Assembly (NCBI GenBank): GCA_964390985.1
Contig: CAYMKM010000002.1
Coordinates: 1 to 40,895, forward strand
DNA from: an uncultured Clostridia bacterium
Lineage (GTDB): Bacteria > Bacillota > Limnochordia > DTU080
Length of the DNA stretch: 40,895 nucleotides
Direction of reading: 5' to 3'
The stretch's first letter is position 1. Every line of letters begins with the position of its first letter. This document shows positions 1 through 40,895 of the stretch, piece by piece. The position numbers and the translations under genes were made by a program. Under the pieces are notes generated by a model. The model saw only the letters and a list, made by a program, of their open reading frames with translations, did no database searches and was not told where the DNA came from.

Positions 1-58
1 AAAGCCTGTAGCCCACCTTGCTGCATTTTTGTTCTAAGTAATTCCAGACGGTTGTTCT

Positions 59-529
59 TCACGTTGTAGGCACATCCTTCTGCATGGCAGCTTTTTTATT
101 ATGTACCAAAGCGCGCAATGCCAGGCAGTAGCCGTTTGCCCCAAATCCTGCTATTTGACCAACGCAAGCGGCAGCTACCATGGAAACTTGGCGGAATTGT
201 TCGCGGTTATATATATTAGATAGGTGTACCTCTACGGCGGGCAGTTGCACTGCTATCAGTGCATCGCGTAAAGCAACACTGGTGTGCGTGTAAGCCCCCG
301 GATTAATAACAATGCCAGCTGCCCAACTGCGGGCATCGTGAATGGCGTCAATAAGAGCACCCTCATGATTGCTCTGCACTATTTGTACTTCTACGCCCAG
401 TTCGATAGCTGTTTTTTGTATAAGGGAGTTCACTTGCGCTAAAGAAGCGTGGCCATAAACATGCACTTCTCGTTCGCCCAGCAGGTTCAAATTGGGACCA
501 TGCAATACTAAATAATGTTGGCTACTCAC
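59..529 (-). CDS. aroQ: 3-dehydroquinate dehydratase, type II
   Basis: 156-aa ORF. '[20 protein letters not shown]', '[12 protein letters not shown]' and '[16 protein letters not shown]' are hallmark type II DHQase segments. GTG start at 529 lies 8 nt downstream of an AAGGGGG SD. Confidence 0.93.
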
Positions 530-543
530 CTATCGCGCCCCCT

Positions 544-2169
544 TTACTCATCAACTAAATTGGCCAACAACCGGTGTAAATGCGCTTGATCGACTGGTTG
601 GGCGCTATGCGCCTTACCTAATTTCGATAAAAGCACAAAACGCGGCTGTGTGGCTTGCACCTTCTTATCGCGGCTTATGACCTCAAGCAAATCTTGACTA
701 ATTAAACCGGGAGCAGCCACAGGTAACCCGGCCCTTTTAAGTAGGTTCACTAATCGTTCTACTATTTCGTGTGGTAGCCCTATTTTCGCGGAAAGTTGGG
801 TAGCTAATACCATGCCCGCTGCTACAGCTTCGCCATGCGTCCACGATTTATAGCCAGTGACTGTCTCAATAGCATGTCCTACAGTATGGCCAAAGTTTAG
901 CACCTCACGTACATTGCTTTCACGTTCATCAGCACTAACAACCGCACTTTTTATTTCGCAAGACCTTTGCACGCACCAAGCTAACGCCTGTGACTTGCCA
1001 GCTAAAATATCTGGTAGATTCTCTTCAATATAACTAAAAAGACTGGCATCAGCAATTAAACCATGTTTAACCACTTCTGCCAACCCAGAAACAAGTTGTC
1101 GTTTGGGGAGTGAAACTAAAGTGTTCATATCAGCCACAACTAACCAAGGCTGATAAAAAGAACCAACCAAGTTTTTACCTTCCGGTAAATCAATAGCTAC
1201 TTTCCCCCCCACACTAGCATCAACCTGGGCCAATAAACTGGTGGGCACTTGAACGAGTGGAATACCTCGCAACCAAGTGGCAGCTGCATAACCAGCCAAA
1301 TCACCAGTCACACCGCCACCAACAGCCACTATTAGCGATTGGCGATCTAAACGCTCACGCGCACCAGCCGTATAAAGATCGTATAAGTGTTTTGCCGTTT
1401 TACTCTCTTCTCCGGCGGGGAATATGGCTATTTCTGCATGCCAACCTGCAGCACGTAGCGCTCCTAGCACTTGTTTTCCGTATAAAGGGGCTACGTTGGA
1501 ATCGGATACAACTAGCGCCCGGCCTATTGGTAGCGGTATTAAACTAGGTAACAATGGCAATAAGCCGCTGCCCACATGAATTTGATAACGACGCTGAACT
1601 GTATTCACAGAGATGGTTTGATACCCACCACTTTGGCTGAGGTTTTCCCAAAGGTGACTCACTTGGGTTACTGCGCTAGTAACACATACACTGGATATAA
1701 CCGCATGCGCTTGGGCGTATATGGGGAGGCGTTCGTTGTATAGCACCTGTAAGCGTTGGCCATCTTGCTCGTTGGCTAAAAGTGGTCGCTGCCCTTGCCT
1801 GCTGGCTCTATCCAGCATGACGGCGAGTGGTGCATCTAACCATATCACCAGCGCATTAGCGTTTAAAGCTCGCATAGTGTCCTGATTTGCAACTGCCCCG
1901 CCTCCGGTGGCAATAACGGCTGGTTCCTGACTAATGGCCGCCTCTTGTACCACCTGTGCCTCTATTTTTCTAAAGGTCGATTCACCTTGCACAGCAAAAA
2001 TGTTACTAATACTGGTACTCGCTACTTCCTCAATCAATGTATCGGTATCAATAAAACGCAGTCCCAATTCATTGGCCAGCATGCGTCCGATAGTAGTTTT
2101 GCCAGCACCCATAAACCCAATTAAAGCGATATGGCGTGGCAAACCGTTGGCAATCGGTTGCTTAAACAT
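544..2169 (-). CDS. aroK/aroB: Bifunctional shikimate kinase / 3-dehydroquinate synthase (AroK-AroB fusion)
   Basis: 541 aa. The N-terminal ~165 aa has Walker A 'GFMGAGKTTIGRMLA' and a shikimate-kinase layout. The C-terminal ~360 aa has AroB motifs 'GGGVTGDLAGYAAATWLRGIPLVQVPTSLLAQVDASVGGK', 'NFGHTVGHAIE' and 'HGEAVAAGM'. The start overlaps the aroC stop by 8 nt. Confidence 0.9.
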   Translation of the reverse strand: MFKQPIANGLPRHIALIGFMGAGKTTIGRMLANELGLRFIDTDTLIEEVASTSISNIFAVQGESTFRKIEAQVVQEAAISQEPAVIATGGGAVANQDTMRALNANALVIWLDAPLAVMLDRASRQGQRPLLANEQDGQRLQVLYNERLPIYAQAHAVISSVCVTSAVTQVSHLWENLSQSGGYQTISVNTVQRRYQIHVGSGLLPLLPSLIPLPIGRALVVSDSNVAPLYGKQVLGALRAAGWHAEIAIFPAGEESKTAKHLYDLYTAGARERLDRQSLIVAVGGGVTGDLAGYAAATWLRGIPLVQVPTSLLAQVDASVGGKVAIDLPEGKNLVGSFYQPWLVVADMNTLVSLPKRQLVSGLAEVVKHGLIADASLFSYIEENLPDILAGKSQALAWCVQRSCEIKSAVVSADERESNVREVLNFGHTVGHAIETVTGYKSWTHGEAVAAGMVLATQLSAKIGLPHEIVERLVNLLKRAGLPVAAPGLISQDLLEVISRDKKVQATQPRFVLLSKLGKAHSAQPVDQAHLHRLLANLVDE

Positions 2170-3328
2170 GCATTAGTTCCTCCTGCCAGCGGCGGTACCG
2201 TAAGGTTATCTCCTGCATGTTGTCGCCACCCAGTTTCTCTAGGAAAGCAACGGCTAATTCCCAAGCTACAGCGGCTTCACCCACTACAGCCGCTGCTGGT
2301 ACAGCGCAGGTGTCTGAGCGCTCTACCCCAGCCATAGAAGGCTCTTTAGTGTGCATATCTATGCTAGCCAGTGGCTTGTATAAAGTGGCAATAGGCTTCA
2401 TGGCTGCACGCACCACTAATGGTTCGCCGTTAGTCATGCCACCTTCAATGCCGCCAGCATTATTGGTAGGTCTGTAATACCCCCAGCCAGCACTAGCCGG
2501 ATGGTACGCGATTCCATCGTGTACTTGTGAGCCTAGTAGCTGCGCTACTTGGAATCCCATACCTATTTCTACGCCTTTAATGGCTTGAATACTCATTAAC
2601 GACATCGCCAAGCGGCCATCGAGTTTACGATCCGGGTGCACATAGCTACCCAACCCCGGTGGCAAGCCAAAAACTGCAACTTCAAAAACGCCACCCACGC
2701 TATCGCCAGCTTGCTTAGCTGCATCAATAACCCGACACATTTGTTCGGCCACAGTAGGTTCACCACAACGCACAGGACACAGCTCTGCTTTTTCATACAC
2801 TTGAATATTTGGTATAACACTAGGTGCCTGTACATTACCTATGCGTATAACGCGACTATGCACACTGACGCCGAATTCTGCCAACAGCCGCCGCGCCAGT
2901 GCGCCAACTACCACTCGGGTGGCTGTCTCCCGAGCACTAGCACGTTCTAGGGTGTGGCGAATATCAGTATGGTTATACTTTACGCTGCCTACTAAATCTG
3001 CATGGCCGGGACGCGGTCGCGTCATTTGCTCTTCTGCTCTCCCAGGCACTGGAGCAGGGTTCATCTTTTCTTGCCAGTTAGGCCAATCACGGTTGTTTAT
3101 TTGCACAGCTACCGGGCTACCCAAAGTGAAGCCATGCCGTACACCAGCGAGCAATATTGCTGTATCGCTTTCAATTTTCATACGCTCGCCCCGGCCATAC
3201 CCAACCTGACGGCGGGCCAAATCTCGGTCTATGTCATCGGCATGCAAAGGTAAACCAGATGGTACGCCCTCCACTATAGCCACCAATGCTTGCCCGTGTG
3301 ACTCTCCTGCGGTAAGATACCTTAGCAC
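2162..3328 (-). CDS. aroC: Chorismate synthase
   Basis: 388 aa. 'MLRYLTAGESHGQALVAIVEGVPSGL', 'GRGERMKIE', 'RPGHADL' and 'ERSDTCAVPAA' match chorismate synthase. GTG start at 3328 follows a GGAGGTGG SD. Confidence 0.95.
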   Translation of the reverse strand: MLRYLTAGESHGQALVAIVEGVPSGLPLHADDIDRDLARRQVGYGRGERMKIESDTAILLAGVRHGFTLGSPVAVQINNRDWPNWQEKMNPAPVPGRAEEQMTRPRPGHADLVGSVKYNHTDIRHTLERASARETATRVVVGALARRLLAEFGVSVHSRVIRIGNVQAPSVIPNIQVYEKAELCPVRCGEPTVAEQMCRVIDAAKQAGDSVGGVFEVAVFGLPPGLGSYVHPDRKLDGRLAMSLMSIQAIKGVEIGMGFQVAQLLGSQVHDGIAYHPASAGWGYYRPTNNAGGIEGGMTNGEPLVVRAAMKPIATLYKPLASIDMHTKEPSMAGVERSDTCAVPAAAVVGEAAVAWELAVAFLEKLGGDNMQEITLRYRRWQEELMHV

Positions 3329-3349
3329 TGGTCCACCTCCGCAAATCCA

Positions 3350-4510
3350 TTATTGTATAAGACGGGGCCGTATTGAAGCAGCAACACCAGCAGGTAGTAT
3401 TATGCGTATCACCACTTGGCGTTGAAGTGCTTGTAACCAGCCCATACCGTGAATCGCTACCTCTTGATCAATAGGCAACGCTATTTCAACCTCTTCCCAG
3501 CCTAAATCGGGCCAACGCTCGTTACATTTTTGGCATTTAATTAGCATTAGGCCATCTTCCTGCGTCATAAGAGCTTGAAATTTGCTTTCAGTTATGCGGC
3601 GGGCAGCCACTGCCGATGATATGTAAAGACGAATGCCTACGGCTGCAGATTCTGCCGAAGAACTAACCAGCGTTACCGCGGCGAATTCGCCCAAAGTGAT
3701 GCTCTGACCAGGTTTTAGGCGAATTAAGCGACTGCGTAACCGTTTAGTGGACGCTATTTTTTGGCTGCACACACTGCAAACCACATTACAAAGACTGTCT
3801 TTCACTGTTAGATCAGGTGTATCTACTAGCTTTATTTTACTTTTTGGCTCCGGGCTGTTCACCTTTGTGGTTGGATTAACCTTTTTACTACGTCGGCGGT
3901 GACTAACACTGCGTTTACTGTTCGTTGTCGGTGACGATACAGCTTGTTCTGCCGCAGTCGGAGCGTTATCTGGCGTCGTTTTTTTCTTGCGCGTTGGCCT
4001 ACGGGTTCGCCGGCGCGAAACAGCTACAGCTTGTACTTTGTCTTTTCCGTCACTCTCATCATCTATAAGCATATTAGAACTGGTACGGCGTAAGCGTCCT
4101 TTCTTCGCCGTCGTTTGTTTAGATGTATCATTTAATAATTTGAACAGGGCAGTTTTCCCCACACCCGTAGCGCCTATGAGCGCTACGGTTCCCTTCCCGT
4201 GCAACTCCTTTACAACCCATTTCCACAAGTCAGAAATACCAACACGGCTTTTGGCACTGATCACTTGCACATCGCGGACGGAAATATCAATTTGATCCAG
4301 GTATTTATGAACCCAATTTACAACCTGAGTCTCACTCACCTTGGATGGCAATAAATCAAATTTGTTGAGAACCAGCACCATTTTATGTGCATAATTAGCA
4401 ACCACTCTGCGACTGAAGGTGGAGGGAAAATCAGTAGCATCAGCCACATAAATAATCAGATCAGCCGATTCTGCTGACTCTCTGATGGCAGTTAATGTAT
4501 TTTGTTGCAT
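3350..4510 (-). CDS. yqeH: Circularly permuted YqeH-like GTPase, atypical (no N-terminal Zn finger, large basic insert)
   Basis: I chose ATG 4510 (GGAGG SD, 6-nt spacer) over ORF-track start 4573, which overlaps yqeG. Motif order is G4 'NKFD', G5 'SAK', G1 'GATGVGKT', then 'DTPD' at the G3 position. The C-terminal domain ('ITLGEFAAV', 'HGMGW', 'IRPRLIQ') is colinear with B. subtilis YqeH. It lies immediately downstream of yqeG, as in Bacillus. Confidence 0.72.
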   Translation of the reverse strand: MQQNTLTAIRESAESADLIIYVADATDFPSTFSRRVVANYAHKMVLVLNKFDLLPSKVSETQVVNWVHKYLDQIDISVRDVQVISAKSRVGISDLWKWVVKELHGKGTVALIGATGVGKTALFKLLNDTSKQTTAKKGRLRRTSSNMLIDDESDGKDKVQAVAVSRRRTRRPTRKKKTTPDNAPTAAEQAVSSPTTNSKRSVSHRRRSKKVNPTTKVNSPEPKSKIKLVDTPDLTVKDSLCNVVCSVCSQKIASTKRLRSRLIRLKPGQSITLGEFAAVTLVSSSAESAAVGIRLYISSAVAARRITESKFQALMTQEDGLMLIKCQKCNERWPDLGWEEVEIALPIDQEVAIHGMGWLQALQRQVVIRIILPAGVAASIRPRLIQ

Positions 4511-4535
4511 AAGTAACCTCCATGCATACGCCCTG

Positions 4536-5087
4536 TCATTTTTGTCGGTGGCAACTCTGTTGCCTTTGGGCAACGGCTCCCTCCAAGAGCATACCTTTTT
4601 TTTGCAGACGAGTTAGAATACGGCGCTCCAAGTGCCGAACCATACGTGTATAATGTAACTCTTTATCACTGATAGGGTTAATAAGTATGGTGTATAACCC
4701 CATGCGATTACCACCAAGAACATCAGTGAAAACTTGGTCGCCAATGACTGCTGTTTCCTCTGGTTTTACATTAAGCAGTGCCAGTGCCCGCCGAAAAGGA
4801 CGTTTAGCTGGTTTAATTGCCTTTGGTATGGCTGGCACGCCCAGCTGCTTGGCAATACCCTCTACCCGCTCTTGCAAACTGTTTGAAGCTATGCAAATGC
4901 GAAAACCAAGTTCACATGCTGCATTTACCCATGCACGCATTGCATTGGGTACTTCAATGGCATCCCAACCTAATAAGGTATTATCCAAATCGAGTATTAG
5001 TGCCGTAATACCCTTAGAATATAGTTGCTGCAAATCAATATCAAGAACCGAATTAGCCACTTGATTTGGACAGAACAATTTCAGCAA
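4536..5087 (-). CDS. yqeG: YqeG-family HAD-IIIA phosphatase
   Basis: 'ALILDLDNTLLGWD', 'IASNS' and 'IGDQVFTDVLGGNRMG' are HAD motifs I-III. The N-terminus 'LLKLFCPNQV..SVLDID' aligns with B. subtilis YqeG 'MLKKFF..'. I therefore prefer TTG 5087 (GGGGG SD 6 nt upstream) over ORF-track ATG 5147. The start is uncertain by 60 nt. Confidence 0.85.
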   Translation of the reverse strand: MLKLFCPNQVANSVLDIDLQQLYSKGITALILDLDNTLLGWDAIEVPNAMRAWVNAACELGFRICIASNSLQERVEGIAKQLGVPAIPKAIKPAKRPFRRALALLNVKPEETAVIGDQVFTDVLGGNRMGLYTILINPISDKELHYTRMVRHLERRILTRLQKKGMLLEGAVAQRQQSCHRQK

Positions 5088-5152
5088 GAAGGGCCCCCAA
5101 TAGTCAATATTACAGTAAGGCGGCGCAATTGGCCGCCTGTATCGCATGCTTT

Positions 5153-5161
5153 ATTATATCA
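5153..5161 (-). promoter_or_regulatory. Extended -10 promoter element (TGaTATAAT) upstream of yqeG
   Basis: The minus strand reads TGATATAAT, a perfect -10 with a TGn extension, in the short sigK-yqeG spacer. There is no convincing -35. Confidence 0.45.
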
Positions 5162-5177
5162 CAAACTAATTCACCTT

Positions 5178-5885
5178 CTACCCTTGTGTACCCTCCGGTA
5201 ATAACGATTCTTGCAGCTTATTTATAGCACGCTTCTCTATGCGGGAAACATACGAACGGGAAATACCTAAACAACGGGATATTTCGCGCTGTGTTTTACG
5301 TACGCCGTCTATTAAACCATAGCGCAGCTCTAATACTCTTTTTTCCCGTCGATTGAGCCGTAATAATCGATCCAACATTTTCTCTTGCTCAATTCGCAAT
5401 TCAACATGTTCGCTCACGTCAATGTCGCTGGCCAAAATATCCAGCAGTGTGATTTCATTCCCCTCTTTATCAGAACCAATGGGGTCATGCAACCGCACTT
5501 CATTCCGTGTTTTTTTGGTTGAGCGCAAATACATCAGTATTTCGTTCTCTATGCAGCGAGCAGCGTACGTTGCTAACCGTGTTTGTTTGTGCCGATTGTA
5601 CGTGTTAATCGCTTTTATTAAACCGATTGTGCCAATAGATATCAAGTCATCGATATCTTCGCCGGTGTTATCGAATTTCTTCACAATGTGAGCTACCAGA
5701 CGTAAGTTCCTCTCCACTAGTATGTTACGGGATCGTTCGTCCCCTTTCTCCATGGCCTCAAGATGCTGCGCTTCTTCTTCTGCTTTCAACGGAATGGGAA
5801 ATACACTGCTGTTGGTGACATAAGATACCAAAAAAGTTAACCCATGCAAAAGCGCTGTCAATACAGCTCCCAGCAGCGATAACAA
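5178..5885 (-). CDS. sigK: Sporulation RNA polymerase sigma-K precursor (uninterrupted)
   Basis: 235 aa, near-colinear with B. subtilis pro-sigma-K. Matching segments are the pro-sequence '[16 protein letters not shown]', '[33 protein letters not shown]', '[18 protein letters not shown]' and '[14 protein letters not shown]'. TTG start at 5885 lies 7 nt downstream of an AAGGAGG SD. Confidence 0.9.
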
Positions 5886-5971
5886 AGCGTCACCTCCTTA
5901 TTGGGCACCGTCAATACACAACACATACAATGTGTATGCCAGGTGCAAGAAGGTTGTGCGCGTCCCGTTTG

Positions 5972-7051
5972 TTACTGCTGTTCTTTTAGATAACGACGCG
6001 CCTCTAGATGCTCTTGATACGTGGAAGAGAAGATGTGAGTGCCATCGCCGCGAGCCACAAAATATAGGTAATTTGTAGCGGCTGGGTGCAATACCGCCAG
6101 AATTGCTTCTTTTCCTGGACTAGCAATTGGTCCGGGCGGCAATCCGGGGTATTTGTAAGTGTTGAAAGGTGAATCAATGGCAATATCTTGTAAGGATAGA
6201 TAGGTTGGTGGATTCTCCATTACATACTTTACACTTGGATCTGCTTGTAGGGGCATGCCTAACCGCAGGCGTTTCAAAAATACGGCGGCAATAAGCGGTC
6301 TTTCTTCAGCCACTTGTGCCTCTTTTTCTACCAACGAAGCCAACGTGAGTAGCTTATGGAAATCAAAACCAGCAGGTAACCCCGCTTCTTCTACCAGCGG
6401 CCAAGCTACTTGCTGCATGCGTAGAAGCATCATGCGTAAAATGGTGTGCACTGGTGTACCTGGTGCAATTTTATAGGTATCGGGGAATAGGTACCCTTCC
6501 AAAGTGGGCCCTGGTAGTGGATAATCTAGTTCGAGCTCCGGAAGGCTTTTAGGATCAGTCGCCATAGCCATAAAAGACTCTTTATCAACCAAATCTGCCT
6601 GGGCTAAAGCATCAGCTATTTGTTGCAGGTTGTACCCTTCCGGGATAATAATTCCTTGATTAGCCACTGATCCGTTTTTTATATGTAAAACAATGAACGG
6701 CGGCGACCAACTAGGAGGCAAGCTATAAAAGCCCGCTTGCAGCTTACCTTCCGCGCCTAGCAGCCGAGCCCACACCACAAATTGATCAGCAGAACGAATC
6801 ACATTTTCCTGCTCTAGCTGACGGGCAATTGCTCGTGTACCCGCTCCAGAAGCTACTCGCACTGATATGGCCTGCGCTCCGGGACCTGCTGCCGGTAGGC
6901 ATAAATACAACGCAAGCAACAAAATAATCAATGCCACCCCCGCCAGAATTATATAGCGGGGATGGCGAAATAGAGTTGACCTGAGATTGGTGCTTTTAGT
7001 CCTCAGAATCGTCCTGATCTTCTTCCATATCGGCCCAAGCGGCCGCCACAC
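5972..7051 (-). CDS. mltG: Endolytic murein transglycosylase MltG (YceG-like)
   Basis: An N-terminal TM 'YIILAGVALIILLLALYL' is followed by 'EKEAQVAEERPLIAAVFLKRL', 'LQADPSVKYV' and 'DSPFNTYKYPGLPPGPIASPG'. I chose GTG 7051 (GAGGAA SD, 7-nt spacer). ATG 7072 and 7066 are also possible. Every candidate start overlaps the DUF1292 gene. Confidence 0.85.
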   Translation of the reverse strand: MWRPLGPIWKKIRTILRTKSTNLRSTLFRHPRYIILAGVALIILLLALYLCLPAAGPGAQAISVRVASGAGTRAIARQLEQENVIRSADQFVVWARLLGAEGKLQAGFYSLPPSWSPPFIVLHIKNGSVANQGIIIPEGYNLQQIADALAQADLVDKESFMAMATDPKSLPELELDYPLPGPTLEGYLFPDTYKIAPGTPVHTILRMMLLRMQQVAWPLVEEAGLPAGFDFHKLLTLASLVEKEAQVAEERPLIAAVFLKRLRLGMPLQADPSVKYVMENPPTYLSLQDIAIDSPFNTYKYPGLPPGPIASPGKEAILAVLHPAATNYLYFVARGDGTHIFSSTYQEHLEARRYLKEQQ

Positions 7052-7322
7052 TTTCAAGTTCCTCATCGTCATCTACCAAAACTAGTTGATCCTCACCATC
7101 GACGTTTTCTATGCGAAACACCAAATACTCTACTTCTTCGAAGTCTTCATCGTCCATGTCTTCATCGTAGTCTTCTTCTTCTTCATCCATGATGAAGCCT
7201 TCCTCCGGTAATAAAATAAAGTAGCTTTGATCGCCCACCACTACCAACTGCTCTACAGTGAAGTGATGCTCCTGACCCTCTTCATCCAGCAAAGTGATCA
7301 TGTCATTTTCGTGTTCCGTCAT
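6996..7322 (-). CDS. DUF1292 family acidic protein (YrzB-like)
   Basis: 'ITLLDEEGQEHHFTVEQLVVVGDQSYFILLPEE' is the DUF1292 core, followed by a strongly acidic tail. ATG 7322 follows an AGAGGTGG SD and is preferred over TTG 7343. The position between ruvX and mltG is the conserved one. Confidence 0.8.
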   Translation of the reverse strand: MTEHENDMITLLDEEGQEHHFTVEQLVVVGDQSYFILLPEEGFIMDEEEEDYDEDMDDEDFEEVEYLVFRIENVDGEDQLVLVDDDEELESVAAAWADMEEDQDDSED

Positions 7323-7797
7323 TTGTGCCACCTCTTTCGTCAAGTGGGTGTTCTCTACGTTGCATCAGTGACCGCTGCTTATCCAGATAACCCTGCAAAA
7401 TTAGGGCGGCAGCTAGCTGGTCTACTTTTTGTCGCCGTTTTTTACGGCTAATATCTGCTGATAGCAAAACAGCTTCGGCCATTGTGGTAGAATACCTTTC
7501 GTCCATATAATAAACAGGCAACCCGGAAATCTGTTGTAATTGTGTGGCAAAAGCCCGTACTTTCTCCGCCTCCGGCCCTTCGCAACCGCTAGTGCGTAAC
7601 GGTAAGCCTACTACAAAACCCCCAGCATGTTCGTTTTTGGCTGTGTGTACCAACGATTCAATATCGGCTTGCAGTGATGAACGTTGCAACACACCGCGCG
7701 CCTGAGCAGTTAAACCTAGTTCGTCACTGACGGCTATACCAATACGGCGTTCACCCACATCAAGACCGACTAACCTAACACTACTACTATCCATCAT
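7303..7797 (-). CDS. ruvX: Holliday junction resolvase-like / pre-16S rRNA nuclease RuvX (YqgF)
   Basis: 'VGLDVGERRIGIAVSD', 'GGFVVGLPL' and 'DERYSTTMAE' match RuvX. The ATG overlaps the upstream stop (ATGA). Confidence 0.9.
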   Translation of the reverse strand: MMDSSSVRLVGLDVGERRIGIAVSDELGLTAQARGVLQRSSLQADIESLVHTAKNEHAGGFVVGLPLRTSGCEGPEAEKVRAFATQLQQISGLPVYYMDERYSTTMAEAVLLSADISRKKRRQKVDQLAAALILQGYLDKQRSLMQRREHPLDERGGTNDGTRK

Positions 7798-9299
7798 TCC
7801 CGAAAAGCCTCCGCTGTGTGCACAGTATGTACCGGATCAGCTATAATTACCTTGATCCATGATTTCCATCGCGGTAGACGCTTGCTATCGCTTCCGCTTA
7901 CATCTAGGTTGACAGGTATGCCTTTTTTATGTAGCACCTCACCTGCTTCCAACGGTGTGCGACCAACAATTGTATCGAGCACCGTAGCTACATCAATGTG
8001 TGGGCCAACCGGATAGCGCAAAGCCACCTTCATATAGTCTTCCTGCACTAATACGTCTGTAATGTACTCTAACCGTGGTGCGCCAATTAATTCTGTATCG
8101 GTTGGTAGGGTGCGACGAGCGTTATCTAAAGCTGCATTAAGCACCTGTGTCAATAATATATACTCCCCTTGAGCTTCAGCGCTGGCACTCGCTATAACAG
8201 CAGCAGCCTCCGCCCCGGATGCTGGTGATACTGTCACTTTTTCATGATCAAACATTACCGAAGAAAGAATGAGGAGCGCATCATCTCCTGCCTTGGCGCT
8301 TAAACTAACTTTACAAGCATCTTGCAGGGCTTGTAAAACTTGTTTCTGCGCTAGGCTAACATCGTTAGCGGTTACCACAGCGCGCATTTGGTCTGCTCCA
8401 TTGCGCGTCGGTTCCGGATTTGTTACTCGCAAACTTGTAGGTCCTTGGGGTAAACGCAGAATACGCCCGGCGGCAACATTGCCCATGCTACCTAACGATA
8501 AAGCTTGTACAGATACTTCAGCTTGCCCAGTTTTTGTACCCACAGGAACTTGCATAAAGTATTCTATAGTAACCGGCGGTACCTGTATAGCTTTGGTTGT
8601 AGAAAAAGTGGTGCCACCATCAGTAGCTACAAGAGTACCTTTTGGCACCGATATCTCCTTTTGGGTTTCGTTAAAAAATATCACTGTTCCGATAGCCGGT
8701 GAAATACCTACTGAGCGTTGACCACTGGAACTCACTTGGCTAGTAGCTGTCACATTGGCGGCAACAGGATGACGAGTCATGGCCTGCATGGGTAATTGAA
8801 CTTCGCTTTCTACATATTGAAGATTAGGCGTAATTGTGACAATTACTCGGGAACTATAAGCAAACGCTAGTAAAATGAGAGCGCCTATGGCAATGGCAGC
8901 TGTGGCCAGGCGTTGCTGCATTAAGAGCCGGTGACGATCAGTTCGAACTCTGCTAATGGATGCCGATGACAACTTGGTAATGGGTAAGGGTTCGGTAACA
9001 TCTCCTGCCGTGGCTAAACCCTCTGGTTGCCAGACCAAATTGATATCACAGTAAACGGGAATGTCAAAATAGCTGGCTAAACGAATAACAGCAGCATCCT
9101 GAGTTACTAAAGCCAGCTCTTTTTGCCCCTCCCGAGCATAAACCAACAACAACCGCAAATTCAAATCGTTACGGAACAAAGTAGGATCTGGTGGTAGCAC
9201 CACCGCCACCCGTTTACCAGCAGCATTTTTAACCCCTGGCAATATACTGGCGATCTCTTCCCCCGGGTCTACATGGTAAAAACTGCGGTCAACTCCCAT
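7794..9299 (-). CDS. Bitopic membrane protein of unknown function. It has a cytoplasmic N-domain, one TM and a large beta-rich extracytoplasmic domain.
   Basis: ATG 9299 follows AAGGAGG with a 6-nt spacer, whereas ORF-track start 9326 has no SD. The single hydrophobic span is 'LATAAIAIGALILLAFAY'. The Thr/Val/Ser-rich segments that follow ('VIVTITPNLQYVESEV', 'AIGTVIFFNETQKEISVPKGTLVATDGGTTFST') recall proteins commonly auto-annotated baseplate J-like. That resemblance is unverified. Confidence 0.6.
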   Translation of the reverse strand: MGVDRSFYHVDPGEEIASILPGVKNAAGKRVAVVLPPDPTLFRNDLNLRLLLVYAREGQKELALVTQDAAVIRLASYFDIPVYCDINLVWQPEGLATAGDVTEPLPITKLSSASISRVRTDRHRLLMQQRLATAAIAIGALILLAFAYSSRVIVTITPNLQYVESEVQLPMQAMTRHPVAANVTATSQVSSSGQRSVGISPAIGTVIFFNETQKEISVPKGTLVATDGGTTFSTTKAIQVPPVTIEYFMQVPVGTKTGQAEVSVQALSLGSMGNVAAGRILRLPQGPTSLRVTNPEPTRNGADQMRAVVTANDVSLAQKQVLQALQDACKVSLSAKAGDDALLILSSVMFDHEKVTVSPASGAEAAAVIASASAEAQGEYILLTQVLNAALDNARRTLPTDTELIGAPRLEYITDVLVQEDYMKVALRYPVGPHIDVATVLDTIVGRTPLEAGEVLHKKGIPVNLDVSGSDSKRLPRWKSWIKVIIADPVHTVHTAEAFRE

Positions 9300-10488
9300 G
9301 CTTGCCCTCCTTTCGCACAGAAGCATAACCCGATAGTACCATACCTTGCGCGGCTAATGCTTTTAAGACCACAAAAAGCGGACCCTGTAGCAGCCCCTCA
9401 TTATCAATAGGTTGGTTAATGGTAGCAGCATCGAGTATACGCAAGTCATATCCTGGTGGCTGTAAAACTTCTGCGCCAGGCAAACAACTACCTCCACCAC
9501 ATAAAAACAGGCGTGGCAAAACAGCCTGATGCCCTTTCAAGTCGTGGAATGCTAAAGTTAAAGCGGCGGCTAACACTTGCCAAACCGTGTTAATAGCACG
9601 TTGTACAGGCGCTACAACACTTCTTTCAAGGGCACCAGCTGCATAATCGAGTTTAACCTCTTCGGCCTCAACCAAATCGCAACGGAGTTCCAGTGCTATT
9701 TGCCTGGTAAAGGTGTACCCTCCTACCCCAATTACCCGTGCCCCGGCCATCCCCTGTTGATCGGCTAATACCACATTTGAGCTACCCGCCCCAATATCAA
9801 TAATAACCGCTCCTGGCTCGTATAACTCCATTGGCAATACACGGGCCGCCAAAGCAACATGAGTGGCTGCTAAATTAGCGTCTGGCCAACCCGCACTGGC
9901 TATTGCACCACGTAGCCCATTACAATAAGCGGACGGTGCATATGAGCGTAACACCGTCACACAAAGGTGACGACCACAAAAATGTGCCGGATCGTTTACC
10001 CGGCAGCCATCTAGCGAAATGCTGGTTAGGACTTCATCTATTAATTCCAACCTAAAATAGGGTAAACCAGTTCGTTGTGTCAGCAAGGTAGCTGCTTGTT
10101 GCTGGGTGCGAGAGGCAGTGGTAGCGGCTAATTTTGCTACTTCAGCAGAAGATAACGGGCGTTCGGGATGACGGCGCGTCATCTCGACAGTTACAAGAAC
10201 GCATTGCACCAAATCACCGCAGGCGCCAGCCATGCATGGCCAACCTGCATCGGGTGATACACCCGCTTGCATAGCTGCCTGACGTATTACACCAGCCACC
10301 GCATTAATATTGCTCACAGCACCGGCAACCATGTTGCCAATCTGCTGCTCCACTTTGCCACAACCAATTATATTACCATCTTGCACAGCGGCGGCTTTCA
10401 CCCACTGCGTGCCTATATCTAAAGCTAAAAAAGGCGCGCTAGCCCCTGCCAAGCTCGCTTTATGCAAATTGGGCTTATCGCTCGCCAT
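9289..10488 (-). CDS. Actin-fold (ASKHA) ATPase, FtsA/PilM/MreB-like
   Basis: Phosphate-1 is 'FLALDIGTQWVKAA', phosphate-2 is 'AVIIDIGAGSSNVVL' and the adenosine motif is 'LFLCGGGSCLPG'. The 3' end overlaps the downstream gene start by 11 nt. Confidence 0.7.
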   Translation of the reverse strand: MASDKPNLHKASLAGASAPFLALDIGTQWVKAAAVQDGNIIGCGKVEQQIGNMVAGAVSNINAVAGVIRQAAMQAGVSPDAGWPCMAGACGDLVQCVLVTVEMTRRHPERPLSSAEVAKLAATTASRTQQQAATLLTQRTGLPYFRLELIDEVLTSISLDGCRVNDPAHFCGRHLCVTVLRSYAPSAYCNGLRGAIASAGWPDANLAATHVALAARVLPMELYEPGAVIIDIGAGSSNVVLADQQGMAGARVIGVGGYTFTRQIALELRCDLVEAEEVKLDYAAGALERSVVAPVQRAINTVWQVLAAALTLAFHDLKGHQAVLPRLFLCGGGSCLPGAEVLQPPGYDLRILDAATINQPIDNEGLLQGPLFVVLKALAAQGMVLSGYASVRKEGKHGS

Positions 10489-10508
10489 TTGCGCAGCGCT
10501 CCTATAAG

Positions 10509-10775
10509 CTAATTACTAGTACCAAACTCAGCCAAGTAAGTGCGAACTAGCTCCTCCAGCAATTCGTTTCGTTCAATCTCCCGAATGAGTTGACGGGCTT
10601 GCTTGTGAGTTGTGATGTAGGTAGGATCGCCAGAAAGGAGATACCCAACAATTTGGCTAGCAGGATCGTACCCTTTTTCCCTTAATGCTGCGTACACTTT
10701 GCGTAATACAGTGCCAGCTTGGTTAATATCATTATCCAAGCGAAATGACATAGTATGGTCAGTCTGTGACCCCAC
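10509..10775 (-). CDS. ireB: IreB-family regulatory phosphoprotein (UPF0297 / YrzL)
   Basis: '[59 protein letters not shown]' is near-colinear with B. subtilis YrzL. GTG start follows a GGGGGTGG SD. Confidence 0.88.
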
Positions 10776-10840
10776 TTCGCCACCCCCTTCGCAGATACCA
10801 CCGTAATTCTGTTGATAACAAATGTTTCCTCCCCAATGAG

Positions 10841-13480
10841 TTAACGACTATTGACAGTCTGCCTTTCCAACTGTTCCACAAATACTTGGCTAAACTTAAC
10901 CATCACTTCGTTTATACCACTGGGGTCTTTCCCACCCGCTTGTGCCATTTGTGGTTTACCACCACCACTGCCATATACGGCTCGTATAATTTTAGCAGCG
11001 TCAATACCACGGTCGACAGCTTCCGGTGAGGCCGTCACCAGCAAATGCACCTTACCATCTGCTACACCAGCTATGGCAAATGCATATGCTCCCAACTGTT
11101 CTTTTAATTTATCAGCGAGGCTAAGTAACCCCGCACGATCTAGGTCGTCAACCGCAGCGGCAAGAATTTTGATGCCATTAACCTCTTGAACCTCGGCAAG
11201 TAGGTCATCTATTTGTGTACCAGCTAGACGAGCTTTTAGCGTCTCTATTTCCCGTTCATACTGCTTTAACTGGGCTTGCAGTTTCTCTATTTGGACGAGT
11301 ATCTCTTTCGGAGTAACCTGCAGACGCATAGCCGCATCAGCTAGTGTTTCTGTTTCATTTTTAATATGATCCCAAGCACGCTGCCCGGTAAGGGCTTCAA
11401 TTCGACGTACCCCTGAAGCAATGCTACCTTCACTCACAATGCGGAAAAGACCAATCTCACCTGTGCTCTCCACATGAGTACCGCCACACAGTTCGCGACT
11501 GACATCGCCAACTGATACCATACGCACTTTGTCACCATATTTTTCGCCAAAAAGAGCCATGGCGCCAGCATTTATAGCTGCGTCATAACTTAACTCTTGG
11601 GCACTTACTGGCAAGTTCCGCCATATTATCTCATTCACACGTCGTTCAATCTCGGCAATATCAGCAGCTGAAACGGCCTCAAAATGGGTGAAATCGAAGC
11701 GAAAGCGATCGGGAGCGACCAGTGAACCAGCCTGATTTGCATGCTCACCAATCACCTCATGTAAGGCTTTGTGCAATATGTGTGTGGCCGTGTGGTTTTG
11801 TTGCGTACCTTGCCGAGCAGTTTTATCCACTAACGCTTCTACACTCTGCCCCACTTGTAAATTACCATCATATGTGCCTTTGTGTACTACTACACCCCGG
11901 TTCGCCCGAAACACCTTTTTAATATGGAAGCGGATATCGCTCCCCTTTATTTCGCCACTATCTGCTACCTGACCGCCACCCTCTGCATAAAATGGCGTCC
12001 GGCTTAGCACGATATCGGCTACTCCTTGACCATTTAGCATACCCACTTGCTCACCATGCGTTAATATAGCTAGTACCTTTGCTTCATCAACTAACCTAGA
12101 GTATCCGGTAAACTCTGTAGCAGGTAAATCGATATCTGAAATACCATCTTGCTCATCGCCCATGTAACCTTGCTCAACCCGGGCAGCACGCGCCCGTTGC
12201 CGTTGAAGCTCCATGGCGGCGGCAAAACCGGCTTTATCGACAGATAAACCGCGATCAGCAGCTATCTCCTGTGTTAGCTCCAATGGGAAACCATAAGTAT
12301 CGTATAAGCGAAAAGCGTCTTCTCCGGTTATACCAACCTTTTTATGTTCAGCCGCTTGCATCACTTTTTCTAATATAGCCATGCCCTGATCTAGTGTTTC
12401 TTGAAAACGCTGCTCCTCAGTTTGCACAACTTTATGAATGTATGCAGACTTAGAAACCAGCTCTGGGTAGCCAGGCTCTAGAAGGGTTATTATTTGATCT
12501 ACCACATCAGATAGAAAACTACCGTGTATACCCAGCAAACGTGCGTGCCTTACCGCTCGCCGCAATAAACGACGTAACACATAGCCACGCCCTTCGTTAC
12601 CGGGTAAGATACCATCGAAAATCATTAAAATGGCACCGCGCATATGATCTGCTACAACTCGCAAACTCACATCAGCACGCTGGTCTTGCCCGTATGTGAA
12701 CCCTGCCCGTTTTGCTATAAAATCTACCACCGGATAGATAGAATCGATTTCAAAAATGCTCTTTTTATTTTGCAACAGAGCCGCAATCCGTTCCAACCCC
12801 ATGCCGGTATCAATACCCGGATGCTCCAAGGGGTGTAACTGCCCTTCTTCATCTTGATGATACTGAACGAACACTAAGTTCCATATTTCCATAAATCGTT
12901 CGCAATCACAGCCTGGTTTACAGTTAGCATCGCCGCAACCGTGCTCAGGCCCTCTATCAATGTGAATCTCAGAACAAGGCCCACAAGGCCCCACACCAAT
13001 ACCCCAAAAGTTATCCTCTTTACCTAAGCGGACAATACGTTCTTTAGGAACCCCTACTTCTTCGTGCCATATGCGAAAAGCATCGTCGTCATCTAGGTAA
13101 ATGGTTATCCATAAGTGCTGTGGATCTACCTCTAGCACTTTCGTGACATATTCCCAAGCCCAGTTGATTGCTTCCTGCTTAAAGTAGTCTCCAAACGAAA
13201 AATTACCGAGCATCTCAAAGAAGGTGCCATGGCGATCTGTAATGCCCACATTTTCTATGTCGGCTGTACGTAGGCAACGCTGGCATGTAGTAATGCGCCG
13301 TGTAGGTGGTTCTTCTCTACCAAGAAAATACGGTTTAAAAGGTACCATGCCTGCAGCGGTGAGCAGCAGCGTTGGATCGTTGTGCGGCACTAATGAAGCA
13401 CTCGGCAAGCACCGATGCTCTTTATTTTGAAAAAAGTGAAGGAATGACTGGCGGAGCTGGTCCACTGTCATGTATCGCAT
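10841..13480 (-). CDS. alaS: Alanine--tRNA ligase
   Basis: 879 aa. '[39 protein letters not shown]', '[14 protein letters not shown]' and the editing-domain 'HTATHILH'/'CGGTHV' match AlaS. GGGAGG SD lies upstream of ATG 13480. Confidence 0.97.
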
Positions 13481-13519
13481 AGTCTTTGCCTCCCAGGGGC
13501 ACTTTTACATACATTTCTT

Positions 13520-13549
13520 ATCATACCAAGATCAACCAATAACAGTCAA
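13520..13549 (-). promoter_or_regulatory. Sigma-A type promoter for alaS
   Basis: The minus strand reads TTGACT, an 18-nt spacer, then TATGAT, with TGg immediately upstream of the -10 (extended -10). The -35 overlaps the stop codon of the AI-2E transporter gene. It lies about 40 nt upstream of the alaS ATG. Confidence 0.5.
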
Positions 13550-14580
13550 CGCGACCAGTTAGAACTGATTAACTTATCCAATCCATAGTTGGCCAAAACT
13601 TTTATAGCTGCTGTTAATGGCACTGCTACCAGCATTCCCCAGATACCAAGCAACTTCCCGCCAGCTAGAATAGCGAATATCACGGTTAGCGGATGCAACC
13701 CCACATGCCCGCCCACAATTCGCGGTTGCAACACCATGCTTTCTATTTGATTTGCTGCAACAAAAGCCACTATTACCCATAGCGCTGTAACCGGAGACTT
13801 AAGCAAAGCCAGCGCTACAGCTGGTATTGCTCCGATAATCGGTCCAAAGTAGGGAATAATATCAAGCAAACCAGCAAAGGCACCTATTAAAAGTGCGTAA
13901 TCTACCCGCAACAACAACAAAGCAAGGCCAATAAACGATCCAACAAAAATAGAAACAATAATTTGGCCACGTAAAAACCCCGCTATCACCCGATTAACTT
14001 CGCGCAAAACATCTTGTACATCGTGCCGTTTATCGTGAGGAACTAATGATAACAATGTGGTGCGGATTAACTCTTGATCGCGCAGGAGGTAATACGCTAG
14101 AAAAGGAGCAAGAACCAGGTTAAAGGCGCGAGGAAACAAGCCTAGCAAAGAATCCAGAACCCGGGCTGATAAATTTTCTAGTATCATCTCACCCCGATGT
14201 ATAGAGACAGTAATGACCTCTTTAAGTAATTCACTACCAGGTAAGCGGACCAGGTTATTCACCCAATTTAGGGTGGATCGCTCTATTTGTTGAGCCATTA
14301 GTGGCAAATTCAACAACACCGCATTTAGCTCTCGCGTCCATGCGGGGATTAGTCCGTAAATGGTTAAAACCGCCGCAACAACAAATACGGTATAGACTAA
14401 AATAATGGCGAGTGAACGTGGAATTTCTCGCCGTTCAAATGCATTTACCAGTGGGTTAGCTAGGTATGCAAGAGCAGCTGCAAGCAAAAAGGGTGTTAAG
14501 ATATCTCTGACCAAAAACAGGAAAAAAACTATCGTGCCTGCAGCTGCTATTAGTAGATACAGACGTAACCGTCGTGCCAT
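13546..14580 (-). CDS. AI-2E family transporter (PerM/UPF0118)
   Basis: 344 aa and polytopic. 'GLLDIIPYFGPIIGAIPAVALALL' and 'ANQIESMVLQPRIVG' are typical family segments. Confidence 0.85.
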   Translation of the reverse strand: MARRLRLYLLIAAAGTIVFFLFLVRDILTPFLLAAALAYLANPLVNAFERREIPRSLAIILVYTVFVVAAVLTIYGLIPAWTRELNAVLLNLPLMAQQIERSTLNWVNNLVRLPGSELLKEVITVSIHRGEMILENLSARVLDSLLGLFPRAFNLVLAPFLAYYLLRDQELIRTTLLSLVPHDKRHDVQDVLREVNRVIAGFLRGQIIVSIFVGSFIGLALLLLRVDYALLIGAFAGLLDIIPYFGPIIGAIPAVALALLKSPVTALWVIVAFVAANQIESMVLQPRIVGGHVGLHPLTVIFAILAGGKLLGIWGMLVAVPLTAAIKVLANYGLDKLISSNWSR

Positions 14581-14584
14581 AACG

Positions 14585-14800
14585 CTAACGGCGGCTAAAA
14601 GCGCGCACTGTACGCATTGTAGTATCTATCATGGAACGGCCAGCCTTGGTGGCCATACTCATAGCGTAAGGCCGTACCCTTCTGCCCACGCGCCGACCTA
14701 CCCTGGCAACTTGCCGCCCGCGCAGTATCCGTACCGCCCACGAACCTGCTGCTAGGCTTATCAGACCCCAAAACACCCTACCCCGCCATGTCCGAATCAT
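14585..14800 (-). CDS. Small Arg-rich membrane-anchored hypothetical protein (71 aa)
   Basis: The ATG at 14800 shares one nucleotide with the PRC-barrel gene stop (TGATG) and follows a GGGGGTGAGGA SD. Its stop lies 4 nt before the transporter ATG. The protein has one hydrophobic span, 'VFWGLISLAAGSWAV', then 'RVGRRVGRRVR'. I recognise no homolog. Confidence 0.45.
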   Translation of the reverse strand: MIRTWRGRVFWGLISLAAGSWAVRILRGRQVARVGRRVGRRVRPYAMSMATKAGRSMIDTTMRTVRAFSRR

Positions 14801-15309
14801 CAATCCTCACCCCCTCTTGGGGTAGGTTTACCATCAGACTCGTCAATCATGTGGGCGTTGCCGCGTATAGGAGTGAATCGTTTTACCAATTGTCGGGGTA
14901 GGTGCACAGACCCCTCTAACACATCGCGAACTAACCCATCCGATATTTCAAATCCCCATACATTAACCATATCCTTGTGCATCAACACATCGCGGATACG
15001 ACCTAATGTGTTATCACCAGTAGTTACCACCTGATGACCCAGCGGTGAATGCGAACTGCGTAGGCCCTTACCTAGCAGCGGTTCCCTTATTAAACATTTC
15101 TGGTTTTTTATTGTAATATTTTGGCGGCTTATACCAACAATGTCTTTTTGTCGAACAGAATACTGACGACGCAAAATGTTACCGCTCACAACTGCTAAAC
15201 CCACCATTTGCCGCGCCGAATCATCTAACAGCACGTCCCACACTTCGCCTACTCTTTGACCATTAGGAGTGCAAATAGGCATACCAATAAGTTTACGAGC
15301 CCGTTCCAC
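14800..15309 (-). CDS. PRC-barrel domain protein (two PRC-like modules)
   Basis: 'LIGMPICTPNGQRVGEVWDVLLDDSARQMVGLAV' and 'LGHQVVTTGDNTLGRIRDVLMHKD..VWGFEIS' fit the PRC-barrel pattern. GTG start lies 7 nt downstream of AAGGAGG. Confidence 0.7.
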   Translation of the reverse strand: MERARKLIGMPICTPNGQRVGEVWDVLLDDSARQMVGLAVVSGNILRRQYSVRQKDIVGISRQNITIKNQKCLIREPLLGKGLRSSHSPLGHQVVTTGDNTLGRIRDVLMHKDMVNVWGFEISDGLVRDVLEGSVHLPRQLVKRFTPIRGNAHMIDESDGKPTPRGGED

Positions 15310-15327
15310 GCTAACGCCTCCTTGCGT

Positions 15328-16680
15328 TTAGCATTCCCCACCTTCCTTTTCGCCCCATACCGGTGGCTCCCCCCGGCGAATGGCCAATAACCACCGATTA
15401 ATAATCTGCTCGTAACCAAGGTTGCTAGCTTGATAATACTGTGGCAAAGTGAATTGGGGCGGCGCGTAACTCTGCTTTACCCAATGCGCTGCTACACTGT
15501 GCGGATAAACGTATCCCTGACCATGGCCCAAACGCTTGGCACCGCGGCTAGAATCCTTCAAATGATTTGGCACCTCAACATCCCTGCCGCTTTCTATGTC
15601 AGCTAAAGCCTTAAAATAGGCCCCGGTAGAGTTGCTTTTAGGTGCTGTGGCCAAGTACAATGTGGCCATAGCCAAATGATACTGTCCCTCGGGTAAACCA
15701 CACCATTGCAAAGCTTGAGCACAAGCAGAAACTACCACCACACCTTGCGGATCGGCCAACCCAATATCCTCTGCAGCCAGAATGAACAATCGGCGCATAA
15801 TAAAGCGTGCATCTTCACCAGCGTATATCATCTTGGCTAACCAATATAATGCGGCATCCGGATCAGAGCCGCGTACACTTTTAATGAATGCGCTAATAGT
15901 GTCGTAATGCTCATCGGCAGATTTACTGTAAGTTAATGCACGCCGCTGAATAGCTGCTTCTGCTGCAGCCAGATCAATGCGGATAACACCATCTGCTGTC
16001 GGTGGCGCAGTCTCCACAGCCATTTCCAAGGCATTGAGTGCAGTGCGCGCATCGCCTTCAGAAACATTGGCCCAATGCTCAATAGCTGATTTGGTTAACT
16101 CGATTTGTTTATGGCCATATCCTCGCTCTTTATCAGTCACAGCTTGCTGTAAAATTTGCTCAATTTCTGCTGCGGTCAGCCGACGTAACTGTATAATACG
16201 GGAGCGAGAAATTAAAGGTGCGTTCACTTCAAAGAATGGGTTCTCTGTAGTGGCACCAACCAGCGTTATTAAACCATCTTCAACAGCCGGTAATAAAGCA
16301 TCTTGCTGTGCGCGATTAAAGCGATGGATTTCATCGATAAAGACTATAGTGCGCTTCCCATATAAATTACGTTGCTGTGTCGCCTCTTCAATAAGACGAC
16401 GTATATCTGCTACTCCGGCAGTAACGGCGTTGAGCGAGGCAAAATTACGTTGTGTATGGTTAGCAATAATATGAGCTAAAGTGGTCTTCCCGCTGCCAGG
16501 AGGGCCCCATAAAATAAGCGATAATATACGGTCATGCTCAACAGCCCGGCGTAATGGCGTGTTAGGCCCCACAACCTGCTGCTGCCCTATGAATTCATCG
16601 AGATTTCGTGGCCGCATCCGCACAGCTAGCGGTGCATTACGTTCGGCCTCAGCACGGCTAGCGCTAGCAAATAAGTCCAC
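15328..16680 (-). CDS. rarA: Replication-associated recombination protein A (AAA+ ATPase)
   Basis: 'RPRNLDEFIGQQ', Walker A 'LWGPPGSGKTTLA', Walker B 'IVFIDEIHRFN' and the MgsA C-terminal 'HYDTISAFIKSVRGSDPDAALYWLA' match RarA. GTG start follows TAGGAGGTGA. Confidence 0.94.
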   Translation of the reverse strand: MDLFASASRAEAERNAPLAVRMRPRNLDEFIGQQQVVGPNTPLRRAVEHDRILSLILWGPPGSGKTTLAHIIANHTQRNFASLNAVTAGVADIRRLIEEATQQRNLYGKRTIVFIDEIHRFNRAQQDALLPAVEDGLITLVGATTENPFFEVNAPLISRSRIIQLRRLTAAEIEQILQQAVTDKERGYGHKQIELTKSAIEHWANVSEGDARTALNALEMAVETAPPTADGVIRIDLAAAEAAIQRRALTYSKSADEHYDTISAFIKSVRGSDPDAALYWLAKMIYAGEDARFIMRRLFILAAEDIGLADPQGVVVVSACAQALQWCGLPEGQYHLAMATLYLATAPKSNSTGAYFKALADIESGRDVEVPNHLKDSSRGAKRLGHGQGYVYPHSVAAHWVKQSYAPPQFTLPQYYQASNLGYEQIINRWLLAIRRGEPPVWGEKEGGEC

Positions 16681-16800
16681 AGTACAGTCACCTCCTAGTT
16701 TTTCCTAAGAAATAATGCATCTATCTCATTTTAGCAGTTCTATAGCTGATCAAATTGCCATAGCTTCCTATGCATGCACATTGAAAGGAGGTCTGCATTC

Positions 16801-17082
16801 ATGGAAATCACCTTCATGAATCTGCTTATTCTAGCACTAGCAGTGGAGATAGTAACCAACGCTGTGAAAAACTACCTAAAACCAGTGCAAAGCAAGGGCT
16901 ATACCACAATTGCTGCGGCTATTCTCGGTGTGGCTTTATGCTGGGCAGGTAATGTAGGCATATTTAACGCAAATGGCATCGAGTTTATTGGCACCTACCC
17001 CATTGTTGATTATGTTGTCACTGGGTTAATTGTCTCTCGCGTAGCTGGTCTTCTCAACGGTCTCAGCAAAAAATTAGCATAA
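16801..17082 (+). CDS. Small 2-3 TM protein, Hol118-like phage holin family candidate
   Basis: ATG 16801 follows an AAAGGAGG SD. The protein is 93 aa. 'LAVEIVTNAVKNYLKPVQSKGYTTIAAAILGVALCWAG' resembles the Listeria phage A118 holin pattern '..[29 protein letters not shown]'. It is one of only four plus-strand genes. Confidence 0.55.
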   Translation: MEITFMNLLILALAVEIVTNAVKNYLKPVQSKGYTTIAAAILGVALCWAGNVGIFNANGIEFIGTYPIVDYVVTGLIVSRVAGLLNGLSKKLA

Positions 17083-17110
17083 TGACTTTATAACTATTAA
17101 TTACGCTCAC

Positions 17111-17146
17111 AGTAAAGGCAGGCCCAAGCTGGTACCTGCCTTTACT
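17111..17146. terminator. Hairpin between convergent genes, candidate bidirectional terminator
   Basis: It has a perfect 12-bp stem (AGTAAAGGCAGG / CCTGCCTTTACT) with a 12-nt loop. A T-rich tail (TTTAT) follows on the plus strand. It lies between the holin-like stop (17082) and the aspS stop (17168). Confidence 0.6.
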
Positions 17147-17167
17147 TTATCATATACCATTATACTT

Positions 17168-18961
17168 TTAACCCTGTGGCAAACATACCCTTTGAGGTAA
17201 GACCACCCGCACATTAAGCTCTTTTAACTGCGCTTCAGATACAGGTGCCGGTGCGGCCATCAATAAATCCATAGCGCTTTGCGTTTTCGGGAAGGCAATG
17301 CAATCGCGAATGGAGTCACGGCCGGACATTAGCATAATCATGCGATCCAAGCCAAAAGCCACCCCACCGTGAGGTGGTGCTCCATATTCCAGCGCTTCCA
17401 GCAAAAATCCGAACTTAGTTTGTGCCTCTTCTTCGCTCATGCTCAATGCTTTAAACATTGCTTCCTGCACATTGCGATCATTAATGCGGATGCTACCGCC
17501 GCCTAGTTCCACGCCATTAAGCACTAAATCGTAGGCTTGAGCGCGCACTTGTGCGGGATCTGTTTGCAGCAAAGGCAAATCTGCCGCGATAGGTGCTGTA
17601 AACGGGTGATGTGCAGCCGTATAACGGCGACTCTCCGTATCGTACTCAAATAGCGGCCAATCAACTACCCACACAAACTCCCAGCAGTTGGGCTTAATCA
17701 AACCCAATTTATCTGCCATATACAAGCGAAGCCGACCTAAAGCTTCAGAAACCGTGGTAAAGTCACTAGCCACAAAACAAAGCAAGTCGCCAGGCTCTGC
17801 CTGTAAAGCCGTAATAAGATCAGATATTTCCTTAGGTGAAAAGAACTTAGCTATTGATGAGCGTACCTGACCGCCTTCTTCGACGACCAGCCAGGCTAGC
17901 CCCTTGGCACCATGCTGCGCAACTATGGCGGGTAGCAGATCAATTTCCCGCCGCGGCCAGGTCCCGGCACCTTTAGCATTAATCCCCTTCACTAATTTTC
18001 CCGATGCCACAGCATCAGCGAACACTTTAAAACCACTGTCAGCTACAATATCTGTCACGTTGACAATAGGTAAATCAAAGCGTAAATCGGGTTTATCCGA
18101 ACCATATCGCGTCATCGCTTCGTCGTAAGATAGACGCTTAATAGGCAATTGAACTTCTACACCGACCTCTTTAAATACATGGGCAATAAGAGACTCCATC
18201 ACCCGCATAACATCGTCGCTGTTTACAAACGACATCTCTATATCTATTTGGGTGAATTCTGGTTGCCGATCGGCCCGCAAATCTTCATCGCGAAAACAGC
18301 GGACTATCTGGAAGTAACGTTCCAACCCGCCCATCATCAGTAGTTGTTTATAAATTTGCGGTGATTGTGGTAGGGCATAAAAAGCGCCAGCATGAACGCG
18401 ACTAGGTACCAAATAATCGCGAGCACCTTCCGGAGTGGAACGGGTAAGCATAGGCGTTTCGATCTCTAAAAACTCTTCTTTATCCAGGTAGTCGCGTACA
18501 GCTTTCGTCACCTTATGCCGCAATATTAACGTCTCTTGCATCTGCGGACGCCGCAAATCCAAATAGCGGTGACGCAAACGTAGCGATTCATCTACTTCCT
18601 CCGCTTTATCCAGCTGAAAGGGGGGTGTTTTCGCTTCGTTCAATAAGCACATATCATTAGCATACACTTCTACTTCGCCGGTAGCTAAATTGGGGTTAGC
18701 CATGCCCGGCAAGCGCGTCCGCACCTCGCCGGCGACAGATATTACATATTCGTTGCGTAGTTTTTCCGCTGTACTAAAAATATGACCAGCCACTTCAGGG
18801 CTGAAAACCACTTGTACTACGCCCCAACGATCGCGCAAATCAACAAATATTAACCCGCCGTGGTCGCGACGCCGTAAAACCCATCCCGCTAACTTCACTT
18901 TTTGCCCTACGTGGGCCAGCCGTAACTCGCCACACGCATGAGTGCGCATGCTTTGTTCCAT
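17168..18961 (-). CDS. aspS: Aspartate--tRNA ligase
   Basis: 'MRTHACGELRLAHVGQKVKLAGWVLRRRDHGGLIFVDLRDRWG', 'FRDEDLRADRQPEFTQID' and 'GGGSIRI' match AspS. The start was trimmed from ORF-track 19012 to ATG 18961. ATG 18949 is equally compatible with homologs. Confidence 0.95.
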   Translation of the reverse strand: MEQSMRTHACGELRLAHVGQKVKLAGWVLRRRDHGGLIFVDLRDRWGVVQVVFSPEVAGHIFSTAEKLRNEYVISVAGEVRTRLPGMANPNLATGEVEVYANDMCLLNEAKTPPFQLDKAEEVDESLRLRHRYLDLRRPQMQETLILRHKVTKAVRDYLDKEEFLEIETPMLTRSTPEGARDYLVPSRVHAGAFYALPQSPQIYKQLLMMGGLERYFQIVRCFRDEDLRADRQPEFTQIDIEMSFVNSDDVMRVMESLIAHVFKEVGVEVQLPIKRLSYDEAMTRYGSDKPDLRFDLPIVNVTDIVADSGFKVFADAVASGKLVKGINAKGAGTWPRREIDLLPAIVAQHGAKGLAWLVVEEGGQVRSSIAKFFSPKEISDLITALQAEPGDLLCFVASDFTTVSEALGRLRLYMADKLGLIKPNCWEFVWVVDWPLFEYDTESRRYTAAHHPFTAPIAADLPLLQTDPAQVRAQAYDLVLNGVELGGGSIRINDRNVQEAMFKALSMSEEEAQTKFGFLLEALEYGAPPHGGVAFGLDRMIMLMSGRDSIRDCIAFPKTQSAMDLLMAAPAPVSEAQLKELNVRVVLPQRVCLPQG

Positions 18962-19008
18962 TCTTCGGGTCCCTTTTTTGGTAAAAGCGACCCGCCCACC
19001 TCCCATAA

Positions 19009-20265
19009 TCACCGATTAATAAGTATATTTACTACCTGTGGCAAAGGAAGCTCCTCTTGCGTGGCTGTTTGCATATTACGCACCTGAACCACACCTTTGG
19101 CCAGCTCATCTTCGCCCACTATTACAACTGTAGATGCACCGAGGCGATTAGCAGCCTTCAACTGCGCTTTTAAGCTGCGCTGCAGATAATCTGTTTCTAC
19201 GATTAACCCTGCCTGACGCAACTGATGCACCAATTTAAACGTCGGCAAGCGCGCTGCCGCTCCCAAGGAAGCAACAAACACCTGAACCTCATTGGTCCGC
19301 GATGGATTCTTATTTTGCCTGGCTAAAGCTTCTATAACTCTTTCTATACCGGAAGCAAAACCCACTCCCGGAGTAGCGGGCCCACCGCACTCCTCCACTA
19401 AACCATCGTAGCGCCCGCCCCCACATATTGAGGATTGCGCGCCTAAATCATTACTCTGTACTTCAAAAACTGTTCTCGAATAGTAGTCTAACCCACGCAC
19501 AAGTCGATCGTCCAGCACAAATGGAATAGCCATCTCATTTAAATAAGTTTGCACCAGAGAAAAATGGTGCTGGCATTCGTCGCATAAAAAATCTACGCTG
19601 CGCGGGACATTCTCTATAGCTTGTTGGCATTGCGCACTCTTGCAATCCAAAATACGCAAGGGGTTTAGTTCGTACCTATTGCGGCAAGTGGAACACAACC
19701 GCGCCAAATTGGGGGTGAGATGACTTATTAAGGCCTCTCTGTATGTATGGCGACATTGTGGACAACCAATGCTGTTTAGCTTCACCAAAAAATTACCTAA
19801 CCCCAACCGCCGGTATATTTCTATGGGAATGGCAATCATCTCGGCATCCAAGGCTGGATCCGCGCTACCTAACGCTTCAGCACCCAACTGATGGAACTGA
19901 CGGTAACGGCCAGCTTGTGGCTTTTCATATCGAAACCCGGAAGTAAAGTAGTATAGCTTGACTGGCTGCGGCCAGGCGGCCATATTGTGCTCTAGGTAAG
20001 CGCGGACAACCGACGCTGTCCCCTCGGGGCGCAAAGTAATACTGCGGCCACCTTTATCCGTAAATGTATACATCTCCTTATTTACTACATCAGTTGCCTC
20101 GCCAATGCCGCGTACAAATAACTCCGTATGTTCAAATACGGGTGTTATTATCTCGCGATAACCGTACCGAGTAAAAACGGTACGCGCCTCTTGCTGTAAC
20201 CATTGCCAACGCTCCACTTCACCAGGCAGAATGTCTGATGTGCCGCGTGGCGCACGCAACTGCAT
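19009..20265 (-). CDS. hisS: Histidine--tRNA ligase
   Basis: 'RAPRGTSDILPGE', 'MYTFTDKGGRSITLRPEGTASVVR', 'YYFTSGFRYEKPQAGRYRQFHQ' and 'GGGRYDGL' match HisS. ATG 20265 follows AGAGGTGA. Confidence 0.95.
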   Translation of the reverse strand: MQLRAPRGTSDILPGEVERWQWLQQEARTVFTRYGYREIITPVFEHTELFVRGIGEATDVVNKEMYTFTDKGGRSITLRPEGTASVVRAYLEHNMAAWPQPVKLYYFTSGFRYEKPQAGRYRQFHQLGAEALGSADPALDAEMIAIPIEIYRRLGLGNFLVKLNSIGCPQCRHTYREALISHLTPNLARLCSTCRNRYELNPLRILDCKSAQCQQAIENVPRSVDFLCDECQHHFSLVQTYLNEMAIPFVLDDRLVRGLDYYSRTVFEVQSNDLGAQSSICGGGRYDGLVEECGGPATPGVGFASGIERVIEALARQNKNPSRTNEVQVFVASLGAAARLPTFKLVHQLRQAGLIVETDYLQRSLKAQLKAANRLGASTVVIVGEDELAKGVVQVRNMQTATQEELPLPQVVNILINR

Positions 20266-20288
20266 TACCTTCACCTCTCGTATGTAGA

Positions 20289-20312
20289 GAGGCCCGTGTT
20301 ATTACGGGCCTC
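20289..20312 (-). terminator. GC-rich hairpin downstream of the PPIase gene (weak terminator or RNA-stabilising stem)
   Basis: It has a 9-bp perfect stem (GAGGCCCGT / ACGGGCCTC) with a 6-nt loop. No U-tract follows on the minus strand. It sits in the 60-nt spacer before hisS. Confidence 0.3.
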
Positions 20313-20324
20313 CCGCTAAACCCT

Positions 20325-21767
20325 TTATTGATTCTCAGCCTCATTCAGTTTCTTTTGTAGCTCCTCTTGCGCCTTCATCTGCTGTTCATAAGCCTTTTGT
20401 TGTTCTTCAACCATTTGCTGAATAGCTTCCATCTTTTTCTCTTCTGTCCTAGCATCAGCACTAAGTTCCAGACTCTCGAACAGCTCTTTTAACTGAGCAT
20501 GCAACCTATAGTTGATGGTATCAAGCGAGGAGGCCTTACGGAATGACTCTGCAGCTTTCTCGCTATCTCCCTGCTCATTATAGACCATACCTAAAATCAT
20601 GTGTAATTCAGGATCAGTCTCTCTTTTACTCACTGCGGCCTGATATTCACTCAATGCCCGCTCGGGATCGTCTAGCTTGCGGAAAACCTCTCCTAAAGCC
20701 AAGTTAAGGCATGGATTGTATGGATCCTCTTCCATAGCTTTTTGATACTCAGATATGGACTGCGATAATTGGTTATTCACCGCAAGATGGTGAGCACGTA
20801 AAGCTGGATCGTTTATAACAATTTTGGCCTCGTTATGCACCTGGGCAAACCATTCCTGATACTGATTCGCAGCCTTCTCCGCTTCTATCTGCTCTTTTAG
20901 GCCTTCTTTCGCCTTTTCGTACTCTTCGCCGGCAGCTTCCTTGCGCGCTGTCACATGAATCAGGTGATAACCATAAGCGCTTTTCACTGGTTCACTTATA
21001 TCGCCAACCTTCAATGCGAAAGCAGCGTTGGCAAAATCTTCATCCATTCCTGAGCGGGCGAAGAATCCTAATTCGCCACCCTTGCTCTTAGTTGCCGTAT
21101 CGGTGGAATACTTTTCTGCCATGCTAGCAAAACTCTTGCCGGCACGAATTTCAGCAAGTACGTTTTCCGCTTGCTTTTTAGCAGCATCCCAGTTTCCGCT
21201 AACAGGCGAAATCAAAATGTGGCTAGCTTCTACCTGCTCGTACGCCTTTACTAGATCCTCTTCAGTTAACTCAACTTTTGATTTCATATCACGCAGCTTG
21301 TTGACGCTCATTTCCTCTTTTATAAGCTGCTTCAACTTAGCCTCAGTTAAGCCGTTTTGTTCCAACACGCTCTTGAATTCGCTGTCAGAGGGATAGTTTT
21401 GTTTGATGGTAGAGAGTTGCTCGTTAATCTCCTTGTTGGAAACCTTGATGCGAGCTTTACGTGTCTGTTGAACTAGCAGCTTCTGACCTATGAGTTGCTG
21501 CAGTGCCCCGTATTTGATTTCTTCAACATAAGAAATTGGGATTTCACCATACATTTGTTGTAAATAGTTCGCTGTACTAATGTATGCTTCTTCGTATTCA
21601 CTTGCTTTAATAGATACTCCGTTCACCTTGGCAATAACAGTGCGCGCTCGCTTGCTGCCACCGCCAAAGCCACCTCCAAGCCACAAAAGAGAAGCGGCAA
21701 AAGCTACAACGATAACTATCATAATCACTCTCATTAGCCGCTTATTACGAAACGCTTGGAACACCAT
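20325..21767 (-). CDS. Membrane-anchored parvulin-type peptidyl-prolyl isomerase (PpiD/PrsA-like) with C-terminal TPR and coiled-coil extension
   Basis: The N-terminal TM is 'VIMIVIVVAFAASLLW'. A SurA_N-like region is followed by the parvulin core 'ASHILIS', 'GGELGFF' and 'YGYHLIHV'. About three TPR-like repeats and a Lys/Glu/Gln-rich coiled-coil tail complete the protein. ATG follows AAGGAGG. Confidence 0.85.
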   Translation of the reverse strand: MVFQAFRNKRLMRVIMIVIVVAFAASLLWLGGGFGGGSKRARTVIAKVNGVSIKASEYEEAYISTANYLQQMYGEIPISYVEEIKYGALQQLIGQKLLVQQTRKARIKVSNKEINEQLSTIKQNYPSDSEFKSVLEQNGLTEAKLKQLIKEEMSVNKLRDMKSKVELTEEDLVKAYEQVEASHILISPVSGNWDAAKKQAENVLAEIRAGKSFASMAEKYSTDTATKSKGGELGFFARSGMDEDFANAAFALKVGDISEPVKSAYGYHLIHVTARKEAAGEEYEKAKEGLKEQIEAEKAANQYQEWFAQVHNEAKIVINDPALRAHHLAVNNQLSQSISEYQKAMEEDPYNPCLNLALGEVFRKLDDPERALSEYQAAVSKRETDPELHMILGMVYNEQGDSEKAAESFRKASSLDTINYRLHAQLKELFESLELSADARTEEKKMEAIQQMVEEQQKAYEQQMKAQEELQKKLNEAENQ

Positions 21768-21806
21768 GCGGTAGTGCCTCCTTAATATTCATAAGTATAA
21801 TTGACA

Positions 21807-21846
21807 CAAAAAAAGCTTGTCCCGATGGAACCACCCGGCAGACAAG
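21807..21846 (-). terminator. Rho-independent terminator-like hairpin plus U-tract
   Basis: The minus strand reads CTTGTC-tg-CCG, an 11-nt loop, then CGGGACAAG, followed by C and TTTTTTT. It lies 160 nt after the dtd stop and 40 nt before the PPIase ATG. Confidence 0.6.
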
Positions 21847-21874
21847 TCCTGCAGCAATTGACGTGTCATTGATT

Positions 21875-21904
21875 ATTGTAAATGACGCTGGGAACAGGTG
21901 TCAA
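21875..21904 (-). promoter_or_regulatory. Sigma-A type promoter-like element
   Basis: The minus strand reads TTGACA, an 18-nt spacer, then TACAAT. It is located upstream of the terminator-like hairpin above. Confidence 0.4.
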
Positions 21905-22008
21905 TGAAATGACCTAATGCTACCACCTTTTCCGTTACCAGCTTTACCTCAAAATAGATTATCCGCCTGGTTTATCCTCTTCACCGTCCCTTTAGCCCCT
22001 TTTTACGC

Positions 22009-22446
22009 CTATGTATCAAGCAAAACCGTGACTGGGCCATCATTTACCAGGCTAATTTGCATATGCTCACCAAAAATACCCGTAGCGACCGAAACACCCT
22101 TATCGCGTATGGCTGCCGCAGCAAGTTCGTATAATTCATTTGCTAATTGTGGAGCAGCCGCGGCTGTAAAACTAGGGCGGCGCCCACGCCGACAATCTGC
22201 ATACAAGGTAAATTGAGAAACTAACATTACCTCACCGACTACATCAAGCACCGAAAGGTTCATTTTACCGGCAGAATCGGCAAACAATCGCAGGTTAACA
22301 AGTTTGTTTACCATGTAGTCAACATCGGCTTCTGTGTCGTCGGCTGCCACTGCCATTAGTACGAGCAACCCCGGTCCAATGTGACTATGTAGTTCATTAG
22401 CCACTCTCACACTGGCTTGCGTTACCCGTTGTATTACTATGCGCAT
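22009..22446 (-). CDS. dtd: D-aminoacyl-tRNA deacylase
   Basis: 145 aa. 'MRIVIQRVTQASVRV', 'GPGLLVLMAV' and 'VSQFTLYAD..RGRRPSF' match Dtd. Confidence 0.95.
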   Translation of the reverse strand: MRIVIQRVTQASVRVANELHSHIGPGLLVLMAVAADDTEADVDYMVNKLVNLRLFADSAGKMNLSVLDVVGEVMLVSQFTLYADCRRGRRPSFTAAAAPQLANELYELAAAAIRDKGVSVATGIFGEHMQISLVNDGPVTVLLDT

Positions 22447-22477
22447 TGTGCCGACACCTTTCTTAGTTTACACCATT

Positions 22478-24673
22478 TCAACTAGGTTGAGCGCGACGCA
22501 CATGCAATACACCATTCACCTGACGAATCCTTTGCATGACCGTTTGCATTTGCGATATATCATCAATATCAACAACCAAATGCACTATTGCTATGTGCCC
22601 TTTCACAGTGCGCGCCTGCACCGACGATATGTTTATGCGCCCTTCTGAAACTGTTGTCATCACATTTGTCAGCAAATTTACACGATCCAACGCTTCAATT
22701 TCTATTTCTACCGGGAATAGGCCACATTCATTTGTATCCCACTCTACTTCGATCTGCCGATCTGGTTCTTTTTGCAAATCCAAAGCATTAGGGCAATCGG
22801 CTCGGTGAATAGAAACGCCTCTTCCCCGAGTAATGTAACCGAGAATATGATCCCCTGGCACAGGGCTACAACAACGAGCAATGCGCACCAGCATATCTTC
22901 TTCGCCATGCACCAAAATGCCGCGTTGAGGGCGTGTTTTTCTTGTTTTCTGCCGCTCTTTCAAACGCAGCTGTGCCCGCAGTTGCTCATAAAATGACCGT
23001 CCTAACAAGCCCACCAACAACTGAGATAAAGTGACTGCACCAAAACCCAACCCAGAAAACATATCGTCAATGTTATCAAAACGATAACGATGGCAAGTCT
23101 CTTGCACCCGCTCCGAGCGAAGTACCTCTTTGGGTTCACAGCCAAATTTACGTAGCTCTTTTTCCAACATCTCTTTGCCGCGTTCGATAGCCTCTTCCCG
23201 CCGTTGCTCTTTAATAAAAGATCGGATCTTACTGCGTGCCTTCGATGTTTTTACGAATGTTAGCCAATCTTGCCGCGGCGCTGTTACTTTACTAGTAAGG
23301 ATCTCTACAAACTCACCATTAGCTAACTGATGATCTAACGGAACAATGCGACCATTCACCTTCGCGCCAATGCAGCGCATACCTACATCGGTATGCACAC
23401 TGAAGGCAAAATCAACTGGCGTAGATCCTGCTGGCAGGTTTTTTACATCACCTTTAGGAGTAAATACGAACACTTCATCTTCAAACAAATCTATTTTCAA
23501 GGTCTCCAGAATGTCTTCCGGATCCTTCACTTCACGCAACCACTCCATAAGCTGTCGCAACCAGGCTACTTTTTCCTCAAATTTCTTCTCAGCATGCCCC
23601 TCCTTATAAAGCCAGTGAGCGGCAATGCCCCGTTCAGCGATGCGATGCATTTCTATTGTACGAATTTGAATTTCAACCGGTTCGCCACCGGGTCCAATAA
23701 TAGTGGTGTGTAACGATTGATAGAGATTAGATTTGGGCATAGCGATATAATCTTTAAACCGACCGGGCACTGGTTTCCATAAACTGTGTACCAAGCCGAG
23801 CGCTCCGTAGCAGTCTTTCACGGTTTTAGTGATAATCCGCACTGCCATTAGGTCGTATATCTCAGATAAATCGCATTTGCGATTTTGCATCTTCTGATAA
23901 ATGCTGTATAAATTTTTCGGTCGCCCTTGTATATCCACAAAATCTACATCGACATCGCCTAGACGCGTACGTAAGGTGCGCATCACTTCTTCTATTTCAA
24001 CTTCCCGTTCTTTGCGTTTGCTCGATATACGGGTAGCTAGATCGCGAAACGCCTCTGGTTCCAAATAACGAAAAGCCTGGTCTTCCATCTCCCACTTGAT
24101 ACTCCACATGCCAAGTCGGTGGGTTAACGGCGTGTATATTTCCAAAGTTTCGCGGGCTATTTTTTTCTGGCGTTCGCTAGTCAATGCTTCGAGTGTACGC
24201 AAGTTATGCAAACGATCAGCCAGTTTAATTAAGACTACCCGAAGATCCTCAGCCATAGATAAGAACATTTTGCGCAATGACTGAGCTTGGTGCTCCTCTT
24301 TAGTTTGAAAGGGTATCCGTGATAGTTTGGTCACGCCATCGACCAAACGTGTTATTTCGCTGCCAAACTCCGCCTCCATTGATTCTCGCGTAACACTGGT
24401 ATCTTCTATGACATCGTGAAGCAAGCCAGCGGCCATAGTGACTGGATCAAGCTCCAACTCGGCAAGAATGCAAGCTACCTGATACGGATGATTCAAAAAG
24501 GCTTCGCCCGAATCGCGCTTTTGACCTATATGAGCTGTGCGGGCGAAGAAGAAGGCCTTGGTAACAAGGGAAAGATCGGCATCTGGCTGATAACGGCGCA
24601 CCTTATCCACTAACGCCTGCAAATCTGCGTTATCGTCCTGCCGCTGTGGGCTGGTAGCAATGTGGTAAGTCAC
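22478..24673 (-). CDS. relA: Bifunctional (p)ppGpp synthetase/hydrolase (RelA/SpoT homolog)
   Basis: The HD domain reads 'HPYQVACILAELELDPVTMAAGLLHDVIEDT'. The synthetase reads 'RPKNLYSIYQKM', 'YDLMAVRIIT' and 'YQSLHTTIIGP..VEIQIRT'. TGS and ACT regions lie C-terminal. I chose GTG 24673 (AGGGGTGA SD, 7-nt spacer). ORF-track start 24766 would overlap apt by 59 nt, and GTG 24700 is an alternative. Confidence 0.93.
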   Translation of the reverse strand: MTYHIATSPQRQDDNADLQALVDKVRRYQPDADLSLVTKAFFFARTAHIGQKRDSGEAFLNHPYQVACILAELELDPVTMAAGLLHDVIEDTSVTRESMEAEFGSEITRLVDGVTKLSRIPFQTKEEHQAQSLRKMFLSMAEDLRVVLIKLADRLHNLRTLEALTSERQKKIARETLEIYTPLTHRLGMWSIKWEMEDQAFRYLEPEAFRDLATRISSKRKEREVEIEEVMRTLRTRLGDVDVDFVDIQGRPKNLYSIYQKMQNRKCDLSEIYDLMAVRIITKTVKDCYGALGLVHSLWKPVPGRFKDYIAMPKSNLYQSLHTTIIGPGGEPVEIQIRTIEMHRIAERGIAAHWLYKEGHAEKKFEEKVAWLRQLMEWLREVKDPEDILETLKIDLFEDEVFVFTPKGDVKNLPAGSTPVDFAFSVHTDVGMRCIGAKVNGRIVPLDHQLANGEFVEILTSKVTAPRQDWLTFVKTSKARSKIRSFIKEQRREEAIERGKEMLEKELRKFGCEPKEVLRSERVQETCHRYRFDNIDDMFSGLGFGAVTLSQLLVGLLGRSFYEQLRAQLRLKERQKTRKTRPQRGILVHGEEDMLVRIARCCSPVPGDHILGYITRGRGVSIHRADCPNALDLQKEPDRQIEVEWDTNECGLFPVEIEIEALDRVNLLTNVMTTVSEGRINISSVQARTVKGHIAIVHLVVDIDDISQMQTVMQRIRQVNGVLHVRRAQPS

Positions 24674-24707
24674 ACCTAATTCACCCCTATGGGCACTCAC
24701 ATTACCC

Positions 24708-25226
24708 CTACTCTTCGTAGGAGACCAAAGATAGAATGTCGTGATCGCCCAGGTGCTGCCGCCCATTAAGAAATGCTAATTCCACAAGAAATGCAAAACC
24801 AGCTACTGTACCGCCAAGTTGCTCCACCAAGCGGGCGGCTGCTGAAATAGTACCACCGGTGGCCAACAAATCATCAACCAGTAAAACGCGCTTGCCTGGT
24901 TCTATGGCGTCCTTATGAATTTCCAATGCATCTGTGCCATACTCCAGATCATATTCGATGCGTAACTTATCAGCAGGTAACTTGCCTGGTTTGCGAACCA
25001 ATACAAAACCGAGACCCAGTTCGTAGGCAATAGGCGCACCAAAGATAAAACCGCGTGATTCCACACCTACTACTACATCAATATTCTTGTTGGCATAATG
25101 CTCCGCCATTTTCTGTACCACATAGCGCAATGCCTGCGGATCCTTCAATACTGTGGTAATATCAATAAAATTGACGCCTGCTTTAGGAAAATCAGGCACC
25201 TGCCGCATTAATTGCTTTAGGTTCAC
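24708..25226 (-). CDS. apt: Adenine phosphoribosyltransferase
   Basis: '[21 protein letters not shown]', '[12 protein letters not shown]' and '[13 protein letters not shown]' match Apt. GTG 25226 lies 7 nt downstream of GGAGG and forms a GTGA overlap with the recJ stop. The ORF-track N-terminal extension was rejected. Confidence 0.93.
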
Positions 25227-27694
25227 GTCGCTTCCTCCCGCCCAGCTAGTGCCAGTGCATGCGCTGGTATACCCGAAGATGCCAAATGCCAAATGGCCGA
25301 ACAATTAAGATCGGGAACCAGAATTGCCTCTGCTTGCTTCCGTTTAGTTATGCAATCATTATAGCTTAGGGATTCTGCCAAGTCCAGCTTAAGGCCTGGG
25401 TGCGGCAGAAGGTGCCACCCTTTTGTTTCCTGGGCTAGCTGTAGCTGCTGCAACACCTGCATCGCCAGGCGTGCCCCGGTAATGCTAAGTTTACACGCCG
25501 TGGCTACCTGCGGCAAAGAAACACCAGCCTGCTCAACTCCCGCCTTTTGCATATAACGGTAAACACGCACCATTTCCGCCCGCCTGGGCCAATCACGGGC
25601 TATTAACTGCCTAGCCCACTGCAGCTCTTTTTGGCCATACAACACATGTACTTCCGCTATGGTGGTAAGGCTTTCAACTAATGCTAACCAACTACTACCC
25701 ACTGGTGGTGCACATAATACCAACGCAACTGGACTGACAAACGATGCAGGTGTGTAATGGGTATCACACTCTGGCCAACACATACATAAACGGTTAGCAT
25801 CGCCACCCGCTAGTTCTACTTGCTGCACCAATTTATTTGCAGCCGCAGCTTCTGTTGTCCATATCAAAGGTACGAGACCACGCTGTAATATCGATAATAT
25901 GTAATCAGCACTGGTGGTCATATATCCCCTAGCATCAATACAGCTAACATTGCTAACCTCATCTAAGGCGGCGGCTACCTCTTCGGTAACTGTGGTCGAT
26001 CGTATATCTTGTAAATGTAATTGTAGATCCTGATAACCGTTCCATTCATTACACCGTAGCTGATAGGCTATATCTATTTGATCAGTCGCCTTGGGCGCAA
26101 GCGCTGCCATGCGAAAACCTATCGAACTAATGCGACGGCGCCCATGAGGAAGCACCAGACGCAAATGATTTTGTTCTTGCCCAACTAACCGCACCTCACA
26201 AGGTTGCACGTTAAACGAAGCAAACACTGGTTGCGGATTACCATAACCAAACGGTCCCAAACGATTTAACTCGGCCAATAGATCCATGTTTAGCTGTGCC
26301 AAATCATCCACACAACAATCAATATCAATTTGGCGAGAAACTGGCTTGTCGGCCAATTGCTTCTCGGCTGCAGCAGATAAACGTGTTTGTAACTCAGGAA
26401 TATCAGCCACGTTAATGGTCATGCCTGCAGCCATAGCATGGCCTCCATAACGCACCAGAATATCGGCACAATCTTGCAAAGCGTCAATCATGTTAAAACC
26501 GGATACACTGCGTCCAGAACCAGTAGCAGCCTCTCCTTCTTGAGCGAGCACAATTGCGGGCCGGGCGTACATATCTACTAGTCGCGATGCAACAATACCC
26601 ACCACACCCTGATGCCAACCCTCTTTGGCCACAACTATTACTGGCGCATCCTCCATGGCCTCCACCATTTGCCGGGCTTCGCTCAGCACCTGTTTCTCTA
26701 CTGATTGACGTTGACGGTTGGCACTATCGAGCTCTTCTGCAGCAGGATATGCATCAGCCAAATTATCGCTAAGCAACATCTCCACACCAATAGCAGCATC
26801 TGCTATGCGTCCAGCGGCGTTCAGGCGCGGTGCCATTTGAAAACCAATATGGTACGAGTCTATCCGGCCCGATGGAGTACCGGCCACCTGAGCCAAAGCC
26901 GCTAGGCCCGGTAGCGGATCATTATTCAACTTTTGCATACCCAATCCAACTAAGTAACGGTTTTCATCTTGCAACGGTACTATATCAGCTACAGTACCTA
27001 CCGCCACTAAATCCAGCAAATCGCTCATGTCATGGGGCGCACCCATCTTCTCATTTAACGCTCTCATTAACTTATAGGCTACTCCCACTCCAGCCAATTG
27101 CGACCACGGGTAGGTAGCCCTCGCCAATTTAGGATTAATTAAAGCTAACGGTTGCGCCATATTTGCTTCAGGTTCATGGTGATCGGTCACAATGCAATCC
27201 ATGCCTGCAGCCTTAGCTAAAGCTACCTCGCTGAGCGAATTGGTACCGCAATCTACAGTGATCATCAGAGTATAGCCAGCATCACTTAGATCTTGCACTG
27301 CCTGCGAGTTCAGTCCATAACCTTCTTCGAGGCGATGCGGAATATAATAACTAGCGCATAACCCTAGGCGGCGCAGTGCTAAAATAACCAGTGCAGTAGC
27401 ACACTGACCATCAGCATCAAAATCGCCGTATACCACTAAGCGCTCTTGTTTTTGACATGCGGTGACCAAGCGATCTACAGCGAGATCTACATCGGGTAGT
27501 AGCCATGGAGAATGGGCTATGTCATGCTCCAGACCATATAAGCGGCTGGCTGCATCAGCATTGACACCGCCGCGAGCGGCCAACACTTGAGCCGTCAGAA
27601 AACTCACACCAAGAACATCGCTGATAACTTGAGCAGCCGCCCGGTTTGGCGTGGGTATATTCCAAATTTGTTTATGGGCATCAGAAATAGGCAA
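25223..27694 (-). CDS. recJ: Single-stranded-DNA-specific exonuclease RecJ
   Basis: DHH motifs are '[15 protein letters not shown]', 'ITVDCGTNS' and 'CIVTDHHE', with DHHA1 'GGHAMAAG'. TTG 27694 (GGAGGG SD, 6-nt spacer) gives '[13 protein letters not shown]', which matches the usual RecJ N-terminus. Confidence 0.93.
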
Positions 27695-27772
27695 AGCTTG
27701 CCCTCCTGCAAATCCGCAGCCGGCAACCAACTACATAAATGTTGGAGACCATAGTAAGCTTTTCGCTTCTCT

Positions 27773-28078
27773 TTACGAGAGTACTTGCGAAACTCCGCCG
27801 CGGCTCATTTTTACCTCGACATTATCGGCCAACCGCACTGTGAGAACATCTTCGCGCATAGCCACAATTTCACCGTGCAAACCGCCGGCGGTAATGATTT
27901 TATCGCCCCGTTTGAGGTTGTTAAGCATATCGTTGCGCTTTTTTTGCTGATTTTGCTGCGGCCTAATAAGCAAAAAATAAAAAAAGGCCAACACAATCGC
28001 GAAAGTTAAAAGTTGAGCAGTTAGCAAACTCGCCGGTGAAGTGGTTGCAGTTGTCTCTGCAGCTGTTAAGAGCATCAC
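27773..28078 (-). CDS. yajC: Preprotein translocase subunit YajC
   Basis: 101 aa. One TM is followed by 'LLIRPQQNQQKKRNDMLNNLKRGDKIITAGGLHGEIV'. Confidence 0.9.
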   Translation of the reverse strand: MMLLTAAETTATTSPASLLTAQLLTFAIVLAFFYFLLIRPQQNQQKKRNDMLNNLKRGDKIITAGGLHGEIVAMREDVLTVRLADNVEVKMSRGGVSQVLS

Positions 28079-28116
28079 AGATATGGAACCTCCCTACGTT
28101 TATTAACTTTATATCG

Positions 28117-29301
<1,185 letters not shown>

Positions 29302-29360
29302 TTAGCTAATTCATTTCTAGTTTACCATCTGTTATCCCTACCTTGTTATCTTCGTATACC

Positions 29361-29390
29361 TTGTGGTTACTTGTACAGAAAAGTTATAAT
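29361..29390 (+). promoter_or_regulatory. Candidate promoter of the ABC-2 exporter operon
   Basis: A perfect TATAAT at 29385-29390 lies 24 nt upstream of the ATPase ATG. The -35 is a weak TTGTGG at an 18-nt spacing. Confidence 0.4.
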
Positions 29391-29413
29391 AGTTATTGAT
29401 AGGAGGGAAAAAT

Positions 29414-30310
29414 ATGCTAGCCATTGAGTTGGAGAACCTTCGTAAAGAGTACCGTAACAAGCGCGGTATCCACGGCCTAACGTTTCAAGTGAAACAAGGC
29501 GAAATCTTCGGTTTCCTGGGCCCCAACGGTGCTGGTAAAAGTACAACCATTCGTACACTCCTAGGGTTATTAACTCCCGACGCTGGTAAAGCATGCATTA
29601 TGGGCCACGATATTGTTACCGACAATATGGCTGTATGCAAGATCACTGGTTACTTACCTGGAGAAAATGCGTTATACAATTACCTAAGTGGAGAAGACAA
29701 CCTACGCTTCTCTTTGTATGTGCGCGGACGGCCAGATTGCTTAGCCCGCGGCAGGCAAATTGCTGATAGTCTTGGCGTTGACCTACGAGCAAAACTACGT
29801 CATTTATCGCACGGCCAGCGGCAAAAGGTAGCCATAGTTGTAGCCTTGGCTCATGATCCGGACGTATTAATCCTAGATGAACCAACTAGCGGGTTAGACC
29901 CCTTAGTACAGGAGACTTTTTTCGATCTAATACGAGCCGAACAAGCGGCAGGTAAAACAGTTTTTATGAGTTCTCACATTCTTTCAGAAGTGGAAGCCCT
30001 CTGTGGTCGGGTAGCTATTATCCGCCAGGGTAACTTGGTTGAAGTGAACGAGGTTGAAGCCTTGCGGCGTAACAAAGTGAAAAGAGTCACTCTCATTTAC
30101 AACCAAACGCCACCCGATGTAACTGCTTGGCCTGGCGTCAGTGAATTATCGGTAGAAACAGGACATGTTCGCTTTGCTTATCAAGGCGATGTAAAAATAT
30201 TATTGCAGCACTTGGCCGAGCAGGATATAGCTGACGTGGCAATTACCGATCCATCGTTAGAAGAAGTGTTTCGCACCTTCTATCGCGAACAAGAGCAGGT
30301 GGTGAACTAA
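29414..30310 (+). CDS. ABC transporter ATP-binding protein (ABC-2/DrrA-type)
   Basis: Walker A is 'GPNGAGKSTT', the signature is 'LSHGQRQKV' and Walker B is 'LILDEPTSGLD'. There is a C-terminal accessory domain. ATG 29414 follows TAGGAGGGA. Confidence 0.92.
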   Translation: MLAIELENLRKEYRNKRGIHGLTFQVKQGEIFGFLGPNGAGKSTTIRTLLGLLTPDAGKACIMGHDIVTDNMAVCKITGYLPGENALYNYLSGEDNLRFSLYVRGRPDCLARGRQIADSLGVDLRAKLRHLSHGQRQKVAIVVALAHDPDVLILDEPTSGLDPLVQETFFDLIRAEQAAGKTVFMSSHILSEVEALCGRVAIIRQGNLVEVNEVEALRRNKVKRVTLIYNQTPPDVTAWPGVSELSVETGHVRFAYQGDVKILLQHLAEQDIADVAITDPSLEEVFRTFYREQEQVVN

Positions 30311-30311
30311 A

Positions 30312-31115
30312 ATGCGCAGCACATTTGCCCTCGTTAAGCAGCATCTTGTTGAACAGCGTTTGTCAACTGTGATTTGGATGGTTGTCCTTAGCCTCCTAAG
30401 TTACATGGTTGTGACTATGGCACCTGCAATTACATCCGATAACTTCTTGTTCGAATTGATAAAAAATACACCGGAGCATTTGTCCAGGTTATACGGCAAC
30501 TTATTCGCTTATAAATACCCGGTCGATGCCTTTCTCCAATTTAAATGGATGTTGTTTATACCTATTTTAACCACCATTTTTGGCATTTTAGCGGCCATGG
30601 GAGCTGTAGCCCGCGATATTGACAATCATACTGCTGATTTCGCCCTCACCTTACCAATTACACGTTATCATCTGCTCTTAGCACGATTTCTCGCCATAGC
30701 CATTAGCATGGCTATGCTATATTTTGTCTCCTACATTATGCTTTGGCTGGGTTTACGCATTCTTGATACCCCTGCATCGCTGATGAATTATGCCTACTTT
30801 TACACGGGAATGTTCTTTATTACCCTAACACTAGCCGCTTTCACCCTATGGTTGAGCGTTTTTGTTGATGAATATGCGAAAGCTGTCCGCTTGGGGCTAG
30901 TGATTGGTGTTTCTTTTTGGGCTTTTTCATTGATCAACCGCATTGCCGGGGGCCCACTTTACCTCAGCAGACTATCTCTTTTTGGGTGGGTCGAAACTGA
31001 ACCGGTAATTGGTCGTGGCATATTTCCCTGGGGTGCTGTGTTTGTTGGTCTAGCATTAACCGCTGGCTTTTTATTGTTAGCTGTTATCAGTTTCAAACGG
31101 AAGCAAATTTCATAA
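30312..31115 (+). CDS. ABC-2 type transporter permease (6 TM)
   Basis: 267 aa and hydrophobic. It starts 1 nt after the ATPase stop and follows a GGTGGTGA SD. Confidence 0.8.
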   Translation: MRSTFALVKQHLVEQRLSTVIWMVVLSLLSYMVVTMAPAITSDNFLFELIKNTPEHLSRLYGNLFAYKYPVDAFLQFKWMLFIPILTTIFGILAAMGAVARDIDNHTADFALTLPITRYHLLLARFLAIAISMAMLYFVSYIMLWLGLRILDTPASLMNYAYFYTGMFFITLTLAAFTLWLSVFVDEYAKAVRLGLVIGVSFWAFSLINRIAGGPLYLSRLSLFGWVETEPVIGRGIFPWGAVFVGLALTAGFLLLAVISFKRKQIS

Positions 31116-31135
31116 AAACTACTAGGTGGTGAACG

Positions 31136-31936
31136 ATGATGTTACTGTTTACCTACCGCTGGCGCGCAGAAGGTAAAAGCCTGATCAACTGGCTAATAAC
31201 TGTAAGCCTAGTGACTTGTGGTGCTTTCATGCTGTTTGTATCATTTATAAACGTAGATGAGATCGCACAATTATTTGGCGAATGGTTGGCTAAAGCCCCT
31301 CCTGCATTGCGTAATTTAATGGGTGGTCAGTTGGTTGTTGCTGAACCGGCTGCTTTTGTAAGCCAAATAATCCTGCAAACCATATTGCCTGGGTTAATTT
31401 TGGTGTATGTATGTTTATCAGTAGCTGCAATTTACACCCGCGATGCCAACGAGGGTAATTTGGAATTTCTCTTATCTTTACCGATAAAACGCTATCGCGT
31501 TTTGGCTGGCCGTTTGTTAGTATTCCTTGTCAGCTTAGCCTTATTGCATGTGGCCATTTTCGCCAGCGCCAATTTGGGTTTATTTATTTGTGGTAAGTCA
31601 GCGAATGCCGCCCGCATTGCCCTTATTCTACTAAACCAATATTTGCTCTTTGTTTGCATAGGCGGGTTGGCGTTTTTGATAAGCTTGGCTTCAAAAGACT
31701 ATAGCAAAATATTGCTAATCACTTTGGCCTGCTTTTTTGGCCTATATAGCATGAATGTATTTATGGATACCAACCAGGACTTCGCTTCTGTTATAAACCC
31801 TTTCTACTATTACAATGCCACTGAAATTTACTCCACGGGGTTAGTACCCTGGCGGAACTTTTTGGTGTTAACTGCATCGTCGCTGTTCTTTTGGGTAAGT
31901 GGTATATGGATATTTTCCCGCAAGCAGATAACGTGA
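31136..31936 (+). CDS. ABC-2 type transporter permease, second paralogous subunit
   Basis: 266 aa with the same topology and a shared central motif ('FALTLPITRYHLLLARFLA' in the first permease, 'FLLSLPIKRYRVLAGRLLV' here). AGGTGGTGA SD. Confidence 0.8.
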   Translation: MMLLFTYRWRAEGKSLINWLITVSLVTCGAFMLFVSFINVDEIAQLFGEWLAKAPPALRNLMGGQLVVAEPAAFVSQIILQTILPGLILVYVCLSVAAIYTRDANEGNLEFLLSLPIKRYRVLAGRLLVFLVSLALLHVAIFASANLGLFICGKSANAARIALILLNQYLLFVCIGGLAFLISLASKDYSKILLITLACFFGLYSMNVFMDTNQDFASVINPFYYYNATEIYSTGLVPWRNFLVLTASSLFFWVSGIWIFSRKQIT

Positions 31937-31940
31937 CTAA

Positions 31941-32699
31941 TTACGAATACATTGCCCGCAAAATAAGGCCTATAAATACAGCCACACTGATACTCATTAG
32001 TGTGCCTAGCAAATAATACTCGGCGTGCACTCGGTTTTCCAGCTCACGAAAGCGGAATATTGATTTAGCGGTAAGCACAAAACCTACTGAAGGAAACAAC
32101 TCCGAGCCAGAGGCTATGGCCAGCACTAGGAGGAACCGTTCGCAAACGCCTATCCACAACCCGGCATTCAGCATTTTTGAATCGCTAGGTAACTTGAGTT
32201 GTTGGGCAAACGGCTCAAGCAAATAAGCTATTACCACTGCTGCCACACTGGTGGCAAACGCAGCCAGCAAAACCGTGCGCAACGCCAACTCGGCTTGCCA
32301 ACCATATGTACCCACTGAAGTACTAGCTATCGCCACAACCTGTTGCTGGCGAAGTAAAGTACCTACGCCTAGTAATACGGCTACATGCAACACTTGATCA
32401 ATTACTAAACCAGTTAGCTGTGTAATATAAGGTCGTAGGTATTCGCCTAAATTAGCTCCAGCGACGTCCTGAGCAGCATGAACTATCCCAATGCCCACTA
32501 TCACACCAGCAAGTACCTTTGCTGACGAAAAACTTATGGTGCCCCAATACTGCAAACCGCATAACACAATAGCAGTCATCGCACTTACAGCTACTATGTG
32601 TCCTAGTAAATCAGCCCCCGTACGCTTCTCCTTAAAGCCCGATTGCATCACAAAATCGGCTAGTATATGTGCCGTTATCAAACCAAGGAATATGGTCAA
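31941..32699 (-). CDS. DUF3307-family polytopic membrane protein
   Basis: 252 aa with about 7-8 TM. The N-terminal 'GLITAHILADFVMQS' is the DUF3307 signature as I remember it. The TTG start forms a TTGA overlap with the SatD-like stop and follows a GGGAGTGA SD. Confidence 0.75.
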   Translation of the reverse strand: MTIFLGLITAHILADFVMQSGFKEKRTGADLLGHIVAVSAMTAIVLCGLQYWGTISFSSAKVLAGVIVGIGIVHAAQDVAGANLGEYLRPYITQLTGLVIDQVLHVAVLLGVGTLLRQQQVVAIASTSVGTYGWQAELALRTVLLAAFATSVAAVVIAYLLEPFAQQLKLPSDSKMLNAGLWIGVCERFLLVLAIASGSELFPSVGFVLTAKSIFRFRELENRVHAEYYLLGTLMSISVAVFIGLILRAMYS

Positions 32700-33385
32700 T
32701 TATCATCACTCCCTGGTAACATTAACGCCGGGAATTCGCGACCCAACGCTAGCAAAGATTGCAAGCCTTTATGGGCTTGCCTATAGGCATTGATGCGTGC
32801 TCGCTGCAAGGTCTCCCATGTTGCCTGGCGAGAGACAAGCTTCTCATTATTTGTCTTTTGATGTTGATGCCAGGGGATCTCTGCTACAAAGTGCCGATAT
32901 TGTGCTGGAGTCATGTGTTTAATGAGATCGTTAAATATACATATATACGCATTAAGTGATTTGCTGTATTGACTCTCCCCCGCTGTGCCAAATCGCAGCC
33001 GATATGTTATATCAGAAAACGTTTTTAATTCGTCCATGGCTAGGCGTGCGGCCTTAAATGCTGTGCCATCCAGTACATTAATATCAACCGGGCCGCGTTG
33101 CGGTATGGGAGTATCTATGGTGCCCAAACCAATGGCACAATGAAATGGCGTATCTTTCATAAAGGCGTATGTATGGCAAAAAAGTTCCCATAGCCCATCC
33201 GGATGGTAATAAACACCCTTCAGCTCGTCGCCCCACACAATTTGAAAGGGCACAGCCAAAGCGGTAGCAAATTGCGCATTCAAATTATCGCGCAAAGCAA
33301 ACAGCTTTCTCTGCAAAGCTGCTCGTTTATTTTGCATCACAGAAGATCCTTGTAGGTCAATAAAAACTACAGCAAATGTATTCAA
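32696..33385 (-). CDS. SatD-family protein (nucleotidyl-cyclase-like N-domain plus HTH-like C-tail)
   Basis: 229 aa. 'VVFIDLQGSS', 'IVWGDELKG', 'CAIGLGTI' and 'LDGTAFKAARLA' occur in that order. The C-terminus reads 'TPAQYRHF...KLVSRQATWETLQRA'. TTG start follows GGGGGGAGG. Confidence 0.7.
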   Translation of the reverse strand: MNTFAVVFIDLQGSSVMQNKRAALQRKLFALRDNLNAQFATALAVPFQIVWGDELKGVYYHPDGLWELFCHTYAFMKDTPFHCAIGLGTIDTPIPQRGPVDINVLDGTAFKAARLAMDELKTFSDITYRLRFGTAGESQYSKSLNAYICIFNDLIKHMTPAQYRHFVAEIPWHQHQKTNNEKLVSRQATWETLQRARINAYRQAHKGLQSLLALGREFPALMLPGSDDN

Positions 33386-33403
33386 AGCCTCCCCCCTTTA
33401 TCA

Positions 33404-33433
33404 AGGATAGGCCTTGACTATAGTACTCGTCAA
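33404..33433 (-). promoter_or_regulatory. Candidate promoter with overlapping palindrome upstream of the SatD-like gene
   Basis: The minus strand reads TTGACG, an 18-nt spacer, then TATCCT. The perfect inverted repeat TAGTACT-N5-AGTACTA (33421-33439) covers the -35 and spacer. Confidence 0.35.
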
Positions 33434-33471
33434 GTACTATGATTGATAACTCACTACGTCAAGCACTAACC

Positions 33472-35373
33472 CTAATCACTGTAGACAAAGCGCAATGTGC
33501 AATTTACGGCCAAATCAAAAATCACTTCGGCAAAGTCGCGACCTTCTCGTTGCACAATACGGTATGCTATTGGTTTTTCATCGAGCAATACACTTCTTAC
33601 CGCCCTGGAACCCTGTTGGGCCGGCGCCAAAAGCGTGTAACCAGTGAGTGGTAGGCTGGTTTTAATGTTAGTTATCGATAACTCTACCTGCAGCACATTA
33701 CCATTCCAGTGCTGAGTTATGCCAACCTGTGAGCGACCTTTATACCAATTGGCCACTTCCAGCGGCGTAGCCCACCAGGCGTTTTTACCACTGTAACCAT
33801 CGAACCCCTTGATATACGCCACGTAGCCTTGCTCCTGTACAAAAGGTTTGGCATTGATATCAGGTGAGTTTGGGTGAACATTGAACGATGCGTGGCCGTT
33901 CATTCTTTCCACAGCATCCACGTAATCGCGCACACGCGCTTTAGCTAGGTCAATGTTCAATTGTCCCAAATAATAAGCCCCATTGTTGTTGGTTTGCACA
34001 CCCTCTTCATTGCGACTGGGCAACTCTAACACTGGTAGAATACGACCGCCCACTTTAATGAAAAAAGGATGAGATGTACCAGTGAAAAACACCTGCTTCC
34101 AATCCATATCGTACCAACTGCTATCGTATGTTAATCCTAGCTGCTCCCACCATAACGGTGCATCTTTATAATAACGAACGTAATGGTGAGCTACGCCTTC
34201 CATTATGCTAATGGGAACGCCAGCCGTTTTGGCGATGGTCTGCATATCCTTACGCATCTTAGCCAAGAATTGGCTCTCCAAAGGTTCTTTATCGGCGTGC
34301 AACCCAACTTCCCATCCGCTTTTATACCAGTTGGCAACCTCTTGGGCAGATTTCATAGATGGTATCAGCACATAGAGAACCGATTTCACACCCCAGCCGG
34401 CTTCTGCTTCCCGTATTTGCCTGGCATAGTAACCATCGCCGCTATCCCAATCATGCTGAATGGTAGCAGCCATATCATAAGCATTAGGCCAATACCACTG
34501 CCAAGCCAGCGGTGTGTCAATTTGATCATAAGCCCAAAGTAATGTCTGCAGCACCAACTTGGTGTATTCATCGCCCCATATTAAATTGGTCTTATCATCA
34601 TTTATATAGGTTTCCTTTATAGCTAGGGCTGTTTGCCAATTAAACGACTTATCGGTCTCGCCAGGTTTGGTAGGAAATATATAGTGCGGTTCCGCTGGTT
34701 CTGTAGCCATCCCCATACCGTAACCTACTGTGGCAAAAGGGTTCACGCCAAAGGTGATAAACCAACCCTTGCCATATTGAGCGATAATCAGTGCATCGCC
34801 ACTGGTTTTTTTAAAGGTGACTTTACCATACCCATTTGCTCCATTAGTTGCCTTAATAATGCCAAACGGCTGACAACCAGGGGGTAATAAAACAGGCAGA
34901 CCGCTACTGTGAACAGAGGTCAAAATGGGATGAGCGGCGTTATGCGTGAAGTTGCCGAACAAGGCTGGTTTCCCGGCAGAGGTTTTAGCTAACACTGTTA
35001 CCCCGGCTGCTGGTAAATCCATATCCAGGCCGCCGGATATGTAAACTCCCCCCTGCTCCACATAGCTAAGGACTGACAGCGCATACTCCTTTGCCAAACT
35101 GGTAGCCGGGTTTACTACTACCTTAAAGCGAGCTAGTTCTTCTTCTGAGGCCAAAGCTTCGGGCGGTATGTCGGTTTTAGCCAACCCGAGGTGCGCAAAT
35201 AGCTGTAATGCACCGTAACTAGCATAATCTTTAGCGCTATTGAGGGTAGTTTGATCCTGCATGGCCACAACCAGACCTATGTTCGCAGTGCCAGAAGTGG
35301 CAGCCCAAACAGTGACTGATTGTGTAAACAGCAAAAATAGTACAGTCCATCGCATAAACCTTTTAGCTTGCAC
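33472..35373 (-). CDS. Secreted multi-domain protein, possible polysaccharide-deacetylase-fold (CE4-like) enzyme
   Basis: The signal peptide is 'MQAKRFMRWTVLFLLFTQSVTVWA/ATS'. The central region 'ATIQHDWDSGDG', 'GVKSVLYVLIP' and 'GWEVGLHADKE' is reminiscent of NodB-type D-x-D and His motifs. GTG start lies 6 nt downstream of GGGAGGGG and 15 nt after the queA stop. Confidence 0.55.
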   Translation of the reverse strand: MQAKRFMRWTVLFLLFTQSVTVWAATSGTANIGLVVAMQDQTTLNSAKDYASYGALQLFAHLGLAKTDIPPEALASEEELARFKVVVNPATSLAKEYALSVLSYVEQGGVYISGGLDMDLPAAGVTVLAKTSAGKPALFGNFTHNAAHPILTSVHSSGLPVLLPPGCQPFGIIKATNGANGYGKVTFKKTSGDALIIAQYGKGWFITFGVNPFATVGYGMGMATEPAEPHYIFPTKPGETDKSFNWQTALAIKETYINDDKTNLIWGDEYTKLVLQTLLWAYDQIDTPLAWQWYWPNAYDMAATIQHDWDSGDGYYARQIREAEAGWGVKSVLYVLIPSMKSAQEVANWYKSGWEVGLHADKEPLESQFLAKMRKDMQTIAKTAGVPISIMEGVAHHYVRYYKDAPLWWEQLGLTYDSSWYDMDWKQVFFTGTSHPFFIKVGGRILPVLELPSRNEEGVQTNNNGAYYLGQLNIDLAKARVRDYVDAVERMNGHASFNVHPNSPDINAKPFVQEQGYVAYIKGFDGYSGKNAWWATPLEVANWYKGRSQVGITQHWNGNVLQVELSITNIKTSLPLTGYTLLAPAQQGSRAVRSVLLDEKPIAYRIVQREGRDFAEVIFDLAVNCTLRFVYSD

Positions 35374-35388
35374 TGTAGGCCCCTCCCG

Positions 35389-36417
35389 TCAGATGAGTAA
35401 CATTGCATCTCCGAAACTGAAAAAGCGATACTGCAAGCGCACTGCTTCAGCATAGGCTGCCATAACACGCTCACGCGTTGCAAAAGCACTGACCAGCATA
35501 ATGAGTGTGGATTTGGGAAGATGAAAATTGGTGATTAACCCATCAATCGCCTTAAATTGATAACCTGGGTAGATAAAAATATCGGTCTCGCCTATACCAG
35601 GTTTAATGTGTCCATCATTATCAACTTGGGTCTCCAGTGTACGGGCAGTAGTGGTACCTACTGCAATAATTCGGCCACCCGCTTGCCGGGCAGCGTTAAT
35701 GCGCGTCGCTACATCGTCATTCACCACAAAGCTCTCATGATGCATCACATGCTCTTCTACTACATCCACTTGCACCGGGCGAAAAGTACCTAACCCTACA
35801 TGCAAAGTGATATACTCAATACTAACACCCGCTTGTAGCAAACTATGCAACAACTCGGGCGTAAAATGTAGCCCCGCAGTGGGAGCCGCAGCAGAACCGA
35901 CAACCTTGCTATATACAGTTTGATACCGCTCAGGATCAGCCAATTTTTCTTTTATATAAGGTGGTAAAGGCATCTGACCCAGTTTATTGAGTACTGCCTC
36001 AAATGACTCTCCCTGCCATGTAAAACCAACCAGTCGCCCTCCGGCCGCAGTAGTATCCTCTATGGTGGCTACCAGCTCGCCCTCTCCAAACACTACACGC
36101 ACACCCGGACGCAAGCGCCTCCCAGGACGGACCAGAGCTTCCCAGTGAGTAACGCTCTTCCTATGCAACAACAACAATTCAACCGCACCGCCACCGGGTA
36201 ACCGTCGTCCTAGTAAGCGCGCTGGAATCACTCGTGAGTCGTTGACCACCAGGCAATCTCCGGGTCGTATTAACGAAGGGAGGTCACTAAAATGATGATG
36301 TGTAATAGCACCCGTTTGCCGTTGCATTACCAGTAAGCGAGCCGCATGGCGCGGCTCCAACGGTACTTGCGCAATCAGCTCTGCGGGCAGATAATAGTCA
36401 AAATCGGTCACCTGCAC
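35389..36417 (-). CDS. queA: S-adenosylmethionine:tRNA ribosyltransferase-isomerase
   Basis: '[18 protein letters not shown]', '[11 protein letters not shown]', 'MPLPPYI' and '[10 protein letters not shown]' match QueA. Confidence 0.95.
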
Positions 36418-36429
36418 CAGTAACTCATC

Positions 36430-37323
36430 CTATTCGCCATATCCCAGCTGACGCAGAAGGCTGGTACGTTGACGCCAGTCTTCTTGCACTTTTACATGCA
36501 GTTGCATAAACACCTGTGATCCTAGTAATGCTTCTATTTCAAGGCGGGCTGCACTACCAATTTGCTTTAGCATGCTACCCCCTTTACCAATTATAATGCC
36601 TTTTTGCGATTGTCGCTCCACCAATATGACTATGTTAATGTCAAGAATGTCCTTGTCTTCACGATACTCCATTTTCTCTACTTGTACCGCTACCGAATGC
36701 GGCACTTCCTGACTGGTATAGTGTAATATTTGCTCACGTACCAGCTCAGCAACTACAAATTGTTCAGGATGATCGCTCACCATATCATCCGGGTAGTATT
36801 TGGGTCCAGGTGGCAACAGGCTAATTATGTCCGCCAAAAGCTTGTCTACGTTGTCGCCTGTAGTAGCCGATATCGGGTATATGCTGTGATATTTGCCTAA
36901 TTCACTGGCAATGCTTAGTTGCTGGAGTACGGCCTCTTTCTCCATTAAGTCCACTTTGTTCATAGCCAATAGCACTGGCGTATCAACTCTTGCTAATCTT
37001 TCGGCAATGAATCGGTCTCCGCCACCTATACCAGCTGCTCCATCAACCATAAAAAGTATGCAATCCACTTGCGACCAAGTGGCTAAAGCTGCCTTCACCA
37101 TGTATTTGCCCAACATATGATGAGGTTTGTGAATACCAGGTGTATCAATAAACACCACTTGGCTACGCTCAGTGGTGAGTATACATTGAATTTGGTTCCG
37201 GGTGGTTTGTGGTTTGTCAGAAACAATAGCCACCTTTTGCCCCAAAACATGATTCATTAAAGTCGATTTGCCCACGTTAGGCCGCCCGACCACCGCTACA
37301 AAACCGGAGGTAAAATCGCTCAC
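36430..37323 (-). CDS. era: GTPase Era
   Basis: G1 is 'VVGRPNVGKSTL', G3 is 'DTPG' and G4 is 'NKVD'. The KH domain reads 'VERQSQKGIIIGKGGSMLK'. GTG start shares 1 nt with the cdd stop. Confidence 0.95.
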   Translation of the reverse strand: MSDFTSGFVAVVGRPNVGKSTLMNHVLGQKVAIVSDKPQTTRNQIQCILTTERSQVVFIDTPGIHKPHHMLGKYMVKAALATWSQVDCILFMVDGAAGIGGGDRFIAERLARVDTPVLLAMNKVDLMEKEAVLQQLSIASELGKYHSIYPISATTGDNVDKLLADIISLLPPGPKYYPDDMVSDHPEQFVVAELVREQILHYTSQEVPHSVAVQVEKMEYREDKDILDINIVILVERQSQKGIIIGKGGSMLKQIGSAARLEIEALLGSQVFMQLHVKVQEDWRQRTSLLRQLGYGE

Positions 37324-37727
37324 TATTCTGCCCCTCCATCTGTTTTAACGAATGGTGCAGGTAGCAATGCATCCAAAGTCATTATCAGTTTGTTTTCCTT
37401 CAAATTTGCCATCACTACTTTTAAATGCGGTGCGAACTCCGCCAACACTTGTCGGCAAGCGCCACATGGCGCCACAGGGTCTTTTGTATCAGCCACTATT
37501 GCAATAGCTACGAACTCCCGCTCCCCTTCAGATACTGCTTTTACTAAAGCAGTGCGCTCGGCACATATGCTAGAGCCATACGCTACATTTTCCACATTAC
37601 ACCCTTGGTATATGCGGCCACTTTTGCCTAACAAGGCCGCCCCCACTTTAAAACCCGAATACGGTGCATAAGCAGCTTGACGAGCCGCAATTGCGCTGGT
37701 CAATACTGCCGTTTCGTTCTCTTGCAC
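37323..37727 (-). CDS. cdd: Cytidine deaminase
   Basis: 'AYAPYSGFKVGAALL', 'CAERTAL' and 'PCGACRQVL' match Cdd. I chose GTG 37727 (CTGGAGGTGA SD, 5-nt spacer). ORF-track TTG 37745 is an alternative. Confidence 0.9.
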   Translation of the reverse strand: MQENETAVLTSAIAARQAAYAPYSGFKVGAALLGKSGRIYQGCNVENVAYGSSICAERTALVKAVSEGEREFVAIAIVADTKDPVAPCGACRQVLAEFAPHLKVVMANLKENKLIMTLDALLPAPFVKTDGGAE

Positions 37728-37747
37728 CCGGTTCACCTCCAGCAAAC

Positions 37748-38455
37748 CTACCCCGCCAATTGAAAGATAATTGCGGTGACTAATATGCCTACAACAGCAC
37801 CCACCACTACATCAAGTGTTGAATGACTGCGGGCTTCTATGCGGCTTTGCGCCACCAGACCTGCAATAGCCAGCGCCAGTAATACTGAGAGCTTACTGGT
37901 ACTGGTGAAAAAAATAGCAGTAGCTAGCGAGAATGCAACTGCAGTATGACCACTAGGCATACTTCTTGGCACCTTAACTACCGTTTGGCTCATCGCCTTT
38001 GCTACTAAAACAATAATTAATACTAGTACAAGACCGACAAATGTCAGAAACGAAGGTGCGGCTATCGGTCGCACAAAAATCTCCTGATGCAGGTTAATTA
38101 ACCGTTCATAGAAAACAAAAAATCCGACGCTAGCTGCAGCTCCGCCAGCGACCAACACTGCGGCAGCAGCCACGTTCTTGGCTATCTTGGCCAAAGGATG
38201 GTACTCTTGCGTTACTAAATCGATAGTACTCTCAATAGCAGTGTTTATTAGTTCGCAACAAATGACTATGCCAATGCATAAGACGACCAATGCTATCTCT
38301 ATCCGATCAAGATTAAAGGCTACAGCAACTAATAAAACCAATACCGCCATCAGCAAATGAACCCGTAGGTTACGCTGTGTGCGATACGCATATGCCAACC
38401 CTTGCAGGGCGTATTTTAGGCTCTCAAAAAAATTGTGCGCCTTAAATTTGCTCAA
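37748..38455 (-). CDS. dgkA: Diacylglycerol/undecaprenol kinase (DgkA) fused to a PAP2-type lipid phosphatase
   Basis: The N-terminal half has 'FKYALQGLAYAYRTQRNLRVH', 'ELINTAIESTIDLV' and 'AKNVAAAAVLV' (DgkA). The C-terminal half has 'SMPSGHTAVAF' and 'SRIEARSHSTLDVVVGA' (PAP2 motifs C2/C3). TTG start forms a TTGA overlap with the ybeY stop. Confidence 0.85.
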   Translation of the reverse strand: MSKFKAHNFFESLKYALQGLAYAYRTQRNLRVHLLMAVLVLLVAVAFNLDRIEIALVVLCIGIVICCELINTAIESTIDLVTQEYHPLAKIAKNVAAAAVLVAGGAAASVGFFVFYERLINLHQEIFVRPIAAPSFLTFVGLVLVLIIVLVAKAMSQTVVKVPRSMPSGHTAVAFSLATAIFFTSTSKLSVLLALAIAGLVAQSRIEARSHSTLDVVVGAVVGILVTAIIFQLAG

Positions 38456-38925
38456 TCAATTGCCTGCCGGGTTAGACCCAACCCCGACAGGATCGCCTCC
38501 TCTCGCATACGCATATCCTGTTGCTCTTGACCACCCTTTTCATGATCGTAACCTAACAAATGCAAAGTGCCGTGCACTGCCAAAAAGGCCAGTTCACGCT
38601 GAATTGAATGGTGATACTCAGTTGCTTGTTCTTGCGCTCGCGGCAACGAAATAATAATATCGCCCAATGTTATAGGCATATCAGCTGTTAAAACCAGATC
38701 AGGCTCATCTGCTTCATTTAAGGCAAAAGAGAGTACATCTGTTGGGGCATCTACCCCTCGCCACTCTCTATTTAAGCTTTGAATTCTTTCATCACTGGTG
38801 AGTAGAACACTCACTTCACCTTGTTTTACACCTTCAACCTGTAGAGTTGTGCTAACAGCACGGCGAATCACGGACTCTGTTTCGGGAGAGGTAGTAGTTA
38901 CTTCATTCGTTATTAACACTTCCAA
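38452..38925 (-). CDS. ybeY: rRNA maturation endoribonuclease YbeY
   Basis: 'LAVHGTLHLLGYDH' is the Zn-binding motif. TTG start lies 6 nt downstream of GGAGAGGTGAG. Confidence 0.93.
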   Translation of the reverse strand: MEVLITNEVTTTSPETESVIRRAVSTTLQVEGVKQGEVSVLLTSDERIQSLNREWRGVDAPTDVLSFALNEADEPDLVLTADMPITLGDIIISLPRAQEQATEYHHSIQRELAFLAVHGTLHLLGYDHEKGGQEQQDMRMREEAILSGLGLTRQAID

Positions 38926-38927
38926 GC

Positions 38928-40895
38928 TTAACTCACCTCTCCGGCATCTGCTTCAGCTTCAGCTAAAACTGTCTTTGGGTATTCAATACGCCGATGAAAT
39001 ATTCCCGTGAGCACCTTAACAAAAGTTTTAGCCATACGGTCCAAATCTTTTAGGGTTAAATCGCTCTCATCAAACTGGCCATCATTAAGGCGTTCACGAA
39101 TCATGTGCCTTACCAGCTCTTCTATACTTTCAGGCGTAGGTCGTTGTAACGATCGCACCGCTGCTTCCACACAATCTGCCAGCATAACAATGGCTGCTTC
39201 CTTAGTCTGTGGTCGAGGACCCGGATAACGATAGTCCTTCTCCTCAACAGGCTCTCCTTGGGCACACTCTTGTGCCTTGTGGTGAAAATAACGGACAATA
39301 TCGTTCCCATGATGCTGCTCAATGATGTCAATAATCTCTTGCGGTAACTTACCTTGCCGTGCCAGTTCAACTCCATCGCTCACGTGCGAAGTAATAATCA
39401 TAGCTGAATAAGCCGGAGTCATATTATCATGCGGGTTCTCGCCACCATATTGATTCTCTATAAAGAAATCGGGCCGCCGCAATTTACCAATGTCATGATA
39501 TTGCGCACCCACCCTGGCTAGTAAAGCATTACCACCAACAGCCTCCGCTGCTGCTTCTGCTAGGTTTCCCACTATCAAGCTATGATGGTAACTCCCCGGC
39601 ACTTCAATTAATAACCTGCGCAATAACGGTTGGTTGGAGTTAGAGAGTTCCAATAACCTAATAGGTGAAGTAATACCAAAGAGCGTCTCCAAATAGGGTA
39701 GTAAACCAATAGCCAATATGGCTGAAACCAATCCGTTGAAAACACCTAACACCGAAAACTTCAATAGGAAAGGTTCGGCGCGGAATAACCCTAGAGCGAT
39801 CAACGCAATAAAATTGACGAAACCCACCACCAACCCGGCGCGGGTCAAATCCATACGCTGACTAACACGCGAAACGCTAAATACCCCTGCTAACCCACCC
39901 GATAGGGCCATTATTACGTATTTGGCATCTTGGCCCATAACCAAGGCAACTATAACAGCCAGAAATAAAACCGCCATTATGGCCAACCGTGAATCAAGTA
40001 AAATAGCTAATAACATACCTGCTAATGCTGTCGGTATAAGATACCCAGTTCCTTCCCATGCAAACAAACTGGCCGCTTTAGCGAAGCATGCTACTACCAA
40101 TAATGTTGAGCCGAGCAAAACTAATGAACGCTGCTGAACAACCAGTGAATGGTTGAATTGAAACACATATACAGCCATCGCTGTTAACAACATCGCCACC
40201 ATAATCACGACGCCTAGTACAGCAAGGTAATTAGCACGGCGATCGAGCAACCCGAGGTCCTTCATCACTTCATAATGCTCAGTTTGAATGAGATCCTTCT
40301 CCCGCACAATAATTTGCCCTTGCTCCACATACACCGGTTGTACCAGCCGTTTTGCTTGCTCAACGAGTTTATCTACTTTGTCGCGATCCAGCGTTAGGTT
40401 AGGGGCAACAACAGCATTTACCACTCCAGCCAGAACCTTCTGCTCGTTAGTTGAACGGTATGCGTCAATTATTTTATCTTCTAAGCGACTACACACTATA
40501 TCAACTTGGTTTTCGCTAATACGCTCACTACGCATAGTATCTACCGAATATTTACGGGCTACGGCTTCCAATGAATCTAAACGACTAGGCGTCAGCTCAA
40601 AAGCAGCCTTTACGACATCAGCAGGTATATCTAGTCCATATTCCTCTTTAATTTTAGCATTCACAGCTTTAGTGTTTTGCTGGGCGTTAGCTGGACCCTT
40701 ATGCAATTCAATGCGCAAAATGTTAAAAATACCTGCTAGTTTCTCTTCGGCTTTATAAGCTGCACTAGGATCTATTTTGTAATTAGTAATGGCAGCGGCT
40801 GCTTCTCTTTGTGCGCTATCGGTAGCTTGTTGACGTAATTGCTCTGTCCGATATTTATTCATTACTCGCCGTGGTGCCACCACATCGCGCCGGGC
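38928..40895 (-). CDS. pgpH: 7TM-receptor HD-domain phosphohydrolase (PgpH/YqfF family), 5' end outside the window
   Basis: An extracellular domain and 7 TM are followed by HD 'HHSLIVGNLAEAAAEAVG', 'GAQYHDIGK' and 'HHG'. The reading frame is open to the window edge and the expected N-terminal TM is missing, so the gene is partial. Confidence 0.88.
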   Translation of the reverse strand, partial: ARRDVVAPRRVMNKYRTEQLRQQATDSAQREAAAAITNYKIDPSAAYKAEEKLAGIFNILRIELHKGPANAQQNTKAVNAKIKEEYGLDIPADVVKAAFELTPSRLDSLEAVARKYSVDTMRSERISENQVDIVCSRLEDKIIDAYRSTNEQKVLAGVVNAVVAPNLTLDRDKVDKLVEQAKRLVQPVYVEQGQIIVREKDLIQTEHYEVMKDLGLLDRRANYLAVLGVVIMVAMLLTAMAVYVFQFNHSLVVQQRSLVLLGSTLLVVACFAKAASLFAWEGTGYLIPTALAGMLLAILLDSRLAIMAVLFLAVIVALVMGQDAKYVIMALSGGLAGVFSVSRVSQRMDLTRAGLVVGFVNFIALIALGLFRAEPFLLKFSVLGVFNGLVSAILAIGLLPYLETLFGITSPIRLLELSNSNQPLLRRLLIEVPGSYHHSLIVGNLAEAAAEAVGGNALLARVGAQYHDIGKLRRPDFFIENQYGGENPHDNMTPAYSAMIITSHVSDGVELARQGKLPQEIIDIIEQHHGNDIVRYFHHKAQECAQGEPVEEKDYRYPGPRPQTKEAAIVMLADCVEAAVRSLQRPTPESIEELVRHMIRERLNDGQFDESDLTLKDLDRMAKTFVKVLTGIFHRRIEYPKTVLAEAEADAGEVS

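Follow-up and report, generated by a model that had tools for sequence, protein, structure and literature searches.

Organization of the ireB-ruvX region

The window, by which we mean the whole stretch of 40,895 nucleotides analysed from an uncultured Clostridia bacterium, carries on its minus strand a string of conserved genes comprising alaS (10841-13480), ireB (10509-10775), ruvX (yqgF; 7303-7797), a DUF1292 gene (6996-7343), mltG (5972-7072) and sigK (5178-5885). The assignments of IreB, RuvX, the DUF1292 protein, YceG/MltG and SigK were confirmed by Pfam and NCBIfam models. Two further genes lie between ireB and ruvX in the same orientation. The first (9289-10488), which follows ireB after 20 nt, encodes an actin-fold (ASKHA) ATPase of 399 aa belonging to the FtsA/PilM clade, and the second (7794-9299) encodes a bitopic membrane protein of 501 aa.

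Both junctions downstream of the ATPase gene are overlapping. The membrane protein gene starts with the ATG at 9299 and overlaps the stop of the ATPase gene by 11 nt, with a strong Shine-Dalgarno sequence (AAAGGAGGG) located 6 nt ahead of the start codon, while its own TGA shares 4 nt (ATGA) with the start of ruvX. These junctions bear out the preliminary description of this DNA, which had reported an extra gene pair between ireB and ruvX welded into the operon. A scan of the ireB-ruvX stretch gave promoter matches at chance level only and no convincing terminator, and the base composition of the locus equals that of its flanks. The ATPase gene and the membrane protein gene are genuine genes of the alaS-ireB-ruvX-mltG string and are coupled in translation.

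An actin-fold ATPase of the FtsA/PilM clade

The three ASKHA nucleotide-binding motifs claimed earlier for the first gene product were all located, namely DIGT at residues 24-27, DIGAGSS at 231-237 and GGGS at 331-334. The protein passed the Pfam FtsA model PF14450 (41.1 bits; cut-off 31.8) and remained below the cut-offs of the ftsA equivalog TIGR01174 (62.4 bits; 175.85), of the pilM equivalog TIGR01175 (29.8 bits; 133) and of PilM_2, PF11104 (22.6 bits; 27). A profile built for the ATPase matched FtsA in the PDB (7q6f, residues 2-262 of the chain) with an E-value of 2.8e-25, and this alignment runs through subdomains 1A, 1C and 2A. In the AlphaFold2 (AF2) model (pLDDT 84, pTM 0.84), structural comparison with Foldseek gave TM-scores of 0.69-0.75 to FtsA, including FtsA with an FtsN peptide (7q6i), of 0.58-0.65 to PilM, including PilM:PilN complexes, and of at most 0.52 to MreB. 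Profile alignment and model agree that the FtsA-type 1C (SHS2) subdomain is present in place of 1B. The former statement that the protein has no recognisable FtsA-specific region was thus wrong, since the alignment to FtsA spans 1C and the best superposition is with FtsA. The assignment as an actin-fold ATPase stands and can be narrowed to the FtsA/PilM clade, in which the protein represents a third type that is neither a divisome FtsA nor a pilus PilM.

The copy in the window deviates from the family consensus within the nucleotide motifs (E28Q, G234A, T237S, D238N), and a relative labelled Chloroflexota has lost all three of them, so ATP turnover may be dispensable. In the tail, the hydrophobic moment peaks at 0.36 here and at 0.3 to 0.56 in orthologues, and a clear amphipathic helix is not conserved. 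A word-indexed homologue search with the ATPase gave no matches.

A membrane protein with a baseplate J-like outer domain

The AF2 model of the membrane protein (pLDDT 89.3) upholds the three-part layout proposed before, consisting of an N-terminal domain, one transmembrane helix and a large outer part in a bitopic, N-in, C-out arrangement. The cytoplasmic alpha/beta domain (aa 1-100; 9000-9299, minus strand) shows the order beta-alpha-beta-alpha-beta-alpha-beta and carries the motif NLRLL..YA; across the family, N47 and L50 are near-invariant. It is followed by a disordered basic linker (aa 101-121), of which residues 105-121 have pLDDT values below 50, and by a single transmembrane helix (aa 122-148) preceded by an Arg-rich sequence (together 8856-8999, minus strand). 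The extracytoplasmic, periplasmic domain of about 350 aa (aa 149-501; 7797-8855, minus strand) comprises a baseplate-J barrel and alpha/beta subdomains and extends in the model over residues 152-490.

The sequence of the N-terminal domain gave no match in Pfam or the PDB. In a comparison with the SpoIIAA profile by hhalign, the topologically matching segment aligned, but at a probability of 1.3% and an E-value of 0.041 the similarity is not significant. On structural grounds, an ECOD 'SpoIIaa-like' domain has been assigned to residues 6-105 of a syntenic Saccharibacterial protein (Wang et al. 2023, PMC10633639). The domain is possibly STAS/SpoIIAA-like.

That segments of the outer part recall baseplate J-like proteins, as first noticed in the sequence, is supported by two kinds of evidence. 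Pfam Baseplate_J (PF04865) scores 35.6 bits against a gathering threshold of 21.1, restricted to residues 201-303 of the 501 (window positions 8391-8699). The top Foldseek matches in the PDB are baseplate J proteins of phages and tailocins (8kea_d with 1.1e-7, phi812, phiCD508, Mu and diffocin), and a baseplate J-like protein was matched in BFVD (8e-9); the probability is 1.0 in both databases. The global TM-scores between the outer domain and baseplate J are only 0.17-0.25, and the part that superposes well is the barrel alone, with about 110 residues at an rmsd of 3.7. On the basis of the model, the outer domain is predicted to have the fold of the phage baseplate wedge protein J. Its invariant residues are mainly Gly, Pro and Asn, and a catalytic-type set is absent.

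A word-indexed search with the membrane protein returned 4 matches, and an exhaustive profile search (E<=1e-3) yielded a family of 1873 representatives in which the full-length architecture is conserved. Databases automatically annotate the protein as 'baseplate J/gp47 family protein'.

Gene neighbourhood in other genomes

A locus search with a narrower alignment found 5 related loci, including MAGs labelled Limnochordia and Syntrophothermus. Across 53 Bacillota loci, the gene order is AI2E-alaS-ireB-(X)-(ATPase)-membrane gene-(AKR)-ruvX-DUF1292-mltG-sigK, the bracketed genes being variably present. In 52 of the 53, ruvX lies downstream of the membrane gene, either directly or across one inserted gene, often an aldo-keto reductase/ferredoxin (AKR) gene. 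Relatives of the membrane protein occur in genomes labelled Chloroflexota and Patescibacteria. Both genes are absent from Bacillus-type genomes, from which the preliminary description had concluded that they were inserted into a conserved string. This view has to be reversed, as the constant position in Bacillota and the relatives in the two other phyla mark the slot as ancestral.

What is conserved as a unit is the membrane gene with ruvX. The ATPase gene adjoins the membrane gene in 11 of 54 loci, and five genomes without an adjacent ATPase gene have no ATPase orthologue elsewhere, so the pair is not obligate. The survey for co-conservation proposed earlier supports the linkage to ruvX and speaks against obligate pairing of the two proteins. 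All 11 loci with the ATPase encode a full-length partner. At 10 loci from four families the membrane protein lacks the N-terminal domain, and the ATPase is found at none of these (0/10). Within each of two families, the presence of the N-terminal domain and that of the ATPase change jointly between sister genera. The ATPase is therefore an optional accessory partner which depends on the core protein having its cytoplasmic domain. Most Bacillota carriers retain the cytoplasmic domain and have no ATPase, and hence this domain must have another role as well.

A polytopic, alkaline phosphatase-like protein ('X'), encoded by an adjacent gene at 14 loci, was considered as a specific third component. 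Two findings weakened this candidate: 232 of the 401 genomes, monoderms among them, have a member of its family, and in the genome of the window the copy is unlinked, on another contig (C53). Some carrier genomes have only the membrane gene and a membrane protein of the X type. Cultured carriers are Halobacteroides halobius (Halha_2064/2065), Anoxybacter fermentans and Natronospora cellulosivora.

A syntenic pair in a Saccharibacterium

In Southlakia epibionticum ML1, alaS is followed by an FtsA/PilM-like gene, a 'baseplate J/gp47 family protein' gene, ruvX and mltG (SEML1_0656/SEML1_0655; PMC10633639, Tables S1-S2). The membrane protein has 556 aa there, of which about 100 at the N-terminus form a domain ahead of the J-like part (PMC10633639). 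We base orthology on synteny, annotation and the Patescibacterial matches in the profile search rather than on direct alignment. In the published Tn-seq data, the 'baseplate J/gp47' gene was called NE/ES/ES (insertions depleted), the 'PilM' gene NE/NE/GD and ruvX NE/ES/ES, and MltG was non-essential (PMC10633639, Table S1). Judged by these calls for the syntenic, same-named gene, the module contributes to the fitness of this Saccharibacterium; the depletion in the membrane gene could in part be a polar effect on ruvX. Southlakia differs from the host of the window in being a Patescibacterium with neither outer membrane nor spores. A functional study of its pair was not found in the literature searched.

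Distribution among Bacillota

The membrane protein family is present in 49 of 401 Bacillota genomes. Every one of these carriers has Omp85 or LpxC (49/49) and SpoIVA (49/49). The family was not found in any of the 301 Bacillota genomes without Omp85, nor in any of the 21 non-sporulators bearing an outer membrane; it occurs in 49 of the 79 genomes that combine outer-membrane genes with SpoIVA and is missing from the other 30 or so. The host is a spore-forming Bacillota with an outer membrane, closely related to MAGs that carry the label Limnochordia. The association with the outer membrane could be explained by shared descent among a few clades.

Comparison with known systems and alternative explanations

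The preliminary description had likened the two proteins to a PilM/PilN-like or FtsA-like pairing. An ATPase of the FtsA/PilM clade beside a bitopic protein was indeed found, whereas a PilM/PilN fragment was not, given the separate pilMNO genes on contig C38 of the same genome.

FtsA is the known protein closest to the ATPase in both fold and sequence profile. The FtsA-FtsN system (7q6i, 7q6f, 3wqt, 1e4g) likewise consists of an actin-fold ATPase with a 1C subdomain and a single-pass partner, and by analogy the cytoplasmic part of the partner would be the likely docking site in both. It differs in that the ATPase reaches 62 instead of the 176 bits set for FtsA, is never encoded next to ftsZ and, in Halanaerobiales, is present in addition to canonical FtsA; furthermore, FtsN has a short peptide and a SPOR domain, whereas the partner described here has folded cytoplasmic and baseplate-J outer domains. 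This resemblance raises the question whether the ATPase could be the divergent FtsA of a lineage that lost the canonical gene, tethering FtsZ together with the bitopic protein as an FtsN- or FtsQ-like divisome partner. The genome of the window, 93% complete, has no ftsA above the TIGR01174 cut-off, its dcw cluster (contig C1) runs from ftsQ straight into ftsZ, and the ATPase is its top match to TIGR01174. However, three sister genomes (G001, G002, G005) have neither canonical FtsA nor the ATPase, while Anoxybacter, Halobacteroides and Natronospora possess canonical FtsA (424-435 bits) alongside it and Southlakia has ftsA-ftsZ in addition to the pair. Replacement of a lost FtsA is rejected by this pattern of presence and absence in relatives. 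In addition, no membrane-targeting helix was found in the tail of the ATPase, and its gene lies here between ireB and ruvX. We regard a role as divergent FtsA as unlikely.

A sporulation-specific module of outer-membrane-bearing Firmicutes, remodelling wall or membranes in engulfment, cortex synthesis or germination, would account for the confinement of the family to genomes with outer-membrane genes and SpoIVA among the 401 Bacillota, and sigK follows a few genes downstream. Yet the family and its linkage to ruvX also occur in a MAG labelled Chloroflexota and in Patescibacteria, which do not form endospores, and the Southlakia gene matters in vegetative growth. The genes stand in a housekeeping operon, for which no promoter of mother-cell or forespore type was identified, and about 30 of the 79 genomes with both traits do without the family. 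Such a specialisation therefore appears quite improbable.

The tightest and most constant linkage, that of the membrane gene to ruvX by a 4-nt overlap here and by neighbourhood in nearly all loci, together with the identical Tn-seq calls of both genes in Southlakia, might instead indicate that the membrane protein works with RuvX, for example by anchoring or regulating the YqgF nuclease through its cytoplasmic domain, and not on the wall. Against this, the AKR/ferredoxin gene often intervenes, so that coupling is not required, forms without the N-terminal domain retain the linkage, most bacteria have ruvX without the membrane protein, and a periplasmic domain of 350 aa would be left unexplained. 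We give this idea little credence.

A fragment or variant of the PilM-PilN pair of type IV pili or competence systems has already been largely refuted and is very improbable. PilM is the second-best fold, the models PilM_2 and TIGR01175 gave weak matches, the Saccharibacterial gene is automatically named 'pilus assembly protein PilM', and the arrangement in PilM-PilN (2ych, 5eou, 3jc8) is similar, with an FtsA-like ATPase fold encoded ahead of an N-in bitopic partner. But both PilM models scored well short of their cut-offs, contig C38 carries a canonical pilC-pilM-pilN-pilO set, pilus genes were near none of the 53 loci, and the partner, with its folded N-terminal domain of 100 aa and J-fold outer domain, is not related to PilN and has five times its size.

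A prophage or tailocin remnant with a leftover baseplate J gene is the least probable reading and is refuted as a recent remnant, for although the Pfam and Foldseek matches are to phage and diffocin baseplates, this is the sole PF04865 match in the genome, no tail, sheath or other baseplate or phage genes occur at the locus or at 53 related loci, the position is constant in many families and phyla, the base composition does not depart from that of the flanks, and the transmembrane helix and cytoplasmic domain are absent from phage J proteins. The phage and tailocin J proteins (T4 gp6/Mu gp47/P2 J; 8kea, 9euf, 9gb2, 9ki1, 8v3w) match the outer part in the barrel and part of the flanking domains, whereas the protein described here is the product of a housekeeping chromosomal gene.

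Finally, MreB-RodZ resembles the pair as an actin-like protein with a bitopic adaptor that has a folded cytoplasmic domain, and in its cell-wall gene context (mltG). It differs in the poor superposition of MreB and in the unrelated domains (HTH) of RodZ, and the genome of the window has two MreB genes with mreCD elsewhere.

Proposed function and significance

The module is old, and its core is the bitopic protein with its cytoplasmic alpha/beta domain, transmembrane helix and periplasmic domain of predicted baseplate-J fold. We hold the module and its family assignment to be correct with high confidence. The explanation preferred here as a whole, that of an old module in which the core protein and its accessory ATPase form an envelope scaffold, has in our judgement slightly less than an even chance of being right; an ancient domestication of a baseplate domain is possible and compatible with it. 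The mechanism that we propose, in which an actin-like ATPase would organise a membrane scaffold that acts on the cell wall, is more tentative still. The ATPase would dock onto the cytoplasmic domain or the juxtamembrane linker of the membrane protein, and its ATP-dependent oligomerisation may cluster or position this protein, in a manner similar to FtsA-FtsN, PilM-PilN or MreB-RodZ. The outer domain would bind peptidoglycan or other proteins of the envelope and so serve as a periplasmic scaffold. The process concerned is likely cell-wall growth or remodelling, conceivably with MltG and the IreB pathway, a link to peptidoglycan to which the gene neighbourhood points. A function in the cell envelope, suggested at the outset, is also judged here to be the most reasonable reading. 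As had been stated, no described function of such a pair was found in the literature searched, and nothing relevant turned up on baseplate J proteins in connection with FtsA, ruvX or diderm Firmicutes.

A bolder view, which we consider doubtful, is that the pair constitutes a fourth actin-like membrane system of bacteria, as yet without a name, alongside FtsA, MreB and PilM, with a domesticated phage-baseplate domain in the periplasm as its core. It would be ancestral to Terrabacteria and, in Firmicutes, would have been retained only by spore-formers with an outer membrane, on account of organising the wall or periplasm beneath that second membrane.

Division, elongation and the assembly of pili in bacteria are driven by actin-like ATPases that are coupled with single-pass membrane adaptors. 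In the literature searched, no description of a further conserved ATPase-adaptor system of this kind was found. As its genes are linked to mltG and ireB and it contributes to the fitness of a Saccharibacterium, the module would be an additional component of cell-envelope biology. Its strict limitation to diderm spore-formers among the 401 Firmicutes searched provides a concrete starting point for asking how Firmicutes with two membranes build, or came to lose, their envelope.

Gene order and conservation of the module

The preliminary description had placed two additional, overlapping genes between ireB and ruvX, and the coordinates bear this out. The string lies on the minus strand and comprises alaS (10841-13480), ireB (10509-10775), the gene of a 399-aa ATPase (9289-10488), the gene of a 501-aa membrane protein (7794-9299), ruvX (7303-7797), a DUF1292 gene (6996-7343), mltG (5972-7072), and sigK (5178-5885), the flanking genes being confirmed by Pfam and NCBIfam profiles. 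The membrane gene starts at ATG 9299, 6 nt beyond AAAGGAGGG. Its start overlaps the stop of the ATPase gene by 11 nt, and its TGA shares the sequence ATGA with the ATG of ruvX. The two-gene stretch and its flanks have the same base composition. A GC-rich 13-bp hairpin is located 30 nt past the DUF1292 stop (6933-6966, minus strand); it falls within the annotated 5′ end of mltG and is followed by a tail that is not rich in T.

Profile annotation of 53 loci from relatives and a phylum sample revealed the consensus order AI2E transporter-alaS-ireB-[X]-[ATPase]-membrane gene-[aldo-keto reductase/ferredoxin]-ruvX-DUF1292-mltG-sigK, and the same arrangement occurs in distant members, namely a Chloroflexota-labelled MAG and metagenome contigs. 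The membrane gene is located ahead of ruvX in 52 of the 53 loci, directly or across the reductase gene. The ATPase accompanies the membrane gene in only 10 of these loci and in the window, and the pair is not obligate. The two genes form a conserved, translationally coupled module in which the membrane protein encoded ahead of ruvX is the constant part.

Two further genes recur in the neighbourhood. An aldo-keto reductase of 314-324 aa that carries a 2x[4Fe-4S] ferredoxin domain at its C-terminus is encoded between the membrane gene and ruvX in about 30 of the 53 loci (for example L047, 545-1489, and L007, 493-1446) and is missing from the window. Gene X, adjacent to the membrane gene in 14 loci, encodes an alkaline-phosphatase-like domain and a polytopic domain. 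It was not counted as a specific third component because its family is present in 232 of 401 Bacillota genomes and the sole homologue in the window's genome, on contig C53 (L127, 3661-5633), is unlinked to the membrane gene. This homologue is split into a pair of overlapping ORFs (3661-5277 and 5073-5633), which reflects a frameshift, pseudogene status or a fault in the assembly, and its neighbours are unrelated (ABC exporters, pheA, glycine cleavage).

The membrane protein

An exhaustive search with the membrane protein yielded 1873 cluster representatives (E<=1e-3), of which 288 reach E<=1e-10. For many of them the alignment extends from residue ~5 to ~490, and therefore the whole architecture is conserved (alignment A1). 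In the AF2 model (pLDDT 89.3), an alpha/beta domain (1-100) leads through a basic, disordered linker into a TM helix (122-148), and an outer domain (152-490) follows. The family carries the database name "baseplate J/gp47 family protein", and the resemblance of the outer part to baseplate J noted from the sequence was recovered by Foldseek, the top matches being phage and tailocin baseplate wedge J proteins, with E values of 1e-7 in PDB and 8e-9 in BFVD, although global TM-scores are low and the fit is good in the barrel only. The invariant residues of the outer domain, Gly, Pro, Asn and one Asp (alignment A1), do not look like an active site. The N-domain matches no sequence family; against the SpoIIAA profile the expected segment aligned, but the match was not significant.

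The ATPase and its tie to the N-domain

The ATPase passes the Pfam FtsA domain model and scores far below the cut-offs of the ftsA (62 versus 176 bits) and pilM (30 versus 133 bits) equivalogs. The preliminary description had recognized no FtsA-specific region; this has to be revised, since a profile of orthologues matches FtsA in PDB across 1A-1C-2A (2.8e-25). As the AF2 model (pLDDT 84, pTM 0.84) also superimposes best on FtsA (TM 0.69-0.75; PilM 0.58-0.65; MreB <=0.52), the protein is assigned, on profile and model, to the FtsA/PilM clade with the 1C subdomain included. An amphipathic C-terminal helix was not evident in the ATPase.

Orthologues keep the motifs DIGTE, DIGGG[ST]TD, and GGGS. 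The window's copy has the most deviant nucleotide motifs among the Bacillota orthologues, with DIGTQ and DIGAGSSN in place of the first two (residues 28 and 234-238; window 9775-10422), and reads FVVLK instead of the conserved DVTPK near the C-terminus. Judged from these motifs, it may be weak or inactive as an ATPase. In one orthologue (L025, 3743-5026) all three ATP-binding motifs are gone (ALYLTAE, LIALGAAGHQ, QGWGW); its gene is still coupled to the membrane gene, and one cluster member is labelled as a Chloroflexota MAG.

As a partner of the membrane protein, the FtsA/PilM-type ATPase is optional, and its occurrence is linked to the cytoplasmic domain of that protein. In 10 loci from four families the membrane protein starts just before the TM helix, and none of these 10 loci contains the ATPase or X. 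In two families the N-domain and the ATPase are lost together, as a comparison of G000 (the window's genome) and G003 with genera g2 and g3 shows for f1 and one of g14 with g18 for f7. The N-domain is retained without the ATPase in many genomes, and no orthologue was found elsewhere in five genomes lacking an adjacent ATPase. This pattern, which comprises few independent events and is the sole support here for a functional tie, suggests that the ATPase depends on the N-domain.

Distribution and cell envelope

A single set of 401 Bacillota genomes was searched four times. Family-type matches were found in 49 genomes, leaving out 16 weak, phage-like matches to the barrel only. All are among the 79 genomes with outer-membrane genes and SpoIVA, and the family is absent from the 21 Omp85-positive genomes without SpoIVA and from the 301 genomes without Omp85. 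Omp85/BamA was detected at E<=1e-10 in 48 of the 49 carriers; the remaining one is a fragmented assembly with LpxC and pieces of Omp85. Within the Bacillota searched, the module is restricted to outer-membrane-bearing spore-formers, an association inflated by kinship, since the 21 positive families probably represent only a handful of clades.

The window's genome (contigs C60:9723-10586 and C20:2286-3092) encodes BamA/Omp85, LpxC, SpoIVA, and SigK/SigE and therefore belongs to an outer-membrane-bearing, endospore-forming member of the Bacillota. A MAG labelled Syntrophothermus sp. (G266, contig C66:985-1881) contains the membrane gene and an Omp85 match (1.1e-44). The Syntrophothermus lineage is not usually listed as diderm; either it is a diderm one that has gone unrecognized, or the MAG was wrongly binned or labelled. 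The closest named relatives of the window's genome are Limnochordia MAGs, and Limnochordia are, with Negativicutes and Halanaerobiales, one of three known diderm Firmicutes lineages (PMC10628300).

Competing readings

Alternative readings are a role in division, a role specific to sporulation or related to RuvX, and an identity as a piece of a pilus system or as the remnant of a prophage. For division, the ATPase would take the place of FtsA. The 93%-complete genome of the window contains no ftsA above cut-off, and its dcw cluster (contig C1, L020, 5847-7713) runs murF-mraY-ftsW-murG-murB-murA-ftsQ abutting ftsZ, without ftsA. However, three sister genomes (G001, G002, G005) have neither canonical ftsA nor the ATPase, and Anoxybacter fermentans, Halobacteroides halobius, and Natronospora cellulosivora carry both, so the ATPase is no simple substitute for FtsA. 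In favour of a sporulation role, SpoIVA is encoded by all 49 carriers; against it, the labels among family cluster members include Chloroflexota and Patescibacteria, which form no endospores.

Tn-seq fitness data from Southlakia epibionticum bear on the module itself as well as on a RuvX-related role; for this species Wang et al. 2023 (PMC10633639) give the order alaS (SEML1_0657)-"PilM" (0656)-"baseplate J/gp47" (0655)-RuvX (0654)-MltG (0653). The calls listed there are NE, NE, GD for SEML1_0656; NE, ES, ES for SEML1_0655, with 25, 7, and 2 insertions across passages; NE, ES, ES for RuvX; and NE for MltG. Residues 6-105 of SEML1_0655 are assigned as "SpoIIaa-like" on structural grounds in the same paper. 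Depletion of insertions in SEML1_0655 may partly reflect polarity on ruvX, yet insertions in the upstream SEML1_0656 are far better tolerated.

A PilM/PilN fragment was rejected on the low pilM score and on the presence of a true pilC-pilM-pilN-pilO cluster on a separate contig (C38) of the window's genome, which also contains two mreB genes. A prophage remnant was dismissed, as the membrane gene is the sole PF04865 match in the genome and no phage genes were found near it.

Proposed function

FtsA-FtsN, PilM-PilN, and MreB-RodZ offer models for an ATPase organizing a bitopic partner from inside. By analogy, the ATPase of the module would organize the membrane protein from the cytoplasmic side, and the outer domain would serve as a periplasmic scaffold. 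Because mltG and ireB belong to the neighbourhood, the process concerned may be that of the cell wall.

Follow-up and report, generated by a model that had tools for sequence, protein, structure and literature searches.

What is the role of a satD-like gene and the DUF3307 gene that overlaps it, and does the pair form a second-messenger circuit, a defence system or an operon of another kind? The question is raised by a stretch of DNA of 40,895 nucleotides (the window), in which the first-pass annotation had read the two genes as a candidate nucleotide-signalling or cyclase-effector module. SatD and DUF3307 are families that are named but functionally blank; in the literature searched, no biochemical function was found for either of them, and nothing was found connecting SatD with a cyclase.

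The gene pair and its families

The two genes lie on the minus strand, the satD-like gene first, and include the following features.

32696-33385, minus strand: satD-like gene, 229 aa, TTG start, TGA stop (ORF list)
31941-32699, minus strand: gene for the DUF3307 / SatE-type membrane protein, 252 aa, TTG start (ORF list)
32696-32699, minus strand: stop/start overlap TTGA of the two genes, 4 nt (tcaa on the plus strand)
33388-33396, minus strand: satD Shine-Dalgarno sequence GGGGGGAGG, 2 nt 5' of the SatD TTG, read from the sequence
32709-32713, minus strand: Shine-Dalgarno sequence GGGAG of the DUF3307 gene, 9 nt 5' of its TTG, within satD

The overlap, a Shine-Dalgarno sequence for each ORF and the location of the pair between queA (35389-36417) and tgt (28117-29274) had all been described in the first-pass annotation and were confirmed. 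The wedge between queA and tgt also contains a 633-aa ORF with no identified function and, on the opposite strand, a three-gene ABC-2 transporter; it is slightly richer in AT than its flanks, and no more than that. A Rfam scan of the window gave no match.

The assignment of the two proteins to their families held, both exceeding the Pfam gathering cut-offs: the first matched SatD (PF16264) at 32.7 bits over residues 16-170 (cut-off 29) and the second DUF3307 (PF11750) at 38.1 bits over residues 3-116 (cut-off 23). An exhaustive HMMER search gave 1408 SatD clusters at E<=1e-3, and the family comprises about 1400 clusters at 50% identity; 148 divergent representatives (17-44% identity) were aligned, and Pfam SatD was matched by 146 of them, while all 75 aligned relatives of the membrane protein matched Pfam DUF3307. 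The pair of the window belongs to a small divergent subfamily with just 17 close relatives among 5.8 billion clusters, and its SatD shares 18-23% identity with typical SatD. The families span Firmicutes (among them oral streptococci and gut Blautia), Chloroflexota, Proteobacteria and haloarchaea. Longer SatD homologues were considered as possible SatD-DUF3307 fusions and rejected as such; their extra parts are TPR, hexapeptide or additional HTH (XRE, GerE) domains.

The names come from Streptococcus mutans, in which SMU.1057-1059 were designated SatCDE, within the ffh/ylxM cluster. SatE (SMU.1057) of this species is a membrane-vesicle protein, and the sat pair, in the ffh operon, is mildly induced under fructose stress. 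The window pair shares with S. mutans SatD/SatE the Pfam families and the order satD then DUF3307 gene, which is kept in all sampled loci; it differs in being divergent, in the degenerate middle helix of its HTH, and in lying between queA and tgt instead of adjoining ffh. Kremer and co-workers are said to have found in 2001 that only ffh explained the acid sensitivity associated with the S. mutans sat operon, so that satD and satE are left without a known phenotype.

A scan of genome contigs with a SatD subfamily profile gave 3 loci only, and adjacency was therefore measured from the DUF3307 side in metagenomes. There, satD was found directly upstream and on the same strand in 68/68 assessable DUF3307 loci, i.e. 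those in which 390 nt or more of DNA precede the gene, and the pair occurs also in Tetragenococcus, Blautia, Haloplasma, Desulfohalobiaceae, Limnocylindrales, Limnochordia and the haloarchaeon Halorientalis; the co-localisation of the two families on which the earlier reading depended is thus real. Stop and start overlap in 41 of 73 pairs, by 4 nt in 25 of these, and the 4-nt overlap is retained in Halorientalis and in three close relatives (L097, L098, L099). Close relatives hold the pair amid unrelated contexts. The DUF3307 protein is an obligate SatD partner, usually translationally coupled to it, and the TTGA overlap of the window probably serves the coupling usual across the family.

Predicted structures and conserved residues

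Two domains were delimited in SatD.

32981-33385, minus strand: N-terminal palm (cyclase-like) domain, aa 1-135, from AlphaFold, Foldseek, conservation and hhalign
32696-32980, minus strand: C-terminal helical domain, aa 136-229, with sigma70-region-4-type HTH homology via relatives

The AlphaFold model of SatD (pLDDT 87.8, pTM 0.85) shows an N-terminal domain with the topology beta1(3-11)-alpha(18-38)-beta2(43-50)-beta3(54-59)-alpha(62-75)-beta4(81-89)-alpha(108-120)-beta(130-134), which contains the palm order beta-alpha-beta-beta-alpha-beta. In this predicted structure D10 stands at the end of beta1, G52-D53-E54 form part of the hairpin between beta2 and beta3, and the next helix bears R114 and K121. 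The comparison of the model with the PDB by Foldseek gave E values from 2.5e-4 to 3e-3, a probability of about 1.0 and TM scores to the target of 0.45-0.58 for the best ~50 matches. These were class III adenylate and guanylate cyclases, Pycsar cUMP synthases (7r65, 8jsz), GGDEF domains, GTP cyclohydrolase III and mCpol (Panoptes mCpol, 9pd0), the lone other match being a type III CRISPR Csm complex, the Cas10 subunit of which is itself a palm polymerase. A palm/cyclase fold had been proposed from sequence motifs, and the structure search bears it out. In a viral structure library only phage GGDEF and cyclase proteins were matched, and nothing further.

The residues at the putative site are among the best conserved of the family. 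D10 is present in 145 of the 148 relatives, the remaining ones having gaps, G52 and D53 in all 148 and E54 in 143, so the two aspartates proposed earlier as metal ligands are indeed conserved. High values were also found for S14 (146/148), G86 (142/148), G88 (144/148), D106 (139/148), G107 (148/148) and R114 (140/148), and position 121 is Lys or Arg in 120/148. All four cyclase-landmark motifs that had been pointed out are present, and the best conserved residues of the family fall in three of them; the fourth, G-x-x-[VF]-[NK]-x-A-[AS]-R, has one residue fewer than in the class III template, so that its alignment is approximate.

With hhalign, in which the targets were PDB-derived alignments of class III cyclases and GGDEF domains, the correspondence was weak but in register. 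Against seven PDB class III cyclases (P 0.002, weak) D10 fell on the first metal Asp, G52-D53 on the second, and the SatD segment IGLGT on IGINTG; against three GGDEF domains (P 0.009, weak) G-D-E-L was placed opposite G-E-E-F. The SatD of the window gave no cyclase or GGDEF match in Pfam or NCBIfam (for Pfam Guanylate_cyc, none at E<=1), neither the Guanylate_cyc nor the GGDEF model reached a reportable score with any family member, Guanylate_cyc being absent from the 25 commonest Pfam families of the 148 relatives, and a SatD profile run against PDB sequences found no cyclase. The cyclase register was seen solely by structure comparison and by hhalign against the PDB-derived alignments.

The N-terminal domain of SatD is therefore predicted to adopt the same palm fold as GGDEF domains and class III cyclases, with a two-metal acidic constellation. 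Likeness to these enzymes extends to the Asp that ends beta1, followed by a small, Ser/Thr-containing segment resembling a phosphate loop, to the G-D(-E) hairpin, to [IV]-G-x-G on beta4 and to Arg/Lys on the following helix. It also differs from them, the SatD domain being shorter (~135 aa), fused to an HTH and without an HMM-level sequence match; the beta4-beta5 dimerisation arm of class III cyclases is absent from the model, in which residues 90-107 have no strands. The class III transition-state Asn (N-x-x-x-R) is out of register in the SatD alignment: around R114 the residue at R-4 is Phe and that at R-3 is His, Tyr or Lys, and the local hhalign alignment ends before this helix. No SatD equivalents of the base-specifying pair (Lys/Asp or Glu/Cys) were identified. 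The hairpin reads x-G-D-E-[FL] (W51 in the window protein, mostly Leu elsewhere), so that there is one Gly only at the position of GGDEF and the pattern GG[DE]EF is not reproduced; nor was a conserved RxxD inhibitory site found, which in GGDEF domains lies five residues upstream of the hairpin, where residues 44-48 of the window protein are AVPFQ. The invariant acidic residues could just bind a metal or a nucleotide ligand, without turnover.

The C-terminal domain appears from its relatives to descend from a sigma70-region-4-type HTH. Sigma70_r4 is matched by 39/148 and Sigma70_r4_2 by 32/148 SatD relatives, the relative L010 reaches 28.9 bits, above the Pfam cut-off of 24.1, and the family pattern is WTxxQ ... 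VSRQxVxxxLxRA. The sigma-r4/LuxR-style HTH read earlier into this region thus stands for the family, but the window protein is atypical and itself matched no Pfam HTH model. In its subfamily the variable, disordered residues 177-186 (pLDDT <50) take the place of the first HTH helix, and AlphaFold predicts no helix at residues 170-186 of the window protein, where one was expected; the recognition-helix region S185-R197 is invariant in the subfamily. A cyclase-fold domain and a sigma4/LuxR-type HTH are combined in one polypeptide also in Rv0386 of Mycobacterium tuberculosis, a large STAND-type protein composed of a class III cyclase, an ATPase, TPR repeats and a LuxR HTH, and TPR repeats occur likewise in some SatD relatives. 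In Rv0386-type regulators, however, the Guanylate_cyc domain is canonical and a dedicated membrane partner is lacking, whereas SatD is a minimal two-domain protein.

For the partner, about 7-8 TM segments had been expected; eight TM helices were predicted, and the AlphaFold model (pLDDT 91.1) shows eight long helices. Invariant polar residues are H11, D15, Q19, H34, H74, D78, D101, Q102 and H105, and E187, R188, K212, R216, E227 and Y228 are invariant as well. The polar residues noticed in the first-pass annotation within hydrophobic spans, in the motifs HILADFVMQ, VHAAQD, IDQVLH and GVCERF, are exactly invariant ones (H11, D15, Q19, H74, D78, D101, Q102, H105, E187 and R188). By the positive-inside rule, applied to the sequence and the modelled helix limits, the His/Asp cluster probably faces the cytoplasm. 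No fold match to the model was found in the PDB (best E 0.8). A Cytochrom_B_N_2 match of the protein was discarded, being faint (E 0.39) and absent from the relatives.

Operator-like sites upstream of satD and the readings they support

The DNA upstream of satD contains a cluster of repeated elements.

33400-33418, minus strand: operator-like site 3, GTCAAGGCCTATCCTTGAT, imperfect palindrome GTCAAG-N7-CTTGAT with a -10-like TATCCT in the spacer
33429-33447, minus strand: operator-like site 2, ATCAATCATAGTACTTGAC, at a distance of 29 bp from site 3, with the -35-like TTGACG as right arm
33458-33476, minus strand: operator-like site 1, ATTAGGGTTAGTGCTTGAC, 29 bp from site 2, overlapping the stop codon of the upstream 633-aa ORF
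33420-33440, no strand: perfect palindrome ATAGTACT-N5-AGTACTAT, between sites 3 and 2 and overlapping site 2
33404-33433, minus strand: candidate sigma70-like promoter TTGACG-18 nt-TATCCT, 9/12 matches, a consensus match alone

The palindrome, placed earlier at about 33421-33439, has perfect 8-bp arms and is the sole copy within the window; the three operator-like sites are the only clustered matches in the 40.9-kb window. The candidate promoter would put the transcription start just 5' of the satD Shine-Dalgarno sequence.

Such phased operator arrays 5' of satD are described here for the first time, and they are not confined to the window. The best self-similarity period upstream of satD was 28-30 bp in 33/63 loci and 58 bp in 6 more, compared with 10/88 other intergenic controls for the 28-30 bp period (Fisher p 4.8e-8); a three-copy register was present in 25 of 63 regions upstream of satD and in 1 of 62 coding-region controls. 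The units are 2-3 imperfect inverted repeats, phased at 28-29 bp and overlapping promoter-like hexamers, and their half-sites vary by clade (CTTGAC in the window subfamily; TATAGTA, GGCCGGA and GTTCGCC elsewhere). Since phased palindromes cover a promoter-like site, the sequence points to SatD as autoregulator of its own operon. By analogy, Lrp/AsnC-type regulators likewise join a domain (a ferredoxin-like effector domain) to an HTH and bind sites phased at ~30 bp; the folds and the domain order differ.

The conserved phased operators speak for an autoregulated regulator/membrane-protein operon rather than for the Pycsar/CBASS analogy. We regard it as about evenly balanced whether satD and the DUF3307 gene form a self-contained, autoregulated operon of the SatD/SatE type, acting as a membrane-coupled, nucleotide-using regulatory module and not in abortive infection. 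SatD dimers would bind the phased sites and repress their own operon, and the palm domain would be catalytically competent, binding Mg/Mn-NTP and yielding a cyclic or otherwise nucleotidylated product. This chemistry would be coupled to the membrane partner, produced at about 1:1, whose polar cluster (four His, three Asp and two Gln, with several Lys/Arg/Glu) would be turned toward the cytoplasmic face and which may serve as input, controlling SatD, or as output, binding or hydrolysing the SatD product. The outcome would be read out as de-repression of the operon.

A simpler account, which we consider rather unlikely but by no means far-fetched, makes SatD a ligand-sensing autorepressor with a non-catalytic palm domain that senses a divalent metal or metal-nucleotide, and the DUF3307 protein the membrane hydrolase or metal transporter under its control, on the model of CzrA-CzrB or TetR-TetA. 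In favour of this account are the HTH, the phased operators across the promoter-like site, the regulator gene coming first and coupled to the membrane-protein gene, the heterogeneous, housekeeping-type neighbours, and the HxxxD, HxxxD and DQxxH motifs in the partner's TM helices, which are reminiscent of the transport sites (HxxxD/DxxxD) of cation-diffusion-facilitator proteins. However, the conserved beta1 Asp, the G-D-E hairpin, the Ser/Arg after beta1 and the helix Arg and Lys together make up the full constellation for nucleotidyl transfer and go beyond a mere metal site, the invariance of G52-D53 in 148/148 relatives would be unusual in a sensor domain, and the partner resembled no transporter family or fold in the searches.

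A further possibility, judged improbable, is a bifunctional enzyme-repressor with an importer, as in BirA/BioY and NadR/PnuC, in which a bifunctional enzyme-repressor is associated with a cognate membrane protein: SatD would nucleotidylate a small molecule brought in by the membrane protein and so trap it in the cell, and the product would be the corepressor at the phased operators. The architecture matches (a nucleotidyl-transfer-type enzyme domain joined to an HTH that autoregulates the operon, and a dedicated membrane protein), although this is analogy and the folds and domain order differ from those of SatD; the broad distribution, Archaea included, and the lack of a defence signature are also in its favour. 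Nothing hints at a substrate, though, the neighbours indicate no conserved pathway, the His/Asp cluster of the partner is more like a metal site than like a vitamin-type transporter, and we know of no palm-fold protein acting as a small-molecule adenylyltransferase of the kind proposed for SatD.

Genomic neighbourhoods and the meaning of the pair

The likeness to Pycsar and CBASS drawn in the first-pass annotation would make the pair an anti-phage module of the Pycsar/CBASS/Panoptes type, in which a cyclic nucleotide made by SatD on infection activates the DUF3307 protein, the cell is killed or arrested, and the HTH serves autoregulation only. Pycsar (PycC with a PycTM or PycTIR effector) and Panoptes (mCpol + 2TM) do resemble the pair in having a small palm-fold cyclase just upstream of a membrane protein, their enzymes are among the structural matches of SatD, the two-gene unit shifts between contexts, and a few loci lie near restriction, IS or recombinase genes. 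However, the effectors of those systems are defined by a cNMP-binding or SAVED sensor, and the partner showed neither these nor another soluble sensor domain, matching DUF3307 only; no cNMP_binding match occurred among its 75 relatives. SatD further differs from them in its HTH and phased operators, and its predicted fold is a cyclase-type palm and not the Pol-beta-like CD-NTase of CBASS.

Context speaks against defence as well. The 150 neighbours of the pair comprised 156 Pfam families, heterogeneous and of housekeeping type, and among them the expected defence-island enrichment was not seen, the PADLOC matches being scattered and mostly to generic domains. An apparent enrichment of cNMP_binding, in 3 of the 150 neighbours, was rejected as independent evidence because it derives from one syntenic soil clade (L010, L025, L030, L042, L050). 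Neither SatD nor the DUF3307 protein matched any family of the PADLOC models (E<=1), SatD was found in none of 50,697 phage genomes and on 8 of 72,556 plasmids, and in S. mutans the pair sits in the ffh operon and responds mildly to fructose stress. A defence role is accordingly very unlikely. From the first reading the fold, the conservation of the aspartates and the co-localisation survive, but not the analogy with Pycsar/CBASS-like effectors.

Least probable of all is a sigma/anti-sigma-like pair, with SatD as an ECF-sigma-like protein whose palm replaces sigma2 and which the membrane protein sequesters until a signal sends it to TTGAC-type sites: the sigma70 region 4-like C-terminal domain, the half-site CTTGAC of the window subfamily, which is a -35-like hexamer, and the gene order and stop/start overlap, comparable to those of ECF sigma/anti-sigma operons, recall such a pair, but the half-sites of other clades are unrelated to it, the sites, palindromic and phased, are of the kind bound by dimeric repressors and are not single -35 boxes, SatD has no sigma2 domain to bind core RNA polymerase, and the pair is present in haloarchaea, which are without sigma factors.

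Returning to the autoregulated, nucleotide-using operon, it is tempting to go further, and we do so tentatively, expecting to be wrong rather oftener than right: SatD/SatE may be an unrecognised signalling module of bacteria and some archaea, in which a minimal cyclase-fold enzyme with a sigma4-type HTH makes a nucleotide signal or nucleotidylates a substrate, acts with an eight-helix metal-binding membrane protein whose fold has no solved relative, and occupies 29-bp-phased operators as several dimers, thereby controlling its own operon. If this were true, a new class of nucleotide cyclase or transferase would be at hand, together with a membrane protein, likewise new, that receives or hydrolyses its product.

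The pair offers three handles for experiment, namely the predicted and conserved two-metal palm site (D10, D53, E54, R114), the candidate DNA target at 33400-33476, made up of three sites and matched in other clades by equivalents specific to each, and the obligate membrane partner with its conserved His/Asp pocket. Should SatD prove inactive, a cyclase fold would have been re-used as the sensor of a repressor; should it be active, the cyclase/GGDEF/mCpol superfamily would gain a new, minimal branch with a direct link to transcription, and nucleotide chemistry would have in DUF3307 a membrane partner of a new kind.

The overlapping satD and DUF3307 genes

The window carries a gene for a SatD protein followed directly by one for a DUF3307-type membrane protein, hereafter the partner. 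The genes and signals considered are the following:

28117-29274, minus strand: tgt, flanking gene
29396-31936, plus strand: ABC-2 type transporter (ATPase and two ABC2_membrane_2 permeases)
31941-32699, minus strand: DUF3307 gene, 252 aa, TTG start
GGGAG, minus strand, 9 nt before the DUF3307 TTG: Shine-Dalgarno sequence of the DUF3307 gene (sequence reading)
32696-33385, minus strand: satD, 229 aa, TTG start
GGGGGGAGG, minus strand, ending 2 nt before the satD TTG: Shine-Dalgarno sequence of satD (sequence reading)
35389-36417, minus strand: queA, flanking gene

The satD stop overlaps the DUF3307 start in the TTGA common to both ORFs (32696-32699); this 4-nt overlap, the separate Shine-Dalgarno sequences and the location between queA and tgt were all borne out as described in the first-pass annotation. 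Both proteins score above their Pfam thresholds (SatD, 32.7 bits with a cut-off of 29; DUF3307, 38.1 bits with a cut-off of 23), and neither matched any model of NCBIfam or PADLOC. The minus-strand flanks form a Firmicute-type conserved block, in which queA is accompanied by a 7TM-HD gene, ybeY, dgkA, cdd and era, and tgt, across the interval, by recJ, apt and relA. The queA-tgt interval is occupied by a 633-aa family-less protein, the pair, and the three-gene transporter on the opposite strand. The 633-aa ORF (33472-35373, minus strand), placed between queA and satD, is hydrophobic at its N-terminus and was assigned to no family by Pfam, NCBIfam, PADLOC or PHROGs, its sole match being a sub-threshold one to Glyco_hydro_42M (22.2 bits). 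The transporter converges on the DUF3307 gene, the stop codons being 4 nt apart (31936, 31941) with no predicted terminator-like site in between.

The gene upstream of DUF3307 was inspected for five distant homologues from named genomes: a SatD gene lies directly upstream in Tetragenococcus, Blautia and Haloplasma, and SatD-like genes unlabelled by Pfam in Desulfohalobiaceae and Limnocylindrales. When 80 metagenomic DUF3307 loci (25-50% identity) were scanned with HMMs made in this analysis, satD was found immediately upstream on the same strand in all 68 loci whose upstream DNA extends to 390 nt or more, the remaining 12 ending too near the DUF3307 gene for judging. The co-localisation expected of the functional module proposed earlier is thus found in every assessable metagenomic locus as well as in named genomes. 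Stop and start overlap in 41 of 73 non-redundant complete pairs (by 4 nt in 25) and are separated by 0-30 nt in 18; close relatives keep the 4-nt overlap amid unrelated neighbours (two-partner secretion, sugar ABC/ADH, IS66), and the same overlapping pair occurs on a haloarchaeal plasmid. The 150 nearest neighbours of the pairs are spread over 156 Pfam families, the commonest seen five times, and include no third conserved component. These data establish the DUF3307 protein as an obligate, usually translationally coupled partner of SatD.

On Agrobacterium tumefaciens pAt (locus L101, 3626-4088), satD is followed by an ORF whose match to the partner is confined to the C-terminal half (profile positions 140-245); this ORF is a short variant or the remnant of a decayed partner. 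Among the sampled DUF3307 loci with ample DNA upstream, one alone lacks satD (L094, an IMG/VR contig, ~3419-4010); since the DUF3307 match starts at profile position 42, this gene may be truncated.

Predicted architecture of SatD

Close relatives of the window SatD are rare (17 found among 5.8 billion clusters), and the family comprises 1408 cluster representatives at E<=1e-3 in an exhaustive profile search. The AlphaFold model, based on an alignment of 17 sequences, is confident (pLDDT 87.8, pTM 0.85) and gives residues 1-135 a beta-alpha-beta-beta-alpha-beta topology. Its top 50 PDB matches (Foldseek) are cyclase-type palm domains, with the exception of one type III CRISPR Csm complex, in agreement with the palm fold suggested from motifs in the first-pass annotation. 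They comprise eukaryotic and bacterial class III guanylyl and adenylyl cyclases, GGDEF domains, GTP cyclohydrolase III, the Pycsar cUMP synthases 7r65 and 8jsz and Panoptes mCpol, with E from 2.5e-4, probability ~1.0 and TM normalised to target of 0.45-0.58.

Conservation of residues in the SatD family alignment (numbering of the window SatD; 148 representatives, 17-44% identical to it)
D10: 145/148, remainder gaps
S14: 146/148
G52: 148/148
D53: 148/148
E54: 143/148
G86: 142/148
G88: 144/148
D106: 139/148
G107: 148/148
R114: 140/148

In the model D10 stands at the end of beta1, and the triplet G52-D53-E54 lies in the beta2-beta3 hairpin; in this fold these are the places where class III cyclases have their two metal-binding acidic residues and GGDEF domains their GG[DE]EF hairpin. 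Both putative metal-binding Asp residues, D10 and D53, are conserved throughout the alignment, and the predicted palm keeps the two-metal constellation intact.

The SatD family profile was also aligned by hhalign with the PDB sequences of seven class III domains and three GGDEF domains, with weak statistics (P 0.002 and 0.009, respectively). In this weakly scored register VVFIDLQGSS falls on ITILTSDLRGFT, VWGDE on FMGDG and AIGLGT on GIGINTG of the class III domains, while G-D-E-L falls on G-E-E-F and K121 on the Lys of YxAKxxGRN of the GGDEF domains. Three of the four cyclase-type motifs proposed earlier therefore stand in the proposed register; the fourth is only approximate, the G107-R114 spacing being one residue shorter than in G-x-x-V-N-x-A-[AS]-R, so that the class III Asn position is taken by Phe. 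Cyclase and GGDEF sequence models matched no SatD member (window protein, PDB profile search, 148 relatives), so that the relation to cyclases is based on fold prediction and active-site constellation, not on family membership.

The C-terminal domain of the family is a helix-turn-helix nearest to sigma70 region 4: Sigma70_r4 matches 39 of the 148 members and Sigma70_r4_2 matches 32, many are matched by other HTH models, and a Limnocylindrales-type relative lies above the Pfam threshold (28.9 bits; cut-off 24.1). No HTH model matched the window SatD, in which the expected first helix is not predicted as helical and residues 177-186 have pLDDT below 50, so that the earlier label 'HTH-like' is right by descent yet describes an atypical domain. 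The 177-186 stretch varies within the window subfamily, and the recognition-helix region S185-R197 is invariant.

Extra domains were observed in the SatD relatives P0141, P0189, P0191, P0216 and P0253, none of which is fused to DUF3307. Some have C-terminal TPR repeats, accompanied in one case by an RNPP-like match and in one by hexapeptide repeats; others have a tandem SatD plus GerE/Sigma70_r4, or an XRE HTH at the N-terminus.

The phased operator-like array upstream of satD

Comparison of the DNA upstream of satD with that of four relatives (44-57% protein identity) showed copies of GTCA(A/G)G-N7-CTTGAC exactly 29 bp apart in all of them, the remaining DNA being unalignable. The three window sites, whose arms were also reported by a repeat finder, are the only clustered pattern matches in the 40.9 kb:

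33400-33418, minus strand: operator-like site 3
33429-33447, minus strand: operator-like site 2
33458-33476, minus strand: operator-like site 1

Their TTGAC/TTGAT elements lie at -19, -48 and -77 from the satD start codon, and in a sigma70-like match to consensus (TTGACG, 18 nt, TATCCT) the first hexamer comes from the right arm of site 2 and the second from the spacer of site 3. The palindrome noticed in the first-pass annotation is real (ATAGTACT-N5-AGTACTAT, 33420-33440, the only copy in the window); it lies in the gap between sites 3 and 2 and extends into the latter.

The stop codon of the 633-aa ORF falls within site 1. The best promoter-like match nearby (33414-33443, plus strand; TTGACT, 18 nt, TATGAT; 10/12) points in the direction opposite to satD and would read the 633-aa gene in antisense; it probably arises as a by-product of the palindromes. 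A further match to the operator pattern, GTCAGGAGCATCACTTCAC at 7258-7276 with 1 mismatch, lies between an ORF that ends at 7072 and one that starts at 7303; the window has 11 pattern matches against ~4 expected by chance, and this single site may therefore not be meaningful.

The 28-29 bp phasing is a trait of the satD family, and the site sequence varies among clades. Arrays of two or three imperfect palindromes with clade-specific half-sites are kept from Firmicutes to Proteobacteria and haloarchaea, and besides the window were seen upstream of satD in loci L002, L004, L036, L038, L053, L093 and L097-L101.

Repeat units of satD upstream arrays
Tetragenococcus: TTGATTC...GAATCAA
Locus L036: TTTTAAG-N8-CTTAAAA
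Locus L053: TATAGTA-N6-TACTATA
Locus L093: GGCCGGA...TCGGCC
Halorientalis: GTTCGCC-N6-GGCGAAC
Agrobacterium: ACCCA-N5-TGGGT, at 28 bp

Within 200 nt upstream of satD the best self-similarity period was 28-30 bp in 33/63 loci and 58 bp in 6 more, against 28-30 bp in 10/88 control intergenic regions of the same loci (Fisher p 4.8e-8); three copies in register were present in 25/63 satD upstream regions versus 1/62 coding-region controls. On the simplest reading of these sequences SatD would bind the palindromes as dimers and autoregulate, the half-sites co-varying with the regulator. Conservation of the operators in the window subfamily argues that its unusual C-terminal domain is still DNA-binding.

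The membrane partner and the proposed mode of action

The AlphaFold model of the partner (75 sequences; pLDDT 91.1, pTM 0.88) consists of eight long helices, for which Foldseek found no structural relative in the PDB (best E 0.8), and partner relatives show no recurrent Pfam family besides DUF3307. Residues H11, D15, Q19, H34, H74, D78, D101, Q102, H105, G180, G184, E187, R188, K212, R216, E227 and Y228 vary in no more than 2 of the 75 relatives, if at all, and all polar residues pointed out earlier belong to this set. Lys/Arg-rich loops are formed by residues 18-27, 88-94, 168-175 and 216-225, and the positive-inside rule, applied to the sequence and the predicted helix limits, would place most of these conserved residues toward the cytoplasmic side. 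Such a placement fits a metal and/or phosphate-binding pocket, in which the residues would cluster. The N-terminal four-helix His/Asp half (residues 1-110) matches phrog_2470 (E 4.5e-7), a family of 119-aa phage membrane proteins equivalent to this half standing alone; SatD, unlike it, is without a phage counterpart. DUF3307 is mentioned in one paper on a Ralstonia jumbo phage.

The window pair belongs to the same families, and forms the same gene pair, as SatD-SatE of S. mutans, the first to be named. In that species the genes lie within the ffh/ylxM cluster, which is induced two- to threefold by fructose. In the searchable literature no cyclase fold, DNA target or function assigned to SatD or DUF3307 was found.

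A combined model is proposed with moderate confidence, in which SatD would be an autorepressor of its own operon whose palm domain would bind NTP and probably turn it over. The membrane partner, produced in equal amounts, would gate SatD activity or receive its product, and the outcome of this interplay would set operon expression. It is rather unlikely, although foremost among the alternatives, that within the same logic of regulator and membrane protein the palm senses a metal or nucleotide without catalysis and the partner acts in transport or hydrolysis. A BirA/NadR-like enzyme-repressor accompanied by an importer is improbable.

Slightly more doubtful still is a Pycsar-like defence module, the architecture of Pycsar and CBASS having been invoked in the first-pass annotation. 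The predicted SatD model has its catalytic fold in common with Guanylate_cyc, GGDEF, Pycsar and CBASS proteins, but the pair lacks the sequence and partner features by which membership of these groups is defined, and the likeness to Pycsar/CBASS is confined to layout and fold. Neither protein is matched by PADLOC, PADLOC matches among neighbours are scattered, and the partner has no cyclic-nucleotide-binding or SAVED-type domain. A typical SatD used as query had no match in 50,697 phage genomes and was found in 8 of 72,556 plasmids, mostly megaplasmids. cNMP-binding neighbours are confined to one clade and therefore reflect conserved synteny, not an independent association. In that soil Chloroflexota-like clade (L010, L025, L030, L042, L050) the region preceding satD has a conserved gene for a stand-alone cyclic-nucleotide-binding-domain protein of ~130-160 aa; in L025 and L050 it is the second gene before satD, a ~510-aa ORF separating the two. 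The least probable reading, a sigma/anti-sigma-like pair, is made unlikely by the occurrence of the pair in archaea and the palindromic nature of the sites.

On the predicted structure, SatD would be a cyclase-fold domain wired to a helix-turn-helix, with a dedicated membrane partner. The SatD/DUF3307 system is widespread and functionally blank, and its activity, so far predicted only, is now directly testable.
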